Assembly: GCA_964035545.1 (NCBI GenBank)
Contig: OZ037768.1
Span: 9,270,741-9,334,740, forward strand
Direction of reading: 5' to 3'
Length of the DNA: 64,000 nucleotides
Source of the DNA: Bugula neritina
Lineage: Eukaryota; Animalia; Bryozoa
Shown: positions 1 through 64,000 of the stretch, one piece after another
Layout: each line of letters opens with the position of its first letter
Numbering within the stretch: position 1 is the first letter of the stretch
Made by a program: the position numbers and the translations under genes
Notes under the pieces: generated by a model
The model's database searches: none
What the model saw: the letters and a program-made list of their open reading frames with translations, nothing else
Told to the model about the DNA's origin: nothing

Positions 1-59
1 TAACTTTAATCTGAATTAGTGGATAGAGACGCATTGCATGACAAAATCTAAAGTGTTAC

Positions 60-787
60 CGAGAGTTTTGTCATCTGTTTTGTGTTTTCTGAGTGTCTCA
101 AAATGTTTTGATTTACTAAATTTTTCCTTCTGTGGCTCTGCTTCGTTGGCAGAGTTCAAAGGTTTGTTAGGTGATTTGTGGTATCCTTCAGAATTACTTG
201 AAGCTCGGTCTTTATATACTACTTTTTCTACAGTGTAAAATTGAGGGGATTGTACGCAGGGTTGCCAATGATAAATACACTAAAAACATGTTTTAACCAT
301 TTAAATCAAATAACAATAATAACCATTTTAGCAATAGTTTTTAGTAATGGTAAAGTTTTATGAGTTGGACCTACTATGAGTTAGACTTACTATACGTTCT
401 TGGATTAGCTGCAGTAGACTACTATTGCGCAGTGGAACTCGCCTATATATTTTTTTCAATTACAAGCATTGTGATTGTACGCATCAAACATAACGAACAT
501 GCATAATCATATTGCGTCACTTTAATTTCACATCAATAAAATGCATTTCTCAACAGAATTTGACGTACAGCTTTCCAACTTTAATAAATAATATAACCAA
601 TAAAACAATATAATATATTCAAGATTTAATTTGCTATAAAAAGATGAGAAAATGTTATATATATACCTTCTGAACTGGCTCCACTTGTCTTTTCATTTGC
701 AGAGGTAAATCCGAAAGAATCAAGAGTGGATACCTTTTTGTATGGAGAAGATTTAGATTTTTTAGATAGATGCTTCATACGAGGCAT
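60..787 (-). CDS. First two coding exons (787-667, 227-60) of an unidentified gene running off the left edge; basic, low-complexity N-terminus MPRMKHLSKKSKSSPYKKVSTLDSFGF...
   Basis: AAAA-ATG at 787, donor AAG|GTATAT after 667 (phase 1), acceptor TGTAG before 227. The frame stays open through 60 to a donor G|GTAACA. No recognisable domain. Confidence 0.5.
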
Positions 788-2039
788 TTTTCCTCCTGCT
801 TACTTCTCTATTACTCGTGCCCTATTGATTAAATTAAAATAATTTTTATTAATGCCTATATAAGTATGCGAATATAATTCATCAAAATATACGCAAGTAA
901 TAAAAAAAAGTTCAACGGTACCAGAGCTATGAAAATAGATTAGCAAAAACACCAATTTGGTAGCACTAATACCTGCGTTTGACTACAATAATCATGGAAA
1001 TAATAGTCCTAACTAATTATAAGATAATCATCATCTTAAAAATATACTATAAAATTAAACATTAAAATTATTTATTTAATGTAAGAGAACTTTTTGCTTC
1101 TAAATGATAAGCTATTGCCATGGTTGATCGAAATGGGTGTCAACAATATAACTTCAATTAATGAGGTTAACCCATTGGTCCTCACATGGGAACTATCAAA
1201 TGACGCCAGTCTACTGCGGAGTTGTCTATTCGATGAAGTTGAAAGTCGTGTAATAAAAATGATTTTTGTTTAAAAAATTTTTTTAAATAAAGTCAAGTAT
1301 TTATATTTTGTTATTAATTTTCTTGTTACATAAAATTTGCAATTGGTCAAAATTAACAAAGAAAGATTACAGTTTTAGTTTAAGAAAGAATAATTGGACA
1401 CATCCGCTTGGCAAAATATTAGGGCGTTCAAATGATATTTATTTTAAGTTTTGTGGGCAGCTACAGAGTATAACAGAGACAAGAATAAGTTGAAGAATTT
1501 AGCTGAAGAAGACTAAAAAATACTTATATGACTATCAGAAAATAGGAAATTCTTTTTTGGGTTGTATAAATTTCAATTGTATTTTTTCAAGTTGTTAACA
1601 AATAAAGTCGATTGTAATGCATTTGAAATAAATGAAGCATATTCTGCTAAATAACTAGTTCCTGAAATATTTACACAATATATGTACTTGTAAATGATTT
1701 ATATAATATATCAATGATAACATATATACATATACATATATAGACAACCCCCATCCATTTAACTAATTTTGAGTAATCTTTCTGTTATGAGTAGCAAATA
1801 AATAAAGATATCACCAGTCTAAAGCTATTAAACATGTGAAGAATACGAAAGTGTTGTAGTGTCATACTAATTTGAACTGTTGGATGACACCCTCAAATCC
1901 AATTTTCATTTATATACGATATATTTGAATCCAATAGGTCAAATTGCATCAGTTAGACAACTTTAATAATTTTCATGCAAAAAATAGTGTTTGTTTTGTT
2001 TTTCCCAGTTAGCGCTAAATTAAGAGAACAAACCTTTAT

Positions 2040-3240
2040 ACTAATAAGTCATAATCTGAATACCATAGTTATACTTATGGTATTCTATACTAAATACTAA
2101 CTACTATTACTAAGCATTGTATTGGCTAACCTTGAAGTTATTCAATTATAGACTATAGTTATGCTTATACTCATAGTTAGTGTGTTAAGCATCATGGTTA
2201 CTATCAATTTCACTTGGTCTTGTTACTGCTAAATTGAATAAAGCTTGCTAGTACCTAGTGGTTTTATTAATTTACAATTACTCAAACTAAAACTATAATA
2301 ATAATGTATTAGTTATTACTATCACCATCAGTAACACTATCCGTATGAGTATCACTTCGGTTATGACTTATGAGTTTCAGTATGACTATGAGATTGAATA
2401 TCACTATCATCATAATGGTGATAACCATATTGATATTCATGATCAACACCATTATCAAGATGATATTGAATTCCAATTTGAATTGGATTATGATCATGAT
2501 CACTTTATGATGCAATATTATTACTAATAGTAATAGTATGACTTAATAGTAATACTAATAGTAACTGTAATACTAATTGGAATACACTTAGAGTAATACT
2601 AAAACTAATAGTTGTACTAATAATTAAAATTAATGTTATAATACTAGTGTCTAGTGATACTAATAGTAATGCAAATTGCTATTAGTAATACTAATACACT
2701 CATACAGTATTACTAATACTAATAGTAATAGTAATTAGCTTAAGCTATATTTAATAATAGTAACAGTAATAGTAATAGTAATACTGATACTCATACAGTC
2801 ATAGGTGACATATGCTAGAATTAGATGATCATGATACTGATAGTCATGGTGAATAAATATTAATATAATATTAATGGATACTGATAATGATACTGATAGT
2901 GTACTGCAACTTGTAAGTGATAGTCATAGTGATAGTCAAACTCAAGGCGAATGTCAAACTCAATGTGACACTGAATGTCATATTCAATTTCATAGTCATG
3001 GTGACTAAGTGATATTTACTTTCATAGTCTAAGTCATACTCATACTCATAGTCATAGTGCATTAGCATACTAATATTAATAGTAATACTCAATCTCATAC
3101 TGATACACCTAGTCTTACAGTCATGAGTCATACTCATAGTGATAGTCATACTGATATTCTCTGTCAGCCTCAAGTTGCAAAATATAACTATTAGTATGAA
3201 TGTCACACTCACCGATTAGATTAGCCTTCTGTCCAAAAAC
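2040..3240. repeat. Cryptic hexamer-periodic low-complexity tract (TATGAN / NTCATA / TAATAG-type units)
   Basis: Degenerate 6-nt periodicity, e.g. tagtca tagtga tagtca aactca...atgtca. It produces the spurious M/I/T/H/Y/D-rich ORFs in the track. Confidence 0.75.
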
Positions 3241-5179
3241 AACATTCTACTGTCAAACTCAATATGAATTTGAGTGTAAAAACTGAAAATGTGCTTGTGA
3301 CAAGAAATTTAAGAATTTAGACAAAACGATGTCTTCAGGCCTTGTCGGAGATATTACAATATTATTAATAGCGCCACAAAGAGACATCAAGTTTATTAAC
3401 CGCCATTAGGATAGCAGCCATAGAGTTGTGCATATAAACTTTTTAGGGTAGATAACTCTAAGATCGTAGCGTTTGTTATCGCCAAATACATTGTCGTTGC
3501 ATACATACACATTCCAGTGCTGCCGACATAATATTCATAAGGAAAAAGGGACTAATTCTATAAAACAATGCAAACGCCCTAGTCAAGCTGAGTGAAGTAC
3601 ATTTATATATAATATATTCCTTTGGAGTCAGAGAATCTGTGTCTCAGAGACATTGCTCAACAGATCTTGCACATACTGCATGCAATTTTTAACCACATGA
3701 GACCTAGATTTGTAAACTTCAAAATTGTACCCAATGTTAGGCAGTAGTCAATATTCACCATCAATATAAAGAGCAAATAATTATGTGCATGAGCATTTTC
3801 AGTTTATATTTGTAATTGAATGTTGACTGATAGAAACATTCTAGTTTTTTTGTATTTACAAGTATGAGAATCAATGGTTCATGCTGAAGTTTAAATTAGT
3901 AAGCATACATGAAAAGATAATTCACACTCACAGATACTATAATTGTGTTTTTTTGCCTTTATAACATAAATTGCTTTTATTACATATCTATACAGTTTTG
4001 CAATCAACCAGTGTGGTGAATGCTTTACTGATACCAATTGATGTTTTATAAACCTGATGTATATGTTTTTCGTTTTGAAGATGTGTTTAATGTGCGTAGC
4101 AAGTTGTGTCTCTGAAATCTACAGGTATCAAATGGTTTCAGTAATTTTGCCAAATGCACTTTGGCCTTTTAACCAGTTGTCTATAAAACAAAAAAATTAA
4201 ATTTTAAAGTGTTTGGCTTAAATTTTAGAATGAAGCACTTTCAAGACCTTACAGTTCTAATGGAAAGGGAAAAAGCTGGTTCAAAAATCTATCAAATGGA
4301 GGAAAAATTTCATCATAGTTTGTTAAGCCAGTCCCTAAATAACTAAAACCTGTAAGACAACTTCAAGTAAAAAGGTATTGATTGAAGTCTAATTTCCAAC
4401 CAATTACCAAAAACATCTTATTAAAAATAGAGACTGGTTTTGGCTCTATTTACAGTTAGGAATGAAGTATTTACAGTCAGTAATCAAATTATTCATTTTC
4501 TGTAGCTGCTGCACACAAAGACAAAAAGCATGCACAACAAAATTAGGTAGAACTATGATTTATACAAATATATAGTCTCACTTCTTAATTTATATGACAA
4601 GCAAGAATAATGAAGCATCTGTAACTAAATTATTTTTATATACTAGCATCATTTCATAACAAATATGTTTTAAAAAGTTATACTTTTTATTATTAATATA
4701 CAAAGCGGATCTACATAACCATTATAATAATAAAACAGTTCCAAAGAGCTCCAAAAATATAACATAGTTACTACAATTATTGAAAGTATACACTACAAGC
4801 ACTTAAACATTATCGTAGATTGTAAATGTATTGAAATGCTACATTCATAACTACTGACTATTTACCATGTCCACAAAGTATGAATAGATGAATATATGTT
4901 AGTGCATTACATTGACTTGAGTTACCATATTTTTACATAAAACAACAACCATTTAAGAAAAGAGAGACATTGTTAAAACTTTGTGAGTTGAAAATCAGTA
5001 CTAAGTTGTATTAACAGTGTGGTAAATAGTTTTAAATATATCAGAGTCAATATTCTCAATATTATGAAATGAATTGTAACATATGACGTATATTTCATTC
5101 TTTGAAAGAAATAGTTTCGAAACAAGACAAAGCATTATTTTGTAAGTTTTAAAGGATAAAACGCAATAATAATGCTTGT

Positions 5180-8100
5180 TTAGACCACATCAATATTGAA
5201 GGGGCTGCCAGGAATATGATCGTCTCCCCATTTGACTATAAGATAATATTTTCCCTTCTGTTTAACCGAGTAGGATACATTATAGGTGTTTCTCTGGGCG
5301 TACTTGATTAGTATCTCGTCAACAGGGGGAGCATTGTTAGCTGGTCCAATCATACCGACAAACAGCATGTTTTGTCCTGTAATAACAATTAATTAGTGTT
5401 TTATAGCTTAACATTGATAAAATACAATGTTAGGATAACATAATGTGGTCAAATAGAAAAGAATTTACAACTCAACAATTTGGCTAAAATAAAATAGTTT
5501 CTTTGGCTTCAATTCTGTACAAATAATATAAATAAGTTAGATAAAGCCGCAATTAACATAGAGTAGAGAGGGCTATTTGGTCTCAGTGATGTTTCACCTA
5601 TGTAACTCTGGTTGGTATCGTTGTCTATGTCTATGCAGCACTAAAAATAGGTACGTCTGAATATTTATATTTCACCGTTGAAATTTTCAGCCAGAATTAA
5701 AAATGTTCTATTTGCCCTTCAGACACATTGGAGGCTGCAACAACATCTATAATATCTATTAGTTATAATAAATATGAAGTAATAGATCTGTACTTAGCAA
5801 ACGCTACAACCCAATTCCCATTTTGTAGACTTCTGTTCTTCAATGCTGATGTGTACACTATTAATGACTGTATATAAACTTATCATCATAAATTTAATAT
5901 ATAAACATTATTGCCTGCACCAACCTGCAGCAGCTGAGTCTACAGTGAACTGGGCCTTCTTGTTGACAAAGGCCTTGGTCAGACCTGGACCCTTAGATGT
6001 ACACTTGGAACCATCAGAGTGGAACCTGGGGAGAGAATTCACCAGATCTGCCTCAGTCTTCTTCTCAGTCTCAATTATACACTGAGCTGATTGCAATGCT
6101 CCAGGACTTCCAGAACCTAAAGCAATAATATTATTACAGCATAATTTTCCACTATAACAGTGTCTACTAGTTTTGGTTCAAATCATATCCCTAAAACAAG
6201 GTGTGTTGACTAGCATAAACTTAATATCTCTTTAACAAGCATGTTTTATTATAACATGCGACAATAAAACACTAATATACCTGTGCATTTGGCCTTAAAT
6301 GGGGATCCGGCAATATGATGATTACCACCATATTTAATAGTAATGAAGTAGTCGCCTGGTGCGCTGGGATTGTAAGTGAATTCATAGCCATCATCAATCT
6401 CCCTTGCTTCCAACTTAGCTTTAGAAGGCCCATCAACAGTGACAGCCAATGAAGAGGCTCCAGCACCAACAGTATGAACATAAAACTTGTTCTCCACACC
6501 TGCAACGCCACCAATGGGTGATTAACTGTGCGATACGAATAGCAAGCTCATCAACTTGGAAAATGCATGTTTATGAAAGTTAAATAAATGCTTCTGTTAA
6601 TCATGCTTTATTTCACCAATTGATTTATTGTAATTTTACAAAAATAAGACATTTTTGGAGTTGCCTGTCACCAAATTACTAAAAGCCACACTTTGCTGCT
6701 CAAATAAAAGGATGTGAAGAGGCAGTACCTGTCTCAGCTTTCTTGAGTCCTGGACCAGAAGCAGTAACAACTCCTGGATCTGGTTCCTGATCACCAACAA
6801 TAGCTCTAAATGGACTGCCTCGGATGTGGCTGCGGTCCAGCAGCACATGAATGTAGTGAACACCATTTTCACGGGGTATAAATCTAATGGCATATCGAGC
6901 TACAAACATAATATATCAAACATAAATTTTTTTATTATTATTAAAATTTGTGAAAAAACCTTTCATTGACACCATAAAACAATGCAAAAAGCCAAGTGTT
7001 ATATTTCACAAACCAGAATTGTGAGGCGATCAGAAAAATATAATATTCATTTGAAAATCGCCAATTAGCTTGTTCTGTACTTATTATTGGCTAAAGTTTA
7101 GATTGAAAGTTTCAATAGTAATTAATAAAATAGTAGATAAATAATACTCACAATCAGAATCGTCCAAGGATTGCACCAATGCTTCATCTTCAGCACCAGA
7201 GGGCGCCACCACTTTAGCATGGAGTTGCCCTTTAGCCCCATTAGCCACACAAGTGAAGGAAGCAGGCTTTCCAATCTATAAGCAAACATCCCATTTGCAA
7301 GCATTAAAACTATGCAGCTAATCACGGTTTTCATTGATTGGTGGAGATTACAAAAGTTTTTTGGTGAAATTAATTTTGGGAGGTGAAACACCTGACACTT
7401 GTTTTTAAATCAAAACAAGTTCCGTTTAATCTACCTAGCCTCAAAATGGGTAAATCACAAAAGTATATTTCATGCATAAGACAAAATTGCCTAATGAACA
7501 AATTTGGTGGACAAATATGACTTTAATAAATCTATTGTGAACAATTTTTCTCCCATAGAACATATATTTAACACACAAAACTCTGTGTTGAATAGAATAG
7601 ATAATGCAAAAGTTCAAAAAGTTCTAGACATTGGAAGTCTTCAGACTCTCTATTATTTTAAAAAGAAATAAAAAGAAACTTATAATCATTGAATGGAAAA
7701 GTATACCAATTCAGCTTCAATATAATTAACTATAGAACTGATAATTTAGGAAAAGCAACATCAGCTCTTGTTAATCACAACAGATTTGTTAACATAATGA
7801 ATCAACATAAAATTAAGACAGCATAAAGAACTAAATTAAATTTCAGAAAGTATATAAAAGGTTCAAGCACTTATTTACATATCAACAATGTTTAATAATA
7901 GGCCATTACTAATTTGTAAATCAACAGTCATGGTAATGTATTAAACTTACGTGATGATGACGCTAAAACATATTGCTTGGAAGTTACTCTCAGTGAGTTT
8001 GATTTTGTTTTAAATAATAGCCATTAAAAACTGCATAAGGTTAATCAACACCAGTGCTTACCTCAAGACCCTTCTGCTTCAGAGCTTCCACAGTCACCTT

Positions 8101-11100
8101 TCTGGCATCACCGCTGGATGGTAAAACTGGTACTCTGAATGGAGAGTCAGGGATGTGCTCGTCATTAAACTTTATTGATATAACATATTCACCTAGAAAT
8201 GAAAACACTCCATATTCAGCTGTGCATCAGTGTATGGAGAACATATAGTTATATGAAACATAAGTAAACTCTCTGCTACACTGCAGTGCATTTCAGTTTG
8301 AATACGAAAAAAACTCTGTGAGCGAAATGTACAGCAGCACTGCTGTCGTACATAAAGCATATTACAACTTCTTGAAATGCTAAACGTTATCACTCAACGT
8401 TCTCAAGTTTGTAATAAGACATTATCACTCAACATTCTCGAGCTTCTGGCAATATAGCAGGTATGTATGCAAATATATCTTATAGAAACATTGATGTTAA
8501 CTTTAGCTTAATATATCATATATATAACCTGTAATTCAAGGTGAATGCAAGTATTTTATAATCATTTGAGCAAAGTAATTGTCTGACTCACGGCTAATTT
8601 CTACTTACCGTGTAGTCAAACTGTTACTTAATGATGTGTTACATTTCATGTAAATGTCAGCTAGCTTATAGCACTTCCAAATAGCATGAATGGCTTACCG
8701 GGATCTGTGCAACTATAAGAAACCACACTGGATCCATCATGCTTGTCTTCAAATTTAATATCAGCCTTGCTTGGCCCTTCAACACTAATGGCCAAACCGC
8801 CAGAGCCAGCCTCTCTGGTATATATGTTGAACTCATTAGGTACGTTAACTTCGCCTCTCTCTAAGCCTACATGTTACAAACATAACCTTGTGTTAGTCAT
8901 AGGTTAGGCATTATTGTAAGAAAAGTCTTTTAGAAATACTGCTGCGAGGTGCTAATACTGTTACAACTTACCATCACCACTAGCGTGTACTCTGTGGGCA
9001 CCTCCTTCTGTGATAGGTCCAACTGTAAACTGGAACGGAGAGCCGGGAATATTCAGCCCTTTATGTTTCACACTAACAATGTGTGGACCCATCTCTTTGG
9101 GTACAAATTTGATGGTATAATGATCTTCTGTGGAGTCCATGATGTCACACAGTTCAATCACACCTGATGGTGAGGTTACAGAGGCTACCATCTCCATAGG
9201 ATCTGAGCCTAAGATATATCACATGACACATCAGTGCTAGCAGGAGTTATTAAACAATGTCATGCAAAATTTTTATACATTCAGAAAAGATGGGGCAGGT
9301 GAAGAAGACCGACTTACCAGGAACTTTGAGGCTGAGCTCACAAACGCTGCCAACATGTGTGGTGTCGGCAGCTTTCTGTTGAGTTGTCAACATAGATTCT
9401 TCACTGACGCCAGTTGAACCACTTACTTTGCAGTTGAATGGACTGCCTAAACACCGCAACGGTAAATGTTGGAAGATGATAGAATATAGCTATATAGTAG
9501 AATATAGTTATAGTAACAAGTGTAAGTAGATTATTTCTATCCGATGGCGGAATTATTTAACTTAACAAAGCCACAGCATTGCAGCTATGAATTGAATTCA
9601 AGACAGTATATTGAAGTATAAATAATTGCTATAGTTATAATTTGATAAGTATTTTTATATACAATAAATGCTTCTAGAACTTTGTAGCTAGCCATAAAAT
9701 AACAGAATCTTTTATTCATATTACCAAGATAAAGTCACAATTTACAATTTACAATGGAAATACATTTTAAAAACAATTTTACATCATATACAAAAGCTAT
9801 TATATTTTCCAAATTGAATTTTTTTTAAGCCAACTTTCTTTATTAACCTTTACTACAGCTACAAAGTCTCCAAGTATATAAGAGTTACCTGGCACATGCT
9901 CATCGGCGAATTTAATGCTGATGACATAACTTCCAGGCTGAGTGGGTTTGTAGTTGACAGCAGTTGAGCCATCAGGTCTATCTTTACAATCAATATCAGC
10001 TTTGCTAGGTCCTTCAATAGACAGGCTCAGGCCACCATAACCTGTAAAGAGAACATATGAACATATAAGCACCTCAAACTACCCAACAGAGAAATAAGGA
10101 TGGTCAACAAGTAAGTCTTCAGTATAGTAATGCAAAAATTTTACAACAACTTTTACAATTTACAAAAAAATTACGTAAATCCCGAATAAATCTGTATTGT
10201 TTATATAATAAAAGTAGAATAAGCAGAACTACATGAGCAATTATCACATAGACATAACATTGCAACAAAAGAATTTTACTCAGTATTAGTGCATTGAGAG
10301 CTTTAGATAAAATAATGAAAAAGAACACCTAAATAATTTGGAACACCTATTTTAGTATAAATCTTTAAATACAGATTCATTTGCATCTTTTAAACTCCAA
10401 ACCTGCAAGCACCAGTTCACTTGTGTCTTAAAACTAGTCAAATGAAAGCCTTTTTAAACTTACAATAGAAGTCTGACATGCCGATACAGATTAATTATAG
10501 CAACGAAAACCTAAGGCACAATTTTGTACTCGCAAACCCTCAGCAACAAATGGTCTGGTTGCCAAATATACATCTTCATTCTATATAAAACTCAGTAAAG
10601 TAACCACAGAACAAATCTGTGTTTAGATATTTCAAGTGCAAAAAGCGAAATACAGGATTAATACTATGTGTGTACATAACGTTCCTGGCCATATCACAAG
10701 ATTATAATTATATAGACAACATGAAATAACATATACAGGTAGATTCCTGCTTTCAGGTATCTACAGCTCAATGATAAAATAAACCCCCACACAGCTTAGA
10801 CATAGTCGGCTAGCTATTAATTAGTGTTAATAATATTAAAGTTTTTCTAAAGGTCACAAGAATAGCTGCAGCATCTAACAGTATCAAAAATATAAATCGC
10901 CAATAAAATAATCAATGTGGTTAGACAGAAAATGATCCGTTGGCAAAAGAAATATTATTTGTAATACTCATTTTCATATGTAAATATAAGCAAAGATAAA
11001 AAAATCAAATACTTCTGAAAATATAAAAAATTACCCTTCCAATTACTATAATCCAGTGATGTGGGGCCTTGGGCAACACACACATGTTTATCCTTGTTAT

Positions 11101-14100
11101 GACGCCGTTCATAACCAGCCCGATTAGCCATGTTTGACAAAAATTAGCTCGTCAGATAAATAAAACTATGAGAGAACTATGATAAATCTATCTGGGCAGA
11201 CAATGCACTTGAGAACAGAGCAGCGTCTATTAAACAACTAACTGAAAACTGTAATAATGAATGTGTTTGAAAGACTTGCTAAGCACACTGCAGAGGCTAT
11301 TTGTTAACACATTGACATACATTACAACCCAAAAAGGAAATGCTGATATTTCACTAAGAGTAATATATATCAATAAAAATAATATAATTGCTAGTATCAG
11401 AGCCACAACCCTGTAACGCTAACGTTGCCTTATAATATAATGTATTACTCGGTTTAAAGGCAGGTTTACACTAATATGGCTTATATTTGTAACACGGAGA
11501 TAAAAATATCTTAAAAAACATGCTGTAAGTTATAAATATATACTTTGCGTGAGTGTTTGGAGAATTATAGTTCTTGAATCTGCTATAAGTATTTTCAATA
11601 TGAGATAAAACTTTCCTTAGAAGTAAAATAGCAAAGGCAACTGAATGATCAACTGACAACAGAAACAATCGCCTGGCAAGCTCAAAGCTTATATATCATA
11701 GTTTAACTATGCAACAGATTTTGACCCATGAAACCCACGAGATGCTATGCAACTGTAGCAAATCTCAAAATAACAAACATATAAATGTTTCTAGAAAAAG
11801 TAATTGGTTAATTTGTAATATATCTTAAAAATATTTTATAAGATTTCTTGTAACTATTACAATCCATTAAAAAAATCAAAAAGCCATAACCATGTATTAC
11901 TTATTTTATTGATCTAAACTCACATCACTAGTAAAAACATAAATTTAATATGATACAACCTTTAGACCACCCATTACCCAACCAAAAAGAAAGAATAAAT
12001 AACTATACCTGCATCTTTAGTGTCCACGTAAAATTCATTGACTTCATTTGCAGTGCCACTAGTGAGACCATCACCGTAGACCTTCACCTTGTCAGCATAG
12101 CCTACTTCATTTCGAGCAGCATTTATCTTGAATGGAGAATTGGGAATATGCTCCCCATCTTTGTAGACATTTACGAGGTGAGTACCAGTCTCATGTGGGG
12201 TGAACGAGATACCTAAAACATGCAGTAAACCTGCCTATGTAGAACTAGAGTATCTGCAAGTTATTATGTGAGCAAATTGTATATGAGAGGTTACTTACAT
12301 CAACAAAATATAAACCATATAATAAAATATAAATATATAGTATATATAATATTAACTACATGATATATACTACCTGATCAGAAAAATACAATTTGAAAAT
12401 ACTTTTACGGTCAGAATTGTAGCACTAACAACTCTACACATTATCCAAGTATTATTTAATTTTGTATTTCAGTAAACTTGAAGCAAATGAATAGAAAGGA
12501 AATATTAAAGTGCTACACTGAACCCTGCCGAAACTGTCTTACCTAGATGGCCATTAGGTAGCTTCTTGAGAATGCAAGGTTCTGATTTGCCAGATGGAGC
12601 TGTGATGTCAGCCTGAAGCTCATGGATGTTATACTGTTCTACAGAAAGCGAAAACTCACTGGCTTGTCCCATAGACAACTGAGCTTTTTCCTTGTTGGCC
12701 TCACCTAAACGAACATTGGATCTCATTAAATGAAGCAAACTTCCATGGCAAAGTGGTGGCTACTTCTTAGCTATGTTTCAGTTAATTAACACACTTTTTC
12801 AATTCTTGCAACAGCATAGCATGTGAATATGAAAAGGCAAATGCAGGCAATAAACAGCAATAGTTGGAATGAGAATAAAAATATAGACAGATTGAAAATT
12901 ATTGTCTAAATCCTTACACTAAGTTAACTTCCATTACAATAAAAAAAGATATAAATGGAGTAATACAACCTATAGTTGGCAATCACACAAATCAAAAAGA
13001 GCTAAGAACCACTCTATTATCACTACACTACAGCTGTAGTCCTGCAATCTACACTGCTCACTGTTTCTGCTGCTTTTTACAAGAAACCCGTTTACAAATA
13101 ATGTGACATGTATATTACTATCACAAAATTAACAAGCATTGAAGCAGAAAACATGTGAGCAATGCTTCAGAAAGCAGTTTATCTAACTGCTAACAAAACA
13201 TAATCACAACAGACAGAATAAAAGAAATAGGTCATTAAAGCCTGAATGTCATAGCAATAAATAGAGATATCAAGTTTATTAGGGTTATTGGGGAGTGTCT
13301 AGTGTCTCATGAATACAGCAACAATTAAATCAAATTTAGTAGGTGCCAGTTAACCAAGCATAGTGTATGACAACAATAACTAACTATTCAACTGAAACAC
13401 AGTAAAATATCTAATCAAAATATAAGTGAGAAAACAGAGAGTAACAGCATTGAAGGAAATGAATAGATATTTATAATGGTGAGTGGAACTTCAAAGCAGC
13501 ACTACTAATATGAGTTAATTGCAAGGAACTCTTGAGTGCTGATTGCACATCTCCTTCAACATTAATCAAGATGATAACTCCAATATAGAAATATTCATCA
13601 GTAAATGATAAAAAGCTTGTGAGAAGTGCAGGAGTGTAGAGAAAACAAAGTTTTCCAAAGATGCCTCGTAATTTTGTTTAACATTACAAGTATTGAAATA
13701 ATGCCTTTATTGGGTTATATGGACATTTTGGAAAACTTTATTCCGAGTTGGTGAAACATCAATGACAGTAATTGATCAAAGCACTCGAAAGAAACTTTTA
13801 CTAGAGAAGCTAACACAATAGAATGCCGCAGACATACCTGATAGGTTCTCTAGAAGAATCAGCACATCATACGTTAACATTTACAATGTAATTCAAATAG
13901 CAGTGCATATGTTATGCTATAATACAGGACAATTAACGGAGAATACAAATAGGAGTCGTCACAACAATGTAGGGCACGCGACATACATCTTGTACTAGGA
14001 GAAAACCTACGTCCTGTACTAGGAGTCATCTGCCGGGATATTGTGGAATTCATGCACCTACCTGCGATGTATGAGGTGAATGGACTGCCCAGTATATGTT

Positions 14101-17100
14101 CATCATCAAACTTGACGACAACATTATATAGACCGGGTTCAGTGGGCAGGTAGGTGACGGTGCATGTACCGTCATCATTGTCTTGGCAAACAATTTCAGC
14201 TTTACTTGGGCCTTCCACAGCAAGGGACAAACCACCTGCAAGCACACAGATATTACGTGCCACTGCCATGCCACAAATATGTCACACATTGCAGAAAATG
14301 GGACCATGGACAGGACTCATGCGAGACAGGATTCTGGGACATCCACACCGTCCTAACCTGAAAGTGACCTCAAGACTTTACATACGAAAGGAGATCCGGC
14401 AATGTCTTTACCGGCACTGATCACCTTGACCTTGTAATCTCCGGCAAGCTCAGGGGTAAAAGTTACAGTATAGGTATTGTTTTGGTTGTCTGTGACATTT
14501 ACAGGGGTTTGCTTAGGACCTTCTAACGTAATATTCAAACTGCCTACATTCACACCAAACATTCCATTAAATGCGGCCTGTAGAAGTATGAGCTCCACAT
14601 AAGATTGACACAGGTGAGATGCATTTCAGTGTCTCAACAAAAGTTTATCAACACACCCCCGTAATAAACTCCTCCATACGGTGTTGAGAGCTTCACATAG
14701 GCTATACATGTTGCTACAAATCATTTTCTAGCAATGCTTAAACGGAACAAAGTCTCTTTAAATAAGATCTATAAGCTAAGCGTATAATCGACAATCTTTC
14801 GACACTAGAGCTGCTCCATTTAAAATTCAAATTATCTACATGACAAACATAATACCAGTGAAAAACTTTGTAAATTAATTGAACCAAATAAACAAACATG
14901 TAAAGTGAAAACTTTGCAAGTCAACTAAATCAAAGTTCCTACCTGCTCCAGCCTTCTTTGTGTCAATAGTGAATGAGCAAGGCTCGCCAGCAACCCCATA
15001 GCTAAGTCCTGGGCCATAAGCAGATACAACACCGCTGTCGACAGCATCTACATAAAACTGGTAGGGGCTGCCTGAAAATACAAAGCAAATACTGAATATA
15101 CTACAGGTAATCTGATTGCACCAATAACAGGGCAAAGGTGTGAATAACATAATTAATATATGAAAATATAACATCATAATAAAAACATGATGACAATAAG
15201 ATTATTAGCTTGAAATTTGTCACATGTCTTATAAAGTGGACCACATAAATTAAGCATGTAATTTATATTACAGATGTCAGCAACTGCTAAAAAAGATATT
15301 AAATTTTAAAATCTGTTTTACCAAACATGACAAAATGAGTTTCAATATGAAATACTACACAATAGCAAATTTAAAATACCTTGCAAAGGCTCATCATTAT
15401 AGAAGACATGAAGGTTGTGCAGACCAACTTCACTCGGTTGATAGTTGATTGTGACAGTACCATCTCCATTATCCTTAATCTGCACAGGACTTCTTTGCCC
15501 AGATGGTGCCTCTACTTCAGCTATAAAAACAGGAGACAACTCTCAATAGTAAACATATTGAGCTGTGATGTTCCATTTGGCATACTTCAGTGCAAAGTCT
15601 GGCACGCACATATCCATTGTATTCTTAGCATTTGATGACTTTTTGAACTAGAGTTATGATACATCAAAAAGAATTTCAGTACAGTATGTAGAAACCCTTA
15701 ACTGCTTAATGATTGATAAAGCATGACAGCAGTTATTATGTGGGTGTTGATTAACTTGACCCATAAACATAATGGCAAAATATTCAATGAATCATGTGAT
15801 GAACACTTTTCACTGCCTGTTCAATGGGTTACAAGAAAGGCTGGTAACAAAATCCAGCATACGACAAACAACTTCTGTGGTAGCTCATTTGAAAATTGAC
15901 TGCAAATGTGAAAGCAACAAAATGCATATATTTATCAGTAGCCTATATTCCACATACCCAAAACATAGGCGAAGACGGGTCCCACAGGAATAACGAAGTC
16001 CACTGGGTGAAACATGTTGAGATTAGGATATCCCGGAGCTGCTGATTGCTGTTCACTCACCTTTTCCATAGGGATAATATCAGCCTGCAGAATGTAACAT
16101 AATTGGCTATTCAACTGATTGAATAGTGCAAATTAGTTTTATTCATAATATCATAATTCAACTGTTGCCACAATAAATCATTTCAAGTTTAAACAAGTAA
16201 AATCAAGTAGAAACTCGGAATCAATCAAAATTATAGATCTATAATTTGCAGAAAAAAGGTTTTGGTAAGCAGAAATAAAGCTGGATAGATTGAGAATTTT
16301 CATTACAACTAAGCAGTAATGTAGTATTTCACATCTGAGTGTAGTTTCTATGCTATAGGCACTATGAACAGCATTTATGTAATCACTAGTGAAAACAGTG
16401 AAATTATCTATTAGCATTAGTATTAGTGTGTGTGAGCATAACTCTAAATGTTGATGATTAAATTTCTACAACTACTATAATTTCCAAACTTCATCTTTCA
16501 CAATATTACTTCAAGTAAATTAAACAAACTATTAAAATCTAAATAAGTCTATACAAAGACAATTACATACACGGTATGAAACATTAGGAAACATTGAACA
16601 GAAAGGATAGATGAATGTGTGCAAGACCACATAACATTCAGATTTAAAGACTGAAGATGAGAAGACAACTACAACGTTACATGATTCAGCATTATATTAG
16701 TGATTAGAAACCATCACCATAGTCTACTTTTATATTGCAAACACATTTCAAGCATTACCTCTTGAATTGCCAGTTCTTCCTCAGGTACAGCCTAGAATAA
16801 TTTAGTATTCAACATGTGACATATCGCCATATTAAGCATTAAAGTTTAATGATTAAACTAATATCACATAACACAAGCTAAAATAAGATAACTCATAAAA
16901 GTGCAAAAGGGCATTGCAATATATTTTCAAACTATTTTAAACGTATTTTACCTCAACTTCATAGTCGCCTTCAGGTATAGGAACTCCACCAAATTTGATG
17001 CTAATTCCATAACTTCCTATTGACAGAAAATAACATTACTGAATAATTTATTGAGTTCAATCAGATGATGAAACAGATAGCATTCTGAAGAAAGTCATAT

Positions 17101-20100
17101 CACAAACAAATCTGAAAGATATTGACTGAGCCGAAATTAAACTGCTAAAATTGATTTATGACTTTCTGTGATTTATTCAGTGTTAGATGATTTGTAATTT
17201 AAAGTGACAGCCGCACTATCAAATAGGCATCCATAAATACTTTCAACATTCAACAAACATGGGAAAGTGAGTCTGTCAGATTATCTATGATTGCAACACT
17301 CACCAGGGGTATGGGGAGTATAGTATATGCTGACAGTGCCATCATTGTTATCTACAATGTCTATGTCAGCATCAGTGTCTGTAGGTGTTCGAATACGGCA
17401 AGTGATGTTACCTTGTCCGGCATCAGCAGTGTTCACAGTTATAACACACTCCTCGTCTACCACTACCCTCTTTTTACCCTCTTTAAATACAATTTAGAAT
17501 CTTCTCAGTTTTGATTAAAGCCACAATGCAAACTTCACACAGCCAAAGCTGTTAAAAACATTAATATATTTATGAAATATATATAATACAAAAATCAAGT
17601 ACAATTTGAATCATGGTTTACTCAAAACCTTTCATCAATGTAACATAATATCATGCCAAGTCTAGTAAACCTGATGCAATAACACGATACAAGAATAAGC
17701 GAAGAGTCTCACTGCACAAACCTGTAATCTGACATTTGCTAGCATCTCCTGATGGTTTTGTGTTGACATCGAAAGGAGAGCCAGGGATGGGGTCGCCACC
17801 ATATTTCACTTTAGCCTTGTACTTGCCAACATCCTCCGGCGTGTAGTGTACAGTGACGGTAGCATCTTTATTATCTGTTATTGTAGGTCTTAGATACTGG
17901 CCATCGGGAGCCTGCAAGTTATAATATTTAGAAAAATTGTACAATTTGTCAGCTAAAAGAATCACTTCGATCAAATTGACTACGAAGCAGTGAAATAGTA
18001 GCAGAATCCCATAATTTCACAACTATGAAAATCGTTATAAATAAATATAATACATTTAGTAATATTAATTAAATATAAATAATAAATATATTTAAAATGA
18101 CTCTATATTATAACTGACCTGAACAGCGACGTCAAGGTCAGCGACCCCAGCCTTAGAAGTATCAACAGTAAACTCTGTAGGGAGACTGGCAGCTACTCCA
18201 TCCTCAATACCAGGACCACTCACTGTCACCAGAGAGGCATCGTGGGGAGGCAGCACTGTTTGCTCAAATGGGCTGTAGTAAAACACAAGATTAATTTCAG
18301 TTACAAAATTAGAAACAACAAATAAATCTCAATTTCCTGTGAAACATATTATATTAAGGCAGGTGAATAAGACTTGAGTGACTATATTAATTTTATGCTA
18401 TCTGTATTTCATAAAACACACCTTCCAGGCACATGCTCATCATCATATGTTACATCTAGTCTACAAGGAGCGCCCTCTTGTGTTGGATAGTATGTGCAGT
18501 CAAATACACCATCATCTACCTCTACTAATTCCAAAGGTTTGGGACTGCCTGTGCCTAAAATTACACCACATTCACTCAGTTGACCCTTGCTTGAAACCCA
18601 CTCCACATTTTATAGCAGGCCTGCCTGTACTAATTAACAGGAATTTATTGTTTTTATTGCCATGCTATTTAGACAGCTCATTGTGAGTAGCAACAGCATT
18701 ATTAAAAAATAATAAATCAATTATGGAAGGCAGCAAACAGTTTAACATGGAGAAAGTGTATGAATTACAATCATTAAATAAAAGGTCATAGAGTCATAAT
18801 ACTGTCTATAAATAAACAATTACAACTAAGTTAATGATACAACAGACATATAAAAAGTATTGTACATGAGAAAAATAAAAAAATTATTGAACAACCAGGA
18901 AAGCTGGCTAAAGGCAGCTATGCACACGCACACAAAACAATAATAACCCTTGCAACAAATAATGAGACTGCATCATAGTTAACTCTGCACATACCATCAT
19001 CAACTACGGCCTTAAGAGGGGCCTTTCCAGCATCAGTGCAGTCAATGGTGAAAACAGCTGGCTGTGTAGCTCGCACCCCTTCAGGGTTTAATCCTGAACC
19101 ATGCATGCGCACCTTAGATGGGTCTATTTTATCTTCAACTGGTACTTTAAATGGAGACCCTAAAGCAAAGTATAACAATGTATTTAATAGCAGTGAATGT
19201 GTTGTGGAACTTCAACAGTCATAGAAGAGTTGAACAATATTTTATTAATATAGAACAACTGAATGCAGCTGTCATATTAAAAATAATTTTTCTTTTCAAC
19301 AGACTTTGACTTCATTTTTCAGGATTACAGATTATAAATCAAATAAGTAGGTGAATACTTTATGGCTTTGAAGTCTGAGCTGATAACTGCACTGGGCACC
19401 TGCTCTGGGAACTTGAGGCAGGATGATAAAATAGTGCATAACTATTCTGTCATAAAGAAACATTGTTTAGGCATTTCAACTTTGTTCAGCCAAAAGAAAA
19501 ACCAGCTGTAGTGACTTTTCACAACTCATTGTCATAAAATATTTTACCGTGATCATAATAAAAAAGAAGCATTTTTCAACAGTTATGCTAAGGTAAGTCA
19601 TTTTTTGTTCTAAATGCTGAATTTAGCCATAAACAATGAAATCATAGCACTTTTTAAAATTAACTTCATTTGCATGTGAAAGCCAACCTGGAATATCTTG
19701 ATCAGCAAACTTGACGGTGATGTCATAATCGCCGGGCTTGGTCGGAACGTAAACAACAGTACAAGTACCATCTCTATTATCAGTGCAGTTGACCTGGGCT
19801 TTGCTGGGACCTGCCAATTACAACTCATATTATAATGAAAGATAAACAAGTTTAAGGGTGATAGTTACAGCTATGGTCAAGTTTAAATTGGTCATTCACA
19901 AGGATAACTGTAATCATTTAGTAGCTTGCAGAAAGAAGTACAGAAAGAGTATCAACTTCTGAAAAGACTAAGGGGTGAGTAATACCTTCTACAGCAAGAG
20001 CAAGGCCTCCTTGACCTGCGCCTCTAGTTTCAATAACAAATTGTTGAGGAACATTGGTAATTCCCTTCTCCAGCCCTGGGCCATACGCCTTCACTCTGCT

Positions 20101-23100
20101 AGGATCATTGCCTGGTACAACATTCACTTCTAATGGAGAGCCTGGTATTGGTACGCCATCATATGTCACATCCATTTGATGTGGGCCTAAACAGAACACA
20201 ATTTTTTATGTACAAGAGTAATATTTACATGCTTGCATAATTAATAGATTAGGTATGTTATAAAATCTCAAGTTTTTAACTTTGTAAAATATAAATAAAT
20301 CTAGAGAAACTAGCCAAAAATTAGGGTTACCTTCTTCAAATGGAGAGAAAGCAACCTTGTAAGTGCCATCATCATTTTCCTTAACCAAAGATTCACTTTT
20401 AGTACCAGAAGGCCCAGTGATGATAGCCTTCACTTTACCGTCACCAGGAGGAGAGACTGAGCTGGCATCAACAGTGAAGTCAGTAGTCGAATCCATGAAC
20501 ACATCTGAAATAATCAACATTTCATATTAGATGAGATAAACTAAAAATAAAGACACAACGTAATGGTAAAATTAATATTACGATTCACGGCAAATGTAAT
20601 AGTACTAATCTTCAGCATATATAAATTAATGAAAACAACAAGATTAACAACAATCCATGCAATTTCAACAGCTTTAAAACATGCTAATACAAATAAAAGA
20701 CACGAAATAAATATTGTAGCAGCCATGTCATGACTAGTAAGGCTAGTCTGGTTCAAGTTGAAGATAAAACAGTGTTAATACAGAAATTGATGTTAAAAAA
20801 CATAAAGTCTGCAAACAGCCTCCTCGATAAAAAAACCATGCGTTTTAAGCACAAGACAACTTGCAAAGCAAGTGTCTTACCAGGCCTTCTCGGAATTTGA
20901 ACAGGTGCATCAGGTAGGTCTAAACTGTCATCTAGTGTCGCATATGTGTTGAATGGAGAGTCAAGTACGTGTTCACCATTATACATGACAGAAATTATGT
21001 ATGAACCAATTTCTTTTGGCATAAAGGTTACCAGACAAAGATTGTTCCCCAAATCCTCTGCTTTCAACTCAGGCTTGCTAGGACCAGTTACTGAAAACCT
21101 GAGTGTACCGGGTCCAGATTTATTCATATCAACAATAAAATCTTGATAGTGATTAACAATGGCGTTTTTTAAGCAGCTTCCAGAAACATTCACCAGCTTC
21201 GAAAGAGGGATTGCATGATCGTCTGTACTTAAAATTTGTGATTCAACGCTGCATTCATCTATTTGAGCGTGTGTTGGACTAATCAAAGTTTCTTGAGCAC
21301 CAAGACATGGGGTGACCTGAGAATCAAAACCATTTTTTGAAGTTTCAACTTGCACTTTTTCAACCTGAAGGTCTTCAAAGTCTTTTTGAGAGACGATTTT
21401 CAAAGAATTACTGTCATCTAATGTTTCCGTATGATCATTTTTGCTGAATATTGTTTTCTCAACTGGTTCTTGAACATCGACAATTGAATCCGAACTAAAT
21501 AAAGATGGGCGATCTACAAGACTCAATGATGCACAAGTATTCACGTTTTCTGTGACTGTATCAACTGGTCGAACAACTGGACTTTCATAAACATGTGCAT
21601 GTGATTTGTCAGCAGAAAATCCAGAAATGGGATTAGGCGATTCATTCTGAATAGCAACTGGTTCAGAAGTCACCGTGTCATCAATATTGACTTGTTGATT
21701 CATTTCTTCAGTCATATCAGAGTTGCACCAAGTGGCTGTATTAGGCACATCGTCTAAGGTGCCAAAGGGGTTACTTGCATTGGTAACTAGGTCGAACGAC
21801 TCCTCTATCGAGTAATCATGTTTTTCACCAGTATTTTGTGCATGCAAATCATCAGAAATGTCTTGTATATTTACGCAAGGCGCAGAGCAAACTTGGCTAT
21901 CGGGTATGCTTTCAGCAATCACAAAAATATCTCCAAATGATAAGAATAACTCATTGTATTTTATCTTGATGAAGTATTTGCCAGCCTTTGAGAGAATATA
22001 AAAGGCTTTGAATCTCTTATCACCAATCTTTTCAACAGATGCCGGTACTGTTGTCCCACCTAGACTGTGTACTACAAAATCTAGTTTTCCTGGACTTGCT
22101 TCAGAAGTATCAACATAAAATTCTGTCACTTTCCCACAGATGGCAGATTCTAATCCAGCACCAAATACGATTAGGCCTGTATTTGAACATTTAAAGACTG
22201 GATTATTCAAACATTCAGTGGGAGTTGTCGCAGAACTGCAAGCAATACTTGAAGGAGCTTCTGCATCATTTATTGATTCTTGTAAGGGTGCGTTTTCAGT
22301 CTTGAATATTGGGTCTTTTTTGCGCCCAAAATGGTTTTCATTGTTTTCCACTTTATCTGTGGCATGAGTAGTTTGTTTTGACGAAGGAGAATCACGAGCA
22401 GGTGCAATATGGGAAGAAAATGGTGATCCTGGAATCTGTTCATTGTTGAAGGTTACATTAATGGCATATACGCCCACTTCAAAAGGGATAAAAGTAACTT
22501 CTGATTTGCTCAAACTTAATTTTTTTAATGAAACATCGGGTTTACATGGGCCAATAATGTTGTAATCCAATTTTCCTAATCCTGACTTGGTGGTGTCAAC
22601 AACAAATGTGCTAGGTTTGCCAACTACTCCATGGGTTAAACCATCTCCATCTATCTTCACTCTAGAAACAAGGCTTGAGGTTTTTACCTCTGTTTTATAT
22701 GGGGACTGGGCCACAGGTTTACCATCATAAGCCACATCAATGCTATACATTCCAGAGATCAGTGGAGTGTATGTGACCTGACATTCACTAGAAGAAATTG
22801 TTCTGTAAGTAACAGTAGGTTTAGAAGGTCCATTAATATCGACTTGTAGCTTGTCAACTTCAAAATCAACTGCCCTTAAAGTGAATGAAACAGGTTTATC
22901 CACTTCTCCTGAAGTCAAACCTTCTCCGAACACTTCTATCTCTTTAGCTGCTACTGACGATGGTTTACTAATTGAGCAGAATGGAGATCCAGTGACATGT
23001 CTATCATTGTAAGTAACTTCAATACTGTAATTCCCTTCGTGTTTTGGAATATAAGTAACTTCTAGCTTTCCATAACCAATATTCTTAGACGACATTGTAG

Positions 23101-26100
23101 GAATCTCAGGACCATGAATTTTGTAGGAGATATTTTCCAAAGACAAACTTCCAGCTTCAATAATAAAAGCAGCAGCTTGGCCTACATTCGCACAACTTAA
23201 ACCGCGTCCATAAACTTTCACTTTAGGTTCATGTTTTGGTTGGTGACCTTTGCTGATCTTGGGCTTGAAAGGAGAGCCAGGCACATTATTCCCATCGTAA
23301 GTAACAGCAATAGTGTAAACCCCAGTAAGGCGAGGCACATAAGTAACTTCAACTTTCCCAGGAGCAATTTCTTTAGAAGTAATTTGTGGTTTGATGGGGC
23401 CACTAATATCAAACGCAAGTTTACCTTTGCTAGCTTTTGACGTGTCAATTACAAATGAAGCAGGCTTGCCATTCTCACCTTGAATGGCACCCTCACCACA
23501 CACTTCAACTGCAGCTGCAGGATTAATTGCTTTTTCTATTTTGGGCTTAAACGGTGATCCAGGTATAGGATTTCCATCAAAATAAACTTCGACATTACAC
23601 TGGCCTAAATTTGTTGGAACAAATGATACTTCTAGCTGGTTAGTGTTCAGAGACCTTGTTGTAGATGCAAGTTTTTTGCCTGAATCTATTATGCTGAAAT
23701 CAAGTTTGCCCAAACCAGACTCAGAAGTGTCAACAACAAACTTAGATGTCTTCCCACATTCCCCAGATACCAATCCAGAGCCAAACGCCTTTACTTTGTC
23801 TTTTTTGCTTTGAGAGCTAGGTTTGCGTGATTCTAATATTTTTGGCTTAAAGGGGGCTCCTGGGACTGCCTGGCCACCCAACTTGATGCTGATTGTATAG
23901 ATTCCTGATGCAGTAGGTGTGTAAGATACCTCATATTTTCCTTTACCAAGGTCTTTAGACGCAAGTTGAACTGAAACAGGGCCATCAATAGAAAAGTCCA
24001 GCATGTTTGCATTTGCTGTTGGGCAATCAACAGTGAAAACACATCGTTGATTGCAGTATCCAGTAACAATGCCATCACCATATACTTTCACTTTAGACGC
24101 TTGGTCAAAGCTGTCTTTCTTTTGAGAGCTAGGTTTGCGTGATTCTAATATTTTTGGCTTAAAGGGGGCTCCTGGGACTGCCTGGCCACCCAACTTGATG
24201 CTGATTGTATAGATTCCTGATGCAGTAGGTGTGTAAGATACCTCATATTTTCCTTTACCAAGGTCTTTAGACGCAAGTTGAACTGAAACAGGGCCATCAA
24301 TAGAAAAGTCCAGCATGTTTGCATTTGCTGTTGGGCAATCAACAGTGAAAACACATCGTTGATTGCAGTATCCAGTAACAATGCCATCACCATATACTTT
24401 CACTTTAGACGCTTGGTCACAGCTGTCTTTCATTTGAGAGCTAGGTTTGAGTGATTCTAATATTTTTGGCTTAAAGGGGGCTCCCGGGACTGCCTGGCCA
24501 CCTAACTTGATGCTGATTGTATAAATTCCTGATGCAGTAGGTGTGTAAGATACCTCATATTTTCCTTTACCAAGGTCTTTAGACGCAAGTTGAACTGAAA
24601 CAGGGCCATCAATAGAAAAGTCCAGCATGTTTGCATTTGCTGTTGGGCAATCAACAGTGAAAATGCATCGTTGATTGCAGTATCCAGTAACAATGCCATC
24701 ACCATATACTTTCACTTTGGATGCTTGGTCACAGCTGTCTTTCTTTTGGGGGGCAAATTTTTTACTATCAACTTTGCTGTTTCCTTGGTTTTTATCGCTA
24801 CTGGTTTCTGGTAACTTCTTATCAGATTCAGGTTGTGACACACCTTTTTTCTTGAAATGTTTGAGTTGTGCATTCACCCATTCTGGCACATTATCAGCTT
24901 CCTTTGCCGCTCCAGTTTTTTTATTTTTACTAAATGGCTCCTTAGGGGAAATAGCTTTGGGATCTCTTGTAGATGGTTTTTTCAACCATGGTTTACTCGG
25001 TTCAGCATCAGCTTGCTTGACATGGGCAGGATTGGCAAATTTAATTTTGGTTCCTTTGCTTTTGGTAGGGTTGGGTATTTGCTTTTGTCCATCAGATATT
25101 ACAGCAACTTTAAATGGACTATTATTGACTAGCATGCCATTAGTGTAAACCTCAATGGTATATTCTCCAACTTCATTCGGTGTAAATGAGACGTTATATA
25201 GACTATGTCCCTTTTGAATTAATGGGCAAAGAACTTTACCACTAGGCGACCGTATAATCACACTAACAAACAGCTTTCTCACCTTTGAACTATCTTTGAT
25301 TTGAAATCTGGCCATTTTTCGGACAGTAAAGCCTATGTATAAAGCAAGAGGAATCAAAATAGCACCACTAGATTGTAAATATAAATAAAAACTATGAATT
25401 ATACCCTGCTAAAATTACACTATAGATTTACCTTTATCTAAGCCGACCACCTTGACACCACTAACATCAATTTTAGGTTCAATGTGTACTTTATAAGGAC
25501 TTGTTGGAATTTCCTGGTCAGCAAATATCACGCTAACAGTATAGGTGCCATATTCTTTGGGCTCATATTCAATTCTGCAATAACCCAATTTAACATAGAT
25601 TGATGATCCACCAATTGTACAAAACCGTAGTTCCGGCAACATTTGATATACGAAAACGCTCGAAATGAAACAAAATACTGAGTTTACAAATTGTACCTGA
25701 ATAAGCCTTCACCATTATCTTCTGCGTCTACTGGGACATCCACTCCTTTGTCATTAGTTAGAGAGATTGCAACATCACCAGGACCTGCTTCTGTGCAGTC
25801 AACAAAGAAGTGTGTTTGCTCACAGCATGCAACACCTTCCTCAATTCCTGGACCAAACACCTTGACTTTTTCAGGCATTGATGGTTCCTCCACGTACACC
25901 TATGAAATTTTGAATGTGGATATCATAAGAATTCAATTCAACACTAAATATTTTGTATATTTTTACTAAAGATTTGGCTACTCACTCTAAAAGGGCTCTT
26001 GGGAACATTCACGCCTCCGTAAGTAACAATGACAGTGTGCTTTATAGGTTCTTTGGGTTTAAACTGGCAGGTATAGGTACCATCACCATTGTCCTTGACT

Positions 26101-29100
26101 TTGATATCAAGAGGTTCACCGTTGGCATCTTCACCATACACTTTGAGAGGTGCTTTTCCAGCTTTTGTGGTGTCAACAGTAAACTGAGCAGGCTGGTCTT
26201 GGGTGACACCATTTTTCTCCACACCAGGGCCACTAACCACTACCTAAACACAAATTATTTGATCCTTGTAACTCTATAGTCAGGTGTAAATTGTCTTAGA
26301 CTCTAAAAGCACAGTACAAAAGCTAGAACCACAACTAAAATAAAGCAGCTTGCAGGATTTTGACAGCACACAACACGCCTAATGTTAAGATTCACTTTAG
26401 GCAACACAATCAAGAGAAGGGTGAAAGATCAAGCACAAAATAGTAACTTACCCCATACGTACATTCTACTTGAAGTAACTCAACTTACAGAAAAGCATGG
26501 ATTCAAAGCGAAGCAAAGCTAATATTACTGAGAATTTCTCTTTTCATGACTTGAAATTATTAGTATAATATTCGCTCACAAGTGGATTGTCGGTGTACAT
26601 CACACCTTTTGTTTGGAAAACCTAAAGTGAAAAGTCTGCCTAATGATCGAGTCCTCCCAGTTTCTGATTGAGTCATATCTCACCTCACTGGGCTCAAAGT
26701 CAGGCCCAAAGTTTCCATTAGGCATCATAGAATGAGCCTTTCTGGCAAGATCAGGACTTATAAGGTCCTCATCTACTATGCCATCGGGAGATGATTCAGC
26801 GGTCAGAGCAGACTCAGGAATAATCTGAATATTTACGTAGCATGAGGTGCAAAAAGAAAAACACACAGGAAGGCAAAACATAGCTTGAAGGTAGGATGCA
26901 TTTATGCAACTAAGAAAAGCAAAACTAATAATACATTTATTCACAGCTACAAAGAAACTCAACACTGACAGAAAGATCACACATAGTTAGAATAGCTGAA
27001 CAAACGCATTACTAAGCACAACAAAATCTAATCAGGCATTATAGGTTAAATGTATGGTCATTTCTATGGCAAACAATAATTGTAATCATAGAAAACATGC
27101 ATCTTAGTTTTAGAAGTAGTGTGTAAGCAGTTTGCAAGTAGCCTTTTCAATTTTACAAAAATATTGGCTAGCTATCGCAATGGTAATTAAAAAAAGGTGA
27201 ATAAGAAATGCTAACAGGATTAAGATTATTTCAGTTTATTTCACTTACCATATCACTATTTGCTGCCAAATTAGCTGGAGCAATCATGGCCATGAATGGT
27301 GACTTGGGTATGTCTTCATTATCACAAAGTATGTGCACAGCGTACTCCCCTGGAGCTGTTGGTTTATATGTAACATCAGCAGAGCCATCCCCGTTATCAC
27401 TGCATTCAATCTTAGCTTGTGATGGCCCTTTAAAAATTCAGCTCATACATAATACTCGAAAACACAACATATCATTAGTATTAGATATTTGTACAATTTT
27501 CAAGTGCTGGTAGCTGAAAATAAGATGACAATGAATGGTTTAATTTAAGTTGAATCTAGCTTGTTAACAGAAATCAAACAGATAATTTTATTCCATATAA
27601 TGAAGACCTTCAATAGCAAATCCCAGAGCTCCAGTTTCTCCATTGGTCTCTACAATGAAATCAGCCGGCTTGCCAACCATTCCACCTTCCAGGCCAGGAC
27701 CATATGCACGAATCTTGCTGGTCTTGTAAGGCCCAACTGCCACCTAAAAAACATTTAGTTGAAAAGTGTTGCCATGAATAGAAACGCTTTTTTCGTTCAT
27801 ACCAGTGCATGATAAAAAATCTGACCTTAAATGGACTCTTAGCTATATGAGAGCCTCCAAACTGCAAGTTGACAGTATAGTTTCCAGGTTCAGCTGGGTT
27901 ATATGAAGTTTCATATGTGTTGGCATCTATTTTCTTAAACTTCAAAGGCTCAGATTTTCCTTAAAAAAAGATTATCACGTTGATCCTTATTTAGATGCTA
28001 AGAGATTTAAAAGGCATATCAATGAATTAGAAGATAAGACAAGCATGAAAGACAATAGTTGGAGCCTGAAGTTTAAAGTAGGTAAGCCTTATGACACAAC
28101 CCTAATAAAACTCCAAACCGAAACTGCTATTAAAAGTCAGAATTGCCCTCCAACTTCAAGCTCCAACTAGTGGCTTCAAATAAGCATGCTGCTTCACAGA
28201 GGCGTGCCAAATTAGGTAAAGGAGTAAATACTATTTACCTCATCTGATTCTCTTTTAATCACATTTAATATATTATTAAGTGGTAAAGTGTACTGTGAAA
28301 CCACTGAGCAATACTATTATAAGCATATGTATATCAAATCACAATCATTTTTATACAATTTTGTTGGATATTTGAACTTGATCAAATCTTAAAATCAACA
28401 ATCATACTTGTAATTTAATTATTTCTATAACTACCCACAGAGAAAAAGTTATGAACTCATTCATAAATTGAGAAGCAACTATTTATACTTGTATCCTAAT
28501 TAAGCTAATGCATGATACTGTTTGCAATATATATACGAAGTTCCATAATCTTTAGAAGAACTTGCAAATCAACCAGAAAGGAATTGAAACAAATACCAAA
28601 ATTCCTGTGAAGAATGCTGTGAGATGAGCTAGAATGTTAGAGCCTATACCATGGTGTTAAGAGTTGTCTTTGATTAGCCAAATTTAAACAGCATTTAAAG
28701 CACTCATCCATGCTGAAACTTTGCTAGAAGTGCATGTTACCACCCTAATCCTGACTAACCCAAGCAACCCAAATCTTAGAGTAGGTGTTATATATTTTTG
28801 CTCATTTAGTAATTTACTTTTGATAAGTAGTAGGGGATAGCATAAAGGAGTGCTTTAAACCACTGAATTTTTGTATAGCAGACAAGGGAAATGAAATTAA
28901 TTTATTAGAAAGAACCAGCAAGCTGAAAAGTTGAAACCGCCTGGTTTTAATCATTGAAAGAGCTACCTGACAATATGGACTCTTCCAGGGGCTCATCACC
29001 AGAGCCACCTATGTCTGGGGTATCACCTGCTATTTGATGAACACAATATTCTAAATACTATTATTGCATGCAGTAGTTAGTAGGAAGGATTAAACCACTA

Positions 29101-32100
29101 AATAAGAAAATATACTTGGAATAATATCTTGCATATTACTACAACTAGATTCAATCAAGCCCACATAATTACTATAATATGTATAATAAATATAATATAG
29201 TAATCAGAACTGCAGTTAGCCTATTGTGCTGATGTTTCAATGGTTAGACTGCACAGCTAAACCACAAATAAAGATCGTGACAGGATTTTGTTTACACTCA
29301 GAAAACCACTCAAACTGCAAGAAATACTGCACATATCATATCTGCTGACCGAGCCACTTGCATTACTCTAATGAGTTTGTTATGATAAAAGCATATTAGA
29401 TTATGGTAAAAGATAGTTCCAAGTATTCCCAGCAAAGTACACACAGCTCTAGAATGAGTTCCTTAGTACAAACTAGCAAACCTACCGGATGGTCCAACTA
29501 GGGTGCCAGTGACCTCAGCCTCCCCTCCACTTTCTGTGTGAACCAAGATATCGGCAACATCTTGCACTCTCACCCCCTTACCCTGAACACCTCTGCCAGT
29601 GGCATAGACCTTCTTCGGTTCAGTTGCTGGAACAAACAAAATGCACATTCAGTCTGAAATAAAGGTCAGTGGAAAACCAGCCATATTTCATAGTGTAGGC
29701 TGTAAACAATAACAAGCCATAGCCCATTTAAAAAGTCATATTTCTGCATCAGTTAGTAAAGAAAAACTTATGTCGCCATTAGTCAGCTTTACAGCTTTAC
29801 GTGAGATATTTGACAGTGTGAGCTAAGCCCTCCAGGAAGAAGTAAAGTTCAGTTTTGTAATATTTGTATTGTACATTTTTGTTAGGTTATAAAGAGTGAA
29901 TACAAAAAAGTGCCAATACACTAGCATACTTGTGCAAATATTTGCACAGGCTTGTTGACAGAGGTTACATTTATGCTGAATTCCTGCATCACAAGACTAG
30001 GTTGAAGTAGAGTTTTAAGCTTGTGTACAAATTTGACACTTCCTCTGTAAAATTCAAGTAATACTTAAACGATGCATTACAATTTTGAAACGACAGCTGC
30101 AAAACCCATCACAAAAACTGTGAGTTGCAATGTAGGATATTAAGGTCACCAGTGTTGAGCTGTGACTGCCATCAATCAAAACCTGTCTCATTTATCACAG
30201 ATTCATTGAGTTTGAAAAGCCAGAAATACTATTCCATAATCGGCACATTAAAAAAAGCTTCAGGAATCAACTGGAAAACAATGAAAATGGCAAAGAAATC
30301 AACTTACGGGCACCAATCATGACTGTGTATGGACTGAGTGGGATCTCTTTGCCAGCGAAATAGATATGTACTGAATATCTACCAGTCTCCTTAGTCATGT
30401 ACTCTACGTAGTAGGTTGTCTCAGAGGACTTGCTGATCCTTGGTTTGCAAGTGTCCTTGTGTCCATGTCCATCAACAATGATAACCTCAATGTTACCCAC
30501 ACCAGCACCTGTGTATAAACAGTGACACAATTTAAAAATGAAATATGGGAGAGAAATGGGTCAGAGTGTGTATTTGCATCTAAAGTTGATTAATTTCAAT
30601 GGTTGGCGTCCCAAATCACTATAGCGTGAAATCATGTAGTCAAACAGTTTGCCTAATCTTCCCTAGTAATAAAATATAATTTAAAATTCAGATTTTGAGC
30701 ATAGCGCAAGTAGAAGTGTAAACTTCAATAAGCATAAAGAAGTTTTGAGTAGAAGTGAACAGTTTTTCACAAGAAGACAAGCACAACTGGGGAATTAAAC
30801 ATGCTACACATGTGCAAAGTTAGTACAGTAATAGTATAACACAATCGGAATTAAAATAACACAGCCGGCTGTTGATATATCAGATGCAAGGGGTAGATAG
30901 TGATCACGTATAATGCTGTGCTCCATATGTTGATAAGTTCGCAATTTAACCCCAGTTCAATTAACTATTTATCTCAGTTTACTATGCACCGTTCCTATGC
31001 AATGCAAGTACTCAGTCAGGACTGAGGTGTGGCTGCATAACTTGCAGGTTTACATTTCTCAATTAGTCACCAGCCAGTAACTTTTTCCCATGAAAGAGCA
31101 TTCAGTCAGTGTTATTGTTGATCACCAAAGGAAATGGGCAAGGTATGATAAAATAGCATGTGGGTGTATCAAGACTAATTCCAAAAGATCTTGGCAACAC
31201 AAAGAAGTCATTCATGCGGGTAGCCATAAAGGGGGGGTTAGAAGAACATTATTGGAATGAATTCCATCATAAAAATAGTACCTTGCAGAGCCTCTAAAAT
31301 CAATGATAAATTATATAAAATTGAAGCTTGGTGAAATAATATTATATGGGTCTTATCAAATGAAAATTAGTAACTGCAAGCCCTATGATTCATCAGATGT
31401 TTGTTTCTCTGCATTGTTTGCAGTTAGCAAACAAAATGTTATCAAACATATCCTAGCGTAACATACTGCAGGATCTCTACTGTAGTTTTTAATTTCTAAG
31501 TGCCCTATTAAATGTAACATGATATAAATAAATTCCACTGCCATTACCCCACACCACCTAATAACCTAATGCAAAGGCTGACTAATTACAGCATATTTTT
31601 GTCAAAACCTATGACTCAAAAGGTAAATATTATAACATTTTCTGAAAAATCACATTGACAGAGTTTTGTTGGAGAGCAGAAAACGCAGCTAAAGTCATCA
31701 CTGCTACCCCAAATGTACTCTAGGTGTTTATAACATTTAGAGAGAACCTGCAACTGCCTGCAAGACAAAGTGAAATTTTACATTACATCCAAAATCTGGG
31801 GGTGTCTTTCCAATTTCCAGAGTCAAATGTGTATAAGATGGTTCAGCAGGTAGAATAATTGTATATATAATTTTGGAGCACTCAGTTTCAAAAGAGACTT
31901 GTGGTGAGAAACAGCTATACCTACAAAACCGGTGCCCTCCAGCTAACTAAAGCAAGGCTAAGGCAGCTGATCTCCTTTGAGTAAAATAATAGTAGGTAAA
32001 AATATCTAACATACTTTCACCAGAGATGCAGGGTGTAAGAACTAATAACTACTGACCAGTCTAGTTGGGTGGTACATCATCTACACTACAGAGGTATGCT

Positions 32101-35100
32101 GGCTGACTAATCCACCCACTTGGGTATCTCAGGAATGCTGATTATAATGATAGAGTGGAAAACAATTACCTTCTGTAAACACTTCGAAATAAGTTTTCTT
32201 GCCGCACTGCACACCAGTAGCTTCCAAGCCAGGCCCTACAGCAGTCACTTTCTCTGCATCTCCAGCCGCACCTTCAACCTTCACCTTGTACGGGCTCTTT
32301 GGGATTTCTTTTCCAGCAAATTTGATGATGACCTAATAGCAGCAACATTAGATATCTCAACCAACACTGCAATTTATACCTACAGCTGTTATGTAGGAAA
32401 CATGAGAATATCAGAGACGTAGAACGGCTGCCATGACAAAATAGTACAATCATACCTCCAATAAAATTGAAATATTATACAAAAAAGTCATCTTAGTTTA
32501 CACAACATCATTTGTTAACTAGTCTAAGTACAACTTGATTCACCTGGTGATTAAGTATGCTGTGACACCTTGCATATGCAGATAGTAGTAACTCAGACGA
32601 AATAATTACACCATGCTCCATCTACCATAGCACATGTACTAGTCAACTGAAACTAATGGACACACTAATAACACTGAAGTTACTCACTGTGTACTCTCCT
32701 TCCATCGAGGGGGTGTATGAGCAGGAATAAGTAAGGTTTCTGTCGTTGTTGAACACAACTTCACACTAAAATCAATGAAATGCAGAACTCCTTCAGCTTT
32801 TCATAAAAATGACAAAATTTGACACGAGGTTTTAATATGGCTGTGCTTTAATAATTCTTTATTGATAAAAAATGGAAATCAGCAATTTGGGCACTTCAAC
32901 TGCATGACAGAGGATGCATTACGGACTAAGACTAGGTGAGCAGGCGGCTCTTTCATTTTTCAAACATAATAAGGTCAAAGCTCACTCAACAGTTCAACAT
33001 ATTGCATTTTATGCCAACAGTGACTTTCATGGACTGTAAGAAACTCTAGTTTGAGAGAAGTCAAATTTTATAAACCTCCATAATTTTAATAATGTGCAGT
33101 TCGAGGCTTTATACCAAGATGTAAGTTTACATGCTGCATTTAACTACCAGATTTGTTTTGTGGAAGCCTCAGAGACAACCATTGGCTAATACTGACTGAA
33201 ACTCCAGTTCCACGATGTTGGGTTTAGTTTGCACTCGGCAGTCATCTTTGTGAAGTCAGTGAAGTATTGAAGAGAGTAGTGAACTGTAGCTTATCTTTAT
33301 GAATGCCATGAATATCATTAAATGGCAGGAGAAGGGCATTAAACTGTCAGTAAACTATATACACCTAATTGACTTTTAAAATTATCTGTCAACTGCATTA
33401 CCTCTTCAGCTTGTTCATCAGCATTGACCACTTGGACAGTGATTTCTCCACGGCCTGCACTAAATGTCTCAACAGTAAAGTAAGCCGGGGCGAGCGAACA
33501 CACACCTTCAGGCTCAAGTCCTACGTACAGCATAAAGACATCATGCACCATGCATTAACTACATGTATAACTCAGAAAACATCGCATCACTTCCAACTTA
33601 GATGGAGCACAGGCTGCTATAGTGTATGCATTTCCCACACGTGACATACATAGCAAGTAAAAGGGCCTAAGGCTACTCCATTAGAAAAACAGAAGAGTTT
33701 TCACATCACTGCATGTCACAGCAAGGATACTCTGTTTAACCACTGGCAGCATAATATACCAGTACAATAGCAGTACAAACTTGTGCATCAAACTTCAAGT
33801 ATGCATGATGAATCTTGCACTTACTAACTGAAACTGGACCAGTATTTCAAAAAAAAGTGAAAGCTTAGTCAATCTCAGTAGGCCTTTAGCTCTAGCATTT
33901 CAGTGTGAATAAAGAAAGCCCACCTCCCTTTCCCTAACACTAGTATGAGCACAACTAACTATACCCAACCCTCTTAGGTGGTGCTTATCGTAATTCCTTT
34001 GGCTGTGATAAAATCAGCATCAGTCAGTTGATATGAATGGACTATAATGGAAAGCTAATACATTGTTATTGTGATGTTTAACATGAGGTCTAGAATTTTC
34101 TCACCATTTCTGAACGTTTCGGTATGTTTCATAGAACAGTCTATTACTATATATCGCTTTCCATCAACAATTTTCAAATTTGTTACAACATGGAGCTTAG
34201 CAATGTTAACTGAACTGTAATCATGCTTGAAGATATTGCACAAGACAGGTAACACGGGACATAACTTAGTCAGGCAGTTTTCCCACTTACGTTTTCTGAT
34301 TTACCACCAGGGTTTGTAACAACTACGCTGGGCTGGCCTTTGCCGGCAGCAAATGTATCTATTTTGAAATTGCAAGGCCGCCCCTTGCAATTGCCTTTCT
34401 TTTCAAGACCTGAACAGTAACAAAGGTGATAGCTTTCTAGGAATTCATTGAAAAGTTGGATATCCAACACCAGTCAGCCTGATCAAATCTTCACATATTC
34501 TTTAGTTTTGTGAATGCGAGGTTGGCTTGAAGATTAAATTGGCTATTCAGTGAATAATGTCAAACTCAAATTACAGGTCAGCTCTATCTATCTACTCCTA
34601 TCACTCATTTCATAAATACCAGTCAAAACAAAATGCATTTAAAACTTGATTTTCCAAAACATTTAAAGTTATTGGAGTGTGAGCAGATCAAACAAAAGCT
34701 GTTGAAAGACTCATGAATAATGGTGGAGCAACATGAGCATTTATTACCTATGTTTATATGATTTCAAATCTGACCTACAATAACACAATGCATCAGATTC
34801 GAATGTGGTAGGGTTTATACCTGGACCATAAGCCCGAACTCTGGCAGGGTTGGTTCTCGGTCTAAGTGGAGCACCAGGTTTCAGCTTAGCATTGGGAAAC
34901 TGGGACAAGTAGGTCATCATACTCAACTCATCAATTTTAGGATTAACCATCTCCTCTGGTTTTATAAGCTGCAAGTACAAGTGAGATATGGTTTACTGAT
35001 CAGCCACTCTACCACAAGGGATTAGGATCCACCCACAAGCCAAGTCTGGCTACTGTCAATCAGCAGAAATATGTTTAGTTTCATCATTTACACTGCTTTA

Positions 35101-38100
35101 TTAATAGGCCAGCATCACCACATCTCCATATCCTGTTTGAACTATACATAGGTACAGTTGATAGCTAAGTTAACACTAACTACTATACTATACTCTGCAC
35201 TATGTCTTATCACCCTTATCTACATACTCAACAGCATGTTTTACTTCATAATTGTTGTATAGTTTTGATAGCTGTTTTTAAGCAGATAATCATTGACTGG
35301 CAAACACATCCATGTTACAATCACTATTTCACTAAACAAACTCAGAGAGCAATAGCTTACTAACTAAAATCAAATAGTGTGAACAGTACCCCTTTGTGGC
35401 CCAAAAGGATTCTTTTATATTTAACATCATGAGAAAAGTTATTTGTGGAACTCAACAATATTGCTCTGTGTGAGATGTTTCGATTACTTCGAATTATGCA
35501 ATGGATGCTCTTTCGGATGCTCATAAATTTGTGGTTGTGGTTTGTATGAGCTGTTTCTAAATATCTGAATGAAAAATCCATTTGCATAATTCGAAGCTTG
35601 AAAACATAATGCATTACCAGTGATCCACTGCCGGCAGTGAGCTTTCATTGTAACCAAAGCTTCATTTATTTATTTATAATTGAAAACTAGGTCATGTGAA
35701 ATGAAGCAACACTGCAGCTTGGCTGATATCCATGTGACATTCACAAACCTGTGGTACTTCAAGCCATTCCTCTGCAAGATCCATTGCCTCGGTGGCATTC
35801 TTCTTACCACTGTCTGGATTCCAGTCCTCCCAGTCAGGACACAGACCTAGCAAATAAAATGCAAGGAATCAAGCCAGAGTTTCTGCTAATGCCACACATA
35901 TACGTGACAAAAGGCCAGCATAATATTAGAGTCACATGCCTTCTACACAAAAAGCAGTACGAATAGGCTATACATTCTAGTGTCCAGGCAACAAGTCAAA
36001 TTACATGTTGCTTGATGAAATTTGAAGAAGCTGGCAGATAGCATTACACTATAAAAGAAAAGTACACAAGGATACTTTTAAATAACCACAGCTTTTTAAT
36101 AATAAAGAAAAACTGCACATAAAACTCCAGCAGGAGGAAGCAACCTAGTTTTAAACTTGTCTAAACACCTAATGTAAATAAAAAAAGATAGGTAGAAGTT
36201 TGCAAGTGGCAAGTAAAACAATATCAATAGATGACTGCGCCCTAGACTGGCTAATGCAAGATGAATAAGCAAGTCCATAACTCAAACAATAGACTTTCCA
36301 GTTGAGCAAATAATATTGTTATTATGTAGTATAGTAACAATGTAGCATATATGAAAATCATACGAAATACTTTCTCAGGGGTATTACAGCAAACAATCCA
36401 TTCTAATAGTAGCCACTTCGTATTTCAACTTGATCAGTTTGTCAACAGCACAGATTTAGTATGCGTTGCAGCATTGTGTGACTTGTGTAGTATGACTGTA
36501 GCTTGGTAGCAACGGTGTGCATAAATTATCATCAAAAACACAATTTACTGTCAAATCTATACCTGGGCCCACTGAGTCAACCAAAGCACCAATAGCCCGG
36601 CCATCATTCCAGTCGGTGGTGAAGTTTCGCACCGGCAGCTCTGGCAGCTTGTTCTGCACCCAAATAAGAAGCCTCTGTTTGGGTGTCGGCCCATCCTTTG
36701 CATCTGAAACTGGCATGTCCTCCTCGCCTTCCCACATGGGCATAGAGATGGAGTAGTGGAGGATGAGTGTCCATATTAGGCCAAGGATCAGCTTCAACTT
36801 ACTATCAACAATATCTGTACTGTCTGCAAGAAGCAAAGCACACGAAGCCTGAAATATCTAGTATAGAATGGCAAGGCATCAAGAAATACACTCATAGTGA
36901 TTACGGTCACTTAGCAAACATAATAGTTGTTTTTTATTGAGAAACTTTAGGACAGCAGTAATGCAGATATAAATAGAATAATTTTAGCTGACTGGCCCCA
37001 TTCAGAGGCATTGATCCTGCAACTGACCAGTAAAGACTGGTCAGTTATCTCCAGTCTGCTGGTCAACGACAGCCAAACCCTTTATTAGCTAAAACTTAGC
37101 CGCAACTGACTTTGATATGGTCATACTTTACAGTAAAAGTTAAAACTCCAGTAGCTAATCTTCGAGTGCTGTTGAACCCTTTGATAAATTTTATTAGCTT
37201 AGGAAATTCAATTATTTAATTCATATGAACAGTTCATACTTGATAAGCTGTACTAAATCTCAATAATATTTATAGCATGAGGGTTATCTGTAAACTAAGG
37301 CAATCCTAGTCTGAAACCCCAACGCCAAACTAAAAACTCAAGTTGATTGAAAATCTATATCTCTCACCTCCCAGAATTAGTTTACTAGTCACAGTTTACT
37401 TACATACTGATATTCAATGTTGCTTTGCTATAAGCATAAATGTCTGCATGCTAAACTGCATAGTTTCTATACACAGCTTGCAGGTAAAAAAGTGTTTCCA
37501 GTAAATTATTATGCACAGATGACATGCAGTCTCTTGGTTTGATTAATTATACCACAGGAAATGAGGCTGCAAGGCTCTCACTAACTAGCATTCCAAACAC
37601 TTTCGCAAGGCAAGTTGGTGAGCATGGACAAATTTGAGTGTAGGGATTTTATACTCTGGTGGCTGATAGAAACAGCATTCACTAGAGTGTTTAAAATAAA
37701 ATACCGGCAATATTTGCAAATGAACGTTGGGTAATGAATTTTGACTAAAATGTCCCTTTATTTTTTTCAGTGTGCTCCAAGTTGATTTGCATAACTTTCT
37801 AAAAGCAATACTTTCTTTCAAGTGCAGTGGAGGGGATAATCTGCATAATATTCTTCAACTACTACAAGCTTGCAGTAAACCTATATTATAACTTAACACT
37901 GATGTGAGCTTTGCATAAAATAACATAAACCATCAATCAAATGAATGGGCCACAGCCATTATATGATCCACTCTAATAATTCAACATGATATTTGAAGCT
38001 TATAGAAACTAATGCATGGATGCATGATCACAAAGCATGAAGAGCAATAAAAATAAAAAAGCTACTGTCACCAGCTAGTATCAGTGTGTGTCAAGCTAAT

Positions 38101-39672
38101 GATGTCTTCAATAAACAGACTGTTGCAATCTTCAGAACTTTTCAAAATCAAAATCATCATTTCTCAACATTTTCCAGGTTAATGATCTAGTGAGTGTGAC
38201 TAAATTCTTACATTGGTCCTAAGTCATCCATTAAAAATAATTTAAAATTCAATAATGGTGAGTATTGGTGGTAGTCGTAGATATTCAACAACTTTAATAT
38301 AAATCAGGCACCAACGATGAGACAACTTTGGTGTTTAAATCAACTTATTCTGAAAAGAATTTAATGCAAGTGTTGCACTATTCAAGCAGATACTAACCGG
38401 CAGGCACCTTAATTATTTAGAGAGAACTGCTATCAACACTAATAGCAGTTGTATAAATTAATTGTTATCTAAAAAACCCAATTTGCTCATGGCAACAGTA
38501 AAACTAAATGCAACCTCAACCTGAGTTTTTATTACATGGTTACAGTTAATATTATAAATATAATTTATACCGCCTTTCCATTTACTTTCAGACAATCGAG
38601 TTGAAGTATAACTAATACACACCTAATGAACTGTACAATGAGGCTAAAAGTAAAACTATTAGACTTAGTAATAGTGTTAGATTTAGATAATGTCTTATAA
38701 ATAACTATCAATTCTGTATTAGATTTAGTATACATGCAGATGGCTTACTACTGTTTAGTGCTTTCACAACTATGTTATCATTATGCATTACTTGTTACTT
38801 GTTAGCGTAGTACTATTACTTAAACTTAGTAACCAGTGCTATGCTATTGATATTTTTAATATTTGCAATTTACAATTTCATAAAACTAAATCACTAAAAA
38901 GAAATGCAATTGCACCATAAACATATTTTACCATTTACAATACTATTAGTATTACTATTAATATTAGTATTAATAATAATTTTATTAATTACCATTATGA
39001 TTATTACTCAATCATTAAGTGATTATACAACATTGAAATATGCCTAGAATAAAATTAAATATAATAGACTACAATTAGCTTTTAATAATTAATATTAGTA
39101 TTACTACTACTAGTAGTAGTATAACTATAACTTATAAGCTATAACAGTTTAAGTATTAGACTTTCAGTTTCTTACTCTTAGGATCGCAGTCACGATAATA
39201 ATTATTATTATAAAAATCACTATCATTACGATCATGACAGTTTTCAACTTTAGCAGATAACTCAACAGCAATTGCAAAAACAAAGGATCACGCTTAGTTT
39301 TAGTTGATTTAATTTACCAATGTTCACAATCTTTATGCCCTCGTCTTCTTCCAGTAACTTCAATGCAGTCGTTACATTTTCGAGCTTTTGAGACCGGAAA
39401 TTTGGTCTTTTATTAATTCGTTTGAATTTTTTTCCTGATAACACCTCTATTAAGGCACATAACCTTAAACCATCAGATAGGTCATATTCTAGAGATGCTA
39501 TACTTTTGTTTGCTTGTTTGAGATGCTCGTTGGTCCAGCGAGTAAAAGTATTCTTTTGAATAACTTTCCACTGGGCATCTTCCGCCAATTCTCTCTCAGT
39601 GGCTGGCATCTCGTCACCTTCACATTCAGCGGAGTAGTAGTCACCGTTGTCATCGTAGCCGTCAGTAAGCAT
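5180..39672 (-). CDS. FLN: Filamin (FLNA/cheerio-like actin cross-linker): 2 CH domains plus 20 Ig repeats, 2229-aa core isoform
   Basis: Core exons (minus strand): 39672-39318, 36823-36563, 35846-35749, 34968-34821, [34409-34291 or 33520-33402], 32765-32688, 32332-32170, 30508-30308, 29626-29486, 27959-27826, 27743-27608, 27427-27249, 26243-25986, 25899-25697, 25574-25432, 20504-20331, 20186-19986, 19810-19688, 19159-18995, 18554-18422, 18272-18119, 17911-17722, 17480-17304, 17016-16952, 16791-16759, 16084-15958, 15520-15380, 15071-14943, [14235-14062 or 14543-14358], 12704-12543, 12212-12009, 10041-9889, 9446-9318, 9208-8972, 8866-8699, 8192-8062, 7275-7152, 6899-6729, 6499-6281, 6116-5925, 5376-5180. 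They sum to 6690 nt and phases are consistent. Hallmark motifs: [27 protein letters not shown], repeated GPG...GSPF, C-terminal [13 protein letters not shown]. Confidence 0.97.
7951..7962 (-). CDS. FLN: Candidate 12-nt filamin microexon encoding RHHH (Ig22)
   Basis: tgttttAG|CGT CAT CAT CAC|GTAAGT, phase 0-0 inside a phase-0 intron. Confidence 0.55.
11035..11131 (-). CDS. FLN: Candidate internal alternative first coding exon of filamin ([32 protein letters not shown])
   Basis: CAAAC-ATG-G start context with an in-frame upstream stop. The donor AGG|GTAATT is phase 1, matching the exon at 10041 ([11 protein letters not shown]). Confidence 0.45.
13838..13849 (-). CDS. FLN: Candidate 12-nt filamin microexon (ENLS) at the Ig17-Ig18 junction
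   Basis: tgctgattcttctAG|AG AAC CTA TCA G|GTATGT, phase 1-1. It restores exact length parity with the alternative exon 14543-14358. Confidence 0.6.
14062..14235 (-). CDS. FLN: Filamin Ig17 C-terminal half, canonical exon B ([14 protein letters not shown]...)
   Basis: CAG acceptor and GTAGGT donor, 174 nt, phase 1-1, typical repeat-17 sequence. Confidence 0.92.
14358..14543 (-). CDS. FLN: Filamin Ig17 C-terminal half, alternative divergent exon A ([14 protein letters not shown]...)
   Basis: TAG acceptor and CAG|GTTAGG donor, 186 nt, phase 1-1. It aligns without gaps to exon B plus the microexon. Confidence 0.8.
20881..25332 (-). CDS. FLN: Giant 4452-nt filamin exon (1484 codons): about 11 Ig repeats plus three low-complexity linkers
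   Basis: Lies within ORF 25357-20753. Acceptor catAG|GC TTT at 25332 and donor CTG|GTAAGA at 20881, phase 1-1. Repeated V.V.G.G...F.VD...Y.P...G.Y.I.V.Y.G..VPGSPF motifs. Confidence 0.88.
23809..24748 (-). repeat. Three near-identical 312-bp tandem repeats, each encoding a 104-aa Ig unit
   Basis: Unit starts on the + strand at 23809, 24121 and 24433. The same alternative-frame ORFs recur at 312-nt spacing. Confidence 0.97.
26684..26824 (-). CDS. FLN: Candidate 141-nt filamin cassette exon (47-aa linker between Ig4 and Ig5)
   Basis: ttcAG|ATT ATT CCT GAG...AGT GAG|GTGAGA, phase 0-0 in a phase-0 intron, GC-richer than its flanks. Confidence 0.65.
28967..29026 (-). CDS. FLN: Candidate 60-nt filamin cassette exon ([20 protein letters not shown]) in Ig3
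   Basis: gcAG|GT GAT ACC...TCA G|GTAGCT, phase 1-1 in a phase-1 intron, a GC-rich island in AT-rich intron. Confidence 0.6.
33402..33520 (-). CDS. FLN: Filamin Ig1 mutually exclusive exon B (acidic; [39 protein letters not shown])
   Basis: 119 nt, phase 1-0, TAG acceptor and GTAATG donor. Confidence 0.88.
34291..34409 (-). CDS. FLN: Filamin Ig1 mutually exclusive exon A (basic; [39 protein letters not shown])
   Basis: 119 nt, phase 1-0, CAG acceptor and GTAAGT donor. Confidence 0.88.
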
Positions 39673-42600
39673 GTCGTGACCTTATGTTGACCCTGGGAAG
39701 TAAATAACCACGTGGTATATTATTGTTTAATGACCAATAGTTGACAAGTTCTGTACACCAGTAATATTGCTGTATTTGCATGTGCACGTGGTTAGAACAG
39801 GTGGTTGTGTGCTACATGATAATTATAATATGATGCATTGCTCGTTAATTGTTATAATAATTTGTAACCACTACAATAAGTAATAAAATAATTTTTAGTT
39901 AGTAATTGATACTAAGCTGCTTAACTTTGCATGTTTTAGATGACTCCACCAGTTACCAGTTAGGTATTGCTTACTAAATCATTCCCATATGATATATTAC
40001 CGCTGATTGCTATTTGAAAATCACACATCTGCTAAAACAAATAACTTATTTTATAAATTGTATTGCTTGCTAACCATCAATACTATTTTGCAAATATTAA
40101 GTGTAACCATATTGTAGGCTACTTCTGCATTCTATCTTGCTAAATTCATGACAAACCCAACTAAAATAACTGAAAAACAATAAATAATAGTCTATCAATT
40201 TGATTGGTAAGCATAAGACTAAGCAGCTTATAAGTTGTGATGAAAAAGAACTCTACTTTAATGCTTTTAACCTACTCTGTAATGGTACTAAACTTTGTAA
40301 GCTAGCTAAAAATGTCTTTTTTATAGAGAATTACTAAAGTAACGTACTGAAAAAAGTTATCATTCTATAAACTAAAATATAAATTGAAATGATGTATTAC
40401 ATTAATAAAATTCTGAAAATAGTCTCACGTTTTCAAAGTGTCTGATTGTGTTCATAATTAGATTTTTTAGATTTCATTTTGCAGTTTCTATGTTTTAGGA
40501 TTTGTTAAAATTTGTATGGTATAGTCTATTGCAGTAGTCTTCTGATTCATCACTAAGATATACAACTAAATACCCAAATATTCAACTTGATGAATAATCA
40601 CAGTATAGATATCTCCTTATCCCATTAACTTTCTTACATCATAAAGGCTTGCCACACCAATCGAAAAGTAAATTAGCATAAACAAAGATAAGAATGTTAA
40701 GCCTGACTAGAAAACTGTAAAGTTTATGTAGTTGTTGAATAATACAAATGCCATTAGTCATCTTCCCCCACAACACCTATAGGTTACATGATACACATCT
40801 AAACAATATTTAAATAGTCATCAGCCTAGTCATCATTATGAAATGTTTAAGTAGTCTTTTGTTATGTGTTTTGACAGTTAGTTTATAGTATTCTATTACT
40901 TAAAAGTACACAGTGACAAGTTGTTTGTAGAATTATTATTCATAATTATGTTTTCTTAAATTAGCATGTATATGCAGGTATTATGAGAAAATATATAATT
41001 TACAGTGCTTTTTTGTCAATTTTTCTGTTGCTTATCCCCCACATAACATGCTATAATTAAAAACCTAACCAATTAGAATCATTTTTAACCAACTGTATTG
41101 TATAAATATGTTGAATAAGATAGGGTAACAAAGAAGTTTTGAAAGGTTGCATGAAATTTATATTATATGTCTCTGATGCACAAATTTCTATAAAGATGTG
41201 AAAAAGGCCTTTAATAAATATTCTTTATATTTTTTCGACTCAAAAATTTAGGTTAAATATATGTAGCATGTACCATGGCTTGCTATAAATGAAACTTAAA
41301 AACAATGGAATTCTTACTGTAAAACCGCTTGTAATAAAATAATCTCCTTGATTAGCATAAATGATTGCAGAAAATGAAGGCCAATCTATTTTTATTGCAT
41401 TATAATACACTGTGTTTTATTCTTAGTATAACCAATTTTAAATAAGACTCTTAAAAGTATATATTGAAATTACTTCTTCTTGACTGTACCACCAAACCAA
41501 CCATAACAGTGAAAATAAAAACAAAAAAGCTCAAATTTCAGCTTTTTTCTACTTTAGTGTTAAATAAAAAGTATTCCATATTAAATATAGAAATGTATTC
41601 AAATAGGTGTTACCATAGTAAGCAATTTTTTTGATAATTTATTGTAATCAAGTTGCATAATATAATTACACACATTACATTATACCTATAAGTGCAGTGG
41701 TAGATGCTTATAATAATTTCACAGTTTATTGTACACCTAATTCAAAATATGATAGCATAATATATATTATATATGTAAGGATTTAAACATAGTCAAAAGA
41801 TGCTCACCTGCATCCTAAATAAAGAAACTAATCAAAAAGCAATAATTTGAATATTGTTGCTTTGGAGTTAACTTCTCATTATTTATTAGTGACAACTCTA
41901 TAAATCAACCAGATGCTGGTAGTTGAAGTGTTATACAATATTTTGTTTATGCAACATTTCATGACAAGGCATACACTTATTACTATCAAAAAGTTTATAG
42001 TTTTATAGGTTTAGCTTCTTTCAGAGAAGCTCAGCATGCTGACTGCTTAGTGAAGTTAAAAAAATGTTAGGATTAAATTAGCATTCTAACTAGCTAATTA
42101 AACTGTTGTTACCTGCATGATGATAATTTAAAGTAAGGAGCATGTGACTAGTTTCATAAAACTTTCCCAAACTTATAACAACTGCTTTATTAGTAAAAGA
42201 ATTTACATGTTTTAGTATAGTTTTAGAATAGCATAGTTTACACATTAAACCTAAGTTTAGGGAAAAAACAAAATATAAACTGTAACAATTAATATCACAG
42301 TGATGGCCAAATAAGTTTGCAATTTGCTATGAAATTTTTGAATTTGCTAAATCTAGTTTAAACTTTTTGCTTTAGAACCATTTCATTGATGTTATCCATT
42401 TTGATATTACATGAAAAATTAGAAACCTTTATATTATTGGCCTGCCACTTTTATACTATTAATAATTTAGCATATTTAAAATTTAGTTTTCATAAAATTT
42501 GTACTGCTTAACTAAACAGTCGTCTTGGGGCATACACTGACTAATAAAAAAACTTTAGTTGCATTACATTATTACAACATCAGTTATTATTATTATTCTA

Positions 42601-43534
42601 AATATTTCTATTTTACTTTAAACACCCACACCGCCCACAACAGACAATGCGTCACAGATTTGCATACATTAATCAAGGATGAACCAGTAAATTGCTGTAA
42701 ACACCATAAAAACCCAAAATAAGCAATAAAATTGCATCATTGAATATCTATGCTCGTGGTATTAGTAAAGAATTAACTTCCTTTAATAACGATTTATACA
42801 AGTTTCTTATAATTTGCCTTTTCTTTCACCATCTAAGCCTGCCTGTTAGGAGCCAATGTAACTACACTATTATACTAACTAGAGTCTAGAGCATGTTTAA
42901 AACTTTGTACTATTAATCAACAGCTAGTAAAGGGTGTTAACACATTATTATATGTATACATGATGCATAGTAGACAGGGTGACTTGTATATCACTTAAAA
43001 ACTGCATTTATAATGGCAGTTGACATGCTAACAATATGTTATACTTTTGAAGTTGTGACAAGGTTATCAGCTCTACATACTATACTAACTCTAGTTACTG
43101 ACTCACAAGACAAACTCTTTTATGTAATGATATACCAATTCTTTTTAATTCTGGATACTTGATAGTTCATGTTGGTTTACTTAAGTACTACAGGTAGCAA
43201 TCTAAATAAAGTAAAACTGGTCAACAGTCGAACTGTATAATATAAGTAGAGCGCTAAGAGCTAAAGTTTCATAATCATGATTTTTTCACGCTATATTCAA
43301 GTTATGTAGTAGTAGGTTATTTCATGGCTTATTACTGCATACGTTATAGGTTAGTTTGAATAATATTGAACTACAAGTGAAAAACCTTTCCGTTCTCAGA
43401 AAATATTTTATCCTATAAGTCTTCAGAATCACTTGACCCTTATAAAATTGTAGGATTTCGCGATCTGTCAATTTACTCAATATATACAAAGTAAGTCCAT
43501 GTTACCAGAAATTTGTTCTTGTAAAAATACTCAC

Positions 43535-43680
43535 CTTAATAATATAGAAACAACTATCAACTGCCTTGTATACCTTTACTCAGTAGAGCACTGCTTAGAA
43601 GTCGACTTTACTAGCACTTTGTCTGGTGCAGATGCAAGTCATTAGTGAGGCAGCTAACGTATGGGTCAGGTATATACAGG
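43535..43680 (-). promoter_or_regulatory. Candidate filamin promoter and non-coding first exon
   Basis: Consensus donor AAG|GTGAGT at 43534. TATATA at about 43671-43676 lies roughly 30 nt before a TCACT initiator-like motif. A strong acceptor (ttacttcccAG) sits 20 nt upstream of the filamin ATG. Confidence 0.35.
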
Positions 43681-44082
43681 TAAACAGTTAATCATATCTC
43701 AATCACATCTACATCTCATCATCCAATTATCTTATGGATTCACGAACTTCTTAATTTGATTAGATGCCGTCAGCAATTTTGTTTATGTATTCTTCGTATT
43801 TAGGCATTTAATGATCTCTCTTTTATAGCAAGATGATAAAGCTTTTAGTGGGCAAGCCTTACAAATTCTTGCCACACAATACTCTAATAATAGTGATTTT
43901 GTAGTAAATAAATCCAAATCCAAATATACACACTAACAAACTAATGCAAATTAATACAATTCAACCAATAGCCCCTTGAATAACTATCTTCATTGCCATT
44001 AAAAGACAGGCAATTGAAATTGATAAATGTGCTAAAAGCTTATATGTTTAATTTAGCAGCAATATACTATTGAAAGTAATAT

Positions 44083-44282
44083 TGATGGTGGTCTGGGGGT
44101 TAGACTATTTGCTTAGTAAACACGAAGTCATGGGTTCTATCCCTAGTAAAAGCCATTGATGAAGAGCATCTAGTCATAATTGCTCCTGTGCCACATACGA
44201 ATAAGTCCTTAGCCTACTTTTAAAAAAACCTTTTCATCAAGCATTCTCACAAAGATAGTGACTATAAACTTGCGTGCGTATT
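44083..44282 (+). mobile_element. tRNA-derived SINE, diverged copy 1
   Basis: A-box GTGGTCTGGGGG and B-box GGTTCTATCCC. Homologous along its length to the inverted copy at 48023-48235. Confidence 0.8.
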
Positions 44283-47189
44283 GGCCAATCGCTGACCCAA
44301 TTACTAGACCAGCATGTTTCTATTTTATAACAGATTTTCAACAAAGCTGCTGGATAAAGATAGTATGAGTAACAGTGCAACACATAATATTGTGCTACAT
44401 TTTAAGTCAATACTGCTTGATATTCTATAGATTTATGATCCCTATGTGTTGATGAACTGATTTCATAGATTTATAAGTATTGTCAGACAAGAATGGCTAC
44501 AGGTCTTTGCCCACTAACAGTCTATCATTGCCTTGTGAAACAGTGTTATCATGTAACAAATAGAAGTTACTATTATATTTCAAGGGTTGACCTATCGTAT
44601 TATATGCAATGCAGATATTTAATTTGATCTGTTAACTATACTAATGATAGAATAACACTGGTTGCAAGAGTTATCCACTTTATAAAATGATTTCTATTGC
44701 AATTTTCAATCCCAATAATTATATTAAAGCCAATACAACTAATTTGAATGTGACAAGAGAATGTAGAAAATATGACACCAGTTATGCAGCATATAAAGTA
44801 TCTACATACAACATATAATTTAGATAAAACTGACAGGTTGTGACAATAGTTAGTTTCCAATTAAAAGTGCCAATAGTCATTTGAATTTTGCAAAATTAGA
44901 TTATTGCAGTGATGTTATAAGTGTATTATAAGTTTACATGTCATAATGCAATATTTGAAACTTAAGTCATTGTTCTAATTCTAATCAGCTTAATTCCTAA
45001 TTTACTGCAATGCTTCAAAGATTCAAAAGCTTAAATTTGATAAGTTTCATTTTTAAACTAATAAATCCATTTAGCAACATGAATGTTTTCATAAAACTAT
45101 ATAATATTATATGTTATATCGTTACTTAAGTATACATGCATGTAGTAAAAGCCATGTAGGTCAGTTATCGCAGCGCAGCTATATCTTATTATGAAACATA
45201 TAAATTTATATACCATACAGTACTCTTCGTAATTTAACTTAAACAAAATTGAACAGCTACAATAAATTACTCTCACAAGCAATTTTTAAACATCAAAACT
45301 TTCATTTTAAGAAACAGTCATAAAGAAAATACTTACTGGTTAATAATAATCTTCTTGACTAGATTTAAATGCTGTGAACTGATCATCAAATGCAGATCTG
45401 AAGATTTGGTTAGTGGGTGATACACCACACAGTGTTAGATTCTTGGCGTGGTTCTTCAGTAATGTGCTGGTACTCTGGTATACTGGATGCAGTTATTTTT
45501 CAGCGACCTGAATTCCTGTTGCAGCATGAGCTAATACAGAGTCATTGAGGCATGCAAAGTTTGTAGGCTCAACAGCTATATTCTTGTATTATCAAAATAA
45601 CTAATAAATCTTTTGCAAACATTGTTATACAGCACGATACTTAGCCTGTGTCCTAAATACAATCAAATATGCCTGTTGCCCACTCGATCTTTTGGCAATT
45701 TTAAGTTTCCACTATAACCTACTCACCTACACTGAGTATGCATATACTGCATATAGATTATGCTGTGTAGTGTGTGCTATCTTATATCAAGAGACAGTGG
45801 CTTATGAACTTATCTACCTTGCAGTATTTGTTTAATAACTCTCAGTTTACAAGAAATTGTTGTGAGCTGACATGTTCATAGGCTAATAATCTTTCATATT
45901 GCATACACTGGAGTTAATGTTTTGTGAAGAGTGTAGAGTATATAAACGCTTATGATGTTCATTTACATCACTATATTATAAGGGAATGATATGGTTACTA
46001 TATTTTTAAGTCAATAATAAAACATTGATTTCAGTTATAGTAAAAATATCTTTATGCATACTTTATGCAAAGTTTTTTTCTAAGATTAACAATTTCTTAT
46101 TGTCCTAATAAACTTGTATTTGTAATCTGACAAAGTTAAGTATAGAAGTAAAAAAGTAGATAAGATAAAATTTGTGTAATTAATCACCGGCAACTTTTCA
46201 AAAACCTGCTTTGGAACTGAAATAAATACAAGTATGGAACGGTGGATTAAATTTATATGACTAAGTATACATGACAGCATAGCAATATAACATGTTACAA
46301 ACTTTTTATTCAACCAATGTAATAATTGTAATCCTAAAGTTAACTAGCTATGAGAAAAAACAGATTATGCTAAGGAATTTATAAAAAATTATGTTACACT
46401 AACTGTTAGTTAGTAGTTGTCTTTCCAAAACATAAAAACTTTTTGTAGAACCTGTTTATTATAACTAAAAGTTATTGCACAAAGCAGTTTATTAAGGAAA
46501 TAATTATCAGTGTGCTGTGTTTGGTGCTTATATCTTTTATTGCCTTTTTTTTATTAAATAAAGACCAATAACTTATATACCACAATAAGACTAATGATCT
46601 GCATAAATTTAATTTACACCTAATAGATAACTAAAATAAAATATGAATGATTTCAGATTGCAGTATTAGCAATTTTTTATTATATGTACTACAAACTAAA
46701 ACTCCCTGCTCATGCACAATCTATACTCTATAATCTATAAAAGTAGTATTTCTATTACTTGGTCAGAAGCTTTACATATGTATACGATATATCCACTGGA
46801 CTTGAAATACTAATAGAAAAGTGGTCTTTTCCAGTTCATTATGTATGTCATAGTTACTCAACGGTCTAAATTAGAGTCATCCTACGCAAAACTAATCTAA
46901 ATTCATTTATAAACTATAGCCTTGCATCGACGAATTTAAAATTTCGGTTTTTCGTCTAGTGATTGACTAGCGAATCAAACTATCGTACGACAAATTTCTG
47001 AGTTGTAAAATCCCACAACTATTACCAATAGTAATAGTGACAGGTGGCTCTCCGCATAGCTTCAACCAATGAATTAAAACATAAAATTATAAATATAATA
47101 TTTCAATGGCTTTAAAGCCACTAAAGATTACAATTTGCTGAGCTTTGTTCTAAGTTTAAATTAATATAAGTATCACTCCATCAGTATGG

Positions 47190-47560
47190 GTGATACTGAT
47201 AGTGATTGACTGTGACAATGACAATCACAAGACACAATCACAATGACAATCAGTATCACAATGACAACACAAGTGAATGTCAATGTGAATCCGAATGTCA
47301 ATGTGAATGTGATTCAATGAGTATGGCATTGACAATCACTTTGGGGTTTTTACAATGAATATGATCATGATAAAGGATGAAATTTGATTATTAAACAACT
47401 ACAAGTTCATCGATTTATAAAATAATTGAATAATAATTATAACCTGAACTTATTAGTTATTAGTAAGACTAATACTAATAGTAATACTAATAGTTATTAA
47501 CAACTTTAAAACTAAGACTAACTCTAAGTGTATAACTATAAGAATAACTATTAGTATTCG
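47190..47560. repeat. Cryptic hexamer-periodic tract (GACAAT / GTGAAT / ACTAAT units)
   Basis: gacaatgacaatcacaa..., gtgaatgtcaatgtgaat, actaatactaatagtaat. Confidence 0.65.
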
Positions 47561-48022
47561 TTTTGCTATCAAATTATCATTTTTAGTTGGCAACATTTCA
47601 CCACCTTTGAGTTTTTTTGTGTGGGTGGCGGTTTTTGCTTGATTTCAAGTTTTACCAAACTTTTCCATTTTAATATTGTTTTGTCTTTTGCGTCTGTACT
47701 ATCAATATTAAGACATCTAGCTCTAGGGTCAACCTATAACAGTATATAGTGTCACAGCATCTCTGTTTGGCTCATCTTCTATATAACGCAAGTTTTGTCC
47801 ATTTTCATTTTAACATTCTCCTGATGTCATCCGTGCTTTGCTAAAATAATTATATCTCTCTTCTTTCTCATGAGTGGTTGGCATCACTTTGGCCTCTGCT
47901 GCCACATACTCACTTCTCTTGTGGTTTGTTCAGAGAGTGCCCTACTTGACATATGCATCGCACAAGAAGCCATTTTGCTACTCATGTACTGTGTTTAATT
48001 TTTGTACAGTACAGCTGCTCTT

Positions 48023-48235
48023 AATAAACTCACGCAAGTTTATAGCCACTATCCCTGTGAGAAACCCCTGATAGAAAGGGTTTTTGTTAAAGCGGGCTAA
48101 GGACTTATTTAAATGAGGCACAGAAGCAATTATGACTGGATGCTCTTCCTAACATCACCAATGGCCTTTGTCAGGGTTGAACCCATGACCTTCGTGTTTA
48201 CTAGGCAAACGCTCTAACCCCTAGACCACGACAGC
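48023..48235 (-). mobile_element. tRNA-Thr(AGT)-like SINE, copy 2, with flanking direct repeat
   Basis: Head GCTGTCGTGGTCTAGGGGTTAGAGCGTTTGCCTAGTAAACACGAAGGTCATGGGTTCAACCC. Direct repeat ACAGCTG(C/G)TCTTAATA at 48011-48026 and 48231-48246. Confidence 0.85.
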
Positions 48236-49990
48236 TGGTCTTAATACTCTCTTATATAAAGCACTTTTAGCTTAATAGACATCTCCTTATAACACCTCTT
48301 GGCTCTTTCTACTTCTTCCAAGCCTAGGAGATTTTTATTTAAATTTTTTTCAACAACCCCCATCTTTGTAGATTGTTGTATTTAAAATGTGAACATTTGG
48401 ACAGGCCTTATGTGTCTTGGCTATTATAATTCTTTATTCTGATGTTCTGATATCCAACTGCTGGCAGATACTTTTTCTTCCATATAATTTTTAATTAAAC
48501 TGCTTTCCCGTTCTCTCTTCCGGTCTCTAATCTTTCTTTTCCACCTCTGTCGCTATCACACATGACAAGCTCATTGGAAAATACTCTTGCTTATGTGCTG
48601 TTCTCAATAATATCCTCTGTATATGGTAATAATATAATTAATAAATAAGAATTATTTATATTAACTCATAAGACATAACACTAATAGTAATTATATCACT
48701 GTTATCTATAGTCATGGGCAGTATAAGGATATAACCAAGTATTAGTATATGTATATCAGTATTAGTCTATGGTGATAATTAATATCATAGTATTAGTATG
48801 CGCATTATAATTATTTTATGGTTTTAGTTTTTAAATATTCTCATAAAAAGATGAATATAAAGATCTCTCTACTTTAGTATAATATTTACTATAGCTCTTA
48901 GTGGTATTATTATTACTCTAGGTATATAACTAATACTATTATTATTACTATAACTAATGCAAATAGTAGTGAGTGGGTAATGGCATAACTATTGCAATAA
49001 ATACAAATATTATAAATATAATTATAATAATTTTTATAAAGTAGGGTAAGCATGTGTAACATTATGACTATAAATAGTAATATTGCTTACTCTACAATTT
49101 AAGAATACATATCACTATTAATTCATTGTACTGTAATCTCAGTACTAATGTAAGAATCTTTTAATTTCCTTCGTCAATGATTCATTCCATGTTATTTCAT
49201 TCAATGTGATAATTATGTCATGTTAAATCATGCAGTTTTGAAATGTATAGTGATTATTTCAGTTTAACAAATTTGTAATATTGATTTACTTTAATGAAGT
49301 ATATTTTTATTCAATTTTAGCTCTCTTTTTTAAAAGTTCATTTTAATAATTTCATAAAATTTACTTTTAGCGATAGAAACTTATTTTGTAAAGTTAAATA
49401 TTTAAAATTGTTGTTGAAAAGTATGTAATCAGTACAAATATAGTAAATGTTCATGTTACTACGAGTAATACTATTGGCATTATTTATTTTTAATTCAGAA
49501 ATTTAATTTGCAAGTTAATATTTGTACGATATAATGATGATTATTATAAGTTTATTAGATGCTGCTTTGATCTACAAGTCTTAGTAAAAGCTCAAAATAC
49601 AAATAAATCATCATTGGTGTATGAAAATCAGTATAAGTATATACTATATCAATTTCAACTACGATAATAATTCAAGCTAGGAAACCATTTACTAGCACTA
49701 GTGAAGTAACCTACTATTATTGTTAGATTTAATATTTGCTCATGGTCAGTTTTATAACACATATTCAAATGCTCTAAGTATAGGTATCAAATAGCAAGAA
49801 TACTACATCTACCAGTAACATTAATGTAATGTTACTACCACTATTATTAATACCACTCGCTGTCGCCATCACTAACATGCTGGTTACATCAATTCATCTA
49901 TGTTGTTATAGTTATTACACTAGGTCTGGTACTAAGTTTAAGTTTAATAATACTCTTGCTATTACTAATGAGATAGTGGTACCAATACTT

Positions 49991-50390
49991 CAGGGTTGGG
50001 GTAATTGTAATTTGTAATTGGGTGTAATTAATTACATTTTTTTATGTAATTGAATGTAATTTGTAATTGATTTATAAAAATGTAATTGTAATTAATTACA
50101 TATCTAATGTAATTGATTTTTACAATTACTTTTTAATTACGTGTCAATTACTTCAAACTTTTAAATCTTGAAAATTTCATACTTTTCCCACCATGCCTAC
50201 TGTTAAATAACAAGTTCAGGTTGAGTCAAGGTAGTATTGTATTATTGTTGAAAACAAAGGAGGTTCACCACTGTCAAAATTGCCCCTAGTAGTTGGACCC
50301 TATAAGAAGTGAGATTTGTATAACTTCTATTTGTCATTTGTCACAACAAAAGTAATTGTAATTAATTACATTACATTAATTACAAAACTG
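49991..50390. mobile_element. MITE/non-autonomous DNA transposon-like fragment rich in GTAATT/AATTAC sub-terminal repeats
   Basis: Starts CAGGGTTGGGGTAATTGTAAT and carries many TGTAATT/AATTACA units in both orientations. No intact matching right end is seen. Confidence 0.5.
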
Positions 50391-50826
50391 CATCACTTTT
50401 TGTAATAATGGTTTAAATAATAAAATATTAGTTATGTAGTTATCGGTTTATTTTCAAATAGACCTCTGATATTTATTGGAATAACTTATTTTCTTGTACC
50501 CTTTGCAAAACTTTGTTTAGTGCTCTTCTTATGTAGTTTTGTATCACAACATTCAGATTTACCAGATCAGTACTACTTTATGTCTTATAGTTTTTGGAGG
50601 TTGTGATTCATGTCAGTGGGAATAAAATAGCAGTATGCATACAATAGTTACATAATTTTAATGAACATTTTTATATTAAAACTAACTGGTAGCAACTGAG
50701 GAGGGTTTGTTGATTTTATAAATATTCAGTAAAAACTTTTTAAATTTTGCAATTAATGAGTTCTTTTGTTTTTAGGTGAATATTATTTAAATGCAGATTC
50801 CATAGAACCAGTCTAGACTTTTTAGA

Positions 50827-53800
50827 ATGGCTGCTGCTAACTTTTCTTACAAAAAGGTGGCTTTCTGCGTAACAGCAGCTCTCATTTCCTGTATGTTGAA
50901 TGTTTTCTTCTTGGAGAAACTAATAAGGTGAATAATACAGTATTAAGAGGTGTTGTATTTAAGTAACTGATTATTTTACTTGTCATAACTTTTGCATACA
51001 AACCTGACTGTCCCAGGTATATATTAGGGAATGTTTTACTTACTTTAGCATATATTTCTCTCTATAACAAAGAAGCTCCAGATTTTCATTATCTACCTTG
51101 AAGTATGTGCATCCTATAGGGTTTAATATACAGTGAATTCAACCACTTCAACAAATGTATCATTTATATATGAAACATATTTCTGAAAAATACATTTCAA
51201 CAGTTTATTGTTCATATATATATCTATCTGGTTTTAAACCTTATTTTTTTAAGAAAAGTCTCTTTTTTTAATTTAGTGCCGAGAAAAATAGTTCGAATCT
51301 CATAACAGCTTCAGGATTTTTGCTCATTGCAATTGACGGATTGATATTCACTAGCAAATTCTTTACTGTGACGCCAGTAATACCGATAAGGTAAGACAAT
51401 CTACATGTTTTCATATATAAATACACTGTAGAGTGTAGTCAGTACCTCCGTTATTGTTGATATTATTGGGTATGCTTTTAATTCTGTTGCAGGCACAATG
51501 CTTTACTAGTCTTTATATTTTTCTTGTCGAATCTGGGAAATAATCTGGCTTTCAGATATCACATTCCAATGACTCTGCACATGATATTTAAATCAGTAAG
51601 TATTCATTGTCAGTCAGTTGTACAAATTTCATTGATCAAGTAAAAGTTATAACCAAGGCCATTTGTTTGCTTGATTTCTACGCAGGATGAGTGGTATATT
51701 TTATTAAGTAAATTATTTGCAACAATAAGTTTACTTTTACTTTGAAGTCTGTAAAGATGCATTACCTTGTCATTAACTTTACTTTTAATTATGTTTTAGG
51801 GTTCTTTGATGAGTAGCTTATTATTGGGAGTTCTTTTACTAAAAAGAAAGTAGGTATACTTGTTTATACAATAATGAACTAGTTTTCATATTGTATAAAA
51901 TAAGATGTTTTCATAAAATAATATTCTTTATTTTTTGCAATTTCAGTTTTATATATAAATTATATTTGCATTTCGGTTCTAAATTTATACTAAGAAGGAC
52001 ATCTATATAAGTCCTATGTATCTTTGTTTGAGAAATTTTATTATATCTCAAAAATTATATGCAATATAATATATTATGCATATGTAGAAACAGTAAAAAA
52101 TTTCGTAAATTATTACTATACTAAAATAGCATAAACATATTAACTTTTGTATCTATTCCATACATGAAAAAGAAACCTCTGTTTTCAGGAAACTTTTGTT
52201 GGTTTTATTAGCTAATGTTTTGCTTTTCTCTTAAACCCTTCTGGTGAATAATTGTTATGTTTTGTAGATATACCATAACAAAGTATGTGTCAGTTGTTAC
52301 TATTACAATTGGTATCATTCTTTGCACATACGCGTCATCAGAACAGGTATGCATTTGCATAAAGAAGAAGTAAATTACTTTTACTCAAATTTATTGTTAA
52401 GTTTAAAATTTGGTCTCGTCATTATTTTGTTCAACTTGTAGGCACCAGCTGAAACAGCTGCTGTTACCAACATAAAATACAAGGAGTTTATAATCGGTCA
52501 GTAACAGTACATGTGACTGAATATTTGCATATCATTTTCTCCTACTTCCAATTTATTTATTGCTTTCGTGTCTTGTTTACACCCTTCAATATTTTATATC
52601 AACAATACATATACATTATTATCTACAATCTGTTCATGTTCACATATACTCGTTCATCTATGAGATAATTTGAAATAGTGTGTATTACCACAACACTGCC
52701 TTATGCTCATGTGTATCGGATTCTTTGCTTACTTTGCTGTAGGACTTAGCTTGCTGCTGTTTACATTATTTGCTTCTTCTTATATGGGAGTGCTGCAAGA
52801 GAGACTGGCAGCTCGTTTTGGCAAACATCCCAGGGAGTCTTTATTTTATAATGTAAGAGTATTTTATGTAGCTGTTGTGAAGCACTAATATAGAAAGGTT
52901 ATCTATTCACTAGCTCGTTTTAAAGCCCTTTACTTGAATTGCTAATTTAGATGTTATTTATTCACTGGCTGCTGTTTATTACAGTTGCAGTTAATATTTT
53001 ATCAGCAGCTATTAAGTGAGTTTGGCTGGCAGCCAATATGGTTATTCAGTATTTAGCTCTATTTTTATTGTAGCATGCACTTCCATTACCATTTTTCCTA
53101 TTTCTGCGTCAAGATTTAGCTGAACAGATCTCAATATTCAATAATTCAGGTTGGTGACATGAGTTAATTTTAGCAACTTTTTGAGCTTGCTAAAGCATTT
53201 ATAAATTCAGTAACTATGGTTTAGAGTTGAGACTAGAATTTAGAGAAACACAATGCTAATATTTTATACAAATTAGTGATTCTTAGCAAGTAAAGACAAC
53301 TCTAAATCAAAATATTTTGCATTATATATTTGTATGGCCACATCAGTTTAAGAATGATAGCCAATTATTGCCAATGGATTTGTTGCCTGAAAATGAAAAT
53401 GATTTACATGTATAATGTTATGTATATATACAATTACTATATGTTAATTTCTAAGTGGTATGTCGCCCTTAACTAAACTATTTCAAAACTTGATATGTTT
53501 TGGTCGCATATGGTGAGTTAGGCCCATTTTGGTTTTGCTACAGAGCCAATGGAAGTTCCGTTGATAGGAGTCATGATTCCTTATCTATGGTTGCTGCTGG
53601 CTTGCAACACATTTTTCCAGTATCCTTTTGTTAATATCTTCTTGCCTAATAAGGTTTTTGTAGAAACTTTTTTTAAAATGAAAGAATATTTTTATGGGTC
53701 TGTAAATGAGCAGTGTTAGTGAAAGGTTAGGTAGTTTATATAGCTTTTTAGAAAACTCGACAACTTTCTTTTTTTGTGTTAGCATTTTGCTTTTCAGTGG

Positions 53801-54143
53801 GTTCAGATGAAACACATAGATGTACGCTTCTATGTTTGTTTTTTAAGAATTATTTTCTAATTATTACACGTGCAAACTAAATTCTGATTCAATACTTTTC
53901 CTTCACTGTTGTTACAGATATCTCTGCATTAACTTTGTATTCCAATTAACAACAGAGTGTACTTCACTGACCGTTACTCTTGTTATAACAATCAGAAAGT
54001 TCCTGTCACTACTGATCTCCGTATTCTATTTTGGAAATAGATTCACAGTTTTGCATTGGATTGGTGCCGGTTGTGTATTTGGAGGATCAGCAATGTTCAC
54101 CGAGTTGCACAATTTATTACTTTCAAGAAAGAAAAAAGATTAA
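50827..54143 (+). CDS. SLC35B4: Nucleotide-sugar (UDP-xylose/UDP-GlcNAc) transporter SLC35B4, 329 aa
   Basis: Exons 50827-50927, 51277-51390, 51493-51595, 51800-51849, 52268-52346, 52442-52496, 52743-52852, 53074-53149, 53544-53619, 53918-54143 (990 nt). Motifs LHMIFKSGSL, MGVLQE...GKHPRESLFYNHALPLP, LTTECTSLTVTLVITIRKFLSL and a C-terminal di-lysine KKKD. Confidence 0.95.
53620..53917 (+). other. U12-type (minor spliceosome) GT-AG intron in SLC35B4
   Basis: 5' splice site GTATCCTTT and branch-like TTCCTTCAC at 53898-53906, ending about 10 nt before the AG. Confidence 0.9.
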
Positions 54144-54701
54144 CTAAGATGAAAGTCGTCTAAATTGTGCTAACTATTTTTATAGGCTAGACAAGTTTAA
54201 TCTACTTTTAATAAATTTAGTAAAAATTATTAGCTGGAAAAGCGCAACTTTGTTGAGTAACCATAGGCATAGGCTAGGTTGTAGGCAATAGATTTAGTAT
54301 AATTTAGATACTAGTCTTGCTATTCAGCAACTAGTTGTATGTTTAAAAGTAATAGTATTTAATAAAAGATTAAAAATATTAAATGTGATAACATTTATTA
54401 TTTAAATAAATTATAATGTATGCATTTATTGGGACAAAAGTGCAAAGTTGGATGGAATAACTGAGAAAATGTTTTTAGATAATAGAAATATATGTTGTAA
54501 AAAAGTAACTATGTGTACTTCTCATTTGCCCAAAACACTATTTTACAGATATTTATATAATAGCATTAGCCTTTATGTTGGACAAATATGAGCAAATTGG
54601 ACTAGCTGTTACTGCTTTGTGTCAGTGCACAGGATTGATTTTGGAGATACTTTGCCAGTTGGTAATTTAGCATAATGTTGTAAACTGTAGCATAAAGTTT
54701 T

Positions 54702-57700
54702 TCATCCAAACAGCTGGTCATTATCCTAAAATATCAGAAAAAAACTTAATATTGAACTTCCAATATGCTATTACACATAACAACAATGCTGGAAATACAG
54801 GCTATAGATATCAGAAAACATAAGGAAAGGATATGATGAAGCCATAAGCAACTGATAACTCTGTAACATTGCAACAGGTACAAGATATGTTACAAAATGG
54901 TGTTCTAGCTTACCAATACCAGGTTATTGCCACCTTTAGGCAATCGCAAACTATGTCTGTAATACATAATTTACGGATGCATTAAATCACTTGCCAATAA
55001 ATATAATTTCAAATTTTCAGATAAATAGATTAATTATATGTAATAATTGAAAAATATAAAAAGCAAACCTATTGATTTTTACCCATAAGAGTCGACCAAC
55101 CAAGTATAATGTACCAGGCTATAACGTACCTGATTAAGCTTTTTGAACTCGGTGACTTGAGCCAAGATGTACTCTAAAATATGTTTAGCATCTCTGGAAT
55201 CTGGAGCCAAATTCTTAGCTACTCCTAAAATATCCCCGCATTCTCTCACGTAATACTCCAAGTCATCGTCTCCACCTAAAATTGCATTATGTCAATTTCA
55301 AAACGTGCCATTGAAATATAATAAACATGTTGATAAAACTGATAAAATTTGAAGTGTTGTAAAATTAAGTAGATTTACTAACCTACAATATATCAATTGC
55401 ATTACTAGTCGACCAGAATGGTATATAGCGTAATAAAGTTAAAAACAAATGTAAGTTAGAAAATCGAAGCTGCAGCTTTATTACCAAAACCATACACATA
55501 GTTTGCACATTTGCAGTTTTATCCTAAACTTACACTTGTTTGTAATCTGTGCCAATCTAACTTTTTCAGTTGAGAATTGTTCATCTAAATCAAAGAGGTC
55601 TAACGAAGGGGCTGGTAGCTCTCTAAATTGTGGAGGTATCACCGCTGGCTGAAGAGGGGGCAGTGGTGTTTCGAATTGTGGTGTAATAACTCCAAGTTGC
55701 TCATGAGATGTGTTGAGCAGATCATAAGATCTACAATACAGTATATAAGATTTATAAAAACTATGCGCTCATCAAAGGACTACAAAATAGCAACCAGCAT
55801 ATAATAACACTACATAATTGCTGCGATTTCACAATATCACCTGATTCATTGTTACCTCCTAGAACTATCAGTTGAAATCTATCGAAACACAATCAAATAC
55901 CCTTATCAGTACTAGTACAAAAAAATGCAGTGAGTCAATTAAAGTAACAGCAATAAACTTGAAAATACATTTTCACTGGCATGAATCATCATTCTAAATA
56001 ACATTTCAAGGAAAGGTGTTGAAATATTACCCAACCATGCCACAGTATAAGCAATAAATTAGTATTTTGTGCTTTTACTCAACAATATTTTATGAGGCAA
56101 ATTACCAATGGAGCTTCTCAATCTTTGAGGTGTAAAAACTACCAACTTATGCGTGGGAGAGAGAGGGGGTGTCATAATATAAAACCACGACAATCATAAC
56201 AATATACAGTATACAAGATCATTAATGTGTTCATATTTAAAGATCACGCTCTATGAATTATATTCTAACGAATTAGAACACTTTCCAGGTATATGCCATA
56301 TTGAATGTTTTTACCATGCAGTGAGATATTTCATAAGTTTGATTTAATAACACATTCTTGACATACTCAAGTGATAGAACATTCAAACATAATCCTTAAA
56401 TAAAAGAAGCCATGATTGTATATATAAAGACAGGCATACTCATCATTAAGACTAAAACTGCCTGATATATACAAGTTCAACACACTACTAGGTTTAAATT
56501 TAGTTGAACAATAATTTTTGAGGAAGACAGAAAATATATTTGTGCAACAACCTTGCCACTTTCAATCATTCAACACAATGATTTATCTTACTTCAAAGCT
56601 GGCGTAACCAAAGATGTGTCCAAAGCAAAGAGTTTGGTATCGAAGAGTCTGGTAAAATCTCGAGGAATGTCATCACTCTCTTGGAGACAGGCCTTAGGAG
56701 CATCAGCCAGCTTAGCCACTTCTGGCAGCTCATTGTAGTCTGATATCTGTTGAGAAATTATAAACTATGTACCTGCATTACAGATACCTATATTATACTG
56801 AAGTTGGCCAGCATTCTGGCAAATATCTCAACTACTAAAAAGTTGATAGAAATAACTAAATATATATGAAAACACCTCAGGCATCATTATATACAGTATA
56901 TGCTTCAAATTTTGAGAGTAAAGTTTCCATCAATTAGGCAACAAATTAGACAAGTTCAATACCTACTGTACATGAGCATGCAATAAGCAAATTCGTGATT
57001 CAGGGTAAAATAAAATTGCAATAATATGTATTGTAGCACTTTTACAGGAAACTATTAATTAAAATACCAATTGTTTTATATAAGGAAATTGGAACGGATG
57101 CACGGGTACTGACAATTATCTTTATTGATAGAGCAATTGTGGCAAATTTAAAAGCAACCAATTCCCAGCAATAATAAAGATAGTAACGAAACTGCTATAT
57201 TCCACAGTCAATTTTCTTATGTATTACTAGGGATCAGAGATAAATACTGCACGTTTAGTATATATAATTTTTGAGTTAGTAGAAACAGACCTCTGGGTCA
57301 TCAGCATCAATTGTGTTGAGTTTGAGATCATCTGTTGTCAGGAACTGCATTACAACTTCCTGTACAATAAATTAACAAAACATACAAACTCTAGAAATAG
57401 CATTTGAAACATACCACTCAATACTAGCTGGTGACAGGATACAAACATGGTGATTTTCATGAAGATTGCCAATGGATATGGCAGTTTCTATAATGATTGC
57501 TTTAAAACAACATCGTATCTACAGTCCATTAATACATTACAACATGAGGCAGTTGTGGTTAAATGCTATTTCTTATATACATCCAACTACAAATCACATG
57601 TCTTTTGGTTTGTGGTAATTCATGACTCTTACTGCCAATAAGATACTATTGCCATCAACAATACACAGCTTAGTATTAGCATGATGATCAGAGATGAAAA

Positions 57701-58824
57701 AATATATTATAATAAACTTACAAAAATTTTGCTGTTCTCTTCTTTATCTATATACTGATCTGAGAATATGTGAGCTGAACCACACACCACCATTCTACCT
57801 TTACTCTTTGGCTACAATCATTTACCATTACAACATATAGGAGAAATCCAATAATCTGGGTTGACTAACAATATATTCTCATATAAATTAGTGTGCAAAG
57901 TATTGTACAATGGTTATAAAACTGATATGATGTTCGATGCTAAACATAGAGCTACTAAAATGCTTAGTTCTTTTTAAAAATGTGACTCTGAATTCCATAG
58001 TAAGCAAGTTATGACTATAAACGTATTGGCAAGAAAATGACTTACCGAGGAATAAAAAGCACAAACTGGTCTATTTAACGGAAAGGATACACTTCCAGAG
58101 GAAAGAACAGCTATTGACGGCTTGGCCACATTTAGTGTAGCGCCATATGGGTACACAAATGACAGAGCTCTACAAATAAATACACAAATATGTAACTAGA
58201 ATATTACACTTTCTATCCAGGTATACTTCTATATGCTCAAACAATGACTAAAGGCACAACGATGATTGACATGTTATAATAATACCCTTAAGGCACTTTG
58301 CCAAAGTTTCAAATACTCTAACATACTGTAGATTGTTGGAATCCTCCGAGGAAGTGAGCAAACCCTTGCCAGCCGCCACAGCAATACCTCTGTTTAGAAC
58401 ACCGTTGGCTACGAGTGCTTCTTTAGGGTGATAATATTTGTAATAACTTGTACGGACCACTGCATCTGAAATAGTGCTACATTGCAATAAAAACAGCTCT
58501 AGGTCTATGCTTGAAGAAAAGTGATAAACTAAAAAACCTTTACACTTTCATTAATTTATTAATTTAAATGTTTATCATCAAACTTGTTTATCTTTATCAA
58601 GTTCATAATGCTTTGGTCTTATTTACTACTAATTACAACTAAGACTTACAATAAAATGTGCTACAAAAACATTCTATATATTTATTAAAAACCAAGTTTT
58701 GGCCATGAAATAAAAAGACCATTGTCGGTGTAGAAACCGGTAATTTTATTTTATAAGTAAAACCCTAATCTTTAACCATAGTTTTTATTAAACCTGTTCT
58801 ATTAAATTTAGCTTCACACACACG

Positions 58825-58872
<48 letters not shown>

Positions 58873-60897
58873 CGCACAGGCGCGCGCATGCGCACACACA
58901 CACACATATATATAATTTTCAATCCAGACTTGATTGCACTCACCACTATTGACCATGATACCAAACTGCTCAAGCAAGTAGTTTATATTAGTATCATATT
59001 TAGTTTCACCACCTTCTCCCATCATCACCAGCAAACTACCACCTATGCTCAAATACTTTTGAAATGTTTCAAACTCGGTGGCAGTGAACTTTTCTCTTGG
59101 CCCACATATCACATATACCCGAGCAAGAGACAATTTGTCTAATGTGATATCTTCTTTATTGCTGCAATAAACATGTATATGTTGCAATCATATACATAAT
59201 TACATATACTCCATTAAATGCAGGAATGGGTCACAATTTGAAAACAAAAACTTTACTTGCTATGATGCATTGTTTCACATGTAATTATTTTTCAAACCAG
59301 CTTAAATTGTTTTTGTGCTTTATACAGTGAAACATACCTAACAACCTTCCACGCTGACCTAAGCTTTTTATTCATAGACTTCAACCCATTGCTTATGTTG
59401 AATAGTTCTCTTTTGGATGCATCAAAAACAATTAGTTTACTTGAAGTTGTCTCCTCCATATGCTAAAATTAGGGGGGAAAAATAAATAGTTTATACAGTA
59501 AACCGCTTAGTCTACACTCTACAGAACAGAAGAGATTATGGCTAGCTTTGACTAAAACCCAAAGTTAAATAAAAGCAACCCAATACTACAATAGCAGCCA
59601 GTGAAAAATATTTTCAGCAGGTTTTGGTTAAGGACTTAAAACCCAAAAAATGCTTCTATAAGGTCTTAACAGTGAGCAGTTTTCCACTGTCCAAAAACTT
59701 ACATATGTGTAATTTCAGCATTGAACAAGTCTGCCTTTATGATTAATTACAAAACAGATTAAAATGTGAAATTCGATCAATTTTAAATAGTGATTATAAT
59801 TTAAAGCAATGTAAGATTGTATTGCATCTTCATTATGATGACGTGCTTCATTGTTGTAATAAATACTTCTGGTTCCCATAAGACTGGTAACAGAAGCAAT
59901 CAAGACAATATATTAAAATAGCTTATTAATAGATCTGAGCTTTGCTCTTAGTACATCAATAAATTGATCAATTTTCTGCATGTGAAATTTGATTGACTTC
60001 ACTTTTAATGTCTACATGTGCCTATCTATTATCTATACATAGCTACATAATACATATACGATATATACATACACACACGCGCACACACACGCACGCACAC
60101 ATATATACCAAAAATGTAAAATTTATAAGTTGGTACTTTAAAAATTATAATATAGTACATTTTAGATGATAGGAGTCAGTATAACAACATAATAGAGATG
60201 AATTGGGTCAAAAATTGATATAAAAAGAAGATATTGATAAGGTAGAGGTGTCTTTGACTCATGATCTAAAAGCAGAGGTAGAAGAACACCAGAGAGTTTA
60301 AGAAAGGACAGTGAGTTTTTTTAACAAAGCAAATCGTAAAAGTTTGTTCTGGTATAAAAATATGAGGAGTTTGTAAAAATTTCTGATAGCCAAGTTGAAA
60401 TCCTTTTTAAAATAGGGAGCGGGGGGGGGGGTGGCAGTTGGAGAGAGTTGTTCACTATTTGATTGCCTATGCCTATCAGTATCACTCTGCTCTATGGCCT
60501 TTGAAATATAACAACAATTTGAGATGTTAAACTTAAAATGTGTTTTTATGAATTTGCTCATAAAGTGTATTTTAAACTTTTTAAATATTTAATTTACTAG
60601 TACTACTATTAGTGCTAGCAGTCAGGTCCGAGAGGCATTTCCATTTTTATTTTCTAAAATCAAAATAAAAATTCAAAATGAAAATATATGAGATTGAGTT
60701 AGGACCATAAAATTGAAAAATAGAGGGTCAATAAACCTAAATTGAATAAATAAAACATCTAACTTGCAAAACCTTTGCAAGTAACATAATTTTTTTTAAA
60801 TAAATCACCAATCTAAAATAATATACTGTACACATGAAAATAACATTTATGTTTAAATTCAGTAATTGAAATTGTTTACCTCAGCGACGGGTGCCAT
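54702..60897 (-). CDS. IFT52: Intraflagellar transport protein 52, 434 aa
   Basis: Exons 60897-60880, 59462-59338, 59161-58944, 58465-58327, 58169-58046, 57811-57722, 57359-57291, 56746-56592, 55730-55534, 55275-55130, 54725-54702 (1305 nt). Motifs [74 protein letters not shown]. Confidence 0.96.
58816..58913. repeat. Compound (CA)n/(CG)n microsatellite in an IFT52 intron
   Basis: cacacacacgcgcgcgcgcacacaca...gcgcgcgcatgcgcacacacacacacatatata. Confidence 0.95.
60050..60108. repeat. Degenerate (TA)/(CA)/(CG) microsatellite in IFT52 intron 1
   Basis: atatatacatacacacacgcgcacacacacgcacgcacacatatatac. Confidence 0.85.
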
Positions 60898-61254
60898 GAT
60901 GGAATGCGACTGTTGCACTGTGGGATAACTACGAACCAATCATTTTAAAGCGGATCTTTGATTAGTTGAACATATAAAAATAATACTCATTAACCAATCA
61001 TTTATTCACTTTTCCAATGTCAGCATGTGACTCTTTTTAGATCAGCTGTAATTATAAGTCGGGTTTTGCTCGGAGTCCAACGTAAGCATGCTTTATACTG
61101 TTATTTAGTTTGATTCATTATTTAAACGAAAATTGTTTGATGTTTTTGTTTAAATATAAGTTTTTGGTAAGTGGAAAAACAGAACTGACTAGTGCCTAAT
61201 AGTAATACTTACCAGTTACCAGGTGAATGGTTTCTATTAGTATTTGTGTTATGG

Positions 61255-61790
61255 CTACTGCTAGTGCTATGACTATGACTATGAGTATGATATTCATATT
61301 GATATTTATAATCATAATGATAATGATTATCATTATAGTTATGATTATGATCATTAGATTATTATTATCAATATCATCATGAGTTTAACTTTAAGTTTGT
61401 GATTAAAGTAAGATTAAGAATTAGAATAACAGATAACTATCAGACTCCATTTCATTTCTTGTCTAGAGTCACACCTAAAAAGAATGGGAATGACTCAACA
61501 TTATCACGATGATGATATGAATTTGAAAAGGAATTAAAAAACCATACTTAATCTTATAGTAATAGTTATAGTCTTATACTATAAGTATGAGTATAAGTTA
61601 TAGTAAACGTAATAGTTATTCTAATAATAGAATTAGATCAAGTTTTATAGAATCCAGTAACTGTAAGATTAAGTGTTGTTAAATTGAGGAAGTAACTCAG
61701 TCTTATACTCATAGACCATAGTTATTGTTAAGCTCAAACAATTAAAATCACTAAGAATCAGTAATACTAATACTAATAATCACAATGAAT
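61255..61790. repeat. Cryptic hexamer-periodic tract (TATGAC / TATGAG / TAATAC units)
   Basis: gctatgactatgactatgagtatgatattcatattgatatt...; same style as 2040-3240. Confidence 0.6.
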
Positions 61791-62998
61791 GAATATAGTA
61801 GAGAATTAGATGATGGTATTATTATAAATGTTTTGTTAATTGTAGTTTACTTAGACTTAAATTTTAAAAGCATAAGGTTAATATTTTTGGTTTATTGCAA
61901 TCTAATTGAGTTTGATTAATATTTGATGTCATGATAACAATAACATTTAAAATTACATAAAAATTGAATATAGTATAGTCATTAAAAGACATTTATAGTG
62001 CCTCTTGATTTTGTTACCCATACCAATATTGGAATGACTTAAAGTTAATTCATTTTTGTATCGATACCGACACCAAGTTTTATACCCAGTCTGACATTGA
62101 AATGATTATTTACATTTTATAGCAACCAATTCTATCTATAGTGTTTCAAAACTGTAATTTGCATCTTTACTAAGTTCAATACTCTCACTACTATTCACCA
62201 TTATTGTGATCTGCATTGTATTTCACTGGTATTAAGTAGTTGGCATATTTTGTTTTGATCAGTAAGATTAGTAGATAAATACTGAAATATATTCACATTT
62301 TCACTCAATTAGTTACTGAAACAAAGTATTCATATTGTAGCAGCATTATGATTGTGATTAGTTTTTCATGGTTTTGACATTTAATAATTTATAGTGATTG
62401 CAGTAGTTCTAATTTTACTTTTCTACTATGAAGTTTAATAACATAGAAGTTGGGATATGTGTAGCAATTACAAAATTAATCTTCAATAAATTTTACTGCT
62501 ATTAAAGTGTAAGTTCGTACTCTAGAAAACTCAAACACCACTTTTAATACAAGCAAAACCTTAGCAATTCAACTGTTGTGTTTTGTTGTTTTTTTTATTT
62601 ACACATCAATGAACTTTAACCATTAACTCTAATTTTCACAACATTCCAGAATGACACTTTTAATCAGTTAATTCTGTTTATAAACTGTCGGTTATTTATG
62701 ATTATTCAATTGTTTAGTTTGGTTTTTGGTTTACTATAAAACAGGAAAAAATAACATGTTAGAGCATTTCACATTCTATTTATGCTCACGAAAAGACTGC
62801 AACAATTATTTTTCATTGTGCTTTGATTAGTCAGAGTAAGTAATGATATGATATGTTTAATTTATAGAAGATATTTTGGGATCACTTTTCAAAATTGTAG
62901 GACAAGAATGCTAAAGTTATTCTAATTTTTATTAACTTATTATATAAATAATTGTTTTGCAGTTATAGCGATAGTTTGATAGAAATACAAGTATTATA

Positions 62999-63067
62999 AT
63001 GAGTCATTCCAGTGCTGTGGTGAGCATCTCTGACAGTGAAACTTGGGAAAAGAATAAAAAGTATACT
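62999..63067 (+). CDS. First coding exon of a probable PX-domain protein, SGK3-like kinase (MSHSSAVVSISDSETWEKNKKYT)
   Basis: Acceptor ttttgcAG at 62962, ATG at 62999, donor ACT|GTGAGT. It resembles the SGK3 PX start [20 protein letters not shown]. A candidate non-coding exon donor GGTAAGT lies at about 61167. Confidence 0.5.
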
Positions 63068-64000
63068 GTGAGTACAATGCCAGTCCTTTTCATTGATAAT
63101 TATTAGATTGCTAATGTCAAATTTAAATAATCTCAGTCTTTGAATACAGAATGCTTTGTGATTTGCACAATAAGATTACATGTGATTGTAAGCCTTGTGA
63201 ATTCGTCCATAGAAGATAGCAAATCATTTTCTTCCTTATGTTGTATAATCAACACATTAGCCACTTTCCGGTAGCAGCTTCGGATTAGCCCACACCGTGT
63301 GTTTATGTAGCTAAGTTACTTGCTCTTTAATTAATCGGTTTATTTGCATACTCTAGTTAGATCTATTTAATTTAGTTCTAGTTTTAATCGAGATATAATT
63401 GGAATACGATTTCCGATTTCTATTTTCAGTTTAATAAATTTTTATGTATTAAGCAATTGACAGCTAAATAATTATAAACCTGATAAATCATAGTTTTTTG
63501 CACTAGCCTATGAACATTTACCTAGTTAAAGTTGAAGTAGTGAATAGGAAGCAGTGTACAGAGGCTTGTCATGCAGTAGCAGTCTGTAAGTTGCGAGTGT
63601 TGCTTGCCATTCAATGTTAATACTGACAGCTGATGGCCATTGTGGTTGAGCAAACGTGTAATTCATGCGCGTGTTATGAACATGAGGATCACAGATTTAA
63701 GCCAAGCACATTTATTATAGACAATACATAGTATGAGACAAATTATCATACCTCAGCATGTAGGGTAATTAATGAGAATTGTTTTATCCATAATTTATTG
63801 TTTGGGCTTTGACTGCTAAAAGTTTTCATTGATCAGAAAGCCATTTTTTTTTACAGAAAATTACTTAATTTTTGCTGCAACTGCACCCACTAATGGTGGA
63901 AATACTCTTGTGTTAATACAGTCTGTGCAGACTGTATAGTTAGTTACAATAGTTACAATAATGCACACACTATGGTTATGGCCTATTAGTTTGCTGAAAT

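Follow-up and report, generated by a model that had tools for sequence, protein, structure and literature searches.

Tandemly duplicated half-domain exons at the Ig17-equivalent repeat of a bryozoan filamin and a probable splicing switch between them

Alternative versions of one part of a protein domain can be encoded by tandem duplicated exons. In FGFR2 the C-terminal half of Ig domain III exists in alternative forms; in this gene (exons IIIb and IIIc), as in C. elegans egl-15 (exons 5A and 5B), one exon is taken per mRNA, and the choice, made in the ligand-binding region of the receptor, sets ligand specificity. Within the intervening intron of FGFR2, Fox-1/Rbfox acts through (U)GCAUG to repress the downstream exon and activate the upstream one, and the underlying rule, that the motif represses from upstream of an exon and activates from downstream, governs the mutually exclusive exons of FGFR2, egl-15 and alpha-actinin (PMC2777236). 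The Ig half-domains of Dscam, tropomyosin and the NM/SM exons of alpha-actinin follow the same plan, with adjacent homologous exons of one phase and near-equal length replacing a single structural unit.

In vertebrate filamins, the C/D groove of the odd-numbered rod-2 repeats is where receptors and adaptors dock, the 16-17 pair lies within a force-sensitive region, and vertebrates vary this part of the protein through separate genes and cassette exons; the var-1 forms of FLNA and FLNB carry a deletion between repeats 19 and 20. In human Ig17, Ig21 and Ig23, partner peptides enter the C/D groove and form an additional strand there, and the groove of domain 17 is the binding site of GPIb-alpha (PMC5484675, PMC2654154). 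Known filamin variants, including skipping of FLNB exon 30 (hinge 1), resemble the locus described here in that splicing within rod 2 or the hinge changes the behaviour of the protein, and an FLNB splicing switch has been linked to RBFOX1 and QKI, both RNA-binding proteins (PMC6103745). Exon 30 skipping and var-1 are cassette or deletion events, whereas the Bugula neritina gene carries duplicated, putatively alternative half-domain exons; such an arrangement is apparently undescribed for filamin within the literature searched, in which no papers on duplicated alternative filamin exons were found.

The window, a stretch of 64,000 nt of B. neritina DNA, contains on its minus strand the following features in the Ig17-equivalent region of a filamin gene.

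14943..15071, minus strand: upstream exon, constitutive, phase 1-1, encoding the end of the Ig16-17 linker and strands A-B of the Ig17-equivalent repeat
14358..14543, minus strand: exon A, divergent alternative version of strands C-G, 186 nt, phase 1-1
14236..14357, minus strand: A-B intron, 122 nt, separating exons A and B and containing two GCATG
14062..14235, minus strand: exon B, canonical Ig17-equivalent strands C-G, 174 nt, phase 1-1
13838..13849, minus strand: candidate microexon 3' of exon B, 12 nt, ag/AGAACCTATCAG/gtatgt, phase 1-1
12543..12704, minus strand: downstream exon, constitutive, start of the Ig18-equivalent repeat, phase 1-1

The upstream exon ends in phase 1 (AAG GCT GGA GCA G/gtagga, with the donor CAG/gtagga) and covers Pfam Filamin positions 2-34 (E 4.5e-6), and genomic open reading frames (ORFs) 88-95% identical to it are present in other assemblies. 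Exon A has its acceptor ag at 14545-14544 and a weak donor, CAG/gttagg, with T at +3, while its tail is four residues longer than that of exon B. Exon B has a good pyrimidine-rich acceptor and the donor CAG/gtaggt. Orthologous ORFs of the downstream exon are found in two compared loci (L011/L012 and L003). The candidate microexon would insert E-N-L-S into the Ig17-Ig18 linker; it is identical in L001 and has 12-nt counterparts with the same splice-site frame 3' of exon B in L015 (ENPS) and L011/L012 (ENVA), with no further matches found in the window or the compared loci.

The tandem phase 1-1 pair, 122 nt apart and encoding strands C-G, had been described in an earlier note on this sequence, and it is recovered here both in coordinates read directly and in the Pfam alignment, which spans positions 41-93 in each exon. 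The label Ig17 used there stands as a statement of equivalence and not as an ordinal number, because the Bugula protein contains extra rod-1 repeats. Against the Filamin profile (PF00630, cut-off 26.9 bits), exon A scores 55.2 bits (E 1.3e-14) and exon B 56.4 bits (E 5.5e-15), both covering positions 41/42-93 of 93, which correspond to strands C to G; the two exons are 39% identical over 51 residues (E 4e-11). The best domain matches of exon B are human FLNB Ig17 (80.7 bits) and FLNA Ig17 (75.7 bits). Those of exon A are Ig19, Ig17 and Ig4 at only 24-28 bits, and exon A is assigned to Ig17 only by its position between the Ig16-like and Ig18-like exons, forming a clade of its own with A', its counterpart in a paralogous gene.

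The same succession of upstream exon, A and B occurs in that paralogous filamin gene, which lies on a separate contig of the same genome, as well as in orthologues of gene 1, to which the window belongs (L010, L011/L012 and L015), and in an orthologue of gene 2 (L013). One further contig, known from ORFs alone, shows two Filamin ORFs after an upstream exon. Exon A orthologues are present in L001, L010, L011/L012 and L015, and A' in L003 and L013, the comparison set comprising six genes, drawn from no fewer than four genomes in addition to the window. In every A and B copy of the six genes, reading frames and splice sites are intact, and synonymous sites are saturated between the compared genomes (pS 0.63-0.97). 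Within gene 1, exon B has a dN of 0-0.03 relative to the window and 0-0.05 over all pairs, its protein being identical or nearly so in L010, L011 and L015; exon A evolves about ten times faster, at 0.26-0.34 relative to the window and 0.26-0.52 over all pairs. These roles are reversed in gene 2 (dN 0.06 for A' and 0.27 for B'). Between the window and the 94%-identical scaffold L001, exon A differs by four synonymous and two replacement changes and exon B by three synonymous changes. All A types are split in the tree from the B types and the Ig17/Ig19 of other animals with 100/100 support, which places the exon duplication before the gene duplication. Judged from these sequence comparisons, exons A and B are the products of a tandem exon duplication, and the pair is old and under selection. 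Selection maintains both exons, A therefore being no dead copy, and both are very likely functional.

A-type exons vary in length among species (174, 183, 186 and 189 nt). A derivation of exon A from a spliced mRNA containing B plus the microexon is not supported, given this variation and an A clade that predates the gene duplication. In an oyster filamin gene, the corresponding place is occupied by one exon. Among 5.8 billion proteins, exon A had one match only, a genomic ORF at 97% identity recovered from a JGI metagenome, and the database proteins matched are genomic ORFs, not transcripts. With exon A as query, metagenome contigs yielded no relative, and an exhaustive search of representative proteins gave nothing closer than ~40 bits (a nematode Ig17).

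A-type exons retain the hydrophobic alternation of strands C and D. The AlphaFold prediction for one natural A-type ORF (L010:690-1106), which differs from the spliced protein in containing a translated intron as a loop, reaches a pLDDT of 88-97 over the exon-coded parts, and its closest PDB match is 2BP3, the complex of FLNA Ig17 with a GPIb peptide (TM 0.88 by target). In this model, strands A-B and the A-type half together form a complete Ig sandwich. The earlier note had proposed that splicing swaps or abolishes a receptor-binding site; a swap is the best reading, while abolition fits poorly with the retained C/D pattern and the confident predicted fold. Together with the 2BP3 match, these features make changed partner specificity of the A form more likely than lost binding, and we infer a change of binding partners between the A and B forms.

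The intron between the two exons carries a shared motif. GCATG occurs in the window at 14322-14318 and 14271-14267 (minus strand) and is the sole 5-mer common to all six A-B introns, with two or three copies in each. The total of 14 copies compares with 3.3 expected from dinucleotide shuffles, and none of 5000 shuffles reached 14; enrichment in single introns is modest (P 0.004-0.11), so that the case depends on the six introns jointly. The introns between the upstream exon and exon A contain one copy in 1366 nt. Copies sit in the 3' half of the A-B intron, which is conserved, and the paralogue has one beside the A donor and two beside the B acceptor. A pyrimidine, T or C, stands at +3 of the exon A donor in every one of the six genes, whereas 11 of the 12 neighbouring donors have A or G. 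A shared GCATG alongside a constantly weak A donor points to an Rbfox-type switch like that of FGFR2 IIIb/IIIc, and we favour Rbfox-type control of the choice over other kinds of regulation.

The best overall explanation, to which we assign a probability of about 0.6, is that A and B are alternative exons under an Rbfox-type switch and yield two versions of the Ig17-equivalent repeat. One exon, A or B, would be taken per mRNA, and either would complete the common strands A-B by contributing C, D, E, F and G. Version B would be the canonical, nearly invariant domain; version A would have a rewritten C/D groove and a longer Ig17-Ig18 linker. Exon B, because its splice sites are good, would be the default, and exon A, with its conserved weak 5' splice site, would need help. 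An Rbfox-type protein bound to the GCAUG copies of the short A-B intron could activate the upstream exon A while blocking both the branch point and the acceptor of exon B further downstream. The microexon after B may add a third state, in which version B has a linker four residues longer. Given the conserved Rbfox-type signal between the two exons, the cell can probably exchange the partner-binding face of filamin by splicing.

Anatomy and conservation make one-or-the-other use of A and B likely. Each exon is a multiple of 3 nt, so including or skipping both keeps the frame, and the frame enforces no exclusivity. Co-inclusion would thus be in frame, and we found no feature that forbids splicing of the A-B intron, as would suit an optional cassette A placed before a constitutive B, with some or all mRNAs carrying both exons and encoding one and a half domains. 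Lacking strands A-B of its own, however, a second C-G half cannot complete an Ig sandwich, a single half with strands A-B is already modelled as a confident complete domain, and near-equal length, shared phase and homology are the signature of exons used one or the other. No doubled half at Ig17 appeared among the best 150 filamin relatives, a weak test given that they were ranked by summed repeat scores, and the cassette reading is improbable. That exon A is an unused leftover duplicate would agree with its much greater divergence and weak splice signals; frame, Pfam signature and splice sites have nonetheless been retained by all six genes despite saturated synonymous sites, and pN is 0.22-0.27 against a pS of 0.79-0.93 in the window comparisons, which leaves this reading barely credible. 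The earlier note also raised an exon A that ends a monomeric filamin lacking Ig18-24; retention of the A-B intron, or polyadenylation after A, would end translation directly behind domain 17. The immediate stop on which that idea was built is present as GGT TAG in the window, and likewise on read-through in the paralogue, L010 and L013, but it belongs to the GTTAG donor itself, and an early stop is expected from almost any retained intron. In L011 and L015 the donor is GTCAG, and read-through runs on for 5 and 7 further codons; the 122-nt intron of the window lacks AATAAA and is followed directly by the exon B acceptor, and the A-B intron measures only 62-122 nt in five of the six genes. We regard the truncated product as very improbable.

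A mutually exclusive choice made without Rbfox is a less remote alternative, if still an unlikely one. Steric hindrance, GU-rich binders of the CELF or RBM24/SUP-12 type or some other mechanism would then operate, and GCATG would be incidental or part of another signal. The 62-122 nt length of those five introns would suit steric hindrance, yet introns of 80-111 nt are spliced elsewhere within the same genes, and the paralogue has an A-B intron of 559 nt, so steric hindrance is not a general mechanism. TGTGT/GTGTG runs recur in A-B introns and would suit GU-rich binders, and a Pfam search of the B. neritina genome for Fox-1_C (PF12414) gave no match, a weak test for a domain that is short, intron-split and poorly conserved. 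Set against these points, GCATG alone is both common to and repeated in all six introns, and the long paralogue intron still keeps it near the A donor and the B acceptor.

Read as an Rbfox-type switch between two half-domain exons, the locus differs from FGFR2 and egl-15 in that the domain is a cytoplasmic filamin repeat and not an extracellular receptor domain, five of its seven strands are swapped, and exclusivity and Rbfox dependence are inferred from the DNA. Compared with Dscam, tropomyosin and alpha-actinin, the Bugula pair lacks frame-based or U2/U12-based enforcement, and a search for docking/selector RNA pairing returned only weak AT-rich pairs; the conserved and fast-evolving copies also exchange roles between paralogous genes. 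An invertebrate lineage in which the groove itself is swapped by exon choice would have adopted the solution of the FGF receptors, apparently with the same Rbfox code. If confirmed, the locus would offer a natural pair of domain-17 variants for probing the role of the exposed Ig17 groove, a case of asymmetric alternative-exon evolution whose direction is reversed between paralogues, and an additional case of deeply conserved Rbfox-type splicing logic beyond model animals.

More tentatively, cheilostome-type bryozoans may possess a three-state, Rbfox-controlled domain 17 module, offering a canonical groove, the same groove with a four-residue longer linker, and a fast-evolving alternative groove, in which a single regulator could adapt both partner binding and the length of the rod to particular cell types, muscle for example, the paralogues having fixed opposite copies as the conserved one after the gene duplication. 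On this reading, the GCATG motif also marks an exon pair at Ig1 and a giant exon of the same filamin gene, and it is this recurrence by which one regulator could adjust partner binding and rod length together.

Sequence comparison supports well the view that the filamin gene of the window contains a conserved pair of alternative half-domain exons, and these exons are tandem-duplicated and most likely mutually exclusive. The gene model was searched one exon at a time, with the exons kept separate throughout, and the fold prediction uses a natural genomic ORF. The relevant features in the window are as follows.

~34400 down to ~5180, minus strand: filamin gene (gene 1)
15071-14943, minus strand: upstream exon, 129 nt, strands A-B of the Ig17 equivalent; ends ...GCA G in phase 1; read directly
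14543-14358, minus strand: exon A, 186 nt, strands C-G; donor CAG/gttagg; read directly
14357-14236, minus strand: A-B intron, 122 nt, with two GCATG
14235-14062, minus strand: exon B, 174 nt, strands C-G; donor CAG/gtaggt; read directly
12704-12543, minus strand: next constitutive exon, 162 nt, where the Ig18 equivalent begins

Exons A and B are each phase 1-1, have lengths divisible by three and can be read directly 122 nt apart, confirming the tandem pair described in the earlier note. The upstream exon covers Pfam Filamin positions 2-34, and positions 41/42-93 are matched by both A (E 1.3e-14) and B (E 5.5e-15), which share 39% identity. The description of one exon as canonical and the other as divergent also holds: the top alignments of exon B are to repeat 17 in human FLNB (80.7 bits) and FLNA (75.7 bits), whereas exon A reaches at most 28 bits against any solved domain, far below exon B.

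Searching the window's own genome in six frames reveals a second, paralogous filamin gene on another contig (gene 2). Its layout matches the window, with an upstream exon followed by an A-position exon (A', 183 nt, donor CAG/gttag as in the window), a B-position exon (B', 174 nt) and the Ig18 exon. Gene 2 appears complete at ~14.82-14.84 Mb of contig C5 in G000 (loci L003, L006 and L008). Ten genomic ORFs from other assemblies (Logan, ENA) match the upstream-exon ORF in a word search. The pair is present again in window-gene orthologues (L010, L011/L012 and L015) and in L013, an orthologue of gene 2, and one more contig, for which the DNA is absent, has the upstream exon and then two Filamin ORFs. 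Scaffold L001, from a JGI metagenome, matches the window at ~94% identity across 2.8 kb. In L011 (9664-10213), the intron ahead of the Ig17 upstream exon is shifted downstream by seven codons relative to the window, placing GSPYQFY in the preceding exon.

In a maximum-likelihood tree, the A-type exons of both genes are split with support of 100/100 from the rest, which comprises the B types and, from other animals, the Ig17 and Ig19 halves. Because the A types of both genes group together, the exon duplication must be older than the gene duplication, and by the same comparison exon B represents the canonical Ig17 lineage. An oyster filamin gene (L018) shares the intron position and has a single second-half exon, and no Ig17 differences were found among 14 RefSeq oyster isoforms; the pair is not general to lophotrochozoans.

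The two genes differ in which copy is conserved.

Gene 1 (window comparisons): conserved copy B, dN 0-0.03; faster copy A, dN 0.26-0.34
Gene 2: conserved copy A', dN 0.06; faster copy B', dN 0.27

The protein encoded by gene 1 exon B is identical in two species. Exon A of this gene evolves at ~10 times the rate of exon B, yet far under the synonymous rate; between the window and L001 it shows four synonymous and two replacement changes, and exon B three synonymous changes. Synonymous sites are saturated between more distant genomes (pS 0.63-0.97), and despite this the frame, Pfam signature and splice sites are intact in every copy. Both exons are thus old and under selection, and the alternative that exon A is unused is contradicted by this conservation and practically excluded. 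An intron block at window positions 13120-13480 is nearly identical to L001 (~1 difference per 330 nt, versus ~5-6% elsewhere in the intron) and may be a conserved element or reflect local haplotype sharing.

The reading frame imposes no exclusivity on A versus B, and no convincing long-range RNA pairing was found. Inclusion of both exons in one message, which would stay in frame, is possible; it would yield a half domain without partner strands and is seen in none of the 150 best filamin relatives. The earlier note also suggested that exon A could end a monomeric, truncated filamin. Reading through its donor does give an immediate stop in the window, but that stop, the sole support for truncation, lies within the GTTAG donor itself; two species have no immediate stop there, and the window's A-B intron lacks a poly(A) signal.

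Several features of the A donor and the A-B intron are conserved and may bear on the choice between the exons. Among the six genes (the window gene, L010, L011/L012, L015, gene 2 and L013), the exon A donor always has a pyrimidine at +3 (GTTAG in four, GTCAG in two), whereas 11 of 12 neighbouring donors have A or G. The A-B introns measure 62, 68, 88, 114 and 122 nt, except in the paralogue, where the intron (L003 1679-2237) is 559 nt long and carries an inserted tandem repeat with three full copies of an 18-nt unit just past the donor. GCATG is the only 5-mer found in all six introns and the only one occurring at least twice in each. Fourteen copies are observed against 3.3 expected, a count reached by none of 5000 dinucleotide-preserving shuffles; single introns give P values of 0.004-0.11, and the case therefore depends on all six together. 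Just one GCATG is present in the 1366 nt of the upstream introns. Copies lie 15-36 nt from the B acceptor, in the 3' half of the A-B intron that can be aligned, with some turnover between species, and in the long paralogue intron one adjoins the A' donor and two adjoin the B' acceptor.

(U)GCAUG is the Fox-1/Rbfox site, which represses an exon when upstream and activates it when downstream, and it governs the FGFR2 IIIb/IIIc, egl-15 5A/5B and alpha-actinin pairs (PMC2777236). Based on these roles, the conserved donors and the GCATG enrichment, we propose that exon B would be the default choice and that an Rbfox-type factor would switch the choice to exon A. Mutually exclusive exons under a different regulator are a real alternative. 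Pfam Fox-1_C has no match in the genome, which carries little weight as the domain is short and poorly conserved. As with the FGFR2 exons, the filamin A and B exons arose by tandem duplication, carry Rbfox-type marks and are most likely used one at a time. A further TGCATG lies at 14051-14056, 6 nt past the exon B donor; it is kept in L001 and missing from this site in the other species.

The L010 intron separating the upstream exon from the A-type exon can be read through in frame, so the natural ORF L010:690-1106 can be folded without joining exons. AlphaFold, given this ORF and a 39-row alignment, models the exon-coded parts at pLDDT 88-97 and most of the intron-coded loop (residues 47-71) below 50; this loop is a translated-intron artefact, one portion of which is rendered as an extra strand. 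Strands C (LNITIEG), D (LRVTD), E, F and G are in the expected places. The closest solved structure is 2BP3, FLNA repeat 17 with a GPIb-alpha peptide, followed by repeat 21 and repeat 19 complexes. The modelled A half is compatible with the filamin fold, which is as far as the model goes. In all the species compared, A-type exons retain the hydrophobic alternation of strands C and D while most exposed positions are changed, and the conserved signature of the A type comprises strand F and the strand G motif SPF-x-C-K/R-V. In human filamins, repeats 16 and 17 make up a compact pair that is sensitive to force, and GPIb-alpha binds the C-D groove of repeat 17, a common partner site, as an added strand (PMC5484675, PMC2654154). 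Given this groove role, the kept hydrophobic pattern and the changed exposed positions, exon A more likely confers a changed partner preference than a lost binding site. Of the earlier proposal that splicing swaps or abolishes a receptor-binding site, the swap is therefore favoured and abolition disfavoured, as the A half is fold-compatible.

The same motif occurs elsewhere in the gene. Two TGCATG at 33546-33558 (GCATG starts 33553 and 33546) precede by 33 and 26 nt the distal exon of the Ig1 duplicated pair, which begins at 33520; this placement is the same as in the A-B intron. Three GCATG (20841, 20684 and 20660, within 20656-20845) follow the giant 4.45-kb exon within ~220 nt, a position where Rbfox sites promote inclusion; the whole gene has 35 GCATG in 30 kb, so this trio is not significant alone.

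A candidate microexon follows exon B.

13849-13838, minus strand: candidate microexon, 12 nt, ag/AGAACCTATCAG/gtatgt, 212 nt downstream of B

Counterparts of 12 nt, in the same frame and with the same GTATGT donor, follow exon B in L015 and L011/L012, the peptides being ENLS in the window, ENPS in L015 and ENVA in L011/L012. A pattern search allowing up to five mismatches found no other match in the window or any locus. The microexon would extend the Ig17-Ig18 linker by four residues. An origin of exon A as a copy of a spliced exon B plus microexon message is not supported, as A-type lengths are 174, 183, 186 and 189 nt depending on species. A 20-nt inverted repeat at 13796-13858, with arms 80% complementary and 23 nt apart, would enclose the microexon with its acceptor and donor in a hairpin.

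Follow-up and report, generated by a model that had tools for sequence, protein, structure and literature searches.

In the bryozoan Bugula neritina, the one canonical filamin gene carries, in the region coding for rod 1, an intron-free giant exon that encodes 11 filamin repeats and three linkers predicted to be disordered, and that is conserved in other bryozoans, where its two flanking exons are the same. The gene lies on the minus strand of the stretch OZ037768.1:9270741-9334740 (assembly GCA_964035545.1), a window of 64,000 nt to which all positions below refer. The overall best explanation, which we regard as probably correct, is that this is a genuine coding internal exon of the filamin gene and that both included and skipped forms are made.

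The domain content predicted from the DNA identifies the gene as a filamin (ABP-280 family). Two tandem exons for CH actin-binding domains (39645-39319 and 36824-36558, minus strand) are 70-71% identical to residues 3-198 of the filamin of the nemertean Lineus, and their translations match the CH regions of amphioxus filamins. From 39645 to 5186 the core exons are colinear with the Lineus protein (40-87% identity), many further PF00630 repeats are found in the exons flanking the giant exon at the same locus, and a putative C-terminal dimerisation repeat, assigned by similarity only, is encoded at 5377-5186 (52% identity to the last Lineus repeat, 2396-2457). The CH pair, the PF00630 chain and the C-terminal dimerisation repeat are likewise found in canonical filamins, namely vertebrate FLNA/B/C, Drosophila cheerio and the filamin-A-like proteins of nemerteans and molluscs. 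Unlike them, the B. neritina gene holds a rod-1 segment in a single 4.45-kb exon with lineage-specific repeats and long disordered linkers. The next-longest open frames on the minus strand of the gene do not exceed 136 aa, consistent with the claim of the initial annotation, made from this DNA alone, that all other filamin exons are short. That annotation had also placed the exon at a jump from an R6-like to an R11-like repeat, which is only approximately so: the upstream side is indeed R6-like, but in a nemertean filamin of 22 repeats the match to the downstream exon falls on repeats 9-10.

The exon is part of an open frame of 1534 codons (25357..20753, minus strand), 42 of which remain open past the donor. 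An acceptor AG occupies 25334-25333 and the donor, G|GTAAGA, follows directly after 20881; together with the open frame and the phase-1 neighbours, these sites bear out the intron-free, phase 1-1 exon of the initial annotation, present as one copy in the B. neritina genome. Since both flanking junctions are in phase 1 and the length is divisible by 3, inclusion or skipping keeps the reading frame, again as proposed, and the upstream A strand continues in frame into either B strand, that of the giant exon's first repeat or that of the downstream exon. A Pfam search returned 11 Filamin/ABP280 repeats (PF00630, E=4.7e-173), whose limits we set with our own filamin-repeat HMM of 99 profile positions (aa 2-78, 193-291, 297-395, 401-499, 500-599 and 597-693 for repeats 1-6; 694-789, 785-883, 881-976, 1045-1132 and 1367-1465 for repeats 7-11). 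The alignment of repeat 1 begins at profile position 28 of 99, without an A strand, and AlphaFold2 models it with six strands (pLDDT 82-91), in agreement with the idea that the upstream exon gives its A strand to a new first repeat. Overall, AlphaFold2 folds the Ig domains confidently (pLDDT 72-91) and the linkers poorly (23-61), so that the predicted addition of about 11 Ig domains and three linkers to rod 1 also stands. The description of the linkers as PEVK-like does not: linker 1 is rich in K/R/P/S (K+R 23%, P 10.5%) and contains conserved islands (KIKFANP.QVKQ, GKPW.RKP and PEW(M/V)N.HLK), while linker 3 is rich in D/E/S/T (D+E 18%, S+T 20%, P 5.6%). The tail after the last repeat is poorly conserved and proline-rich, and of the repeat 11 segment it alone has a pLDDT below 50.

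Table 1. The giant filamin exon, its parts and its neighbours (window positions; lengths in aa refer to the encoded protein).
Feature	Position	Strand	Description
Upstream constitutive filamin exon	25574..25432	-	143 nt; ends in A strand, GAT AAA G|gt, phase 1
Upstream intron	25431..25333	-	99 nt; GTAAAT...pyrimidine tract...ATAG
Giant exon	25332..20881	-	4452 nt, 1484 codons, stop-free, phase 1-1; 11 filamin repeats and 3 linkers
Repeat 1	25330..25097	-	B-G strands only; older, canonical type; HMM profile positions 28-97
Linker 1	25096..24755	-	aa 79-192, 114 aa, basic, net +13, predicted disordered
Tandem array, repeats 2-4	24748..23809	-	three 312-nt copies, 98% identity
Repeats 5-9	23833..22403	-	five contiguous Ig domains
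Linker 2	22402..22199	-	aa 977-1044, 68 aa, net -3, predicted disordered; pLDDT ~31
Repeat 10	22198..21935	-	divergent Ig domain; pLDDT 72-87
Linker 3	21934..21233	-	aa 1133-1366, 234 aa, acidic, net -33, predicted disordered; pLDDT 23-37
Repeat 11 and tail	21232..20881	-	18-aa tail stands in for A strand of downstream repeat
Downstream intron	20880..20505	-	376 nt; three GCATG (20841, 20684, 20660)
Downstream constitutive filamin exon	20504..20331	-	174 nt; ag|AT GTG TTC; B strand onward of next repeat

A search of related genomes, as the initial annotation had suggested, uncovered five other bryozoan sequences (Watersipora subatra, BRYA16, k141, ERZ17400xx and a B. neritina draft assembly), some of them metagenomic bryozoan contigs, in which the same two exons flank a giant open frame. 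Splice sites and phase were scored wherever a contig extends to the site: an AG|GC acceptor and a G|GTA donor, both in phase 1, are shared by the window, BRYA16, k141 and W. subatra, and the acceptor is also seen in an ERZ17400xx contig. The equivalent of the 99-nt intron is present in BRYA16, k141, W. subatra and one ERZ17400xx contig. The protein of the upstream exon is 75-82% identical to its orthologues in Watersipora and the metagenomic contigs, and that of the downstream exon 59-60% identical to those of W. subatra and BRYA16. At least five lineages keep giant frames of 4.5-7.9 kb open, with proteins that are 36-56% identical. The exon measures 4.45 kb here versus 7.5-7.9 kb in other bryozoans, with 11-21 lineage-specific repeats, and the acidic linker 234 aa versus 308-474 aa in three other species. 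In four species the parts follow one another in the same order, from the partial repeat through the basic linker, the repeat block, the acidic linker and the last repeat to the tail.

The direct orthologue of the giant exon in W. subatra is XP_067934891.1, which has the same flanking exons and shares 55-56% identity with the exon described here in the first and last repeats. RefSeq annotates it ('filamin-B-like') as an independent 2624-aa single-exon gene nested inside a 2296-aa filamin gene, which would make the frame an intronless gene with its own promoter and a free Ig-repeat protein as product. An ATG at codon 15 of the B. neritina frame and the stop at 20753 would agree with such a gene, but we consider it highly improbable. 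The annotated Watersipora ATG falls within the upstream intron, in its pyrimidine tract, and the first 25 residues are intron-derived; the ATG in the window (Met, exon residue 6) is Leu or Val in other species, and no start codon for the giant frame is conserved across the bryozoan orthologues compared. Furthermore, the phase-1 acceptor and donor are kept in all lineages, the A strand missing from the first repeat is supplied only by the upstream exon, and neither AATAAA nor ATTAAA occurs downstream. The peptide past the donor spans 14-43 codons that are unrelated between species, and its frame is broken by a 4-nt indel (20806-20803) in the B. neritina draft. Comparative evidence from these sequences indicates that XP_067934891.1 is an exon of the Watersipora filamin gene and not a separate gene. 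The same peptide is what a transcript running past 20881 to the stop at 20753 would add, if the exon were an alternative terminal exon yielding a truncated filamin without rod 2 and the dimerisation domain. Although the frame is open past the donor and a stop comes soon after it in every species, the divergence of the peptide, the frame-breaking indel in so close a relative, the lack of a canonical polyadenylation signal in the 376-nt intron and the conservation of the donor in phase make such an ending scarcely credible.

We then compared the window with the B. neritina draft, which is ~6-8% diverged and was built using raw PacBio reads and a single round of polishing. By maximum likelihood, the Ig repeats gave a dN/dS of 0.27, the linkers 0.48 and the core exons 0.08; constraint is 3- to 9-fold more relaxed on the giant exon than on the core. 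By part, values were 0.13 for repeat 1, 0.26 for linker 1, 0.28 for repeats 5-9, 0.73 for linker 3 and 0.22 for repeat 11. Four indels separate the two copies of the exon (6, 12, 12 and 3 nt), all multiples of 3, whereas those in introns include lengths of 4, 1 and 2 nt; even the near-neutral linker 3 stays in frame, with indels of +12 and +3 nt. The draft copy has an in-frame TGA (TCC here, around 23128-23126) and, in the tandem array, two frameshifts that compensate each other. If real, these would mean that the exon is broken in the draft lineage; given an assembly of raw PacBio reads polished once, they may be errors. The TGA and frameshifts, together with the almost neutral acidic linker, are what a decaying, never translated pseudo-exon would be expected to show, but the long frames kept open in at least five lineages, the dN/dS of 0.13-0.28 in Ig domains, the in-frame indels and the conserved architecture and linker motifs leave this reading with very little likelihood.

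The phylogeny of the repeats proposed in the initial annotation was informative about how the exon arose. With the 22 repeats of a nemertean filamin falling outside, the 66 repeats other than the first from four species formed one clade (SH-aLRT 95), within which the last repeats of all four species grouped together (SH-aLRT 99); repeat 1 joined its Watersipora and BRYA16 orthologues in a separate clade (SH-aLRT 97). Because all repeats after the first form a single bryozoan-specific clade, the exon has grown by internal duplication, and the sequences support repeated tandem duplication of one Ig unit within the exon, in bryozoans. The 312-nt unit is present three times here versus six times in the B. 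neritina draft, and its copy number is still changing. Of the two origins first put forward, intra-exonic duplication is therefore upheld by the tree and the copy numbers; a retro-derived origin found no support, since the exon lies within a host repeat and in phase with it, and begins with a repeat of the older canonical type.

Concerning the use of the exon in mRNA, the evidence points in two directions. The flanking introns are short (99 and 376 nt) and well formed, and the pyrimidine tract is good, which speaks for inclusion by default through intron definition, and the exon could consequently be constitutive: every filamin mRNA would contain it, the protein would have ~3700 aa (more elsewhere), and the 20-repeat form would never be made. 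Conservation in six bryozoan sequences under purifying selection fits this possibility, as does FLNB, an AUGUSTUS model in the B. neritina draft that was built with transcriptome hints and joins the end of the giant exon to the downstream exon. Moreover, the skipped form would be unusually short, other metazoan filamins having 2-4 extra repeats at about this position. The giant-exon repeats, however, are not orthologous to canonical repeats 7-10, and the relaxed constraint also speaks against an obligatory exon. In addition, the NCBI filamin model of Watersipora (2296 aa) spans the locus without the giant exon and must consequently omit its 7.9-kb frame, although this model may rest on protein homology instead of reads. 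Protein searches returned no transcript-derived fragments across either junction of the exon. The downstream intron contains three GCATG versus 0.15 expected (P about 5e-4), and (U)GCAUG, a motif typical of regulated exons, occurs 18-53 nt past the donor in the four lineages checked (each P about 0.04-0.07). These motifs and the Watersipora model are indirect hints of regulated skipping. On balance, we hold constitutive inclusion to be rather unlikely; both isoforms are probably made, and inclusion is probably regulated; the conserved (U)GCAUG sites just downstream may mediate this.

According to the two-isoform explanation, ordinary splicing of the 99-nt and 376-nt introns would insert the giant exon into rod 1 behind the sixth repeat, where the A strand of the upstream exon would complete its first Ig domain and its degenerate, A-strand-like tail would lead into the next core repeat. 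Taking the 2229-aa core of the initial annotation, the product would have ~3700 aa; each arm of the dimer would gain 11 Ig domains and ~416 residues of disordered linker, and this longer arm should make a wider and softer actin cross-link. Without the exon, which is modular and phase-symmetric, the transcript would encode a normal 20-repeat filamin; vertebrate FLNA/B/C have 24 repeats. We further propose, tentatively and as an unlikely guess when taken as a whole, that the isoform is the cheilostomes' own, switched in by candidate Rbfox-type (U)GCAUG enhancers in particular cells, such as the very fast retractor muscles, to give a compliant strut of ~400-550 kDa, titin-like but made from filamin parts, whose Ig copies vary even between sibling species (3 versus 6).

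The titin-like spring and the possible muscle specificity put forward in the initial annotation are inferences. Titin/connectin-type proteins are differentially spliced and alternate tandem Ig segments with PEVK or other disordered springs. Likewise, in the bryozoan exon, blocks of Ig folds are separated by spacers that are predicted to be disordered, are biased in charge and differ in length from species to species, and the exon is large and its linkers fast-evolving; unlike in titin, the domains are PF00630 and not I-set, and the linkers, with 5.6-10.5% P, are not PEVK. The geometry and mechanics of actin networks and Z-disc-like anchors depend on how long and how flexible filamin arms are. 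A module of 1500-2600 residues of Ig domains and linkers at one phase-symmetric point offers a natural experiment in the tuning of filamin function by rod length, and also in the growth of a giant exon by internal duplication. Known splice variants of filamins (hinge-1 skipping, the 41-aa deletion at repeats 19/20 and the insert in FLNC repeat 20) involve tens of residues, versus ~1500 here. Our literature search found no paper describing a bryozoan giant filamin exon.

Long filamins are nevertheless predicted elsewhere: Branchiostoma filamin-A-like isoform X4 (3759 aa), B. lanceolatum FLNC (3051 aa) and Amphimedon filamin-A-like (3610 aa). Like the bryozoan protein, the long amphioxus and sponge filamins combine CH domains with over 24 repeats or with long inserts that are not repeats; one amphioxus protein has 35 repeats and another a 630-aa linker, and a sponge protein has 29 repeats. 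Their extra material is at other positions and not orthologous, whereas the repeats of the bryozoan insert form their own clade. We rate the novelty somewhat below the initial annotation, as predicted filamins of 29-35 repeats or with long linkers are already in amphioxus and sponge protein sets. On the practical side, the nested gene of the Watersipora RefSeq annotation and the fragmented FLNA and FLNB models of the B. neritina draft are shown to be parts of one filamin gene.

In the filamin gene of the window, the CH domains, the colinear exons for Ig repeats and the C-terminal repeat can each be aligned to a nemertean filamin, and each filamin feature tested was found in the gene. Within this gene, the acceptor AG and the donor delimit a giant exon inside an open frame of 1534 codons; the remaining minus-strand frames of the gene reach at most 136 aa. 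Pfam recognized 11 filamin repeats in the giant exon (E=4.7e-173) and an HMM trained on the exon's own repeats left three linkers, which measure 114, 68 and 234 aa and carry net charges of +13, -3 and -33. Because repeat 1 begins at profile position 28 of this HMM, it lacks the A strand, and the upstream neighbour exon ends in a canonical one. The initial annotation had described the length and phase of the exon, its 11 repeats, its three linkers and the donation of the A strand, and this description proved accurate. Repeats 2-4 are three tandem copies of a 312-nt unit with 98% identity. The antisense frame lying opposite these copies is most likely a side effect of the coding sequence being repeated.

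Features of the filamin locus and of related loci (window coordinates unless a contig is named)
Feature	Position	Strand	Description
Canonical filamin gene	~39645 to 5186	-	
GCATG cluster	33134-34226	-	4 matches
Upstream neighbour exon	25574..25432	-	ends in canonical A strand
Open frame	25357..20753	-	
Acceptor AG	25334-25333	-	
Giant exon	25332..20881	-	4452 nt, phase 1-1
Antisense open frame	24675-25148	+	157 aa
Basic linker	24755-25096		
Repeats 2-4	23809-24748		3.0 copies of 312-nt unit
Site of L004 TGA	~23128-23126		reads TCC
Donor G/GTAAGA	directly after 20881	-	
Downstream neighbour exon	20504..20331	-	
GCATG cluster	14055-14322	-	3 matches
L004 tandem array with frameshift pair	L004:~9245-10000		
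L004 copies of 312-nt unit	L004:8646-10517		6.0 copies
L004 in-frame TGA	L004:11189-11191		
Watersipora giant frame	L003:10001-17875		2624 aa, XP_067934891.1
Other filamin-repeat-rich locus	G000:C5:14818094-14854377		
Other filamin-repeat-rich locus	G000:C7:3122367-3141335		

The Darwin Tree of Life assembly tzBugNeri2.1 of B. neritina comprises 320 scaffolds that total 216.00 Mb, together with the mitochondrion (PMC11480708). Two further loci in the genome are rich in filamin repeats, and since their longest open frame does not exceed 279 aa, the giant exon is specific to the gene of the window. An origin of the exon from a repeat or transposon was also considered and rejected, the C-terminal third of the exon being single-copy in the genome.

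Protein searches with the giant frame returned sequences that match it far better than generic filamins do, namely two bryozoan-associated metagenome contigs (L001, with the sample name 'BRYA16', and L002), carrying ORFs of 2513 aa and 2528 aa, and a RefSeq protein of Watersipora subatra (GCA_963576615.1); a metagenome scan added one extra taxon (contigs L005-7, conspecific with P0273) as well as a duplicate of L001. At every locus found, the giant frame was flanked by orthologues of the same two exons (75-82% identity for the upstream exon, 59-60% for the downstream one), and its first and last repeats were 45-57% identical to those of B. neritina. Among the alternatives to an internal exon, the initial annotation had named a separate nested gene, as which RefSeq presents the intronless Watersipora frame, and an alternative terminal exon reading through the donor. 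Both are strongly argued against by the comparison of these loci. Every lineage has the acceptor AG/GC and the donor G/GTA in phase 1, where the contig reaches, and the near-start Met of the B. neritina frame is replaced by Leu or Val in the others. In Watersipora, the ATG chosen by NCBI falls within the pyrimidine tract of the upstream intron, from which this ATG and the first 25 residues of the protein derive. The read-through past the donor is short and unrelated from species to species, a 4-nt indel breaks its frame in the older 'B. neritina' draft (L004, GCA_010799875.2), and no AATAAA or ATTAAA was present in the 376-nt downstream intron. The Watersipora gene looks like a mis-annotated filamin exon.

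We then compared the window with L004, to which it is ~92-94% identical over the filamin gene, introns included, a value that fits the known B. neritina cryptic-species complex. Indels in the unique parts of the giant exon measured 6, 12, 12 and 3 nt, and those of nearby introns included 4, 1 and 2 nt. Maximum-likelihood dN/dS was 0.08 for 966 pooled core-exon codons, 0.27 for all Ig repeats of the giant exon (0.13 in repeat 1, 0.28 in repeats 5-9, 0.22 in repeat 11 plus tail) and 0.48 for all linkers (0.26 in basic linker 1, 0.55 in linker 2, 0.73 in acidic linker 3). These ratios agree with the divergences at the three codon positions, which were 4.4%, 4.8% and 9.8% in repeats 5-9 and flat (9.0%, 8.1% and 9.4%) in the acidic linker. 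Taken together, the indel and substitution patterns indicate that the giant exon is translated and under selection, much less tightly than the core, and that nothing beyond frame, length class and composition is retained in the acidic linker. L004 also carries an in-frame TGA and, in the tandem array, two frameshifts that compensate each other, and its annotation is correspondingly divided among three models (FLNA of 396 aa, FLNB of 1145 aa and a further one of 917 aa). Given that raw PacBio reads and only one round of Pilon underlie this assembly, these lesions may be assembly errors. In the same comparison, synonymous and fourfold divergence in exons (~0.09-0.15, fourfold up to 0.19) exceeded intron divergence in the gene region (~0.06), and the transition:transversion ratio was raised in the exon, at 2.9 versus 1.9; CpG decay within a methylated gene body may underlie these excesses.

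It is very probable that the giant exon is used in mRNA, and we lean towards the view that it is also skipped. Several features count for skipping. Phase symmetry and modularity of the exon are two of them, and its constraint is looser than that of core exons. The RefSeq filamin model of Watersipora (2296 aa) spans the locus and so necessarily omits the 7.9-kb frame. Furthermore, the 376-nt intron after the exon contains three copies of GCATG, which forms the core of Rbfox sites, versus 0.15 expected (P ~5e-4), and (U)GCAUG lies 18-53 nt past the donor in the four lineages checked (4/4; each P ~0.04-0.07). On the other hand, default inclusion is favoured by the short and well-formed flanking introns, by a transcriptome-hinted AUGUSTUS model of the B. 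neritina draft that joins the giant exon to the downstream exon, and by the consideration that a skipped form would fall 2-4 repeats short of other metazoan filamins. Queries with the whole exon, its N-terminal 216 aa or residues 1000-1483 matched only genomic ORFs and annotation models, with no junction-spanning protein among them. A search for the Rbfox domain PF12414 gave no match, and its controls failed too. At 5-9% divergence, the introns beside the giant exon show no more conservation than other introns (4.5-10%) and hence give no regulatory signal. GCATG clusters were also observed close to two exon pairs that the initial annotation had noted as duplicated or mutually exclusive; gene-wide density is 1.13 per kb, and some clustered matches may be coding.

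The history of the repeats was examined by placing 90 of them in a quick maximum-likelihood tree, in which only starred branches were relied on. The 66 inserted repeats of four species, that is, all but repeat 1, formed one clade (SH-aLRT 95) free of any nemertean repeat. Inside it, the last repeats made an orthologous group (SH-aLRT 99), and species-specific expansions were seen in B. neritina (repeats 2-4) and in Watersipora (two alternating sets). Repeat 1 grouped with canonical repeats, at no resolved place among them. The tree and the copy number of the 312-nt unit, which is doubled in L004, support duplication inside the giant exon, in line with what had been suggested from the sequence; the difference in copies either separates sibling lineages or comes from the assemblies. 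For a retro-derived origin, also suggested, no supporting feature was noticed; the exon lies in phase within a host repeat, and its repeats are a duplication family. One-to-one orthology of the inserted repeats with canonical repeats 7-10 was rejected, since their best BLASTP matches were generic rod-2-type repeats (R17/R19/R21) from Lineus, Danio, Branchiostoma and Pomacea. In Watersipora, repeats 7/9/11/13 and 8/10/12 fell into two separate well-supported clades, implying expansion by units of two Ig domains versus a single-domain unit in Bugula.

Overall, the giant filamin exon is real, conserved and lineage-specific, and this single exon is where the gene departs from other filamins. We found no description of it in the literature on bryozoan filamin, giant exons or invertebrate filamin isoform evolution. 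Bryozoans are not alone in having long filamins, as predicted amphioxus filamins include one with 35 repeats and another with a 630-aa linker, and a predicted sponge filamin has 29 repeats. The titin-like layout proposed earlier holds for the predicted alternation of Ig blocks and disordered spacers, but the linkers lack the PEVK composition also attributed to them. Elasticity, a role as a spring and muscle specificity are conjectural.

The order of elements is shared by four species: partial repeat 1, a basic linker (94-162 aa), a contiguous repeat block, a few short-spaced repeats, an acidic S/T-rich linker (234-474 aa), the last repeat and a tail. AlphaFold2, run on shallow alignments, predicted six strands in repeat 1 (pLDDT 82-91) and gave 72-87 for repeats 10 and 11, 23-61 for the linkers and <50 for the terminal tail alone. 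Inside the basic linker, the islands KIKFANP.QVKQ, GKPW.RKP and PEW(M/V)N.HLK are common to most or all of five bryozoan sequences, the KPW core being the sole part invariant in 5/5. These islands hint that the linker carries binding motifs and is more than a featureless spring, and such a motif may be specific to the long isoform.

What the first reader, a model, noticed from the sequence alone, without database searches (positions are those of the whole stretch)
33402..34409. Obligate mutually exclusive exon pair switching the charge of filamin Ig1 next to the actin-binding domain
Seen in sequence: two paralogous exons, both exactly 119 nt and phase 1-0, each encoding the first half of repeat 1 (GLE..G.C...F..[D/E]TF.AG.G...V.V.N). 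Including both or neither breaks the frame. Exon A has 7 K/R and 3 D/E, while exon B has 1 R and 8 D/E. Inference: an electrostatic switch adjacent to CH2 that could change avidity for acidic F-actin or membranes.
Basis: partly seen in the sequence, partly recalled or inferred. Interest (0 to 1): 0.8.

Follow-up and report, generated by a model that had tools for sequence, protein, structure and literature searches.

The report
Switchable first filamin repeat, charge-swapping exons
A moss-animal-like invertebrate filamin gene carries two old copies of one exon and uses one or the other, making the first rod domain acidic (the usual form) or basic (a rare form); a conserved Rbfox-type splicing signal in front of the acidic copy probably controls the choice.

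Summary
Exon A (34409-34291) and exon B (33520-33402), minus strand, are both 119 nt, phase 1-0, with AG/GT sites. They encode the same 39 residues of filamin repeat 1, at net charge +4 and -7.

RNA contigs show upstream-B-downstream in four runs and upstream-A-downstream in one run (depth 4.45 against 771). None joins A to B or skips both, and either of those would break the frame.

Both exons are kept at 119 nt with intact sites in related species, with dN/dS about 0.1 and unalignable introns. A paralogous filamin gene on another contig keeps the same A-then-B pair, so the exon duplication is older than the gene duplication.

About 180 filamins of other phyla, including 60 listed members of ten 90% clusters, show one form per gene.

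New here: UGCAUG, the Rbfox site, lies 17-75 nt upstream of the B-type exon in 6 of 6 independent lineages. It is the only 6-mer to do so. This suggests that Rbfox represses B and so selects A.

The charge contrast is conserved in this gene's orthologues but not in the paralogue. By fold topology it sits at the pole facing repeat 2. Any effect on actin or membranes is untested.

It is a new member of a known kind.

The parts
34821..34968 (-). Constitutive upstream exon (end of CH2 and the linker to repeat 1); ends in phase 1
   Evidence: Sequence. Spliced to 35749 and to exon B or exon A in RNA contigs. Its peptide is 84% identical to the paralogue's exon.
34291..34409 (-). Exon A: 119 nt, phase 1-0, basic version (+4) of the first half of filamin repeat 1; the rare form in bulk RNA
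   Evidence: One 177-nt contig in run X5 joins 34821>34409 and 34291>32765 at depth 4.45. The exon peptide is identical in L008/L009 and 82% identical in L004, with dN/dS 0.07-0.10.
34222..34226 (-). GCAUG 65 nt downstream of the exon A donor
   Evidence: A-type exons of 4 of 6 lineages have GCAUG within 65-210 nt downstream, which is a weak enrichment.
33542..33554 (-). Two UGCAUG motifs (Rbfox-type sites) at -33 and -26 from the exon B acceptor
   Evidence: This is the only tandem UGCAUG pair on this strand in the 64-kb window. UGCAUG lies within 17-75 nt upstream of the B-type exon in 6/6 lineages; it is the only 6-mer at 6/6, and 0 of 2000 shuffles reach 6/6.
33402..33520 (-). Exon B: 119 nt, phase 1-0, acidic version (-7) of the same segment; the dominant form
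   Evidence: Junctions 34821>33520 and 33402>32765 appear in all four runs laid. Orthologous exons in L005 (-9) and L006 (-6) have dN/dS 0.10-0.16.
32688..32765 (-). Constitutive downstream exon (78 nt, phase 0-0): strands D and E of repeat 1
   Evidence: It starts where strand D starts in the model.

Best explanation
This is a genuine, old and regulated pair of mutually exclusive exons in a filamin gene. An ancestral exon for the first 40% of repeat 1 (A' bridge, strand B, B-C loop, strand C, C-D loop) was duplicated in tandem. That happened before the whole gene was duplicated, and both genes have kept both copies since. Each mRNA takes one copy. Taking both or neither shifts the frame into an early stop, so only the single-exon forms are productive. 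Exon B (acidic) is the default. Exon A (basic, and closer to the single form of other lophotrochozoans in its GN and NP.G motifs) is used in a small share of transcripts. The likely switch is an Rbfox-family protein binding the conserved UGCAUG just upstream of exon B, in its branch-point and acceptor region. That would repress B and leave A to be spliced, as at C. elegans egl-15 exon 5B. Shown here: the exon anatomy, both spliced forms, selection on both exons, the paralogous pair, and motif conservation. Inferred: Rbfox dependence, cell-type restriction of A, removal of double or null forms by NMD, and any consequence of the charge change.
For: Anatomy and frames. RNA: the B form is in runs X2, X3, X4 and X5 (depths 8930, 5.65, 15.2, 771). 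The A form lies on one X5 contig that carries both junctions (depth 4.45). There is no A-B joint and no skip-both joint. Conservation: unspliced contigs of relatives carry 119-nt A-type and B-type exons with ag/gt. L004 and L005 overlap over 91 nt at 100%, which places A then B 1251 nt apart in one other species. dN/dS is 0.07-0.16 with dS above 1, and only the exons align between species. The paralogue on contig C5 (L003) and its orthologues L007 and L010 keep the same two 119-nt exons in the same order. In the tree, A-types of both genes form one clade at 99/96, a B-type clade is not rejected (p 0.49), and grouping by gene is disfavoured (p 0.049 and 0.065). UGCAUG lies upstream of B-type exons in 6/6 lineages; it is the only such 6-mer, 0 of 2000 shuffles match it, and no such signal lies upstream of A-type or downstream exons. 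Precedents: Rbfox proteins repress egl-15 exon 5B through UGCAUG in the upstream intron (PMC3585155), and RBFOX1 regulates human FLNB exon 30 (PMC6103745).
Against: Exon A use rests on one low-depth contig in one run, and contigs cannot give reliable ratios or show absence of the A+B form. No tissue or stage information was available. No Rbfox gene was shown in this genome: the PF12414 search was silent, but so were its controls. GCAUG motifs also lie downstream of the paralogue's B-type exon, so a simple upstream-represses rule may not cover both genes. The species behind L004-L007, L010 and L011 are unnamed, so the age of the pair is not dated.
Confidence: 0.75

Rival explanations
1. The switch is real, but charge is not what selection acts on. 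The exon swap changes a protein-binding or inter-domain surface: strand C, which is half of the C-D groove that other filamin repeats use for ligands, and the pole that meets repeat 2. That would alter partners or rod geometry rather than avidity for actin or membranes.
For: The swapped exon covers strand C and the C-D loop. The paralogue keeps the two-exon arrangement, but its second exon varies from -4 to +2, so the arrangement outlives the charge contrast. In human FLNA a repeat-1 substitution (G288R) abolishes PTPN12 binding to repeats 1-8 (PMC4654411). The charge differences sit in the A'-B and C-D loops, away from the actin-binding domain by fold topology (inference).
Against: In orthologues of this gene the contrast of about 10-12 charge units is kept in every lineage seen. 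Exon A (+4) lies outside the -9 to +2 range of about 180 other filamins. Repeat 1 is not among the repeats known to bind ligands in the C-D groove (my own knowledge).
Confidence: 0.35
2. One reading: an electrostatic switch that raises (A) or lowers (B) avidity of the filamin head for acidic F-actin or membranes.
For: Net +4 against -7 in 39 residues, conserved in orthologues. A is the most basic repeat-1 first half seen here.
Against: No binding data exist. The charged loops lie at the pole facing repeat 2 (inference). The paralogue does not conserve the contrast. The acidic form is the default, and its charge is in the range of vertebrate filamins (-3 to -9), which bind actin normally.
Confidence: 0.25
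3. Exon B is in effect constitutive, and exon A is a decaying or noise-level relic, or a poison exon whose inclusion with B lowers filamin output through NMD.
For: A is about 0.6% of B by contig depth in the one run that shows it, and is unseen as a spliced form in three others.
Against: The A contig is the in-frame A-only form, not A+B. Exon A has dN/dS 0.07-0.10 at dS above 1, with length, frame and splice sites kept in several species and in the paralogue. There the A-type is the best conserved exon, at 85-97% amino-acid identity.
Confidence: 0.05

Closest known systems
C. elegans egl-15 (FGFR) exons 5A/5B, chosen by Rbfox proteins ASD-1/FOX-1 with SUP-12
   Same: A tandem pair of mutually exclusive exons, with UGCAUG in the intron upstream of one member. 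Binding there represses that exon so that the other is used in one tissue (PMC3585155).
   Different: It is a different gene and protein fold. Binding and tissue specificity are shown in the worm but only inferred here. Here the site precedes the downstream exon of the pair, whereas the paper places the repressed egl-15 exon upstream.
Human FLNB exon 30 (hinge 1) skipping driven by RBFOX1 and QKI
   Same: A filamin pre-mRNA is a target of Rbfox-type regulation, with a functional isoform switch (PMC6103745).
   Different: That case is a cassette exon in the hinge, not a mutually exclusive pair. It does not touch repeat 1.
Vertebrate FLNA, FLNB and FLNC paralogues
   Same: The first half of repeat 1 differs in net charge between gene copies: about -3 to -4 in the FLNA and FLNB entries and -6 to -9 in the FLNC entries. 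The same segment is therefore a site of diversification.
   Different: Diversity there comes from separate genes. Here one gene makes two versions by splicing, and the basic version has no counterpart among the filamins examined.
Mutually exclusive exon pairs from tandem exon duplication in other cytoskeletal genes (tropomyosin, alpha-actinin, myosin heavy chain; my own knowledge)
   Same: Equal length, equal phase, homologous sequence, and replacement of a structural module within one domain.
   Different: I found none described for filamin: 46 papers hold 'filamin' and 'mutually exclusive exons', and none of the 15 listed concerns a filamin exon pair; none holds 'filamin' with 'tandem exon duplication'.

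Membership tests
Mutually exclusive exon pair from tandem exon duplication | Adjacent exons that are homologous and encode the same segment of the protein | tested here: met
   15/39 residues are identical, and both map to PF00630 positions 18-51.
Mutually exclusive exon pair from tandem exon duplication | Same length and phase, each with its own acceptor and donor | tested here: met
   Both are 119 nt, phase 1-0, with ag/gt sites.
Mutually exclusive exon pair from tandem exon duplication | Mature transcripts carry one or the other, not both or neither | tested here: met
   B-only in four runs, A-only in one, and no A-B or skip-both joint. Caveat: contigs drop rare forms, and the A form rests on one contig.
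Mutually exclusive exon pair from tandem exon duplication | Both copies kept by selection in related species | tested here: met
   Intact 119-nt exons in relatives. dN/dS is 0.07-0.16 at dS above 1. Introns are unalignable.
Exclusivity enforced by reading frame and NMD | Double inclusion and double skipping both create a premature stop | tested here: met
   Skipping both gives TGA at 32763-32761. Including both gives a stop at 32283-32281. Degradation by NMD itself was not tested.
Rbfox-regulated alternative exon | (U)GCAUG in a flanking intron close to the exon, conserved across species | tested here: met
   6/6 lineages carry it within 17-75 nt upstream of the B-type exon. It is the only such 6-mer, and 0 of 2000 shuffles match.
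Rbfox-regulated alternative exon | An Rbfox protein is present and the splice choice depends on it | tested here: inconclusive
   The PF12414 search of the own genome found nothing, but the control genomes were also silent. Binding and dependence cannot be tested with these tools.
Filamin (two CH domains plus filamin-type Ig repeats) | An N-terminal CH-domain actin-binding region followed by filamin repeats | tested here: met
   The CH exon hits PF00307 at E 1.7e-10. The large exon hits filamins of many animals at E = 0. The actin-binding exons score highest against mollusc filamins, with nemertean ones a little lower. A solved FLNB chain, 4b7l, spans the same ABD plus repeat 1.

The most novel reading that the evidence does not exclude
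In Rbfox-positive cells (muscle or neurons by analogy), this animal replaces an acidic cap on filamin repeat 1 with a basic one. The result would be a cell-type-specific filamin head with different actin, lipid or partner binding or a different repeat1-repeat2 geometry. Splicing would then tune the actin cross-linker at its first rod domain, which no filamin study has described.
Probability: 0.25. Interest if true: 0.65.

Novelty: new member of a known kind. Interest (0 to 1): 0.5.

Why it matters
Filamin isoform work has dealt with the hinge and the C-terminal repeats, and repeat 1 has been treated as invariant. Here nature provides two versions of repeat 1 in one gene, both kept under selection and both also kept in a duplicated gene. 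They come with a plausible conserved Rbfox control element. That yields a clean pair of proteins for asking what repeat 1 contributes to actin binding, lipid binding, partner binding or rod geometry. It also adds a dated example of exon duplication followed by gene duplication to the record of how mutually exclusive exons arise and persist.

Tried and rejected
- **Competing RNA pairing (docking and selector type).** Inverted repeats in the window region and in the paralogue are short (13-23 nt, 76-92% complementary), differently placed, and about as many as chance gives. No intronic block aligns between species.
- **Steric or U12-type exclusivity.** The A-B intron is 770 nt and all sites are GT-AG.
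- **A microexon between 32686 and 32326.** Read laying printed four letters at this joint. They are an alignment effect of a two-base difference at 32327-32328, which changes Ile to Thr. The real junction is 32688>32332.
- **Search with a Lineus filamin region.** Ranking was dominated by repeat number, and no full-length relative of this species appeared. The 120 proteins still served as single-form examples.
- **L015.** It has one canonical exon and no second copy within 0.9 kb downstream or 1.9 kb upstream. This is too short a contig to decide.
- **Paper searches.** Searches for a described filamin exon pair and for the run accessions gave nothing relevant.
- **PF12414 (Fox-1_C) in the own genome.** Uninformative.
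- I reran it with references only.
- I did not use the large representative-protein search.

Full report
**What is there.** The gene lies on the minus strand. An upstream exon (34968-34821) ends with one base of a split codon. Two 119-nt exons follow, A at 34409-34291 and B at 33520-33402, each with an AG acceptor and a GT donor. Then comes a 78-nt exon at 32765-32688. Translated in the frame set by the upstream exon, A and B each give 39 residues, 15 of them identical. Both match positions 18-51 of the Pfam filamin repeat, and the next exon matches positions 56-77. The exons further upstream are CH-domain exons. The gene's large exon hits filamins of many animals at E = 0.

**Frames.** The exon length of 119 nt is 2 mod 3. 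If both exons are skipped, the split codon is completed and TGA follows at once at 32763-32761. If both are included, the shifted frame stays open through B and the next exon and stops at 32283-32281, early in the following exon. Only single-exon mRNAs are productive.

**RNA.** I laid the contigs of four runs on 32050-36950. The joints 34821>33520 and 33402>32765 (B form) are in all four, at contig depths 8930, 5.65, 15.2 and 771. In run X5 one 177-nt contig carries upstream flank, exon A and downstream flank, with joints 34821>34409 and 34291>32765, at depth 4.45. It differs from the window by 2 letters, so it comes from this gene and not from the paralogue. X5 has no intron depth, so it is spliced RNA. 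No contig joins A to B or skips both. Contigs drop rare forms and give poor ratios, so the firm statements are these: both single-exon forms exist, B dominates bulk RNA, and A is rare there.

**A second gene with the same pair.** The assembly is 216 Mb. Another contig, C5, holds a paralogous filamin gene whose upstream exon is 84% identical in protein. It has the same layout:
- an A-type exon at L003:3193-3311
- a B-type exon at L003:3864-3982
- a downstream exon at L003:4648-4725
Both alternative exons are again 119 nt with ag/gt sites.

**Relatives.** A word search with the four exon peptides found open frames on unspliced contigs of other samples.
- *Orthologues of the window gene.* L008 and L009 carry exon A with an identical peptide. 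They come from JGI metagenomes whose scaffold names carry AY690838, the accession of the Bugula neritina mitochondrial genome. L004 has an A-type exon (+3) and L005 a B-type exon (-9). These two contigs overlap over 91 nt at 100%, so one species has A then B, 1251 nt apart. L006 has a B-type exon (-6) followed by the downstream exon.
- *Orthologues of the paralogue.* L007 and L010 each have an A-type and a B-type exon. L011 has an A-type exon. L013 has a B-type exon, and L012 and L014 each carry both.
- *L004 and L010 come from the same run,* so that species has both genes.
Apart from the cut A-type exon in L012 and the one that runs off the end of L014, every copy is 119 nt with ag/gt. From the run labels and the AY690838 tag I take the organism to be Bugula neritina or a close relative. 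This is an inference.

**Selection.** Between species dS is about 1 or more, and only the exons align. dN/dS values:

| Exon type | dN/dS |
|---|---|
| A-type, window gene | 0.07-0.10 |
| B-type, window gene | 0.10-0.16 |
| A-type, paralogue | about 0.1 or lower (dS mostly saturated) |
| B-type, paralogue | 0.2-0.4 |

The constitutive flanking exons have dN of 0.07-0.14. Both exons of the window gene (dN 0.14-0.16) therefore evolve about as slowly as their constitutive neighbours.

**Order of events.** In a tree of the 39-residue segments, A-types of both genes form one clade (99/96). A B-type clade is not rejected (p 0.49). Trees that group the exons by gene are worse (p 0.049 and 0.065). With only 39 columns this is modest evidence. 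Together with the identical layout in both genes, it favours one exon duplication followed by the gene duplication.

**Other phyla.** About 180 filamins of molluscs, nemerteans, echinoderms, amphioxus, arthropods and vertebrates show one repeat-1 first half per gene. This set includes 60 listed members of ten 90% clusters, among them many annotated isoforms. Net charge runs from -9 to +2. Exon B is in the vertebrate range, and exon A is more basic than any of them. A and B are each only about 45% identical to the nemertean form, while the next exon is about 85% identical. Both copies therefore diverged quickly after the duplication. The apparent restriction to this lineage rests on annotated isoforms, not on genomes, and should be read with that limit.

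**Control element.** Two UGCAUG motifs lie 33 and 26 nt upstream of exon B's acceptor. They are the only tandem pair on this strand in the 64-kb window.
- I took the 80 nt upstream of the B-type exon in six independent lineages: three of this gene and three of the paralogue.
- UGCAUG is the only 6-mer present in all six, at 17-75 nt from the acceptor, and its extension GCAUGA is in five.
- No 6-mer reached six of six in 2000 shuffles.
- Nothing comparable lies upstream of the A-type exons or the downstream exon.
UGCAUG is the Rbfox binding element. In C. elegans, Rbfox proteins repress egl-15 exon 5B through such a site in the upstream intron, which selects the other exon of a mutually exclusive pair (PMC3585155). 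Human FLNB is also an RBFOX1 target (PMC6103745). I saw the motif before I read the scan's notes that mention Rbfox marks in a filamin gene on another piece of this genome. Whether Rbfox acts here is an inference. I could not show the Rbfox gene.

**What the swap changes.** A model of the homologous repeat 1 of a nemertean filamin (pLDDT 92) places the exon-equivalent residues on the A' bridge, strand B, the B-C loop, strand C and the C-D loop. The next exon begins at strand D. The charge differences fall mainly in the A'-B loop and the C-D loop. By the alternating topology of the fold, those loops lie at the pole towards repeat 2. The B-C loop, at the pole facing the actin-binding domain, is almost the same in A and B. 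This weakens 'adjacent to CH2' and raises a rival: a change in a binding surface or in the repeat1-repeat2 joint. Repeat 1 can matter for partners, since FLNA G288R abolishes PTPN12 binding (PMC4654411). The paralogue keeps the pair, but its second exon ranges from -4 to +2. The arrangement is therefore more conserved than the charge contrast.

**Verdict.** A conserved Rbfox-type signal adds a mechanism that can be tested. The electrostatic function remains a hypothesis. This is a new member of a well-known kind of system, of moderate interest.

Noticed in passing
L003:2675-4725 (G000 contig C5, about 14.8146-14.8167 Mb): A paralogous filamin gene has the same two 119-nt repeat-1 exons in the same order. 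Its A-type exon is 85-97% identical across species, while its B-type exon is only 31-54% identical yet stays intact.
   Followed up: yes
L012:729-847: In one JGI metagenome contig (sample 3300003318) the paralogue's A-type exon is cut short by a deletion that removes its 3' half and donor. The other sample (L014) and the assembly (L003) have it intact. This is either a deletion allele or an assembly error.
   Followed up: partly
window 32327-32328: RNA contigs of three runs differ from the window by two adjacent bases, changing Ile to Thr in the second codon of the exon that starts at 32332. Read laying showed this as four letters between the two sides of a joint.
   Followed up: yes
window 14056 and 20661: Single UGCAUG motifs on the gene's strand lie 6 nt beyond the 14062 end of the stretch that earlier notes give for the second duplicated exon pair, and about 220 nt downstream of the giant exon. 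Other alternative parts of this gene may carry the same mark.
   Followed up: no
window 32050-36950, run X2: The run labelled 'metagenomic RNA-Seq' covers the introns continuously at about 1-5% of exon depth. It holds pre-mRNA or DNA as well as mature mRNA.
   Followed up: no
window 34291-34409 and 33402-33520 against 32688-32765: Both alternative exons are only about 45% identical to the single form of a nemertean, while the next exon is about 85% identical. Both copies diverged faster after the duplication.
   Followed up: partly
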